A DNA stretch of 37,292 bases from an uncultured Candidatus Saccharibacteria bacterium (GTDB lineage Bacteria > Patescibacteriota > Minisyncoccia > Minisyncoccales > Minisyncoccaceae), in assembly GCA_964431785.1 (NCBI GenBank), contig CAYSKM010000001.1:4272-41563 (forward strand), written 5' to 3'. Shown here piece by piece: positions 1 through 37,292 of the stretch. The translations under genes were made by a program, and so were the position numbers. How positions within the stretch are numbered: the first letter of the stretch is position 1; each line of letters begins with the position of its first letter. The notes under the pieces were generated by a model. It had not been told where the DNA came from. It saw nothing but the letters and a program-made list of their open reading frames with translations, and searched no databases.

Positions 1-140
1 GTTCTTCATCAATACTTGGTATCTCAGGGATTACTGGAACTTCTGGCTGTTTAAGTTCTTCATCAATACTTGGTATTTCAGGGATTACTGGAACTTCTGG
101 TTGCTTAGGTTCTTCATCGATACTTGGTATCTCCGGGATT
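1..140 (-). repeat. 54-bp tandem coding repeat, at least 2.6 copies (IPEIPSIDEE[P/L]KQPEVPV)
   Basis: GTTCTTCATC(A/G)ATACTTGGTAT recurs at 1, 55 and 109; differences are mostly synonymous. Confidence 0.9.
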
Positions 141-742
141 GCTTTGAAGTTATTTGTTAATTTAACTTTAATTGCTTGGGATATATCAGAAGACTTGTTG
201 ATTATTTCTTGAAGTTCTTCTTTATTAATATCTAAAACAAGAGCTATTTCGGTAACTTTTTTATCGTATTCTTCTTTAATTGTTTTAATATTTTCAATTA
301 TTGTGTCAATTTCTTGAATTTCTTTTTCTGTTGTATTTGATTCAATACTATCTTCTTTTACAATGTTGTTAATTTCTTCAATTTCGGCTTCTGATAATTT
401 ATTGTAATTTAAAATAGATTCATTTTTAGAGTTATTTTTTGAAATCATTTCTTGATTCATTAAATATTTATTAGTTTGAAACTCAAGTAAATTTTTACTT
501 GAATCTGATACGTTTTCTTGTTTTAGGTTTTCTTGTTTTAAGTTATTTTTTAAAGAACCTTCACTAGTGATGAAATCGTTATTTGATTCAATAAAGCTAG
601 ATATGTTTCCCTCCTGCTTGTTGCCTTCAATATTAATAGAATATTTTTTACAATATTCTATAATTTCTTCTCGAGTAATACCATTATTATCTTCTTCTGG
701 TTTTATTAAGTTTTCATTTAGATCTTTTTCGAAGTTTGCCAT
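1..742 (-). CDS. Hypothetical acidic/Lys-rich protein, runs off the window edge; 18-aa Pro/Glu repeats
   Basis: ATG at 742-740 (MANFEKDLNENLIKPEEDNG...), in frame with the repeat region at 1-140. Absent from the ORF track, presumably because there is no stop inside the window. Confidence 0.8.
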   Translation of the reverse strand, partial: MANFEKDLNENLIKPEEDNNGITREEIIEYCKKYSINIEGNKQEGNISSFIESNNDFITSEGSLKNNLKQENLKQENVSDSSKNLLEFQTNKYLMNQEMISKNNSKNESILNYNKLSEAEIEEINNIVKEDSIESNTTEKEIQEIDTIIENIKTIKEEYDKKVTEIALVLDINKEELQEIINKSSDISQAIKVKLTNNFKAIPEIPSIDEEPKQPEVPVIPEIPSIDEELKQPEVPVIPEIPSIDEE

Positions 743-785
743 TTTTTTACTCTTATTTTTTATTGACAAGCAAGTAATTAAATAT

Positions 786-813
786 ATTATATCAGAAAAT
801 AAATATAACTCAA
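786..813 (-). promoter_or_regulatory. Putative sigma70 promoter for the 742..1 gene
   Basis: Minus strand TTGAGT-16 nt-TATAAT with extended -10 (TGaTATAAT). Confidence 0.45.
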
Positions 814-823
814 TATAAATGGT

Positions 824-2605
824 TTATTCTCTTTCAACCATCATTTTTTTCTTTTCTCTTATCTTTGCTATTTCTTCGGGGTTGGTAGTGATGATTAGGT
901 TTTCGGCATAGGAAGATACGATAGCAATAGCAACGTGTTTTTGTCCTGCAAAGAATATACCCTCTCCTACTGGAGTTTCAAGTAATAAATATTTTTCTTG
1001 GTCTGTTAGATTAAAAGTTTCTTGAATTAAGTCAATAGTGGCAGGACTTTGCTTTAATAATAATTGAATAGATGAATTAGTGACAATTGGTTTTCCGTAT
1101 TCTGAGTGCATGAAATCAGAAACATCTTGAGTGATTGTTGTAACCCCTAACCAGTATTTACGAGCCCTTTTGCATAAGCCAAAAAGAAAGGAGGCAGCGT
1201 TTTCGTCTTTCATCATCCACCATGCCTCATCAACAACAAGAATTCTTCTTTTAAAAGAGGTTCTCACGGTATTCCATATGTGTCTCATAACAATAAACAT
1301 AGCAACAAGACTTAATTCTCCTTCCATGTCTCTTAATCCAAAAACAATTAGAGGCGAGTTCATGTCAATATTGGTTTCATTGTTAAAGAAAGATGAAAAA
1401 GTTCCTTTTGTATATTTTCTTAATCTTTCAGTCATGTTTTCTGCTCCGCTCATGCCGTCTAGTACTGCTTCTAGATCTGCTAAAAGTGGAATGTTTTCAT
1501 TCCATCTTGCAGGGTCAGAATCTGGAGTAATATCTTTTGCTGCATATGTTTCTGTTAATGCCCTATCCATGATAGCATCTTCTTCTGGAGTTAATCCGTT
1601 TAACATTATACGCATAAGACCTACTAGGTTTATAACATTATTTCTTAAAACATCTTCAGCTGATTCATCTTCCATAAGTCCTGGTAAATCAAAAGGATTT
1701 AAATGACTATCTGAACTAATAGACACATTAAAAAAGGCTCCTCCTACTGCTTCTACGAGAGTTTTGTATTCGTTTTCGGGGTCAATAATAATACATTCTG
1801 TTCCCATCATGAGGTATCTTAGTACTTCTAGTTTAACTGTATATGATTTTCCAGAACCAGATTTTGCAAAAACAACCATGTTGGCATTTTCAAGACTAAA
1901 TCGATCAAAAAGAATAAGAGAACTATTGTGCTTATTTATTCCGTACAGAATTCCGTCGCTTGAGCTTAAATCAAAAGAAATAAAAGGAAAAAGACTAGAA
2001 AGTGCTCCGGTGTTTAATGTGTTATGAATTTGAATTAAATCTGAACAATATGGGAAGCATGAGTGTAATGCTTTTTCTTGTTGGAATAATGCTGGTTTGA
2101 TATAGATGAGACGTGACTCAAGTAAAGATCTTAAATTTGTTTCAATTAATTCTAAAGCTTTTTTATCGTCAGCATAAACATTGATATATAGTGCAAATTT
2201 AAACATTTTTTCTTGAGCTGTTTGAAGTTTGTCTCTTAATTCTTCTAAGTCTTCAAAGGCAGTTTCAAGAACAGGGTCTCTAATTAATCCTTTTTCTTGT
2301 TTCTCAATGATTTCTGACTGCACTTCTGTTACACTTTTTTGTAGTTGTTTTAAAACAGTGCTAGTGTCTATGGGGTGGAAAAAAAAGGATAAATCAAAAA
2401 CAATATCCATATTAATAATAGTGGAAAGCCATCCCATGTTAAGATATCTTGGATAGGAAAAAACAAAATATCCTTTGACGTATTTTTCTTCTAATCTTAC
2501 ACTGTTTTGATCAATTGCAATGGAAGCAGGAGCAATAATGTCTTTTACGTCCATTATTTCTTGCTCGTACAATTTTTGAACTTTGTTTCCTCCAAATAAA
2601 CCCAT
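824..2605 (-). CDS. virB4: VirB4-like (TraC/TrsE/DUF87) T4SS ATPase, CPR type
   Basis: Walker A AKSGSGKS, IIDPENEY, NPFD, Walker B LVVDEAW, KRARKY...ITQD; downstream of PrgI and TraC-like genes. Confidence 0.88.
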   Translation of the reverse strand: MGLFGGNKVQKLYEQEIMDVKDIIAPASIAIDQNSVRLEEKYVKGYFVFSYPRYLNMGWLSTIINMDIVFDLSFFFHPIDTSTVLKQLQKSVTEVQSEIIEKQEKGLIRDPVLETAFEDLEELRDKLQTAQEKMFKFALYINVYADDKKALELIETNLRSLLESRLIYIKPALFQQEKALHSCFPYCSDLIQIHNTLNTGALSSLFPFISFDLSSSDGILYGINKHNSSLILFDRFSLENANMVVFAKSGSGKSYTVKLEVLRYLMMGTECIIIDPENEYKTLVEAVGGAFFNVSISSDSHLNPFDLPGLMEDESAEDVLRNNVINLVGLMRIMLNGLTPEEDAIMDRALTETYAAKDITPDSDPARWNENIPLLADLEAVLDGMSGAENMTERLRKYTKGTFSSFFNNETNIDMNSPLIVFGLRDMEGELSLVAMFIVMRHIWNTVRTSFKRRILVVDEAWWMMKDENAASFLFGLCKRARKYWLGVTTITQDVSDFMHSEYGKPIVTNSSIQLLLKQSPATIDLIQETFNLTDQEKYLLLETPVGEGIFFAGQKHVAIAIVSSYAENLIITTNPEEIAKIREKKKMMVERE

Positions 2606-2616
2606 GGAAATAAATA

Positions 2617-3378
2617 TTAATTAATTAATTCTGGTGGAACTTGTGGATAATATCCTTGTTCTGATTGTTTTGGATTGTGGAAAGACCACAATAACTCAAT
2701 CAATTCCCTACTATCTAGGGCAACGGCTTTTAATCCAGATCTTCTTAATCCTAAAGCAGTATATTCCATTCTTTGCCCTAATTGAAATTTACCAGCTTTA
2801 AATTGTTTTTCAGTTAACTTTGCGTTCATTTTTTTTGCTTCTGCTAGGCTGGGATTGGCTTTAGGGGCTGCATTGGAATTGAAGTCTGTTGGATTGTTTG
2901 GGTCCTCTATTTTAGTGTTTTGCAATCCTAATAAATCTCCTTGAGCTGCTTCATCTGAAGCTGCTTTAAGTTGTTCTTTAGCCATTCCTACTTCAATCAG
3001 TGGATAATATGGAATAACGACATAAAAATTTTTGGTCATAATACTTCCACCTAGTACTATTTCTTCAATAAATTTACGGTAATCAACTGTTTGCATTCTT
3101 AACAATTCATTGGCTTGATTTTTTTCTAGCTCCTTAATTTTTTCTATATATCCAGTAAGATTTACTTTTCTTGATGTTACTAATATTTGGCAAGTGAAGT
3201 CTAATGAATTAAGAAAGTTTTGAAAATTATAAATAATAGCTTCTTGTTCTTCTTCTGATTTTAATGCAAAATTCAAAGAAGAAACTGCTAAAATTCCTTT
3301 CATAGAAGCGTCTTTCATGATCATAAACCCTTCTCTTACTTGTTGAACTTGTATAAAATCTTGCGATGGAGTTGCCAT
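2617..3378 (-). CDS. TraC-like T4SS accessory protein (resembles the VirB4 N-terminal region)
   Basis: SSLNFALKSEEEQEAIIYNFQNFLNSLDF and FYVVIPY motifs; located between prgI and virB4. Confidence 0.7.
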   Translation of the reverse strand: MATPSQDFIQVQQVREGFMIMKDASMKGILAVSSLNFALKSEEEQEAIIYNFQNFLNSLDFTCQILVTSRKVNLTGYIEKIKELEKNQANELLRMQTVDYRKFIEEIVLGGSIMTKNFYVVIPYYPLIEVGMAKEQLKAASDEAAQGDLLGLQNTKIEDPNNPTDFNSNAAPKANPSLAEAKKMNAKLTEKQFKAGKFQLGQRMEYTALGLRRSGLKAVALDSRELIELLWSFHNPKQSEQGYYPQVPPELIN

Positions 3379-3379
3379 T

Positions 3380-3796
3380 TTATTTTCTAAATTCTATTTT
3401 TTTACTAATATCATTAGCAGTATCTCTTTTGCCTAATGTAACTTTTTGTTCGGTAATTGCTTTTGTTTTATCTTCTTTCTTTTTTTCTAGAGATAAATAA
3501 ACAGGGATTTGTCTTCTTTTCCATAAGTATAGCTTAGTTTTCATATTAAAATCAATGGAGTTTTTAATTACAGAGGAGATTGATAATCCTTCTACCTTAT
3601 AGAAGGCGAGAAAAAGTGCTACTCCGAACATTCCTCCTGACAAAACAAAGAAAAGAAAGAAATTAGTACTTCCTATTGAAACGTACAATATAAAAGTTCC
3701 GAATAGTGCTGCTCCAATATATATTGTTTGACTCATAGTGAAAGGTCCGAGCAGTTTTGGGTCGTGTTCAATAAATTGTGGAACTCTTACTTGCAT
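3380..3796 (-). CDS. PrgI-family (VirB3-like) membrane protein
   Basis: MQxxVPQFIEHDPKLLGPFT N-terminus followed by two TM helices. Confidence 0.8.
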   Translation of the reverse strand: MQVRVPQFIEHDPKLLGPFTMSQTIYIGAALFGTFILYVSIGSTNFFLFFVLSGGMFGVALFLAFYKVEGLSISSVIKNSIDFNMKTKLYLWKRRQIPVYLSLEKKKEDKTKAITEQKVTLGKRDTANDISKKIEFRK

Positions 3797-3854
3797 AAAA
3801 TTGTAATAGGATCTTTATAATATTGTTAATAAGAAATAGTTTAGGTTGTTTATT

Positions 3855-4742
3855 TTATAAAGGAGCCTCTTTATAAGGGTCGTTATTTTTACTATTCTCT
3901 TCCCCGGGAGTATTTTCATTTATTCGAGTAGGAATATTAGCACTATTGATTTCTGGCTTTTCGGGTATTTTTATTTCCTCAACATTAATATCTTTTAAGG
4001 AGTCTTTGAAAGCGTCTCTAGTAGGAATCTTGGGAATTGTTTGATCTTCGGAAAAAAGCGAATTGTCTTTTGGTTCTGGTTTAAATACTTCTTCATTTTG
4101 CGAAACTTCTTTGTTTTCCACAATAGGACTGTTATTAACCTGAGGCTTAAACACTTCAGGGGTAGAGGGGTTGCTATTTTCTTTAAAGGCCTCAGGGGTG
4201 TGAGATTTTTCTTGATTAGCTTTATTGATGACCTTTGAATTAGGAATAAATACCTCTGATCCATCTGATTGATTGAGTTTTGCTGAAATGCTATCGGTTG
4301 AATTTAATTGATTTCTTCCTGAGCTAAACTTATGAGGATCAAAAGTTTTTGGAGCTGGTTCTTCTTTCTTAAGAATTCCATCTTTGCTGCTAGTGAAGGA
4401 GTCTGCATAGTCGCTATTTTTTTGGTTTATTTTATTTAAAGACACTCTTAGGTGTTTAAAAATAGAAATATATATTTGTTTATGAATTTGTCCTGCTAAA
4501 TCCTGACTAATATTTAGTTCAAGCTCAATGGTAATAGGTAGTTCATGTAAAGGAAGAAGTCCCATTATTACCCTACCAGTGTATTTTGCTACAAGAGCGG
4601 TTTGTTCTTCATTGAGTCCTGCTTGAGCACATATGTGTGAAATTACTTCATTGTTCTTATCAGAAAATAGAGCGTCTTTAAGCTCTTCTGGTAGTTGTTT
4701 ATACACTTCCCAAAAATAATCTTTTGTATATTCTTTAGTCAT
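3855..4742 (-). CDS. Hypothetical protein; helical N-terminal domain and low-complexity P/E/K/N tail ending DPYKEAPL
   Basis: ATG at 4742 preferred over TTG at 4763; in operon order upstream of prgI. Confidence 0.75.
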   Translation of the reverse strand: MTKEYTKDYFWEVYKQLPEELKDALFSDKNNEVISHICAQAGLNEEQTALVAKYTGRVIMGLLPLHELPITIELELNISQDLAGQIHKQIYISIFKHLRVSLNKINQKNSDYADSFTSSKDGILKKEEPAPKTFDPHKFSSGRNQLNSTDSISAKLNQSDGSEVFIPNSKVINKANQEKSHTPEAFKENSNPSTPEVFKPQVNNSPIVENKEVSQNEEVFKPEPKDNSLFSEDQTIPKIPTRDAFKDSLKDINVEEIKIPEKPEINSANIPTRINENTPGEENSKNNDPYKEAPL

Positions 4743-4817
4743 AAAAATATTGAGATTTTTCAATAAACCATTAATTAACTAAAGTTATTTTAACAAGTAG
4801 AGAGAAGGATGTCCATA

Positions 4818-4856
4818 TTGACAAATGTATTAATTTATTTTATTAGTAAAGAGGTG
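4818..4856 (+). promoter_or_regulatory. Putative sigma70 promoter and Shine-Dalgarno for the 4862 gene
   Basis: TTGACA (4818-4823), 17 nt, TATTAG; GAGGTG at 4851-4856. Confidence 0.5.
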
Positions 4857-4861
4857 TAACA

Positions 4862-5266
4862 ATGAAAGATAAAGAAAAGATATTAAAAGCAACAGCAAAG
4901 GTATTATTTGCCTTGCTGTTTGCAATGGTTGTAATTGCTATCACTAGCCTGGAGACAGGTATAATGATAGTAGGAGGAATTTTACTGATATATTTGATTA
5001 AAAAATATATTAGTAAGATTGCGAGCGCGCTATTATTTCTGTTGCTATTAATAGTAACAGGGATAATCCTCTTTATAATAGGGTTTGTCCTATTATATGC
5101 CTTAGAAGTAGTGGGAGGCTGCTATTTCTATGGGTGGGGTCCGCTGGATTTAATAGAGAGATTCTCTGTTAATCCAGCAGAAGCATTGGGCAGTGCGGTT
5201 GCATATGCCTTATTCCCACTAGTCCTGTATTTTGGACTAATGATATGGTGGGAGGGAGCGAAATAA
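4862..5266 (+). CDS. Hypothetical small membrane protein (about 4 TM)
   Basis: 134-aa hydrophobic ORF with a strong SD. Confidence 0.75.
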   Translation: MKDKEKILKATAKVLFALLFAMVVIAITSLETGIMIVGGILLIYLIKKYISKIASALLFLLLLIVTGIILFIIGFVLLYALEVVGGCYFYGWGPLDLIERFSVNPAEALGSAVAYALFPLVLYFGLMIWWEGAK

Positions 5267-5287
5267 CACATTAGTGTTATTTTTTTA

Positions 5288-5334
5288 TTGACATTTTCGT
5301 ATTTTTATTTTATAAAATATACATCACTGAGGTG
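5288..5334 (+). promoter_or_regulatory. Putative sigma70 promoter and Shine-Dalgarno for the 5340 gene
   Basis: TTGACA (5288-5293), 17 nt, TATAAA; GAGGTG at 5329-5334. Confidence 0.55.
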
Positions 5335-5339
5335 AAAAA

Positions 5340-6869
5340 ATGGGAAAAGAAGAAATGCCCAAAAACGAAATGTCCATTCTTCAAGAAGGGACAATAATAC
5401 TAAAGTCATTTTGCGTGACTTTAGTTCCCCTGTTATTATTCATAATAACAGTGAAATACATCTCATTGTCAATTTTAATGTTGGCAGTGGGATTAGTAGT
5501 AGTAATAACTGCTACTTATGTATTGTTTTTAGGCGTAGTGTATTTTTGGCTAGCGCCTAATAATCTTTTCTTCACGTTTGTGCGTGAAGGAACAGCAAAA
5601 ATAGTTCTATCAAATCAGGCTTATGATAGAACTATAATCAGCCTTGAGGGGTATCATCTAAATAAAAGAGATTATTTAGATAAGAATACTCAAGAGGCTG
5701 TTGATTACAAGCCTGAGAAAATGACAAATGCCTTTTTCCGGTTAATTCTTTTTGGAGGATTACACTGGATTGGTATTTGGCCATTTGCTCAGGTCTACCG
5801 ATATAATTTTTCATGGACGTCGGTAGATGCAGCAGGTAATCCCCTATCACATCAGAAAAGTATGATTGATTATGTCTTTTGCAAAAAAGATACATATCAT
5901 ACTGACTTGGTAGATGCGGAAGACAGAGATGGTCTTCCAATAACAATCAAGTTAGTGATTGTGATAGTGGTGATTTCCCCCTTCACTGCCCTGATGAAGG
6001 TAGATAGATGGCTAGATGCTGTTATCTCTATCATCAGAGGGGAAATCCGCAGTGAGATTGCTAAGTATACGTATGAGCAACTCATTGATCGGAACGCGGG
6101 GCTTAAAGAAGGGTCCCAGGCTGGGAAAGGATTGGGAGATGAAATTTTCTTCCGACTCAATAGCGAGCCTGACTGCCCCTTAGAGAGTCTTAATACTAAT
6201 TTAAGACCAGCCAAGGGGTCGGACCTGGAATATATTGAGACTCATTTCGGAGTGAAAGTGTTAGCTATTAAAATAACTAACATTGACCCTGAAAAGAGTC
6301 TCAGGGATCTGACTATTGAGAAATATAGGGCAGATCGAAAGGCTCAGGCTAAAATCATCACTGCCAAAGGAGAGGCAACTGCAATTAGAGAAATTGCTGA
6401 TGCTACTTCGGATAAATATGTGGCAGAAACAGCCGAAGCCGTAAGAAAGTCATTTCTTAAAAGTCTCTGTTTCTCTGAAGTAGAGATTAAAGAAATGGAC
6501 AACAAGAAGTTCCTAACGTTGAGAGGGCTTTATCCAGAAGACTGGAATAATGCCCTTGATCTGGTTAGGACGAAACTCATGGTAGACGGTAAGTCTTACT
6601 TTGAGTTAAGGGGGTCTAAGGGAGGAGATATTAATTCTCTTTCTGAAATGATCGCTGTCTCAAGTTATTTCAACCAAAAAGAGATTTTTGGGAAAAATAA
6701 TGAGGCAGAGAAAAGTTGCACAATCAATGTGCAATCCAACCCCCCTCAACCTTCTTCAAGAAAAAAGAAGAAGGAAAAACCGTCTTCAGAACAAGACGTT
6801 GAGTTCTCTGATGAAGTTTTAGATCTTCTCAGAGAAAACAATATTGATCCTGAAGATGCAATATTATAG
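5340..6869 (+). CDS. SPFH/band-7-like membrane protein
   Basis: Two N-terminal TMs, FTFVREG, GGLHWIGIWPF, FGVKVLAIKITNIDP and the Ala/Glu-rich coil ADRKAQAKIITAKGEATAIR. Confidence 0.7.
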   Translation: MGKEEMPKNEMSILQEGTIILKSFCVTLVPLLLFIITVKYISLSILMLAVGLVVVITATYVLFLGVVYFWLAPNNLFFTFVREGTAKIVLSNQAYDRTIISLEGYHLNKRDYLDKNTQEAVDYKPEKMTNAFFRLILFGGLHWIGIWPFAQVYRYNFSWTSVDAAGNPLSHQKSMIDYVFCKKDTYHTDLVDAEDRDGLPITIKLVIVIVVISPFTALMKVDRWLDAVISIIRGEIRSEIAKYTYEQLIDRNAGLKEGSQAGKGLGDEIFFRLNSEPDCPLESLNTNLRPAKGSDLEYIETHFGVKVLAIKITNIDPEKSLRDLTIEKYRADRKAQAKIITAKGEATAIREIADATSDKYVAETAEAVRKSFLKSLCFSEVEIKEMDNKKFLTLRGLYPEDWNNALDLVRTKLMVDGKSYFELRGSKGGDINSLSEMIAVSSYFNQKEIFGKNNEAEKSCTINVQSNPPQPSSRKKKKEKPSSEQDVEFSDEVLDLLRENNIDPEDAIL

Positions 6870-6894
6870 GCTTTTTATAAGCCTCTTTTTTTTT
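6868..6894 (+). terminator. Intrinsic terminator after the SPFH gene
   Basis: AGGCTT/AAGCCT stem, 5-nt loop, then C and a T9 run, between convergent genes. Confidence 0.65.
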
Positions 6895-7387
6895 AAAATA
6901 AATCTTGTCCTAGTCCACCTTTTTTTTGGGGAGGCTCTTCTGTGGAAGGGTTTTCTTGAATGATTGGATTGTCTTCGGGTTCTTCTTCTTGGTATTCTTG
7001 GTATTCATCATCGGATTCACTTCTTAGAGTGATTGCTGATATCTCATATTGAATATTTTCATCTTCAAGAATGATTTGACTAATCTCTTTACATAAATCA
7101 AGAGGAAGTTTAGTATTTTCTTCAATAATATATGGAAGATTTTCTGGAGTAACTTTTTGATTAATGACAAGAAAGATAATATTCCATAATTTTTGAGAAT
7201 AAGGAAAAAAGTCTTTACAGTAAGCAAGCTTTGCACCCCATCTTCCAAGTGGGGTTTGTGCAAGATTGATAATGTCTTGATGTTTTTTAGAAGCTATTTC
7301 AACATTTTCTAGTTGATATTTGGTGATAATGCCTTCTATTAATTCAATATCTTGTACTGTTGGGTATTTATATATTTGATTAGTCAT
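6893..7387 (-). CDS. Hypothetical protein with acidic tail; helical segment resembles the 3855..4742 product
   Basis: 164-aa ORF directly downstream of the VirB6-like gene. Confidence 0.75.
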   Translation of the reverse strand: MTNQIYKYPTVQDIELIEGIITKYQLENVEIASKKHQDIINLAQTPLGRWGAKLAYCKDFFPYSQKLWNIIFLVINQKVTPENLPYIIEENTKLPLDLCKEISQIILEDENIQYEISAITLRSESDDEYQEYQEEEPEDNPIIQENPSTEEPPQKKGGLGQDLF

Positions 7388-7404
7388 AATTATGTTAATT
7401 TAAA

Positions 7405-9666
7405 TTAAGGATTTGCTCCTTCAGCCAATAAGAACCTTTCTCTGTTTCCTCTAGTAACTTCGAATTTTTGGGCATCATCTTGTAGTTTTTGTAATCGGGC
7501 TTCATGCATTTTGTAATTAGGGTCACTTGTATTAAGAGTACTGAGAGTTGCATTCGTGTCTGTGATTTGTGTATTGATGTCAGTGATATACTCTTCACCA
7601 TCCCATATTTCCTTTCTTATCTTAAGGTCTTTCATTTCTTCTGCTTCTTCTTGCGTTAGGCTTGGTTGTTTGTCTAATGCGTTTATTCTTGTTACAACTG
7701 CCTGATAATCTGAATTTTCTTTTCTAACTTGTTCTTTTTGTTTTTCTGTAAGATTGCCATAGCTTTTCTTGTATTCATTTTCTTGATTAATTTTTCCATT
7801 TTTCATTGTTATTTTATTCATTCCTGCTCCAAGAGATATTATTGAGCTAGTTGGACTTGCTCCTTTTTCTGTATTCTCTCGTATAATTTTTTGAACATCT
7901 TTAATTTCTGATGGTGGCTTAAGAATAGGTGCTAGTTCGGGATTACTGCTAATAATTTGTTTTCTAGTTTTTTCAGTAAGAGAATCAGCGAATTTTTTAT
8001 TTTTAATCAAATCACTTACCACATGACCTTTTTTATTATTTACTAGAGTGCTGGTTATCTCGTTTATAGAGCCAGGGTTTTTGTCAGCAAATCCAGGAGT
8101 TGAAAGAATTTCAACTGCTAACTTAGAGTCTGTTTTAGCAATTTCTTGAAGAGATGAATCGGAAAGCTTGTCAGTATTGTTTTTAATATATTCTTTTTCA
8201 TTGTCACCAAGAGCTCCTTCTTGCTCAAGTTTTAATTTTATAGCGGCATTATATAGAGCCCTCCCCTCTTCTGAGTGTACGTTTTTGTTTTTAAGAACAC
8301 TATCTATTTTTTCAGGTGCGTTTTTGAGATCATTATATGCTTTTGTTTCTAAGTCTTTCTTTCTTTGATTTTCTTCACTTGCTTTTTTAACTCTTCTGCC
8401 TTCTCCAGCACCTAAGGTTGCGTTTTTGACTCCACGCATAGTAGCCCATACTGCTCCTTTTCCTTCACTTGTAGCTGATCTATATCCTTCTATAGCCCTT
8501 CCAACTGTGCCTTGTGAAATTGATTTTCCAGTGCGATATGCTTTTTTTCCAGCGCCATATACTCTTTTTCCTGATGCATACTTGCCTCTAGCATAACCGA
8601 CAAGATTTCCTCCTTTTGTATTAAGAGTATTTTTTAATTTTCCTGAAATATCAAACAAAGAAGAGGCTGCTTTATTCATGGTCATGAAAAAGCCTTGATA
8701 TAATACTCCTATTGGAAGAAGATAGCTGAAAAGTAATGAAAAGACTCCCTCTAATTCTCCGCTTGGAGCAGAAAGAATGGCAGTGGGGTTTTGAAAAGTT
8801 ATTCCCATGAGAAGATTTGATAAATATATACTAAATGCAGCAGGAATTCCGATAAAAGTCCAATTCATAAAGTCTTTCCACCAGGCGTCCCACATGCATT
8901 GTTCTGGAAGAATATATTTCAAAATATCCATTGCTTTTGTTGGAAGGAAAACTTTACTTGCAAAAGCAATTGGTGAAATTATAATTAATAGCCATAATTG
9001 AATATAGCGGAACATAAAAAGAACTCCATAGAGGAAATAAATTGCAGCGGAAACAACACAAAAAATGGCAAGAACAATAACAGTTGTAATATCTTCTAGT
9101 CCCTGAGGATTCATGCGATTAGCTAAGGCTGTTTTTAATTGAGGAGCTGCTCCTCCTCTAAGAATAGCATTCATAAGAGAGTTTGCAATATCAATTATTG
9201 TATCGCATATAACTGGAGTAAAATTGATTAATAAGGCTATCAAAACAAAATTAATAAGCATTTTTTTTGCTTTGGTTTCTTGGTATTCAAGCATGATACT
9301 GATAGCAACAGCAACAAGACCAAAAACTAATAATATATTGGCAATATTTCTAATTGCAGTCCATCCTTGGCTAATAAGAGGATTGTCCATGCTAGAAGTC
9401 ATTCCTTGGTTAACAAAATCTCCTGAGGATGTCCAGTTTAAAAAACCAAAACCTAAGTCAAGAATTGTAAGACTTATTCCTGCTATTACACCAATTATAG
9501 TGCCAACTAATCCTTGAGAAAAATCTAACCCCATTCCCCCTAAAAAACTATATATTGCTCCCATTGGGTCAAAATTAAAAGCATAAACTGAAACAGGAGC
9601 TACAATTAATATCATTATTAAAATAAGGAAAATGTTGTTTTTAAGAAATGGTTTTAAGCTGTGCAT
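7405..9666 (-). CDS. VirB6/TrbL-like polytopic T4SS membrane protein with long soluble C-terminal tail
   Basis: Signal peptide (VYA), GWTAIRNIAN, ALLINFT, RYIQLWLLIIISPIAF, WWKDF; several TMs, then a Gly/Lys-rich and coiled-coil tail. Confidence 0.72.
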   Translation of the reverse strand: MHSLKPFLKNNIFLILIMILIVAPVSVYAFNFDPMGAIYSFLGGMGLDFSQGLVGTIIGVIAGISLTILDLGFGFLNWTSSGDFVNQGMTSSMDNPLISQGWTAIRNIANILLVFGLVAVAISIMLEYQETKAKKMLINFVLIALLINFTPVICDTIIDIANSLMNAILRGGAAPQLKTALANRMNPQGLEDITTVIVLAIFCVVSAAIYFLYGVLFMFRYIQLWLLIIISPIAFASKVFLPTKAMDILKYILPEQCMWDAWWKDFMNWTFIGIPAAFSIYLSNLLMGITFQNPTAILSAPSGELEGVFSLLFSYLLPIGVLYQGFFMTMNKAASSLFDISGKLKNTLNTKGGNLVGYARGKYASGKRVYGAGKKAYRTGKSISQGTVGRAIEGYRSATSEGKGAVWATMRGVKNATLGAGEGRRVKKASEENQRKKDLETKAYNDLKNAPEKIDSVLKNKNVHSEEGRALYNAAIKLKLEQEGALGDNEKEYIKNNTDKLSDSSLQEIAKTDSKLAVEILSTPGFADKNPGSINEITSTLVNNKKGHVVSDLIKNKKFADSLTEKTRKQIISSNPELAPILKPPSEIKDVQKIIRENTEKGASPTSSIISLGAGMNKITMKNGKINQENEYKKSYGNLTEKQKEQVRKENSDYQAVVTRINALDKQPSLTQEEAEEMKDLKIRKEIWDGEEYITDINTQITDTNATLSTLNTSDPNYKMHEARLQKLQDDAQKFEVTRGNRERFLLAEGANP

Positions 9667-9674
9667 GCTTGATT

Positions 9675-9728
9675 TTGCAATAATTATTTAATGATGGTAT
9701 AATTATAACATAATTATTATTTATGCAA
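9675..9728. promoter_or_regulatory. Overlapping divergent sigma70 promoters
   Basis: Plus strand TTGCAA-17-TATAAT (9675-9703, TGgTATAAT); minus strand TGtTATAAT at 9702-9710; the two -10 boxes overlap in the palindrome TATAATTATA. Confidence 0.55.
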
Positions 9729-9733
9729 AAGAG

Positions 9734-10249
9734 ATGTATCCTTTTAGTCTTATATTCCCTCTTAGGTTTCAATTTTCTTTAGATGAAATGATGGTGCTTC
9801 TTTTGGCATTACTACTTGATTTAATATCGTTAATATTGATATGTGTAGCTCTTGATGATTTTGGATTATTGGATATGGCTGGATGGGCTGTAATAGGAGC
9901 TTGGACTTTCATGAAAATGGGCAATATGCCAAGTAGGCCTAGTAGGAAAAATAATAATATAGGAGGTAAAATGTTGAAAAGATATACTGGTGTTGGATTA
10001 ATTGAATTAATACCCTACATAGGAGTTTTGCCTATGTGGACTCTGTATGTTTACATCACAGTAAAAGAAAAGAATGAAGAAGTAGATGCATCAAAAAGAG
10101 AAATTAGAGTAATTGCAGGAAGGCTGGAACATGCAAATAGAGTGAGCAGTAGGATGAATAATAGAGTTCAAATTGAAGAAGAAGAAGAGGAGGAATATGA
10201 AGAAGAGGAAGAAGAAGAGAAAAAGGAAGAAGAAGAGGATAGAAAATAA
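9734..10249 (+). CDS. Hypothetical membrane protein with poly-Glu tail
   Basis: Hydrophobic segments, IELIPYIGVLPMWT motif, C-terminal EEEEEEEYEEEEEEE; first gene of the pilin operon. Confidence 0.75.
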   Translation: MYPFSLIFPLRFQFSLDEMMVLLLALLLDLISLILICVALDDFGLLDMAGWAVIGAWTFMKMGNMPSRPSRKNNNIGGKMLKRYTGVGLIELIPYIGVLPMWTLYVYITVKEKNEEVDASKREIRVIAGRLEHANRVSSRMNNRVQIEEEEEEEYEEEEEEEKKEEEEDRK

Positions 10250-10255
10250 TAAAAA

Positions 10256-13200
10256 ATGTATATGTATATTAAGATATTATTAAGTTCATTGTTCTTGTTT
10301 GGATTTGTTGAGGCCAATACACTATCGCAAACATATCCAGTGCTTGGAGTGGCTCCTAATATGGGAGTAGAGTTTTTTTTATACTTAATGAATTTAATTA
10401 TTGTTGGAGGAACTATTATTGCGGTAGTTGGTTTAGTCTACCAAGGAATGAATATATTGCTTGCAGGAGAAGATGCTGGAAAAGTAACTGAAGCAAGAAA
10501 AAGTATTACTGGGTTGTTTCTTGGGTTAATTATTCTTTTGGGCTCTACTGTGATATTAAAAGAAATTAATCCAGAGTTACTAAAAATGACTTTGGAAAGA
10601 TTTGAAGCTGAAATAAAAAAGGATGATGGTGGAAAGGGTCCCAATAAAGACAGCCCTTTAGTTGAATATGCAGAAGTGCCGATGGGAGCGATTTTGGAGT
10701 CAGTTTTAAATGCTGTTTCAACTTCTCCAAGTCAAGCATATAATTTTTCTTCTGTGAAAATAGGAACAGGAGGTAAGCATACTGAAGAGATTTGTTATTT
10801 ATATGATAAATATGGGAATGCAATAGATAAAAACGGAGATGGATATATTACTGAAATGGATGAATATCAAGGAGTTGATTTTAAGATATGTATAAATGAG
10901 CTTTTAAAAGCAGCAGAACATAAAATATTATTTCTTAATGATGGGAATTATAGGTGCGGAATGCCTGGAAATAATGATGAAGACTCCCCTATTGGTAGTC
11001 CTGCAATAAAAAAATGGGATGATGATCCGGATGATGCTGATTCAAATGGATATATTAGTCCAAATTATGGAAGTGGGTATGATGAAAAAATTGAAGGAAG
11101 AACTGCTTTGAATGTAAATTATCATGATTGGGATAAAGAAAATTGGACAAAGTTAAATAATAAAGAGGATTCAGCTAAAACAGATAAAAAAACCGGAGAC
11201 CCAATAGATGATGCAAGTGACAATACTATTGAAAAGAGTCTTTCTGCTGATTCGCGATGTAGATATGGAGGTAACTGCGAGGAAGATGGATTACATGGAA
11301 TTATTAATAATTTAAAAGAGTATATTAGAAATGGATGTGTTTGTAGTGAGACTGATGACAGGACTAGTAATTTATATGCATCAAATTATGTAGGGTGCGA
11401 AGGTGCTCCTGGTGGTGGTATTAAAAGTAAAACAAGTTTTTATTGCAGAAGCAAATCTGGCTGTGGAGTTTGGTGTGATATTAACTGCAATGATGGGGGT
11501 TCTGGGTGTTGTGGAGGGCCTAGAGGAAGAGACGAGACTTGTCAAACTAAGTTTAATAATATTGATAATGCTTTAAATCCATATGTCCAACACGATCCTT
11601 GTATGAAAAGAAAGTCCATGGACTGCATGAGAGAGTTTATAAACATTATTATATATGGAGACGTTAATACTGACATGAAGTGCGCTGCTCAAGAAACAAA
11701 ACAAGGACCAAGTCAGTCAATTAAAATGGGATGGAAATGTAATGATTTTGTTTATAATCAAAAGCCAGAAATAGTAGAGGCAAGAAAAACAGAATATTTA
11801 CTAGCCTATTATCAAAGATTAATATCTTTTAAGCATTATTATAGGAATAGGTTGAACGATCTTGAAAAAGCAGAAACATATATTTCTCAAGATAAGAGAC
11901 TGAAGGTGTATTCAAAGGCTCAGTTTCAAGAAATGCAAGGAACAGCCAAGGAAACATATAGTTTTGATCAAGAGGATTTAAAATTATCTACTATTTACGA
12001 AACAGGAACTTATAGAAAAAGATTTAATTGTGCTGCATATGAAGATCCGGTTACTTTAAGTAAAAAAAATATATATGAAGACGATGATTATAGATTAAAT
12101 ATGTTTGCTTGCAACTGGGAGGAAGATAACTATTCTTTAACTCAAAAAGATAATAAACTAGTAAGAATAAGAACAAGTAATCTTATAAGTAATTTACATG
12201 TTGATCAAGAAGTTGAGGGCAAGGCATATAGCTCAAAGGATCTTAATGATGAAGAGAGAGACAGAAGAATATGTAGCAAGGGAGAACTAGAGACATTAAA
12301 AGGGAAAAATGCTTTATTTAGCAATGTAACTAGCGAATGTGTTTCTGGAGAATATGGAACTACTCCAATCTCTGAAGATGTTACAGGTGCTTTATTTGAT
12401 ACTGAGAAAAGAAGGTTTGTTTTATGGAAAGATAATGTATATGAAAAAGGAGGTTACTCATATCTTGACCAAGGAGAACAATATTGGACAGGAGAAGATA
12501 TGGCAACTGATGGAGATCCTTTAACTTTTTATGTTTTAAAAGACGTGAAAGGAGTAGTTGATCCATTTTATACTGGAAGAGATAAAATGCCTTATTATTT
12601 TAAATCTGCTTTTATTGACTATTCTCAATTTTCTGAAAATACTGCTATTGATACGCAGATAGGAACAGAAAGAGGCTTTCTACTCCCCTCTTTAATACCA
12701 ATAGGACAGTTGTCATATCATACAAAGATATATGCAAAGCAAATGATTAGAATGATTGATAGGACTCTAGAGCAACTAGAGGGAGCAATCATAGCTTTAG
12801 ATAATATAGCTAATGTTTATCCAGAAGGAAATTATAGTGCAATAACAAAAATTGATTACGAGACTGGACACGTGACAAATGGAGGAGAAAAGACTAATGG
12901 ATGTGATTGCAGAAATTGTTCAAATGAGAGTGACTGTGTTTGTACTGAGGAGGATGAAGATTGTGGATGTATTAGAGCAGAGTGCTCTGATTCATGTAGT
13001 GCTTGTGAGGTTGTTTCTGAACAAAAAACCTGTTTTGCGTGTGCAAAAGTAACTAGGTATACAAAGTTTCTTACTCCGTCATATACAAAATATTATGGGA
13101 AAAATAATTCAGAACCAGTAGTTGAAGATGTTATTAATGATAATTTGCCTGCAAGCATAAAAATGATTGTTCGTAATATGAGTTGTGGAGAAGATACTGG

Positions 13201-14182
13201 AGGAGGGGGTGATGAAGAAGAATGTGTTGAAGATGAAGAGAGCTATGAGTACAAAAAGATAACTGGAGAAATAAAGAAAATTCTTACAGGGTTTAGACAA
13301 AAGAAGGTTTTAGCTAAAATAACATTTGACTGGGATGGAAAAGCAGATGTTGGTATTTCAAATAAAAAAGGTTCAGTGGCGCCAATATGGCTAGATGATG
13401 CATTGCTGGTATTGAATGAAACTAATTCAAAAGAGTTAACCTATTATGAAGATTATGAAACAGGAGGAGATATCACAATAGGAAATATTTCAAGTATCCT
13501 TGTTAAAGGAACAAATACGTTATTGATTGAAATACAAGACATAGGAGATCATTATGCGGGAATTGGTGAGTGTTGGTTATATATTGGGACGCCGAAGTGT
13601 GAAGAAAAAGATGATAAAAAAGCAAATTATAACTCAAGTTATGTTTCTCAATTAGTAGTGTCTGCTGGAGGAGGAAAAGTTAAATATCAATATGAAGAGA
13701 TTTCTGTGGGAAAAATTAACTTAACATGGAATGGGTCAGAAAAAATATTAATTTCAAGTGATTCAAAGACTTTAAAAGACGTAACAGCAGATGATGCTTT
13801 AATGATTAAAAACCATACTAATGGGAAGGAAAAAGAATTTAAGGCTGCTGGAAATAGTACATGGAGTGGACAAGTTTCTATTGAGGAATTATTGTCTTCT
13901 GGGGTAAATGAGCTAGAATTTATTGTGAAAGATTATCATGCTGTTTCAATTAGCTGGAGTAATATATATATATTAAAAGGTGGAACAACAGGATTTGTTA
14001 GTAATTGCAAATGTTCTAGTGCGAATTATCCAGTCTACTCCCCTCCTGAGGGCTATCGTCTGACTGAGTGTAATGCTTGGGATAGAGAGTTAAGAGAAGA
14101 GAGACCTTGTGTTGATTATAAGAATGATATTGTTGTTTATCTTGAAGCAGAGAGAACTGATGAAGAATGTCCTTGTGACTAA
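10256..14182 (+). CDS. Giant VirB2/TrbC-like pilin fusion with Cys-rich extracellular region, EF-hand-like loop and two beta-sandwich repeats
   Basis: Signal peptide, pilin-like hairpin (GMNILLAGEDAGKVTEARKSITGLFLGLIILLGS...INPELL), DKNGDGYITEMDE loop, many Cys clusters. Confidence 0.75.
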   Translation: MYMYIKILLSSLFLFGFVEANTLSQTYPVLGVAPNMGVEFFLYLMNLIIVGGTIIAVVGLVYQGMNILLAGEDAGKVTEARKSITGLFLGLIILLGSTVILKEINPELLKMTLERFEAEIKKDDGGKGPNKDSPLVEYAEVPMGAILESVLNAVSTSPSQAYNFSSVKIGTGGKHTEEICYLYDKYGNAIDKNGDGYITEMDEYQGVDFKICINELLKAAEHKILFLNDGNYRCGMPGNNDEDSPIGSPAIKKWDDDPDDADSNGYISPNYGSGYDEKIEGRTALNVNYHDWDKENWTKLNNKEDSAKTDKKTGDPIDDASDNTIEKSLSADSRCRYGGNCEEDGLHGIINNLKEYIRNGCVCSETDDRTSNLYASNYVGCEGAPGGGIKSKTSFYCRSKSGCGVWCDINCNDGGSGCCGGPRGRDETCQTKFNNIDNALNPYVQHDPCMKRKSMDCMREFINIIIYGDVNTDMKCAAQETKQGPSQSIKMGWKCNDFVYNQKPEIVEARKTEYLLAYYQRLISFKHYYRNRLNDLEKAETYISQDKRLKVYSKAQFQEMQGTAKETYSFDQEDLKLSTIYETGTYRKRFNCAAYEDPVTLSKKNIYEDDDYRLNMFACNWEEDNYSLTQKDNKLVRIRTSNLISNLHVDQEVEGKAYSSKDLNDEERDRRICSKGELETLKGKNALFSNVTSECVSGEYGTTPISEDVTGALFDTEKRRFVLWKDNVYEKGGYSYLDQGEQYWTGEDMATDGDPLTFYVLKDVKGVVDPFYTGRDKMPYYFKSAFIDYSQFSENTAIDTQIGTERGFLLPSLIPIGQLSYHTKIYAKQMIRMIDRTLEQLEGAIIALDNIANVYPEGNYSAITKIDYETGHVTNGGEKTNGCDCRNCSNESDCVCTEEDEDCGCIRAECSDSCSACEVVSEQKTCFACAKVTRYTKFLTPSYTKYYGKNNSEPVVEDVINDNLPASIKMIVRNMSCGEDTGGGGDEEECVEDEESYEYKKITGEIKKILTGFRQKKVLAKITFDWDGKADVGISNKKGSVAPIWLDDALLVLNETNSKELTYYEDYETGGDITIGNISSILVKGTNTLLIEIQDIGDHYAGIGECWLYIGTPKCEEKDDKKANYNSSYVSQLVVSAGGGKVKYQYEEISVGKINLTWNGSEKILISSDSKTLKDVTADDALMIKNHTNGKEKEFKAAGNSTWSGQVSIEELLSSGVNELEFIVKDYHAVSISWSNIYILKGGTTGFVSNCKCSSANYPVYSPPEGYRLTECNAWDRELREERPCVDYKNDIVVYLEAERTDEECPCD

Positions 14183-14202
14183 TAAAAAAATATAATAAAG
14201 CA

Positions 14203-14967
14203 ATGAAAATTAATTTAACAAAAATTTTATTTATTGGAATGTTATTTCTCATACTTTCTTTGCCTGCAAATGCTATAAAACAAAAAGAAGTAATTGGCAC
14301 TATTTATGATAAAAAGAATCCAGTTTCAACTGAAGAAAAGTGGTTTGTTTGTCCTTATACAGGTATTTTAGAAGATCAATTTGCAGTATATAAATCAATG
14401 GAGCATGTTAATTGGATATCAATAGAGAAAATTAAAGGCAGAGGAAAATATTGTCCAACTGGAGAAGGATTAGAGAATCCTGGCATTGTGCAAAAAATTG
14501 ATTTATGGAGACAGAGGATAAATACATACATGTCTTCTGAAGAACTAAGACCTTATTATGATTCTCAAGTAAACCCTAAAAGAGCTTTAGATGATAGGGA
14601 TGACGAAAGTAGAATGGCTTTGCTTGATTGGTTATTTACTACAAGAGTTAAAATGCAACAATGTGTTACTGGCTATTCGGCAGCGCATAATAAAGATAGT
14701 TTTGCAAAGATAAGGATGTTTGGATGCCAGGAAGGAATGACAGCCACTGATGCTCAAGGGTATAGAATAACTCCTGACTTCCCCTACCCTGCAAATAATA
14801 ACGGACCTAATTGCTTTCCTTTAAATGCAGAATATTTAACAAAAACAGAAAAAGAAATGTGTGATAGGAATATGAATTATGAATTAGGATGTCAAAAAGC
14901 AATTAATAAAGAGGTGTATATTGATGACTTCTATTGTACTTCTGGTAGACAGCAAACATCAAAATAA
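14203..14967 (+). CDS. Secreted Cys-rich protein
   Basis: Signal peptide ending ANA; several Cys; inside the pilin operon but lacks a pilin hairpin. Confidence 0.75.
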   Translation: MKINLTKILFIGMLFLILSLPANAIKQKEVIGTIYDKKNPVSTEEKWFVCPYTGILEDQFAVYKSMEHVNWISIEKIKGRGKYCPTGEGLENPGIVQKIDLWRQRINTYMSSEELRPYYDSQVNPKRALDDRDDESRMALLDWLFTTRVKMQQCVTGYSAAHNKDSFAKIRMFGCQEGMTATDAQGYRITPDFPYPANNNGPNCFPLNAEYLTKTEKEMCDRNMNYELGCQKAINKEVYIDDFYCTSGRQQTSK

Positions 14968-14971
14968 TTAA

Positions 14972-16861
14972 ATGAAAAAAAAGTATTATTTATTTTTATT
15001 AGCAGTTTGTTTGTTCTCAATTGAGAGTGTGTTTGCGATTGAATATCCTGATTTTCCTGGAATTAATTCTTTAGATAGAGATAGCACAATAGGAGACTTT
15101 GCCAATTATTTTTATGTTCTTATTGTGGTTGTGGTAGTTGCTGTTGTTGTTTTAAAAATAGCGTTTTCTGGATTAAATTTAATAATGTCTGGAGGGAATC
15201 CAGAAGAATATTCAAATTTTAAGAATGACTTAACAGGAGCTTTTTTAGGAGTTCTATTAATTTTAATTCCTTTCATATTAATACAAGTAATTAATAATGG
15301 ACTAGGATCACCTGAGCCTTTAGAATGTGAAGACCTTCCAATTTGTGTTGTAAGAGAAACAACAAATCCTGATACTGGTAAGGTTGTAAAAAGAAATGAT
15401 ATGAATATTGCTAATCAAAAAGTTCCAGAAAACCAAACTCTTACTATTAAAAAATACGATGGATTGCAAAATATTATTAGTTTTCATGATGGGCCAGCTA
15501 CTATGATTTATAGTGATGATCCTCAAAATGATGATATTGCTTATTCTATTGCTAATGAAATAGTGATAAATGGTCCTCTTGCTGGAGGAAATGGACAGCC
15601 AGACCCAAATGATCCAAGCAAAAAATTAAGTACTGATGGTTTGTTAATTATTCCAAAAGGAAATGGGGCTTTTTTATATGAAATGCCAGATTATCAATCA
15701 GTTTATAATCCCCCACTACACCTTACTGGAGTGAATTCAGATTTAGAAATAAGTAAGTATAGGGATTCAGTGAAATCAATTGATATTGTTAATGATTCAA
15801 ATTTGAAGAATAAGCAATTTGATTATTTTGGAATTGCTGCTCAGGAAAATGGGGATATGATGAGTGTTTGTGCTGTTTTCAATAATGATGTTCCTGATGT
15901 TGATGATAATCAACAATTAGCAAAACTAGGCGGGAAAATAAATTATGCTGCTTTGTTTCAAAGAGATAAAACTTATTTTAAAGGATTGAAAACTAGAATT
16001 ACTTTGTATAATAATACTTCTTGTACTGGGAAAGGTTTTGCTGTTCAAGGAAAAGTATCTGAAGAGCAAAGTAAGCAATGTGAAATAACGTTTATAAATA
16101 ACAATGGAGAAATTGATTTGAGTAAAAAGTTTGATGGGGATGATTTAAAGTATCAGAATGTGATTCCTGATTGTGCAAGTGATAATCATAAATGCTCAGT
16201 TACTTTAGACGCAATAAAGACAATTGTCGTCCCAGAGATGATAAGTCGGATATGTCCAAATCTTGGAGGTGAGGGTAAAACAGTCCCGATTACTGGTCAA
16301 AAATATACATTAATTACTCAAGAACAGAAAGAGGTTGAGGTGGGATATTTAGGAAAAAAATTAGTAATAGAGTTTAACGTGCAGTGGGATGGAGTATCTG
16401 AAGTGGGAATATCTGGATCTAGTAATTCTATTAAACCTGTGAGAATTGATGATAAGTTAGTGATTGAAAATACTACTAATGGCAAAAAAAGAGCTTATGA
16501 ACCGGAATCAGAAAATGAAAGAGATGTTGAGATTGGAGATATTGCAGACATGCTTTCAAAGGGAGATAATAATTTGCAATTTTATTTAGAAGATGTAGGA
16601 GACCATAAGGTGGGTATCGGTGCTTGTTGGTTATATAATTCTAGCGAAGGCGAGACTATTGAGGGTAGCGTTGAAGTATATTCTTTTAGAATAGATACTC
16701 CTTCTGCAATTGTCTTTTTAGACTCAAAAGACAGATGTAATATTTATACAAACCAGCGAATAAGTAGAGGAGAAGGAGTTTGTAATCAGGTTAATTTTAA
16801 AGGAAAAGCATCAGATGAATTTAAGCCTAATAAAATATTTGCTGTTCCCTATGATAAATAA
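14972..16861 (+). CDS. VirB2/TrbC-like pilin fusion with crystallin-like repeats and an inserted beta-sandwich domain
   Basis: Signal (VFA), GLNLIMSGGNPEEYSNFKNDLTGAFLGVLLIL hairpin; shares the C-terminal module with the next three genes. Confidence 0.72.
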   Translation: MKKKYYLFLLAVCLFSIESVFAIEYPDFPGINSLDRDSTIGDFANYFYVLIVVVVVAVVVLKIAFSGLNLIMSGGNPEEYSNFKNDLTGAFLGVLLILIPFILIQVINNGLGSPEPLECEDLPICVVRETTNPDTGKVVKRNDMNIANQKVPENQTLTIKKYDGLQNIISFHDGPATMIYSDDPQNDDIAYSIANEIVINGPLAGGNGQPDPNDPSKKLSTDGLLIIPKGNGAFLYEMPDYQSVYNPPLHLTGVNSDLEISKYRDSVKSIDIVNDSNLKNKQFDYFGIAAQENGDMMSVCAVFNNDVPDVDDNQQLAKLGGKINYAALFQRDKTYFKGLKTRITLYNNTSCTGKGFAVQGKVSEEQSKQCEITFINNNGEIDLSKKFDGDDLKYQNVIPDCASDNHKCSVTLDAIKTIVVPEMISRICPNLGGEGKTVPITGQKYTLITQEQKEVEVGYLGKKLVIEFNVQWDGVSEVGISGSSNSIKPVRIDDKLVIENTTNGKKRAYEPESENERDVEIGDIADMLSKGDNNLQFYLEDVGDHKVGIGACWLYNSSEGETIEGSVEVYSFRIDTPSAIVFLDSKDRCNIYTNQRISRGEGVCNQVNFKGKASDEFKPNKIFAVPYDK

Positions 16862-18357
16862 TGCTTATGAATAAAAATATATATTTATTATTTTCTTTAT
16901 TGTTTCTATTTGCGTTACTCTCCCCTATTTATGCTTTAGAAGTGCCCTGGCCAGAGATAGCAGGAATAGAATTGAAAGAAGATTCCACGATGCAAGAATT
17001 TACTAGTTATTTTTTTGCTTTTAGTATGATTATTGGTTCAATATTGTTGCTTTTTGCAGTCATTTCAGCTGGATTTACTTTATTACTGGGACATGGTAGC
17101 CCGAGTGATTTTCAAAATGCAAAGAATAAATTGTTGGGGGCTGCAATTGGAATGATATTGCTACTTGGAGGATATGTTATTATTAACGAAATAAATTCAG
17201 ATATTGTTATTGAAAGTCCGGAGGTTTCTTGCTTAACAGGAATAGAGAGAAAGATTAAGAGAACAGAAACAACTTCAGGAGGAAGAACAAAAGAATATAT
17301 ATATCCTCAATGTTTAAAAAGTGACAATTTAGATATTGCTCTTGAAAGCAATGAAGAATTATTAGAAGAAAAGTTTAAATTTGATAAATGTATTGTAAGG
17401 GAGATAATTGTTTATGAAAAGGAGGAATACAAAGGGGAGAAAAAAATTCTTTTTGAAGACAGACTAAGAACTAATGAAAATTGTCCAGATTTTCCAGAAG
17501 ACTTAGTTTTAGATGGATGGGGTTCTGTAAAGATAATTTATAAGAGAGAGGGGGTTTATCTTTATGGAGCTGACGAAGATAGAGATGAAAACTCTTCAGA
17601 TCCTTTTCCATTATTTTTTAATGGAAATGTTAAAGACTTTAATTCTTTTAAAATTAATAATAAAGTGAGTAAAATAGAACATGTTTCTTTAAACCTTAGT
17701 ACTCAGCCTCAAACTCCAGATCCAAATAATAATAATTATTTTGGAATAGCGAATGGCTTAATAGTTTTTTCTGAAACATCGTTTAGGGGTAAATGTTTAT
17801 CCGTAACTGCTGATGAAAATTCTCTTGAAAGGAAAGATTTAGCAACAGGTGAAATGTTAGATATGAAAAATAATATATCTTCAATGATATATTTTGAAAC
17901 TCCATTTTATTTTTTTTCTGCTTTAGAGTTTGGATTGGTTAAGGCTTATGCTGTTCCAAATTGTCATGATCACGATTTAAATAAGTTAGGAGATATCCCT
18001 GACAAGGGTAAGTATGAAACTTGTTCTTTTCCTATTGTTGATGGAGCTCAAGGTATGATCAATAAAGAAAGATCGCTTCATTGTCCTGCTTTTTTAACAG
18101 ATAAAGGGAAAAAGATGAAAGAAGACGGAGTTCCTGAAGAAGAGCTTGAATATTTTCCTGTTCAATCAATAAAAATAGAAGGAAACGCTGGAGTAATTTT
18201 AAAAAGCAATACAGGAGATTGTCATTATATGTCATTAAAAACTAACGAGAGAAGAGGAAATTGTATAACAAATCTTCAAGATGTGTTAAACTTATCAAAA
18301 GGTGGAAAACGACCAGTAAGTATTATGGTATTTCCTTTAAGCAACGAAAAAGAATAA
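16861..18357 (+). CDS. VirB2/TrbC-like pilin fusion with beta/gamma-crystallin-like repeats
   Basis: Signal (IYA), AKNKLLGAAIGMILLLGGYVIINEINSD; IIVYEKEEYKG, FSETSFRGKC and NNISSM motifs. Confidence 0.72.
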   Translation: MLMNKNIYLLFSLLFLFALLSPIYALEVPWPEIAGIELKEDSTMQEFTSYFFAFSMIIGSILLLFAVISAGFTLLLGHGSPSDFQNAKNKLLGAAIGMILLLGGYVIINEINSDIVIESPEVSCLTGIERKIKRTETTSGGRTKEYIYPQCLKSDNLDIALESNEELLEEKFKFDKCIVREIIVYEKEEYKGEKKILFEDRLRTNENCPDFPEDLVLDGWGSVKIIYKREGVYLYGADEDRDENSSDPFPLFFNGNVKDFNSFKINNKVSKIEHVSLNLSTQPQTPDPNNNNYFGIANGLIVFSETSFRGKCLSVTADENSLERKDLATGEMLDMKNNISSMIYFETPFYFFSALEFGLVKAYAVPNCHDHDLNKLGDIPDKGKYETCSFPIVDGAQGMINKERSLHCPAFLTDKGKKMKEDGVPEEELEYFPVQSIKIEGNAGVILKSNTGDCHYMSLKTNERRGNCITNLQDVLNLSKGGKRPVSIMVFPLSNEKE

Positions 18358-18359
18358 TC

Positions 18360-20462
18360 ATGAAAATGAAGTATAGAGAAAAAATTCTTATAATCACCCT
18401 CTCTTCCCTATTTGTGTTTGTGGGGAATGTTTTTGCTATGATGAATAAGTATCCAATAATAGCAGGACAGGAGTTTAATGAAGAATCTAATATTCCACAA
18501 ATGGCTTTGTATTTTTTTATGGTGTTTGTTGCTTTTGGGGCTTTTTTGTTATTTGCAAGATTGTTATTTATTGGATTGAAGTTAACGACTGGAGGAACCT
18601 TACAAGAAGCAAAATCAGACATTAAGGGTCCTTTAATTGGAATGATGATTTTGCTTTCTGTTTATCTGATTGTTAATACAATTAATCCAGATTTGACGGA
18701 GTGGGATGGGTTAGATAAAAAATGTGCTGAAGGATTTTATTATAAGGTTAAGAAGGTGGAAAACGGAGAGGAGTTTATTTCATGGGAGTGTATTACAGAG
18801 AGTAAAGGAAATTTACCTGAATTGGATGAAAAACTTGAGGAAAAGATTTCTCCTTGTATTTATAAGGCAGTAATAGCTTATCCTGAGCCTGATTATAAAG
18901 GAACACCAAAAACATTGTTTGATGATCCTTCTTTTGATGATACTGGCTGTCCTGTTCCTGATATTGATTTAATAGGATATAAGTCAGTAAAAATATTGCC
19001 AAAGCTAGATGGGTTATATATTTATGATAAAGAAGAAAATCAATATTATGTTAAAAAAGAATTAGATAATCTTTCTAAATTAGATTTTAATAAAGATTCT
19101 ATTAAAAAAATAGAAGTAATGAACAGAGATTATAGTGAACCGATTTTGGATCCTGGGAATCATAATAATAAAATTGAGAAAGATTATTATTATGGAGTAT
19201 CTTTTCAAAGTCCTCAATTTAGAGAACAATGTCAAATATTTGACGAGGACAAGGCTTACGAAGAAACAGAGACTTATTCTGTTTTAACTGTAAGAAGTAG
19301 GATAAAAGAAAATAAGCCAGATGAAAGTTATATTTATCTTTATCCGGTCACTGACTGTGGAAGAAACTATAATAAAGATGAAGATACTCCTATAAAGCCT
19401 GACCCAGAAGGAGGTGCGGAATGTGGAGAGGCAGATGGCAATGAAACTGACAGTTGTCCCCCTCCTGGGAAGTCTTGTAATTATGGAGATAGGGAAAATG
19501 TTTTAGATGAAAATGGAGTATGTAGTTGGGATTGCGTGAGCAAGGATAAAAAAGAGACAGTATCGTGCTCTGCTCCAAAGCCTAGTCCAGAAGAGAAAGC
19601 AAAATGCGGAGAGGCGGATGACAAAGAGACTGATAAGTGCCCTCCTTCTGGCGAGTTATGTGCTTTTGGAAAAGAGGAAGGTCTTACAGAAACCACTATT
19701 GGGTGTGGATGGTCTTGTGTAAGTGACAATGGAGATAAGAGAGTGTTGTGTTTTGCTCCTAAGCCATCGGCTTCAGTTGATTCAAAAGATAAAGCAGAAT
19801 GTGGAGAGGCAACAAAAATTGTAACTGATAAATGTCCTCCTTCTGGCAAGTTATGTTCTTTTGGAGTAAAAAGCAAGGAAAGCGAAACTTCTACTGAGTG
19901 CGAGTGGTCTTGCGAAAGCGAAAATGGAGTTAATGAAGTAGATTGTTTTGCTCCTAAAATTCCATCTCTTCCGACTAGTGAGTTAAAAAGCTATTTAAGG
20001 GGAAAAATGGGGGTTGTTAGCGATTATTTAAAGAATGTTATAGAAAGTATCTCGGATTGGGCTTACGAAGCTGTATTCGCCGATAATGACCCAAAGAACA
20101 ATGAGATTATCACAGAAGAGTTGACTGATTTTGATACATTGAAAAATGTATGTAAAATAAAGATGCCTGAAGCTGGCACATCTGCAAAAGATTTAGAAAT
20201 AATTATTAATGAAGAATGCGGTGATTTATTTTTAAAGGATAGTGGTGGTAAGAAGTATTATGATATTAAATCAATTAAGTTAGACACCTTAGGTGCAGTG
20301 GTGATTAGAGGAAGTAATGATAAATGTCTTTATTTTAGCAGAAGACAAATAGAGCGAAGCGGAGGGTGTATTGGTGATCTGCAAGGCTCTGATATATATG
20401 ATTCTTCTTTAAAAGAAGGAGCAGTAAGGCCAAAAAGCATAATAGTAATAATGGACGAATAA
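18360..20462 (+). CDS. VirB2/TrbC-like pilin fusion with crystallin-like repeats and three 6-Cys repeats
   Basis: ATG at 18360 (or 18366) gives a signal peptide (MKMKYREKILII...VFA); AKSDIKGPLIGMMILLSVYLIVNTINPDL. Confidence 0.75.
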   Translation: MKMKYREKILIITLSSLFVFVGNVFAMMNKYPIIAGQEFNEESNIPQMALYFFMVFVAFGAFLLFARLLFIGLKLTTGGTLQEAKSDIKGPLIGMMILLSVYLIVNTINPDLTEWDGLDKKCAEGFYYKVKKVENGEEFISWECITESKGNLPELDEKLEEKISPCIYKAVIAYPEPDYKGTPKTLFDDPSFDDTGCPVPDIDLIGYKSVKILPKLDGLYIYDKEENQYYVKKELDNLSKLDFNKDSIKKIEVMNRDYSEPILDPGNHNNKIEKDYYYGVSFQSPQFREQCQIFDEDKAYEETETYSVLTVRSRIKENKPDESYIYLYPVTDCGRNYNKDEDTPIKPDPEGGAECGEADGNETDSCPPPGKSCNYGDRENVLDENGVCSWDCVSKDKKETVSCSAPKPSPEEKAKCGEADDKETDKCPPSGELCAFGKEEGLTETTIGCGWSCVSDNGDKRVLCFAPKPSASVDSKDKAECGEATKIVTDKCPPSGKLCSFGVKSKESETSTECEWSCESENGVNEVDCFAPKIPSLPTSELKSYLRGKMGVVSDYLKNVIESISDWAYEAVFADNDPKNNEIITEELTDFDTLKNVCKIKMPEAGTSAKDLEIIINEECGDLFLKDSGGKKYYDIKSIKLDTLGAVVIRGSNDKCLYFSRRQIERSGGCIGDLQGSDIYDSSLKEGAVRPKSIIVIMDE
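19416..19958 (+). repeat. Three tandem ~60-aa Cys-rich repeats (CGEA..TDxCPPxG..C..G..CxWxC..CxAPK)
   Basis: Units start at about 19416, 19599 and 19794; six Cys and one Trp conserved in each. Confidence 0.9.
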
Positions 20463-21505
20463 TGAAAAAAAATATAATTCTTAATTTATTAATATTCTCT
20501 TCCCTGTTATTGGTTACAAGTCCTGTTTTTGGTGATAGTTCAGGGATGGGAAAAGAATACTATGAGTTTATTGAAGAGTACTATCAGTATTTTGTTATTG
20601 TTGGATCAATAATAGGAGTTGTTTTGGTGGTGATAGGAGGAGCTAAAATAGGGTTATCAGCTGGAAATGCTGCAAAATTAAATGAAGGGAAAAAGATTTT
20701 AACTGGTGCTTTTTTTGGATTAGGGGTTTTATTGTCTTCTTATCTGATCGTGTATCAAATTAATCCAGGAATTCTAGTCAAGGAAATAATTAGTCCTTCG
20801 CCAAAAGAAGATCCAGAAAGTCTTGATGGATTATATTTAAAAAATGAAGCTACCAATAAAGAAGTGAGATTGCTTTATAGTGAAGCTAATCTTGGAAGGC
20901 TGGGGATGGATGAAAAAGTAGATAGCTATAGTTTTATTCAACCAAGCGGAGAAGAAAAATTTGCTGCGATATTCTTTTCAAATAGTGATTTTAAAGGAGA
21001 GTGTTTTTATGAAGGAGAAAATGCGACTGAGGTAGGAGATCTGCCTTTTGGTCCAAGGTCTGTGTTTGTTTTTAAGACAAAACAAAAAACAGATCAAACT
21101 GTGCGATTATATAATTATGACGATGGAGAGTGTACTGATGTTGATTTGGTTGGATATTCTCTGCACCCTGAGCAAATGGATATAAGTGCTTATGATGCTC
21201 CACAGAAATTAATGCATGATGATCCTGGTAAAGAGCATTGGATAGAGGTATCGTCAATAAGGATTGACAGTAAAGAAGTGCTTGTTCTTTTAGAGACAAG
21301 AAACAAGGAGGAATGTCAAAAAGGAAACAGTCAAGATCAGAAAGATGGTTCATTGCCAAATAGTTGTTTTCATTGTCAGTTGATTTGGAAACCTTCAGAC
21401 ACCAGGAATTGTGTTCCGTTGAAATATGATTATGTTTATTATTCTGATGCGATAGATACTATTAAGCCTGGATATATTAAACTTTTTCATATGGTTTCAA
21501 ATTAA
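20462..21505 (+). CDS. VirB2/TrbC-like pilin fusion, shortest paralog
   Basis: SAGNAAKLNEGKKILTGAFFGLGVLLSSYLIVYQINPG; GLYL, FSNSDFKGEC and SSIRI motifs. Confidence 0.75.
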   Translation: MKKNIILNLLIFSSLLLVTSPVFGDSSGMGKEYYEFIEEYYQYFVIVGSIIGVVLVVIGGAKIGLSAGNAAKLNEGKKILTGAFFGLGVLLSSYLIVYQINPGILVKEIISPSPKEDPESLDGLYLKNEATNKEVRLLYSEANLGRLGMDEKVDSYSFIQPSGEEKFAAIFFSNSDFKGECFYEGENATEVGDLPFGPRSVFVFKTKQKTDQTVRLYNYDDGECTDVDLVGYSLHPEQMDISAYDAPQKLMHDDPGKEHWIEVSSIRIDSKEVLVLLETRNKEECQKGNSQDQKDGSLPNSCFHCQLIWKPSDTRNCVPLKYDYVYYSDAIDTIKPGYIKLFHMVSN

Positions 21506-21768
21506 GATTTTTCTGAAATGTATTGAGTTGTGATATTAATCCAATCATTAAGAGAAAGTGTTTCTGCTCGTTGACTTGGGCTTATATTATTACTTACTAG
21601 TATTTTTTTTATAAAACTCCTATCCCCTATTTGAGATAGGTTTTTTATTAATTGTTTTCTCGGACAAGAAAATCCAGCTTTGAGTATGCGGAAAAATTCT
21701 TTATTAAAAGTTTTTTCTCTTTTAGCGTTGTGGGGAGTAATAAGAATAATGGCGCTATCAACTTTTGG
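21502..21768 (-). CDS. rsmA: RsmA/KsgA C-terminal segment with no start codon of its own
   Basis: Translates PKVDSAIILITPH...FFRILKAGFSCPRKQLIKNL...QRAETLSLNDWINI...EKS*. An in-frame TAA lies three codons upstream (21777-21775) and the segment has no Met. Missing from the ORF track. Confidence 0.85.
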   Translation of the reverse strand, partial: PKVDSAIILITPHNAKREKTFNKEFFRILKAGFSCPRKQLIKNLSQIGDRSFIKKILVSNNISPSQRAETLSLNDWINITTQYISEKS

Positions 21769-21917
21769 TTTTTTTTAGCTACCTTTATTGGTTTAATTTT
21801 AACAGGGCTTGTTCTATTTTCATTTTTGACACTAATTTTTTATTATTTAATTTTATTTTTAATTTTAATTTTAACTTTGTTTATTCTATTTAACAAAATT
21901 AAACCTTGGTTCGATTA
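21766..21917 (-). other. 152-nt A-rich out-of-frame coding gap in rsmA (candidate bypass element or insertion)
   Basis: CCA-TAA at 21920-21915, matching CCA at 21768-21766, hairpin 21907-21932, 11-bp inverted repeat 21790-21800/21895-21905. Confidence 0.8.
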
Positions 21918-22511
21918 TGGAGAATCGGTCCAGCAATTTCTTGAAACAATGTGCTTTATTTTTGATTCAGCATAATAACTAACACTTATAGAAAGAAGGG
22001 AGTTATTTTTTTTGTCGCATATTCTTTCTGCAACTTCTTTTTGAATCATTAAAACAATTAACTGAGGTTGAGAGTTGTTTTCTAATAACAATCTAATGAT
22101 TCTTGAAGTTAAATAATATGGAATGTTGGCAATTATTTTATAGTTTTTTGGGATTATTTTATTTAATTCACTGGTAGGTTTTTCTATTTCTATTAAAGCA
22201 TCTCCATTAATAATATTGACATTGTCAATGCCTTTCTCTTGTATTATTAAAGAGAGCCATTCGTGTATTTTGGTGTCTTTTTCAATGCAAATTATCTGTT
22301 TAGCATTTTGACTCAAGGGGAAGGTTATTGTGCCTAATCCAGGCCCAATTTCAACCACTGTATCCTCTTTTGTAATGCTTCCTGAATCAATCATTTTATT
22401 GATAATGTTTTGATCGTGAAGAAAGTTCTGCCCAAGACGCTTATTAGCAGAAAGATTTGATTTTTCAAGCATTTCTTTGATATTGTTCTTTGGGGATATT
22501 TCAGTTGACAT
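21915..22511 (-). CDS. rsmA: 16S rRNA adenine dimethyltransferase RsmA/KsgA, N-terminal segment
   Basis: LGQNFL, VVEIGPGLG, IEKD, GDAL, ANIPYYLTS and MIQKEVAERI are intact; stops within the FxPxPKVDS motif. Confidence 0.93.
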   Translation of the reverse strand: MSTEISPKNNIKEMLEKSNLSANKRLGQNFLHDQNIINKMIDSGSITKEDTVVEIGPGLGTITFPLSQNAKQIICIEKDTKIHEWLSLIIQEKGIDNVNIINGDALIEIEKPTSELNKIIPKNYKIIANIPYYLTSRIIRLLLENNSQPQLIVLMIQKEVAERICDKKNNSLLSISVSYYAESKIKHIVSRNCWTDSP

Positions 22512-22596
22512 AATGTATAAATGATTTAGAATGAATAATGTAGATACTAAAGAGTTTGGACTATAAACTAATAATTTTCAAGACTACTAAAATTAA

Positions 22597-23745
22597 ATGA
22601 TTACACAAAATAAGGAAGGAGAGGGTGAAGAATCTAGTTTCTTGCAGTCATCAAAAAGATTTATTTTTTCTAAAAGAAAGATTATAATTATTGCCTTGGC
22701 ATGTATTTTTTGTTTGGCTATGACTGTAAACCCTTTAAATAAAGAAACAAGCAGTGCTTGGGCTGATCAGCCCATTGCAATCATTAATCTTGATCAGGTT
22801 GTTGCTCCAAAAAGCAATATAATGACTTTTAATGAGAATGGAGTTGCTGTTCCCAATAGCACTCCCCTATTTGTTGCCGAAGAGAGTTATGCATTATTGA
22901 TGGATATTGAAGGGGAACAAATTGTAACTGAACATGGGGATGCTATTATTAAATATTCTGTTCAAAAAGGAGAGACTTTATCAAAAATAGCAGAAAAGTT
23001 TAATATTTCTGTAGAAACAATTTTACTTGCCAATGAACTTACAACTAGTAAAATAAAAGAAGGACAAGAGTTAATGATATTGCCTGTCAATGGTTTAATT
23101 CACATGGTAGAAAAAGGAGAAACAGTTGATGGTATTGCTAAAAAATATCAAGTAAATGCAGAAAATGTTGTTGAGTTTAATAATCTTAATGAAAACAAAG
23201 ATATTTACTTGGGAGATGTTTTAATTATTCCTAATGGGAAAGCTCCTAAGGAAGAGAAAGTAGCAACTACTATAAAGAAGGTTGATGATCAAAAAGTTGT
23301 GGCTGTTGAGATATCAAATGATGCTTCTTCTGCTTACTTTATTACTCCTGCAAAAGGAATAATTAGTCAAGGAGCACACTATTCTCATACTTCAAAAGGA
23401 AAGAATTATTATAATTCTATTGATATTGCTGGTGCCTATGGAAGTGCAATAGTGGCTGCTGCTGGAGGAACAGTACAGATTGTTAAAAATGCTTGGCCTT
23501 ATGGAATGTATATTACTGTTGCTCATGAAAGTGGTGCTGTTACTCTTTATGCTCACTTAAGTGGCTTTGCAGAGGGTATTATTTCTGGAGCAAAAGTTTC
23601 TCAAGGACAGGTTATTGGATATATGGGGAATACTGGAAAGGTTATTAGGTTTAAAGGTGGAACAGGCACTCACCTTCACTATGAGGTAAGAGGAGCTGCA
23701 AATCCTTTAGCAGGTTTTTCAGTTGGTTCTACTGTAAGTTATTAA
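22597..23745 (+). CDS. LysM x2 + M23 peptidase (cell-wall endopeptidase)
   Basis: N-terminal TM; YSVQKGETLSKIA and HMVEKGETVDGIA LysM repeats; SIDIA, YAHL, GQVIGYMGNTG, HLHYEVR. Confidence 0.92.
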   Translation: MITQNKEGEGEESSFLQSSKRFIFSKRKIIIIALACIFCLAMTVNPLNKETSSAWADQPIAIINLDQVVAPKSNIMTFNENGVAVPNSTPLFVAEESYALLMDIEGEQIVTEHGDAIIKYSVQKGETLSKIAEKFNISVETILLANELTTSKIKEGQELMILPVNGLIHMVEKGETVDGIAKKYQVNAENVVEFNNLNENKDIYLGDVLIIPNGKAPKEEKVATTIKKVDDQKVVAVEISNDASSAYFITPAKGIISQGAHYSHTSKGKNYYNSIDIAGAYGSAIVAAAGGTVQIVKNAWPYGMYITVAHESGAVTLYAHLSGFAEGIISGAKVSQGQVIGYMGNTGKVIRFKGGTGTHLHYEVRGAANPLAGFSVGSTVSY

Positions 23746-23759
23746 ATATATTAGAAAAG

Positions 23760-23791
23760 AAAAGATCCATTAGTTGTAATGGATCTTTTTT
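23760..23791. terminator. Bidirectional intrinsic terminator
   Basis: Perfect 13-bp stem AAAAGATCCATTA/TAATGGATCTTTT with GTTG loop, between convergent genes. Confidence 0.85.
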
Positions 23792-23792
23792 A

Positions 23793-24149
23793 TTATATTT
23801 TACAGTTATTGCAAGTTCTTGCTTCTGGAATGATTTTTAATCTTTCAATTTCTATTTCTTTGTGGCATTTTTCGCACATCCCATAGGTATTGTTTTTGAT
23901 TTTTTCTAGAGCGTTATTGATGTTTTTTAGTTTCAGCTCAAGAGAATGTTCTACTGGAAGAAGATTCTCATATTCTTCTACTTCATCTGTTTCACATTCA
24001 ATGTCGTCGCAATTTTCTTCGTGAGGAAACTTTGTTTCCCAATCATCCTCTCCCTCCCCTCTTGATGCAAATGTTTGAAGTTGGTCTTCAATTTCTTTTT
24101 TGTTTTTTTCGAGCATTGTTTTCAGCTCTTCAATTGTATTATTGTCCAT
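23793..24149 (-). CDS. TraR/DksA C4-type zinc finger protein
   Basis: ALEKIKNNTYGMCEKCHKEIEIERLKIIPEARTCNNC. Confidence 0.88.
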   Translation of the reverse strand: MDNNTIEELKTMLEKNKKEIEDQLQTFASRGEGEDDWETKFPHEENCDDIECETDEVEEYENLLPVEHSLELKLKNINNALEKIKNNTYGMCEKCHKEIEIERLKIIPEARTCNNCKI

Positions 24150-26517
24150 TGTTTTGTTTATTATCTTGATTTTCTGGTTCTGGTGTTTCGTTGTTTCCTG
24201 TTTTAATTTTATTTGAGATGTGAGATATTTGAAGCTTGATGTTTCTTTCTTTTTTCTCGTTTATTTCATTGATTTTGTCTCTGAATTGCTTAACTTTTCC
24301 AGAAATAGCTTGATATCTTTCTTTTAATTCTTCTCTTGCTTTTTCTGTCTTAGATAAAGTGTCTTCAAGCTTCCATCTTTCTGTTTCAATTTCTCTTCTT
24401 TCTGCTTCTATCTTTTTTCTTTGAACTTCAAGAGCTCTAAGTTCGTTTTTGTTTCCAGCTGCGTCTGATCTTTTTTCTAGTATCTTTATTTCTTCTTCTG
24501 ATAGTTTTTCCTTATTCTTTATATTAGAAATCTTTCTATTAAGATCGTCTTTTAGGGCTGTGTTTTCAAACATTTTATCTTTTATTTCAAAAGCTTCTTC
24601 TTCAATCTTTTCTAGTTCTTTTTGGGTTTCTCTTTTTTCCTGTTCTAAAAGAATGTCTTCCCTATCTCTTCTAAGGATTTCTAGCTCAAGATTAAGTTCT
24701 CTTTCTTTTGATTCTATTTTTTCAAAATTATAAGCACATTCACTAAGTTGAGCATGTAATGATTCAAGTTCATCTTCTTTTTCCCTTCTTTCTATAACAA
24801 CGTTATTTCTTTCGTCTTCTATTTTCCATCTTTCTTTTTCAAAAGCTCTTTTTTCTTCTGGTGATTTAGCGTTATGTTCTTGATCTTCTACGCTTTTTTT
24901 TATTTCCTCTATTCTTTGCAATCTACTCATCACAAGCTCTAGTTTTTTTTCAGCTCTTTCTATTTCCATTTCAAGTTCCTTTTTTCTTTGTTCAAAAGGA
25001 ACCTTTTCCTCAAGAATGTTTGATAATTCTTCTTCTGTATCAAAAGTACAATTAGTTATTTTCCTAAGTTTTTCTTCGTCTGTTTCTTCTTTTTTTATTC
25101 TTTCTTTGAGTTTTTTTTCTGTTTCTTGTTCTTGTAGAAATCTTTTTTTATCAGCTTCCTCTGCTAATCTTTTTTTCTCTTCTTCTTCTTTTTCTTTCTT
25201 TTTTTCTGAAGAAGTTATTTTTTCAGACTCTTCTGATATGTCTTTTAAAGTAGGAATGCTTGGTATTTTTACTTCGGTTTTATCTTTTTCTTTATGATCT
25301 CTTGGGTTTAATTTTGAAAGATCAGAGATTTCAGGAAGATTTTCTATGGCAAAGTCTTTAAAGCTTTGTGCAGATGTTTTATTGATGTTTTCAGGAACAA
25401 TTTTTTCTTCATTTTTTTCAATTAAAGCTTCTTTTTTTGCTTTTTCTTCAGAGAGTTGCTTGTTGAGTTGCTCTAATTCAAATTGTGATGAGGGTGTGCT
25501 TGTCGCAGAATTATCTTTTTCTTGGGTTTTCTTTTCTTCTGCTGATCGTTTTTCGCTTATTAGTTTTTCTTTTTCTGCTCTAACTTTTTCTATTTCTTGT
25601 TTTATTTTTTCAAGTTCTGCTTTTTCTCTTTCAACTCTTTCTTTTTCTTCTTGTTCTCTTTTTTCTAATTCTCTTTTGATTTGCTCTTGCCTAATTCTTT
25701 CTTTTTCTGCTTTTTCTTTTTCAAGTTCTGTTAAGAGTCTTTCTCTCTCTGCCCTTTCTCTTTCTATTTCTTCTTGTTCTTTTTTGGTGGCTTCTTCTTG
25801 CTCTCTTTTAACTTGCTCTTGCCTAATTCTTTCTTTTTCTGCTTTTTCTCTTTCAAGTTCTGCTAAGAGTCTTTCTTTTTCTAGTTTCTCTAATTCTATT
25901 TTTTCAAGCTCTTCTTTTTCTCTTTCTAATCTTTCTCTTTCTGCTCTTTCTCTTTCTAATCTTTCTCTCTCTGCCCTTTCTCTTTTGAGTTCATTTTCTA
26001 ATCTTTCTCTCTCTGCCCTTTCTCTTTCTAGTTTTTCTTTTTCAATTCTTTCTTTTTCTGCTTTTTCTATTTCAATTTTTTCTTTTTCAAGCTTTTCGCG
26101 AGCAAGTCTTTCTTTTTCAAGTTCTCTTTCTAATCTTTCTCTTTCTGCTTTTTCTTTTTCTTGTTTGATAATTTCTTGTTCTTGTTGCAGTTTTCTTTCT
26201 TGAGCGGCAAGGATTTTTTCTTGAGCTTCTTTGGCGATACGATCTTTTTCTGATACGTCAAGATCATCCTTTATTAAAGGAGATGTTGGTTTTTGGCTAT
26301 CCACAAACTGTATGTTTTGTTTTTGTTGTGGATGGACGGGCTGCACTGAAGAAGTTGGTTGAGAAACTGGGATTGGTGGCATTTGAGGTGTGACTGGAGA
26401 AACAGAAACTTGACTATTTTTTTCTTGTTTCTTTTGAATAGTTTCTTTTTCAGCTTCTACCAAATCCGCTCTCATGGTACGAATTTGGCTTTTTTCTATT
26501 TTAAGGTTTTCCTCCAT
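24139..26517 (-). CDS. Large E/K/R-rich coiled-coil protein
   Basis: 792-aa ORF; N-terminal IRTM motif, P/Q linker, ERERAERERLE repeats, recurring E.ERWK motif. Confidence 0.85.
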   Translation of the reverse strand: MEENLKIEKSQIRTMRADLVEAEKETIQKKQEKNSQVSVSPVTPQMPPIPVSQPTSSVQPVHPQQKQNIQFVDSQKPTSPLIKDDLDVSEKDRIAKEAQEKILAAQERKLQQEQEIIKQEKEKAERERLERELEKERLAREKLEKEKIEIEKAEKERIEKEKLERERAERERLENELKRERAERERLERERAERERLEREKEELEKIELEKLEKERLLAELEREKAEKERIRQEQVKREQEEATKKEQEEIERERAERERLLTELEKEKAEKERIRQEQIKRELEKREQEEKERVEREKAELEKIKQEIEKVRAEKEKLISEKRSAEEKKTQEKDNSATSTPSSQFELEQLNKQLSEEKAKKEALIEKNEEKIVPENINKTSAQSFKDFAIENLPEISDLSKLNPRDHKEKDKTEVKIPSIPTLKDISEESEKITSSEKKKEKEEEEKKRLAEEADKKRFLQEQETEKKLKERIKKEETDEEKLRKITNCTFDTEEELSNILEEKVPFEQRKKELEMEIERAEKKLELVMSRLQRIEEIKKSVEDQEHNAKSPEEKRAFEKERWKIEDERNNVVIERREKEDELESLHAQLSECAYNFEKIESKERELNLELEILRRDREDILLEQEKRETQKELEKIEEEAFEIKDKMFENTALKDDLNRKISNIKNKEKLSEEEIKILEKRSDAAGNKNELRALEVQRKKIEAERREIETERWKLEDTLSKTEKAREELKERYQAISGKVKQFRDKINEINEKKERNIKLQISHISNKIKTGNNETPEPENQDNKQNNGQ

Positions 26518-26540
26518 AGAAAAATATTATTTTAATGAAA

Positions 26541-28655
26541 TTATTTTTTTGCTTGTTTTAATGATAAATTAATTCTACCCTGTTCGTCAATAGCAATTAC
26601 TTTTACTGGGATTGTGTCCCCTATTTTTAACACATCGGTAACTTTATTAACTCTTTTTTCATCAAGTTGAGATATGTGTACCATTCCCTCTTGACCTGGT
26701 AAAAATTCTACAAAAGCACCAAAGTCAAGAATTCTTTTAACGATTGCATTTTGGAATATTTCTCCTGGTTGAACTTCGTGAGTTATGTTTTTAATCCATT
26801 CAACAGCTCGTTCAGCTGATTCTTTTTTGTTTGATGTTATATAAACTTCTCCTGTGTCTTCAATGTCAATGGTTACTTCACAGGCATCAATAATCTCGTT
26901 TATTGTTTTTCCTCCAGGCCCAATTACTTCACCTATTTTTTCTGGATTAATTTTAATAACATATATTCTTGGAGCAAATTCAGAAATATCTTTTCTTGGA
27001 TTAGGGATAATTTCAAGCATTTTTTCAAGAATAGATTGTCTTGCTGATTTGGCTTGAAGGATTGTTTCTTTGGTTATTTTCTCGGTTAATCCTCTTACTT
27101 TTATGTCTAATTGAATGGCGGTTATGCCATTTGCACTGCCAGCAATTTTAAAATCCATGTCTCCATAATGATCTTCTTCTCCCTGTACGTCTGTAAGTAT
27201 TCTGTATTCTTTATCTTCAGTACTTTTTTCTTCATTCATTTCTAGCATAAGACCCATAGCAATACCAGAAACTGGAGCCTTAATTGGAACTCCTCCGTCC
27301 ATTAAAGCTAGACAAGCTCCGCAAGTAGAAGCCATTGAACTTGACCCATTAGAGCAAAGTACTTCTGAAACAATTCTGATGGTGTATGGAAAATCTGTGA
27401 CTGATGGAAGAATGTATTTTAGAGCTTTTTCTCCAAGCATGCCGTGGCCGATTTCTCTTCTTCCAGGACCTCTTATGGGGCCTGTTTCTCCTACTGAGTA
27501 TGGTGGGAAATTGTAATAGTGCATAAATCTTTTTTTCCCTTGTAATTCCATCTCTTCAACAATTCTTTGATCTCCTGGAGCTCCTAAAGTTAAGAACGAA
27601 AGAACTTTTGTCTGTCCTCTGCAAAAAATACCTGTCCCATGTATTCGTTTTAAAAAGTTTACATCGCATTCAATCTTTCTTATTTGCTGGGAATTCCTAC
27701 CGTCAATACGAGTGTCTTTTTTTATTGCTGCTTCGTGCATTATTTGTTCTATTTCTATTTCAAGGATTCTTTTAGCTAGTTTGACTTCCTCTTCTGATTC
27801 AAACTGCTTTATGTGTTCGTTGAATTCTTCTTTGATTTTATCGAATGTCTTATCGCTAAAGATTGCTTCTTCAAGTTTTCCTTTAAGGTAATCTTTTATA
27901 CTCTTTTCTAATTCTTCGTTTTTAATTGTAGGCTTTATGTGTATTTTTTCTTTTCCAATTTTGGACACGATTTCTTCTTGGAAAGAGATTATTTTTTCAG
28001 CTATATCTTTTACTGAAAAGATTATTTCTCCGGCTTTTTCTTCAGAGACTTCTTTCATGCCGGCTTCAATCATGTTTATTAATATTTCTTTTTTTGATTC
28101 TGACTTCAAGAAAGAAACCGTCATGTCAACTTTAGATTCTTCGGTCTCGTCATGCTCTGGGAAAATAGTTATGTTTCCATTTTTTTCGCCAAATTTAATT
28201 GGTGCCAGTGGGCCATTCCACGGAATGTCGGAAGCTGATAAAACAATAGAAGCCGCAAGAAGGCTTAGTATTGCAGGATCAATGCTTTTATCCCATGATA
28301 AGCAGGTTGTTATAACTTGTACTTCCCTATTTAATCCTTTTGGGAATAGTGGTCTGATGGCTCGGTCAATGAGTCTTGAGTTTAATGTGCATTGTTCGGT
28401 TGGCCTTCCTTCTCTTCTTTGAAATCTTGAGCCGAGTATCTTACCTATTGCATAGTATTTTTCTTCATATAACGTTGTCAACGGAAAAAAATCGAGACCC
28501 TCGATTTCTTTCTTTGACATCGCACAATGAGCCATTATGCAGGTGTCGTTATATTTTACGAAAACCGAACCATTTGCTCTTTCGGCAAGATCTCTGAATT
28601 CAACTTCTATGGTCTTGTTTTCATCTATTTTTAATTGGAATGATTCGATTTTCAT
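26541..28655 (-). CDS. pnp: Polyribonucleotide nucleotidyltransferase (PNPase)
   Basis: FFPLT, RLIDRAIRPLF, RIDGR, RREIGHG, SNGSSSMAS, GDMDFK; KH (VIGPGGKTI) and S1 domains; follows rpsO. Confidence 0.97.
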   Translation of the reverse strand: MKIESFQLKIDENKTIEVEFRDLAERANGSVFVKYNDTCIMAHCAMSKKEIEGLDFFPLTTLYEEKYYAIGKILGSRFQRREGRPTEQCTLNSRLIDRAIRPLFPKGLNREVQVITTCLSWDKSIDPAILSLLAASIVLSASDIPWNGPLAPIKFGEKNGNITIFPEHDETEESKVDMTVSFLKSESKKEILINMIEAGMKEVSEEKAGEIIFSVKDIAEKIISFQEEIVSKIGKEKIHIKPTIKNEELEKSIKDYLKGKLEEAIFSDKTFDKIKEEFNEHIKQFESEEEVKLAKRILEIEIEQIMHEAAIKKDTRIDGRNSQQIRKIECDVNFLKRIHGTGIFCRGQTKVLSFLTLGAPGDQRIVEEMELQGKKRFMHYYNFPPYSVGETGPIRGPGRREIGHGMLGEKALKYILPSVTDFPYTIRIVSEVLCSNGSSSMASTCGACLALMDGGVPIKAPVSGIAMGLMLEMNEEKSTEDKEYRILTDVQGEEDHYGDMDFKIAGSANGITAIQLDIKVRGLTEKITKETILQAKSARQSILEKMLEIIPNPRKDISEFAPRIYVIKINPEKIGEVIGPGGKTINEIIDACEVTIDIEDTGEVYITSNKKESAERAVEWIKNITHEVQPGEIFQNAIVKRILDFGAFVEFLPGQEGMVHISQLDEKRVNKVTDVLKIGDTIPVKVIAIDEQGRINLSLKQAKK

Positions 28656-28666
28656 AAATATATTAA

Positions 28667-28942
28667 TTAAATGGTTTGAACCTTTAAGCCAACTTTTTTT
28701 GCAACCTCAATATATTTTTCTTCGTTGGTTCTTTGTAGGTATTTCAAAAGTTTTCTTCTTTTTGAAACCATTTTAAGCAATCCTTTTTTTGAATGAACGT
28801 CTTTTTTATGGATTTTTAGATGATTTAGCAATTTGTCAATTTCTTCTGAAATGATAGCAATTTGAACTTCTGCTGACCCTGTATCTGTTTCGTGGGTCTT
28901 AAATTCATCTATTATTTTTAATTTATCTTTTGCTGATATCAT
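28667..28942 (-). CDS. rpsO: 30S ribosomal protein S15
   Basis: HETDTGSAEVQIA...HKKDVHSKKGLLKMVSKRRKLLKYL. Confidence 0.97.
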   Translation of the reverse strand: MISAKDKLKIIDEFKTHETDTGSAEVQIAIISEEIDKLLNHLKIHKKDVHSKKGLLKMVSKRRKLLKYLQRTNEEKYIEVAKKVGLKVQTI

Positions 28943-28959
28943 GATTTTATTTTATACTT

Positions 28960-29003
28960 AATATTTCCTGATAGTTAGTTAGGGCTTTATCAGGACATTA
29001 GCC
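28960..29003 (-). promoter_or_regulatory. Hairpin in the rpsO leader (possible S15 operator or processing/termination signal)
   Basis: 8-bp perfect stem TCCTGATA/TATCAGGA (28966-28973/28988-28995), extendable, about 23 nt upstream of the ATG. Confidence 0.45.
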
Positions 29004-29032
29004 AAAACTATAATTAATTATTGACTAAATTG

Positions 29033-29105
29033 TGCCTCGTGGGGGACTCGAACCCTCGACCTTGAAGTTAAGAGCTTCCTGCTCTACCAACTGAGCTAAC
29101 GAGGC
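29033..29105 (-). tRNA. tRNA-Lys (CTT)
   Basis: GCCTCGT/ACGAGGC acceptor stem, D arm, CT-CTT-AA anticodon loop, GGTTCGAGTCC T arm; CCA not encoded. Confidence 0.95.
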
Positions 29106-29110
29106 TTTTA

Positions 29111-29548
29111 TTAACCGAAGAAGAACAATACCCAATCTTCTGCTCCAAGAAGCCTTAAAAATGATTCTACTAATATTGGTGAAGTAAGAACAATAATAAT
29201 GCCGATTACTCCATACCAAAGCATTCTTTTTGCTTCATTGAATTTTTCAGGAGCTCCTTGTGCGAGTATCATTTTATATCCCGCAAAACAGAACCATAAT
29301 AGTGATATCCATGTAACTAACGGGCCAAAAATATAGTCAAGCACTTGCCTGATTAAACAGAATATATCATCAAATGTGCAAGAGTCTGTAGGAGGGTTGT
29401 TGCCACAACAAACTAATGCTGTGCAACTTTCCCATTTGCTACAATCTGGAGCATCAATTGCTGAGGTAATACTTGGGAAAAAAAGAATTGATATTAAAAA
29501 AAAAGATACAAAAAGCAAGAGTAGATTTTTTTTGTTAATATTTTTCAT
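29111..29548 (-). CDS. Small VirB2/TrbC-like pilin with Cys-rich N-terminal head
   Basis: Signal peptide, CSKWESCTALVCCG..CTFDDIFC, AGYKMILAQGAPEKFNEAKRMLWYGVIGIIIVL. Confidence 0.8.
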   Translation of the reverse strand: MKNINKKNLLLLFVSFFLISILFFPSITSAIDAPDCSKWESCTALVCCGNNPPTDSCTFDDIFCLIRQVLDYIFGPLVTWISLLWFCFAGYKMILAQGAPEKFNEAKRMLWYGVIGIIIVLTSPILVESFLRLLGAEDWVLFFFG

Positions 29549-29630
29549 GTTTTCCTGTTTGAATTATAGCATTAATTGTTTAAAAATCAATAGCTAGCTG
29601 GTAATAATTTTATGGATGATTGTTTATATG

Positions 29631-29702
29631 TGCCCCTAGGAAGAATCGAACTTCCATCTTTGGTTTCGAAGACCAGCACTCTATCCGTTGAGCTATAGGG
29701 GC
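29631..29702 (-). tRNA. tRNA-Arg (TCG)
   Basis: GCCCCTA/TAGGGGC acceptor stem, CT-TCG-AA anticodon loop, GGAAG-TTCGATT-CTTCC T arm; CCA not encoded. Confidence 0.93.
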
Positions 29703-29755
29703 AAATATTAAATAACTTAATATTTATTTTTTTGCAATACAGTATTATTCATTTT

Positions 29756-30598
29756 CTAGACTTTTTTAATCGTGTTAGCTTTATTTTTAATTATTTTTTT
29801 TGGGGTTTTTGCTCTAGTAGTTTTTTTGATAGTGTTCTTTTTTGGAGATATATCTTCTTTCTTTAAGATGGGTTTTTTTCTAGGCTTTCTTTTTATTACT
29901 TCTTTTTCCGAATCATTTTTTACGGTTTCATTTGTTGAGGATTTTCTTGATTTAATTCTGTATGGAGGCATTTCGTCTTGATCAAAAATTAATCTATTAC
30001 TAATAATTTCACAATTATTTTCAATAGGCAGAATTTCTTTAATAGGGCTTAGTCTTTTGATGGAAATGGGGATAATTGAAAGAAGAAGCAGTAAAAAAAC
30101 TCCCCAGTACTCTGGATTAGAAAAAGAAATTATTAGTCCAAGGGCGATGGCTATTATTGTTCCAATTGAAGCGGTCCACAGAATTGCAAACAATCCACTT
30201 AATATAATTAAAAGCAGGGCAAGTGATGGGAATAAGCATAGCATTGCTCCTGCTAATGTAGCTATCCCCCTTCCCCCTTGGAAATTTAATAGTGGAGACC
30301 AGTTGTGTCCAATGATAGCAGCAACACCTGTTAGTGCAACAACTAAAGACGGAGTTCCTGAATTAATAGCTATTAGGACAGCGATATATCCTTTTAATAA
30401 ATCTAAGGCAGCGGTTGTAATTCCTTGCCATTTGCCAATGTTTTTCATTACATTGCTGGCAGAATTTTTTTTCCAGCCTATTTCTAGAATGTTTTTTGAT
30501 GTAGATAGTTTTGTGATAATGTAGCCAAAGGGCAGAGAACCTAAAATAAAGCCATTTAGAATAAATAGTGTATATGCTAATAATTCTGTATTAATCAT
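29756..30598 (-). CDS. plsY: PlsY-like acyltransferase, divergent, with Lys-rich tail
   Basis: LGSLPFGY, LDLLKG, IIGHNWS, GGRGIAT; motif 1 degenerate (GWKKNSASN) and motif 3 lacks His. Confidence 0.78.
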   Translation of the reverse strand: MINTELLAYTLFILNGFILGSLPFGYIITKLSTSKNILEIGWKKNSASNVMKNIGKWQGITTAALDLLKGYIAVLIAINSGTPSLVVALTGVAAIIGHNWSPLLNFQGGRGIATLAGAMLCLFPSLALLLIILSGLFAILWTASIGTIIAIALGLIISFSNPEYWGVFLLLLLSIIPISIKRLSPIKEILPIENNCEIISNRLIFDQDEMPPYRIKSRKSSTNETVKNDSEKEVIKRKPRKKPILKKEDISPKKNTIKKTTRAKTPKKIIKNKANTIKKV

Positions 30599-31266
30599 TT
30601 AAGATATGTTTTATTTTTAATTTTTTCTAATTGTTCTTTTAATCTTTCTTTGTGTGCGTAAAGGATTAACGGTGTAGCGCTTATAGCTGATAGCGTAAGA
30701 ATGGGGGCTGTGGCACTTATCCAAAAAACACCAATTATTTCTCCGACAAGACGACCAATTACTTGATCTGAAACACTATGTTTAAGAAAATTTTTGTTAA
30801 TTTTTCTATTTGCTAGAAGTTCTCCAATTATCATTGCAGTTAATAGAATAATTACATATCCAAGAAATGCTTTTGGGCTATAAAAGAGGATTACTCCAAT
30901 AAAACAAGCAGCTCCTCTTCCTCCTTTGAAATCTTGAAATATAGAATAGTTGTGGCCTAATACTGCAAAAAATGTTGCAATTGCTAAGGAATAGATTGCA
31001 ACAGGGCCTATTTCAAGAGCAATATATGTGGCTAGTATTGCTTTTGATGCGTCAAGTAAGAAGGCAATTAAGAAATACACTATTCCTGCAATTATTCCAT
31101 ATTTTTTTCTTGATGCTCTAAAAGTATTTAATGCTCCTAGGTTTTTTGACCCAGTTTTTCTTAGGTCTATTTTGAGAATGTATTTACTAATTATTAATAC
31201 AAAAGGGATAGATCCTAGTCCATAAGCAGTGCAAGCAATTAATATATAGATTAAAATGTCTGGCAT
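30595..31266 (-). CDS. plsY: PlsY-family glycerol-3-phosphate acyltransferase paralog
   Basis: LGSIPF, DLRKTGSKNLGALNTFR, LDASKA, VLGHNYS, FKGGRGAA; ATGA overlap with the next gene. Confidence 0.88.
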   Translation of the reverse strand: MPDILIYILIACTAYGLGSIPFVLIISKYILKIDLRKTGSKNLGALNTFRASRKKYGIIAGIVYFLIAFLLDASKAILATYIALEIGPVAIYSLAIATFFAVLGHNYSIFQDFKGGRGAACFIGVILFYSPKAFLGYVIILLTAMIIGELLANRKINKNFLKHSVSDQVIGRLVGEIIGVFWISATAPILTLSAISATPLILYAHKERLKEQLEKIKNKTYLK

Positions 31267-31290
31267 GTTATAGTTTATTAGTTATTAAAA

Positions 31291-32160
31291 CTAAGTTTCG
31301 CTTAAACAGCAAATTAGGGCTCCTGGTCCAATGTGTGCTCCAATTATTGGCCCGATTGATCCAATTAGCTCAATTATTAATTCTCCAGTATATTTTTCTT
31401 CAATCATTTTTTTAAGTTTTTCTGCTTCTTCAATTGCATTACCGTGAGTTATAATAATTCTACAGCTTTTCATATCTTTGGTTAATTCTTCAAATGTTTT
31501 AAATACGGCTGTGGCTGGATCATTTGATTGTATTTTTAGTGAGGCTGGCTTAATTTCTCCTTCTTTCATGATAATAATGGGACGCATTCCTATTTTTTGC
31601 ATTTGTTCAATCATGATAGCGACAGTATGAGAAATTCTGCCACCTGCTTCAAGCCAAGCAGAGGTGCCAATGGAAGCAAATAGTTTAATTTCTTTTTTAA
31701 GTGAGTCAAGTTTTTCGATAACTTCTTCAATACTGTGTCCTTGATTAGATAATTCCCTTGCCTTAATTGCTAACATAAGCTCTGACGAGTCTGCGTGCAT
31801 GGAATCAAAGATATAGATATTGTCTTGCAATTCTTTTGCAATCATTTTTTTTGCTTGTACAGCTGAATTATATGCTCCAGATAGTTTTGAGCTAATTGAA
31901 ATATATAGAACTTTTTCCGAGTTTTTTAATGACTCCTCAAAGGCTTTTTTGTAAATACCAATTGAGGGTTGGGAAGTCTTTGGGCCATTGCCATTTATCG
32001 AGCGAGAAAGGTTACTCATTTTTTCAAGTAGATTATTGTCGTTTAGACCATCAATTCCTTCCCATGTAAGCTTGAAAGGAACAGTAATCAGGTCGTATTT
32101 TTCAAGCATTTGCTCTGTTGCTGGAGCACTACTTCCGATAATAATATTTAATGGTTTCAT
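31291..32160 (-). CDS. DegV/FakB fatty-acid-binding protein
   Basis: PKTSQPS, ISSKLSGAYNSA, GGRI, ITHG, IGAHIGPGA. Confidence 0.92.
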   Translation of the reverse strand: MKPLNIIIGSSAPATEQMLEKYDLITVPFKLTWEGIDGLNDNNLLEKMSNLSRSINGNGPKTSQPSIGIYKKAFEESLKNSEKVLYISISSKLSGAYNSAVQAKKMIAKELQDNIYIFDSMHADSSELMLAIKARELSNQGHSIEEVIEKLDSLKKEIKLFASIGTSAWLEAGGRISHTVAIMIEQMQKIGMRPIIIMKEGEIKPASLKIQSNDPATAVFKTFEELTKDMKSCRIIITHGNAIEEAEKLKKMIEEKYTGELIIELIGSIGPIIGAHIGPGALICCLSET

Positions 32161-32178
32161 GTATTTTTGTTTAATTAA

Positions 32179-33069
32179 TTAGTTTTCGTCCCATGATAAT
32201 GTTATTGCTCCTGGTCCTGCATGACCTCCAATTGCGATACATAATGCATTAATAAATGAAACATCAGTATTTGGTAAGGCTTTCAATAATTCTTTTATTT
32301 TTTCAGCTGAATTAATATCATCAGCGTGCGTTATTGCAACGGGTATTTTTTTCCCTTTTGATCTTAGGTTTTTTGTTCTGGTGTCAAATTCTTCAACAAG
32401 GGTATCTGCTAAAGCTTTTACATTTCTCTTAACGCCGATTATGGTAAGTTTTCCTTCTCTGAGTCCAAGTAATGGTTTTATTCCAGTTAATTTTTCCATT
32501 CCTGACATGGGGATAAATCTTGGAATTCTGCCACTTGCCTCTAGCCACTTTGCCTTATCATAAAAAGCAATTAATTTTATATTTTTAACCTCCTTTATTA
32601 ATCTTTTATTAATTTCAGAAAGCTTTAGCTTAGTTTCTTCAATCATTCTTGTGGCTCTTAAAATCAGTAAGCCTAATTCTCCGGTTCCTCCTTCAGAATC
32701 AAAAACAGTGATTTTGTCTTGATATTCTTTTTGTAAAAACTTAATTGCTTGCTGGGCTGAGTTATATGATCCTGATACTTTGGATGAGATTGTGAAGCAT
32801 ATTATTTCTTCATATTCTGAAAGCTTTTCTTTGTATGCTTTAAGATAATCATTAATTGAGGGCTGGGAAGTTTTTACTAGGTCCGGAATATTGTTTTTTT
32901 CTGCGTATCTTATTTTTTGATAAACATTACCTTCTATGTTTGCCATTTCTTGATAATCAACCTTATAGTTTACGACTGTAATGTTGTGTTTTTTTATGAG
33001 CTCTTCGGGTAAGTCTAGCGTTTCGTCAGAGATGATTCCAATATGTTTTTTTTGTAGTGATTTTTCCAT
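32179..33069 (-). CDS. DegV/FakB fatty-acid-binding protein
   Basis: KTSQPS, ISSKVSGSYNSA, SGRI, GIKPLL, ITHA, GGHAGPGA. Confidence 0.92.
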   Translation of the reverse strand: MEKSLQKKHIGIISDETLDLPEELIKKHNITVVNYKVDYQEMANIEGNVYQKIRYAEKNNIPDLVKTSQPSINDYLKAYKEKLSEYEEIICFTISSKVSGSYNSAQQAIKFLQKEYQDKITVFDSEGGTGELGLLILRATRMIEETKLKLSEINKRLIKEVKNIKLIAFYDKAKWLEASGRIPRFIPMSGMEKLTGIKPLLGLREGKLTIIGVKRNVKALADTLVEEFDTRTKNLRSKGKKIPVAITHADDINSAEKIKELLKALPNTDVSFINALCIAIGGHAGPGAITLSWDEN

Positions 33070-33087
33070 AATAGTTCATTATGATTG

Positions 33088-34893
33088 TTATTTAATTACC
33101 CATCCAACAATAAGGCTTTCTGGGCAAGCATTAATACTTGTAACTGGATCTGTTATGGTTACAAATGGTACTTCACTTTTAATGATATTTTTTAGTTTTG
33201 TTCTTAGTTCTTGTGCATCTTTTGGGTTGTCTCCATGAGCAATTACTGCTCTTATTTTAGCACCATTTTTTATGTCTTTTTTTGTATTCTTTTCTATTTT
33301 TTTAAATAATATTTCTGCAAAATGATCGGTTTTGATAATGTCTAAGTAGACTAGTTTTCCGTTTTTCATTTCTGCTAGTGAATAGTATTTCTTGTTTGAA
33401 TCAAACCAATTGATCTTTATGTTAGATTGATTTTTTTTCTTCCAGTTTTTATCTTCCAAAACTGCATAAACATTTATTTTTGGAATGAAGTTTTCAAGCT
33501 TTCTCACAATATCCTTAACATTTCTTAGCTCTTTTATTAATTCAAGTGCTTTTAATACTACCAAAGATTGTCCGGCGCTAATGTTTTTTGAATCAATAAC
33601 ATATACTTTTTCTTTTAAATTACTTGAAAGCATTTCCCTAGCTTTTAGTGCAGCATTGTAGTTATCGGATAGCTTTGCGCTGGAAACAATACAAAGAACT
33701 TTTTCGAATTTATTTAATTGTGACTTGAAAGATTCATAAAAGAATTCTGAAGAAATAGAAGTAATTTTTGGCTTATTTTTTATTCCTTGTTTCTCTGCTT
33801 CTTTAATTTTCTCACATATACTTGATCCTTGCAAGGCATCGCCTTCAGGCCAATTTATTTTGAAGGGAATAATATCAATGTCATAGTGATTAATAATTTT
33901 TTGACCTAGCCCAGCTCTTTCATCAATGACAATTCCAATTGAAACCTTCTCAATGGACTGCTCCCCTGCCACTTCCTTTGCCATGTCTTGAATTTTAAGG
34001 CTTTCTATATCCCCCATTTCTTTAATGATGTCTCTTACTTCGTATGGACTATCTGTATGAATATGTATTTTTGTTTTGTTACCAATTTGTATTACATCAA
34101 GACAGTTGCCAAGGTGATGTAATTTTGATCTTATTTTATCAGATTTATAGTATGTATTAGTTAATAATGACACTACCTCGTATCTATTAGACAGTATTTG
34201 AATAAATCTTTTGGTGGCCATTTGAGAATCGTTGGTGCTGGTTGAAATAATGATTTGTTCGATTGATTCGTCAAGATTGTGAATTCTTAGAATGTCAAAA
34301 TAGCTTTCTAGGATTATAAGGAAGCCAAGTCCACCAGCATCAACAACCCCAGCTGTTTTCAGGATTTCCATGTGTTCTGGAGTCTCAAGAAGGGCTTGAT
34401 TTGCTTTTTTTAGCGAATAATGAAATACTTTTACGATGTTGCTTTCTTCTTTTTCAGAGCATTTTTTAAATGAAGTAGCAAATGACTTCATTACATCAAG
34501 AATGGTGCCGTCTTTTGGATTTTGAATGGAGTCTTTGGCTCGCAGAAAGCCACCTTCAAAAGCAGTGCCAAGTTTTTTAACTGACAACGATCCTTCTCTT
34601 GGTAAATTGTCAAAAAACCCTGCGAGCCACCCTGTGTATATAATGCCGGTATTTCCTTGAGCAGCGGTTAAGGCTCCGTCCATGGCACTGTCTCCTAATT
34701 CTCCTATGCTTTCAAAATCTTTATTTTCAATTGCTTCTTTAACGCCAATAAGAGTCGCTGATAAATTACTTCCAGTATCTTGGTCAGGAACAGGAAAAAC
34801 ATTAATTTTATTAATTTGTTCTTTGTCTTTTTCAATCTTTTCGCAAGAAAAGATGATCATTTTTTGTAATTCAATTTGAGATATTTCTTCCAT
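33088..34893 (-). CDS. DAK2/FakA fatty-acid kinase fused to a degenerate DegV domain
   Basis: INKINVFPVPDQDTGSN, AQGNTG, GTILDV, GVVDAGGLG, KIHIHT; C-terminal DegV-like region. Confidence 0.9.
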   Translation of the reverse strand: MEEISQIELQKMIIFSCEKIEKDKEQINKINVFPVPDQDTGSNLSATLIGVKEAIENKDFESIGELGDSAMDGALTAAQGNTGIIYTGWLAGFFDNLPREGSLSVKKLGTAFEGGFLRAKDSIQNPKDGTILDVMKSFATSFKKCSEKEESNIVKVFHYSLKKANQALLETPEHMEILKTAGVVDAGGLGFLIILESYFDILRIHNLDESIEQIIISTSTNDSQMATKRFIQILSNRYEVVSLLTNTYYKSDKIRSKLHHLGNCLDVIQIGNKTKIHIHTDSPYEVRDIIKEMGDIESLKIQDMAKEVAGEQSIEKVSIGIVIDERAGLGQKIINHYDIDIIPFKINWPEGDALQGSSICEKIKEAEKQGIKNKPKITSISSEFFYESFKSQLNKFEKVLCIVSSAKLSDNYNAALKAREMLSSNLKEKVYVIDSKNISAGQSLVVLKALELIKELRNVKDIVRKLENFIPKINVYAVLEDKNWKKKNQSNIKINWFDSNKKYYSLAEMKNGKLVYLDIIKTDHFAEILFKKIEKNTKKDIKNGAKIRAVIAHGDNPKDAQELRTKLKNIIKSEVPFVTITDPVTSINACPESLIVGWVIK

Positions 34894-34939
34894 GTTGTTG
34901 TGTTTTAGATGGTTCAGTTTGTCTGTTAATTATGGAAAA

Positions 34940-35590
34940 TTATTTTACTTTTTCTTCAAGATCTTTTAACATTCTTGAGGCCATGTCTTTGCCTCCAATA
35001 CCAAAAGCTAATCCAAAAACAATTACAATTAGAGCGATGAAACCAATAAAAATTGTAAGAATAAGAGTTTTAACTATTTGTAGTTGGTATAAAATAGCAA
35101 GAATTGCTAGTATCCATGTACTTGTTGCTACTATGTTCCCTATTATATTGGAATAGCTCATTTTTTGCTTTTCCATTTTTACTAGTATTATTTTTTTTGA
35201 AAAGTCTGCTAAAAATACAGCAAAAATGAATATGAGAATTGATATTAGTATGTTTGGGAAGTAATTAATTACTTCTTGTAATAAGCTATTAATTTGTGAT
35301 AATTTTATAATTTCTAGAGAAATACTCAAAGCAACTAGAATAAAGAAAAACTCTATTATTGATCCAATGAATTTTGATATATCTAATTTTGTATCATAGC
35401 GATCAAAGAAATCTTCCCAGCCTAATGATTTAAGCATTTGATTAAGTCTTAATTTGTTTAAGAAATTTTTGACAATTTTCTTGATTTTTGAGCCTGTTAG
35501 CCATCCAATTAGTAAAATAAGAATTGCCCAAAAAGCTTGTAATAAACTTTCTGAAAGTATGGTTAAAAAATTTGTTATTATTTCTTGCAT
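34940..35590 (-). CDS. MscS/CmpX-like conserved TM-helix membrane protein
   Basis: AILILLIGW, YFPNIL, AILAILYQLQI, GLAFGIGGKD. Confidence 0.75.
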   Translation of the reverse strand: MQEIITNFLTILSESLLQAFWAILILLIGWLTGSKIKKIVKNFLNKLRLNQMLKSLGWEDFFDRYDTKLDISKFIGSIIEFFFILVALSISLEIIKLSQINSLLQEVINYFPNILISILIFIFAVFLADFSKKIILVKMEKQKMSYSNIIGNIVATSTWILAILAILYQLQIVKTLILTIFIGFIALIVIVFGLAFGIGGKDMASRMLKDLEEKVK

Positions 35591-35627
35591 TTTTTTATTT
35601 CTTTAAATTTTATTTATTATATAATGA

Positions 35628-36218
35628 TTACCATTTTGCCTTATGTAGTCCCATATTATAGCCTATTCTATTAAATGCAACATGAATAAAGAATGTTAAG
35701 AAAAATAATGAAATCCAAACATTAATATGTAAATGATAAATGGGTTGCAGTAAAATAAAGCATCCAATAACATAGTTTGTTTGATCAAAGGGCATAAAAG
35801 GAAATCCTGGTTTAATATTAATACGTCTTTTAATAAAAGCAAATACTAAATCCCCAATGATTGTTCCTAGAGAAAGAAGAAGTCCGAATATTATGGGGCT
35901 AAGAAGGTATTGATCGAATCCAATTGTTTCATAAAGGTTTAAATTTAAATGTTCGTGAATTAAGAATAATATTTGAAAATATCCTGTTCCAATTATTATT
36001 TCTGATACAACACCCCTCCATGTTTTATGTGTTCCAAGTAGATCATTTTTTCCTAGTTTTTTGCCATTATCAATAGGAGTGGCTAGTTTTTCAATCAATT
36101 TAGTGTTGTTGGCAATCAGAGGAGGCGCTCCGTTAGCCATATAGGCTGGAAGGAAAAAGTAAATAATAGAAGCAATGTATAGGAGTATGTAGTATGTTTG
36201 GCTTATGATGTTGTCCAT
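35628..36218 (-). CDS. CarS-like (CDP-archaeol synthase/DUF46) cytidylyltransferase
   Basis: LPAYMANGAPP, PIDNG, LGTHKTWRG, GDLVFAFIKRRINIKPG, FDQ, C-terminal GLHKAKW. Confidence 0.85.
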   Translation of the reverse strand: MDNIISQTYYILLYIASIIYFFLPAYMANGAPPLIANNTKLIEKLATPIDNGKKLGKNDLLGTHKTWRGVVSEIIIGTGYFQILFLIHEHLNLNLYETIGFDQYLLSPIIFGLLLSLGTIIGDLVFAFIKRRINIKPGFPFMPFDQTNYVIGCFILLQPIYHLHINVWISLFFLTFFIHVAFNRIGYNMGLHKAKW

Positions 36219-36226
36219 GTTACTTT

Positions 36227-36826
36227 TTAGAACTTGATAATTTTCTTTTCCTTTCCTTTAATTAATCTTTTAATATTTTCTCGGTGACTGTACCAGATTA
36301 TTGGTATGTAGATTAAGCCAAGAGCAAGATATGTTATTGATTCGGTTGCATAAAATAAAACTACGGGAATTATAAAAACAATAATTAAATTTGTTAAACT
36401 CATTATTTTAGTTGTGAATAGTATTGATAGCCAAATAAGTAAAAACATTAAAAAATTGGTAAAACCTATTATGCATAGCAGTGTGGCAAATATTGCAGAA
36501 ACAGCTTTTCCTCCTTTAAATTTTAACCATAAACTATACATACTTCCTGTTATGCCTGAAAGTGCAACGATTGAGATTTGCCAATCATTTAATCCTAAAT
36601 ACTGAGCTATTGCAATTGGAATAGCAATTTTTGCAATGTCGAGAATTGCAACTGCTAAAAAGTATACAAAACCAAGCGTTCTAAGTGTATTGGTGGCTCC
36701 GACATTTCCACTTCCCTTTTTTGTTAAATCAATTTTTTTTGTTTTTGCTATTAGGTAGCCAAATGGAATTGATCCAATTAAGTAAGCAAAGATTACTAAT
36801 GCTAGAATTATTATTTCTGTGTTCAT
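36227..36826 (-). CDS. plsY: Glycerol-3-phosphate acyltransferase PlsY, most canonical copy
   Basis: YLIGSIPFG, GSGNVGATNTLR, FKGGKAVS, HRENIKRLIKGKE. Confidence 0.93.
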   Translation of the reverse strand: MNTEIIILALVIFAYLIGSIPFGYLIAKTKKIDLTKKGSGNVGATNTLRTLGFVYFLAVAILDIAKIAIPIAIAQYLGLNDWQISIVALSGITGSMYSLWLKFKGGKAVSAIFATLLCIIGFTNFLMFLLIWLSILFTTKIMSLTNLIIVFIIPVVLFYATESITYLALGLIYIPIIWYSHRENIKRLIKGKEKKIIKF

Positions 36827-36911
36827 ATGATAATATTATAGCAGATAAATAAAAAAAGTTGAACTAAACTTATCCGCAATTATAAATGCAGTAATGAGGT
36901 TTTTGACAATT

Positions 36912-36939
36912 TAAATCCGGCTTTTGTTTGCCGGATTTA
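36912..36939. other. Perfect 10-bp inverted repeat (terminator-like hairpin or operator)
   Basis: TAAATCCGGC-8 nt-GCCGGATTTA upstream of the lipid cluster. Confidence 0.55.
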
Positions 36940-37024
36940 GAGCAGGAAACTTTAAGCCCGAATTGTGTGACATGATTATACTAGCTTGTTTGTAGAATAT
37001 TTGCAATAGCTTTATTTTGCTAAC

Positions 37025-37291
37025 TGTCCACATTATGTCCAGATTATCCCCTATTTTGTCCACATTATGTCCAGAAAATGCTCACTTTGCTTGATAATAC
37101 GTTTACTATTTGCTAATTAATAAATAAATTTCATATTTGTCAATATTGAATGATGGATTAGTTTGTTTGTATTTTTTCGGTTTTGTCCACATTATGTCCA
37201 GATTATCCCCTATTTTGTCCACATTATGTCCAGATTCTGTCCAGATTCTGTCCAGATTCTGTCCAGATTAATATACGTAAATATCTGGACA
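37025..37291. repeat. Array of TGTCCA(C/G)A DnaA-box-like repeats; candidate replication origin
   Basis: 11 direct copies (37025, 37036, 37057, 37068, 37184, 37195, 37216, 37227, 37238, 37249, 37260) and one inverted (37284-37291); a 51-bp block is duplicated exactly (37025-37075 = 37184-37234). Confidence 0.7.
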
Positions 37292-37292
37292 A

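What the first reader, a model, noticed from the sequence alone, without database searches (positions are those of the whole stretch)
29756..36826. Lipid-salvage operon: FakA/FakB, three PlsY and CarS-like, with no PlsC or PlsX in the cluster
Seen: eight closely spaced co-oriented genes: plsY, carS-like, mscS-like, DAK2-DegV, degV, degV, plsY, plsY-like. Established: FakA/FakB convert exogenous fatty acids to acyl-phosphate, the PlsY donor; PlsY normally acylates only sn-1, and PlsC needs acyl-ACP/CoA; CPR bacteria generally lack fatty-acid synthesis and their membrane source is unresolved. Inference: an ACP/CoA-independent route from scavenged fatty acids to CDP-diacylglycerol, in which a divergent PlsY performs the second acylation and the CarS-like enzyme replaces CdsA.
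Basis: partly seen in the sequence, partly recalled or inferred. Interest (0 to 1): 0.85.

Follow-up and report, generated by a model that had tools for sequence, protein, structure and literature searches.

The report
Carrier-free membrane lipid operon, CPR bacteria
A tiny parasitic bacterium, from a group usually said to be unable to make lipids, keeps eight tightly packed, conserved genes that likely turn scavenged fatty acids into membrane phospholipid without the usual carrier protein; its genome also holds the standard second acyltransferase elsewhere, but several relatives lack that enzyme, so one of the operon's altered acyltransferases may stand in for it.

Summary
The eight co-oriented genes are plsY (Y1), carS-like, an MscS-type membrane-helix gene, fakA:degV, degV, degV, plsY (Y2) and plsY (Y3). 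The operon is a core feature of the family (inferred Minisyncoccaceae) and is syntenic in cultured Minisyncoccus archaeiphilus.

plsC lies on contig C12 in an ACP-free thiolase/DUF35-like–fabG–fabZ–fabK–acc operon. fadD, gpsA and a PI-phosphate-synthase-like gene beside ino1 are also present.

Two parts of the idea survive. None of 47 CarS-positive order genomes has a true CdsA. Seven of 24 relatives lack plsC and the thiolase, yet keep three PlsY and CarS.

The three PlsY are old clades with different active sites. Y1 is canonical. Y2 keeps the phosphate clamp but changes residues around the 2-OH, and is the best PlsC-substitute candidate. Y3 has a rebuilt acceptor site, travels with Fak (fused to it in 40 of 40 long homologs), and likely re-acylates lysolipids.

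Nothing was assayed. The scan noted this cluster before in other genomes. No description of it as a pathway turned up in ten literature searches, while two papers state the gap that it would fill.

The parts
36227..36826 (-). plsY Y1, canonical acyl-phosphate:G3P sn-1 acyltransferase (199 aa)
   Evidence: PF02660 3e-41; TIGR00023 over cut-off; aligned to 5XJ5: S35, N37, R45, G102, G103, K104, H177 and N180 kept, S142 replaced by N
35628..36218 (-). CarS-family CTP-transferase (196 aa), predicted CDP-diacylglycerol synthase in place of CdsA
   Evidence: PF01864 98 bits; PRK04032 126, below its cut-off of 148; only PDB match is 5GUF; D50, D123, D145 and KxxRG / GD..FxKRR / DQ invariant in 33 homologs; never found with true CdsA
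34940..35590 (-). membrane protein with MscS-type conserved TM helices only (216 aa); role open, possibly lipid or fatty-acid handling
   Evidence: PF05552 twice; NF033912 51 bits against cut-off 100; Atlas look-alikes are all PF05552; lies between carS and fakA in 57 of 80 loci
33088..34893 (-). FakA kinase (DAK2 + middle domain) fused to a DegV domain in place of FakA_C (601 aa)
   Evidence: NVFPVPDQDTG, GNTG and KIHIHT present; no Cys at the Cys240 stretch
32179..33069 (-). DegV/FakB fatty-acid-binding protein 1 (296 aa)
   Evidence: PF02645 6e-49; TIGR00762 over cut-off; TSQPS, SGR and HAGP motifs
31291..32160 (-). DegV/FakB fatty-acid-binding protein 2 (289 aa)
   Evidence: PF02645 6e-54; TIGR00762 over cut-off; TSQPS, GGR and HIGP motifs
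30595..31266 (-). plsY Y2, divergent PlsY-fold acyltransferase (223 aa); candidate acyl-phosphate-dependent lyso-PA acyltransferase
   Evidence: PF02660 9e-29; model pLDDT 94 with PlsY fold, TM 0.69; S35, N37 and R45 kept; K104R, S142R and N180R; R172 and R208 invariant in 35 homologs
29756..30598 (-). plsY Y3, divergent PlsY-fold acyltransferase with a rebuilt acceptor site and a Lys-rich tail (280 aa); Fak-coupled, candidate lysolipid re-acylase
   Evidence: PF02660 2e-31; model of residues 1-215 pLDDT 94, Z 23.6, rmsd 2.5 over 190 residues to 5XJ5; S35W, N37K and R45K, GGRG kept, no His or Asn in motif 3; fused to FakA in 40 of 40 long homologs

Best explanation
The eight genes form one conserved operon that likely supplies the fatty-acid-scavenging and assembly half of an ACP-free phospholipid pathway: the fatty acid kinase and its DegV partners would turn free fatty acids into acyl-phosphate, Y1 would acylate glycerol-3-phosphate, and the CarS-family enzyme would convert phosphatidic acid to CDP-diacylglycerol in place of CdsA. 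In this genome the second acyl chain can come from PlsC on contig C12. It would use acyl-CoA from FadD or from the adjoining thiolase-based, ACP-free synthesis operon. Y2 is the likely acyl-phosphate-using alternative for that step, and it would be the only route in relatives that lack plsC. Y3 is tied to Fak rather than to de novo synthesis and most likely re-acylates scavenged lysolipids. The probable end product is phosphatidylinositol (phosphate), through the AIP/PIP-synthase-like gene beside ino1; GpsA would supply glycerol-3-phosphate. Shown: gene content, order, folds, residue changes and co-occurrence. Inferred: every activity. My odds for each step: Fak makes acyl-phosphate 0.85; Y1 sn-1 0.9; CarS on diacyl PA 0.85; a divergent PlsY can do the second acylation 0.55, with Y2 rather than Y3 about 2:1; Y3 a lysolipid re-acylase 0.4.
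For: Own genome: plsC, gpsA, fadD and a CDP-alcohol transferase beside ino1 are present; there is no PlsX, ACP, FabF/FabH, GlpK or CdsA match over cut-off apart from the carS gene itself. The published table of the complete M. archaeiphilus genome shows both operons in the same order, with no PF00550, PF02504, PF00109, PF01148, PF01884 or PF01040 entry. In other families the two operons are one locus with pips beside it; 18 of 80 loci hold both thiolase and fakA within 10 kb of carS. Order sample of 151 genomes: 0 of 47 CarS-positive genomes have true CdsA; 47 of 47 have PlsC or PlsY, and 45 of 47 have two or more acyltransferases; all 44 FakA genomes have PlsY; the 8 CarS-positive genomes without PlsY all lack FakA, and 7 of them have two PlsC. 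Y2 (table): in 8 of 9 PlsC-less CarS-positive genomes and 7 of 7 PlsC-less family genomes; never without Y1 (25 of 25); Y1 lacks Y2 only where PlsC is present (4 of 4). The thiolase-plsC module is missing from an unbroken rpmA-uppS-xer stretch in G021, G006, G014 and G020, where G015, G007 and G009 carry it. The published table for Ca. Microsyncoccus PMX.50 lists plsY, fakA, carS and fadD but no K00655 plsC or K00626 thiolase. Y3: present in all 6 Fak-positive, CarS-negative genomes, fused or adjacent to fakA in 5 of them. In vitro, FakA/B-PlsY plus FadD-PlsC already makes PA without ACP (PMC13400652).
Against: plsC is in this genome, so Y2 is not needed here, and 16 of 25 one-PlsC genomes keep Y2 anyway, which also fits a separate job for Y2. 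I know of no PlsY-family enzyme shown to acylate sn-2 (own knowledge; none appeared). Archaeal CarS from A. fulgidus strongly prefers DGGGP over PA and did not complement an E. coli cdsA mutant (PMC9385802). The catalytic Cys240 of S. aureus FakA is not seen in these homologs. The PlsC-less genomes are incomplete MAGs: G040, G084 and G133 have the thiolase operon cut by contig ends; 4 of the 9 order cases (family f22) carry archaeal ether-lipid genes instead; G013, G018 and G023 give no clean synteny test. No thioesterase is annotated in M. archaeiphilus to link acyl-CoA to Fak. Kin are not independent, so the negative PlsC-PlsY correlation (rho -0.71, n 47) is overstated. The Y2 S142 and N180 mapping rests on MAFFT only (HMMER stops at residue 144).
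Confidence: 0.62

Rival explanations
1. Canonical two-donor route only: Y1 (acyl-phosphate) plus PlsC (acyl-CoA) make PA. Y2 and Y3 acylate other acceptors (headgroup-bearing lysolipids, glycolipids, G1P or proteins), and relatives without plsC take lyso-PA, PA or lysolipids from neighbours or live with lysolipid-rich membranes.
For: plsC and fadD are in this genome. Y2 is kept beside PlsC in 16 of 25 genomes. CPR-rich size fractions are rich in lysolipids (PMC7242380). Six genomes keep Fak plus Y3 with neither CarS nor CdsA.
Against: PlsC-less genomes keep Y1, Fak and CarS, which would leave lyso-PA with no outlet and CarS with no internal substrate. Y1 lacks Y2 only where PlsC is present.
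Confidence: 0.3
2. Y3 (alone, or paired with the translationally coupled Y2), not Y2, is the sn-2 enzyme. It gives scavenged fatty acids a direct path to sn-2 even where PlsC handles home-made chains.
For: Y3 loses both residues that hold the G3P 2-OH (His177; Ser142 becomes Thr). It is present in all PlsC-less family genomes, is fused to FakA, and overlaps Y2 by 4 nt.
Against: Y3 also loses the phosphomonoester clamp (S35W, R45K) and the oxyanion Asn37. It persists in genomes with no Y1, PlsC, CarS or CdsA match (G058, G060, G158), where PA could be neither started nor used.
Confidence: 0.2
3. The CarS-like enzyme is a true CDP-archaeol synthase that activates isoprenoid lipid taken from the methanogen host, giving a mixed membrane; the acyl genes serve a parallel, minor route.
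For: Cultured family members parasitise Methanospirillum. The downstream synthase is closest to archaetidylinositol phosphate synthase (138 bits, cut-off 180). In family f22, GGR, UbiA, polyprenyl synthase and PcrB genes sit in this same locus. AfCarS prefers DGGGP.
Against: This genome has no PcrB, UbiA or polyprenyl synthase match, and neither does the M. archaeiphilus table. All 47 CarS-positive genomes carry diacyl acyltransferases and none has CdsA, so PA would have no activating enzyme.
Confidence: 0.12
4. One reading: a self-contained, ACP- and CoA-free salvage route that is the cell's only source of PA.
For: The operon alone holds activation, two or more acyltransferases and a CTP-transferase. 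This may be the true state of the PlsC-less relatives.
Against: plsC, fadD and a ten-gene CoA-type synthesis operon are in the same bin. C12 fits the bin by tetranucleotide profile (rank 16 of 39) and is syntenic in M. archaeiphilus.
Confidence: 0.05

Closest known systems
FakA/FakB fatty acid kinase + PlsY exogenous fatty-acid pathway of Bacillota (S. aureus, streptococci; PDB 7RM7, 7W7H, 5XJ5)
   Same: DAK2 nucleotide site, His-x-His of the middle domain, free DegV/FakB proteins, a canonical PlsY; acyl-phosphate as the sn-1 donor.
   Different: No PlsX or ACP to pass chains to sn-2; a whole DegV domain replaces FakA_C; Cys240 not seen; two extra PlsY clades with altered acceptor sites; all in one operon with a CarS-family gene.
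CDP-archaeol synthase CarS (A. fulgidus, A. pernix 5GUF)
   Same: Family profile, conserved aspartates and FxKRR/DQ motifs, same size, and a downstream AIP/PIP-synthase-like gene.
   Different: No ether-lipid precursor genes in this genome; found with diacyl acyltransferases and never with CdsA; below the equivalog cut-off; substrate predicted to be PA.
E. coli Aas (acyl activation fused to a lysophospholipid acyltransferase; recalled, not tested by a call)
   Same: An activating enzyme joined to an acyltransferase in one chain, as in the Y3-FakA-DegV fusions; proposed lysolipid re-acylation.
   Different: Unrelated folds (PlsY + DAK2/DegV against PlsC-type + acyl-ACP synthetase); no ACP. An analogy only.
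ACP-independent archaeal fatty acid synthase of Sulfolobus acidocaldarius (ketothiolase/DUF35; bioRxiv 10.1101/2024.07.05.601840), for the partner operon on C12
   Same: Archaeal-type thiolase, an adjacent Zn-ribbon/OB DUF35-like protein, a FabG-type reductase, no ACP or ketosynthase.
   Different: FabZ and FabK instead of MaoC and MDR enoyl reductase; DUF35-like part fused to DUF362; biotin carboxylase genes and plsC in the operon; in a bacterium.
Probst et al. 2020 (PMC7242380) on Nealsonbacteria lipid genes
   Same: Notes PlsY and PlsC without PlsX or ACP, floats an ACP-independent route, and asks where acyl-phosphate comes from.
   Different: The passages read name no Fak, CarS or PlsY paralog classes; Fak here is the likely answer to their question.

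Membership tests
PlsY (canonical G3P sn-1 acyltransferase): Y1 | TIGR00023 over cut-off; phosphate clamp S35/R45/K104/N180; H177; N37 | tested here: met
   159 against 137 bits; all present; S142 is N in 50 of 62 Y1-class sequences
PlsY (canonical): Y2 | Invariable G3P pocket | tested here: not met
   K104R, S142R and N180R in 36-37 of 38 sequences; S35, N37 and R45 kept; the C-terminal mapping is by MAFFT only
PlsY (canonical): Y3 | Invariable G3P pocket and motif-3 His/Asn | tested here: not met
   W35 48/53, K37 48/53, K45 44/53 (ungapped); three aligners differ in motif-3 register but none gives His or Asn
PlsY fold: Y2 and Y3 | PlsY membrane fold with the GG[KR]G acyl-phosphate loop | tested here: met
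   Y3 Z 23.6, rmsd 2.5, 190 aligned; Y2 TM 0.69, E 2e-7; loop invariant
FakA | ADP-Mg site Asn32/Asp38/Asp40/Thr41 and Asn82 | tested here: met
   NxxNVFPVPDQDTG-type motif in 72 of 72 homologs; GNTG and DAGG in the own protein
FakA | His282/His284 | tested here: met
   KxH[IV]HT in 69 of 72 homologs
FakA | Catalytic Cys240 | tested here: not met
   The stretch reads x-[RK]-[YF]-E-[VI] or similar with no Cys in 70 of 72 homologs; 2 not matched; the register against YCTE is gapped
FakA | FakA_C domain without a fatty-acid tunnel | tested here: not met
   The C-terminus matches full-length DegV/FakB (PF02645 1-278/280) instead; it lacks the GR and HxGP motifs of the free DegVs
FakB/DegV (two free genes) | DegV profile and conserved carboxyl-site motifs, including the Arg of (S/G)GR | tested here: met
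   TIGR00762 over cut-off; motifs; assigning GR to Arg173 is recalled
Fak system | ATP-dependent acyl-phosphate formation | not testable with these tools
   needs an assay
CarS (CDP-archaeol synthase) | CarS-like profile and catalytic motifs | tested here: met
   PF01864 98 bits; match to 5GUF
CarS (CDP-archaeol synthase) | Equivalog PRK04032 cut-off | tested here: not met
   126 against 148 bits
CarS (CDP-archaeol synthase) | DGGGP supply (GGGPS and DGGGPS) in the genome | tested here: not met
   No tblastn match with CPR PcrB, UbiA or polyprenyl synthase queries in a 90%-complete genome; none in the M. archaeiphilus table; host supply not excluded
CarS (CDP-archaeol synthase) | Selectivity for DGGGP over PA | not testable with these tools
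   needs an assay
MscS channel | Beta and C-terminal channel domains | tested here: not met
   Only PF05552 TM helices match, 216 aa
Archaeal KT/DUF35 fatty acid synthase (partner operon on C12) | Archaeal-type thiolase with catalytic Cys | tested here: met
   Best PDB matches 7YVY 1e-63 and 6ESQ 7e-51; CGGG, HDAF and GHP motifs
Archaeal KT/DUF35 fatty acid synthase (partner operon on C12) | Adjacent DUF35 scaffold | tested here: inconclusive
   Four invariant Cys; the top three PDB hits are DUF35-type but weak (E 0.034-0.2); no Pfam DUF35 hit

The most novel reading that the evidence does not exclude
Y2 is an acyl-phosphate-dependent sn-2 acyltransferase, a PlsY-fold replacement for PlsC, and Y3 is a Fak-coupled lysolipid re-acylase. 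Methanogen parasites that have lost plsC, such as Ca. Microsyncoccus archaeolyticus, would then build diacyl phospholipid from free fatty acids with neither ACP nor CoA, using an archaeal-family CarS on a bacterial lipid. That would be a complete membrane pathway in one eight-gene operon, and a concrete answer to how these CPR bacteria get bacterial membranes from an archaeal host setting.
Probability: 0.42. Interest if true: 0.88.

Novelty: new variant of a known kind. Interest (0 to 1): 0.74.

Why it matters
Where CPR bacteria get their membranes is a stated open question. Probst 2020 asks what makes acyl-phosphate for PlsY without PlsX. The M. archaeiphilus description says that how it obtains fatty acids 'remains unclear'. 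Parasites of methanogens cannot take fatty acids from the host's isoprenoid membrane (established knowledge). This operon, with its partner on C12, supplies a gene for every step from fatty acid to inositol phospholipid, in organisms that exist in co-culture. It also defines three testable enzymes: a CarS acting on a bacterial lipid, a possible acyl-phosphate sn-2 transferase (useful for minimal synthetic membranes), and a Fak-fused acyltransferase.

Tried and rejected
Rejected: 'no PlsC in the genome'; the TM gene as a full MscS channel; C12 as contamination (synteny); FadD as the obligatory acyl-CoA source for PlsC (7 of 24 relatives have FadD against 17 of 24 with PlsC, and 3 of the 7 FadD genomes lack PlsC); phylum-wide conservation of the operon (CarS in 65 of 401 phylum genomes, but of 16 loci read outside the order, 8 lie beside pips and none beside fak or plsY).

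Led nowhere: the promoter and terminator scan gave chance levels (32 against 37.6 expected; 3 against 4.0). No RNA holder was listed for the operon, so no reads were laid. The argS search for the module's site in G013, G018 and G023 was uninformative. Naming distant Y3 relatives gave a name for 1 of 10 clusters (Chloroflexota). The careful tree did not finish, so the quick tree was used. No complex prediction was run.

Literature searches that found no description of the cluster as a pathway. The two hits were seen as listings only. Subscription papers are outside the library; bioRxiv supplements and the Probst 2020 supplements and online genome lists were not seen and may list these genes.

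Full report
OBSERVATION. The window is the right-hand part of contig C1 of an 841-kb, 127-contig bin that is 90% complete. Eight minus-strand ORFs fill 36826 to 29756 with gaps of -4 to 46 nt. Pfam and NCBIfam give PlsY (Y1), CarS-like, a PF05552 TM-helix protein, DAK2-FakA_M-DegV, DegV, DegV, PlsY (Y2) and PlsY (Y3).

ORGANISM AND CONSERVATION. Y3 is 66% identical to a protein named Minisyncoccus archaeiphilus, and a locus labelled Minisyncoccaceae falls inside the family's clades in the PlsY tree. The family is therefore inferred to be Minisyncoccaceae. Among 24 family relatives, 23 have CarS and 24 have PlsY, 21 of them with three matches. The annotation table of the complete M. archaeiphilus genome lists the same eight genes in the same order, MNSC_12710-12780. 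Of 80 carS loci from GTDB, 24 show the whole order and 57 show carS-TM-fakA. CarS is in 65 of 401 phylum genomes, but none of 16 loci read outside the order has fak or plsY nearby, while 8 have pips.

THE REST OF THE GENOME. It lies in a ten-gene run: an archaeal-type thiolase, a Zn-ribbon/OB + DUF362 protein, fabG, a fabZ:fabK fusion, fabK, plsC, biotin carboxylase, biotin carrier, birA and carboxyltransferase. There is no match over cut-off for ACP, PlsX, FabF, FabH or GlpK, and the only CdsA-family hit is the carS gene. gpsA, fadD and an AIP/PIP-synthase-like gene beside ino1 are present. C12 fits the bin. M. archaeiphilus has the same run (MNSC_05910-06000), and its table has no ACP, PlsX, ketosynthase, CdsA, PcrB or UbiA entry. 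In other families both halves and pips form one locus, including a complete Nealsonbacteria chromosome (L095). The finding is thus half of a larger lipid system.

CARS IN PLACE OF CDSA. In 151 order genomes, 47 have a strong CarS match (E < 1e-20; 4 weak matches were dropped) and 4 have true CdsA, with no overlap. All 47 carry PlsC or PlsY, and 45 carry at least two acyltransferases. This genome has no ether-lipid precursor genes. Against this, AfCarS prefers DGGGP and did not rescue E. coli cdsA, and in family f22 the locus holds GGR, UbiA, polyprenyl synthase and PcrB genes. I infer that the enzyme acts on PA, and perhaps on both lipids.

FAK. The nucleotide-site residues and the His pair of S. 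aureus FakA are kept. Cys240 is not seen in 70 of 72 homologs, and FakA_C is replaced by a DegV domain that lacks motifs the two free DegVs keep. All 44 FakA-positive order genomes have PlsY, and the 8 CarS-positive genomes without PlsY all lack FakA. This ties Fak to acyl-phosphate use and answers, by inference, the question posed in PMC7242380.

THREE PLSY CLASSES. The quick tree groups Y1, Y2 (with a GGKAQAS variant) and Y3 as clades across many families (SH-aLRT 91-98; the careful tree did not finish). Mapped on A. aeolicus PlsY, Y1 keeps the G3P pocket. Y2 keeps S35, N37 and R45 but has Arg at positions 104, 142 and 180. Y3 has W35, K37 and K45 and no motif-3 His or Asn in any of three registers. 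Both fold as PlsY and keep the acyl-phosphate glycine loop.

DISTRIBUTION SEPARATES THE CLASSES (table, typed). Types for G005, G007 and G015 come from gene order, and divergent copies in G074, G098 and G161 were counted as Y3. Y1 is absent from 12 of 13 genomes with two or more PlsC, so a second PlsC likely replaces it at sn-1. Y2 never occurs without Y1 (25 of 25), and Y1 lacks Y2 only where PlsC is present (4 of 4). Y3 is in all 6 Fak-positive genomes without CarS, three of which have no other PlsY. All 40 long homologs of Y3 are Y3-DAK2-FakA_M fusions, 39 of them with DegV. Its nearest Atlas clusters are commonest in Chloroflexota, and 15 of 146 distant representatives carry its motif 1.

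RELATIVES WITHOUT PLSC. The same 7 of 24 family genomes lack both plsC and the thiolase and keep Y1, Y2, Y3, carS and fakA. In G021, G006, G014 and G020 the module is missing from an unbroken rpmA-uppS-xer stretch where G015, G007 and G009 carry it. G013, G018 and G023 give no clean test. The plsC match of G007 holds one stop. The genome of the Ca. Microsyncoccus archaeolyticus PMX.50 locus has no PF01553 match, and the published tables list plsC and thiolase orthologs only for PMX.108. Handles reached through loci (G041-G045) may duplicate sampled genomes and are not counted as independent. At order level, 8 of 9 PlsC-less CarS genomes have Y1 and Y2, but 4 have archaeal lipid genes and 3 have the thiolase operon cut by contig ends. 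All are incomplete MAGs, so absence is not proven.

MECHANISM (activities all inferred). Fatty acid is bound by DegV and phosphorylated by FakA. Y1 acylates G3P from GpsA. PlsC adds the second chain from acyl-CoA, or Y2 adds it from acyl-phosphate. The CarS-family enzyme makes CDP-DAG, and the PIP-synthase-like enzyme with Ino1 gives the inositol lipid. Y3 uses the same acyl-phosphate on another acceptor, most likely a scavenged lysolipid; the lysolipid enrichment of CPR fractions fits this. Unexplained: the link from acyl-CoA to Fak (no thioesterase annotated), the role of the TM protein, and why Y2 is kept beside PlsC.

LITERATURE SEEN. Passages plus supplementary table rows: PMC12281837 and PMC9763046. 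Abstract and sections 7 and 9: bioRxiv 2024.07.05.601840. Passages only: PMC7242380, PMC5700162, PMC9136124, PMC9385802, PMC13400652, PMC7852524, PMC6431249, PMC13293708, PMC7304191 and bioRxiv 2022.04.20.488981. The genes are annotated one by one in published tables. Ten searches found no account of the operon as a pathway, of CarS replacing CdsA in CPR, or of the PlsY classes. An ACP-independent route in Nealsonbacteria was floated in 2020, and GGGPS/DGGGPS were reported in one Parcubacteria genome. The Aas analogy is recalled. The scan's own notes show this cluster and the C12-type operon found before in other genomes; I treated them as leads only.

VERDICT. The feature is real and conserved, and a new variant of the Fak/PlsY pathway. 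Interest 0.74.

Noticed in passing
L009 (own contig C12) 148-10181, minus strand: Ten-gene ACP-free fatty-acid-synthesis-like operon (thiolase, DUF35-like:DUF362, fabG, fabZ:fabK, fabK, plsC, acc subunits, birA), preceded by [FeFe]-hydrogenase-like and NuoF-like genes and uppS; gained or lost as a block in the family.
   Followed up: yes
L198:4639-8568, L200, L201, L223 (family f22): GGR, UbiA (DGGGPS-like), polyprenyl synthase and PcrB (GGGPS-like) genes sit between Y2-type and Y3 plsY in the carS-fakA locus, in place of the thiolase module: archaeal ether-lipid genes in a CPR family with no PlsC match in 4 of 4 genomes.
   Followed up: partly
L190:5094-7694, L191:6743-9352, L192, L193; P0241-P0280: Single-chain Y3-FakA-DegV fusions of about 850 aa, some in genomes with no CarS, CdsA or PlsC match.
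   Followed up: partly
L182:11560-19324 (G040): A full mevalonate pathway and polyprenyl synthase are inserted between fabG and fabZ of the thiolase operon.
   Followed up: no
window 37025-37270: Two arrays of an 11-bp repeat (TGTCCA[C/G]ATTA-like) upstream of the operon at the contig end; 14 of 36 genome matches to the core are on C1 and 8 on C15. They resemble DnaA-box variants (recalled) or regulator sites.
   Followed up: partly
L168:8364-8885, L184, L187, L212: DUF359 gene (archaeal-type dephospho-CoA kinase family, function recalled) lying antisense inside the thiolase operon in several families, which fits a CoA-based pathway.
   Followed up: no
L168:4660-5928, L279, L280, L282, L283: A pips + PHP-domain gene pair sits beside carS within and outside the order; PHP may be the PI-phosphate phosphatase.
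   Followed up: no
G085:C15, G119:C7, G151:C3, G164:C11: PlsC-family domains within 830-870 aa frames in CarS-negative genomes; possibly Aas-like fusions.
   Followed up: no
window 824-21505: VirB4/TraG-like ATPase, PrgI, an SPFH protein and a run of large T4SS-pilin-domain proteins typical of Patescibacteria; Lys/Glu-rich repeat protein at 24139-26517.
   Followed up: no
L150-L154 (G019, G024): The thiolase-plsC-acc module lies between two argS paralogs in this genus, a different site from the other genera.
   Followed up: partly
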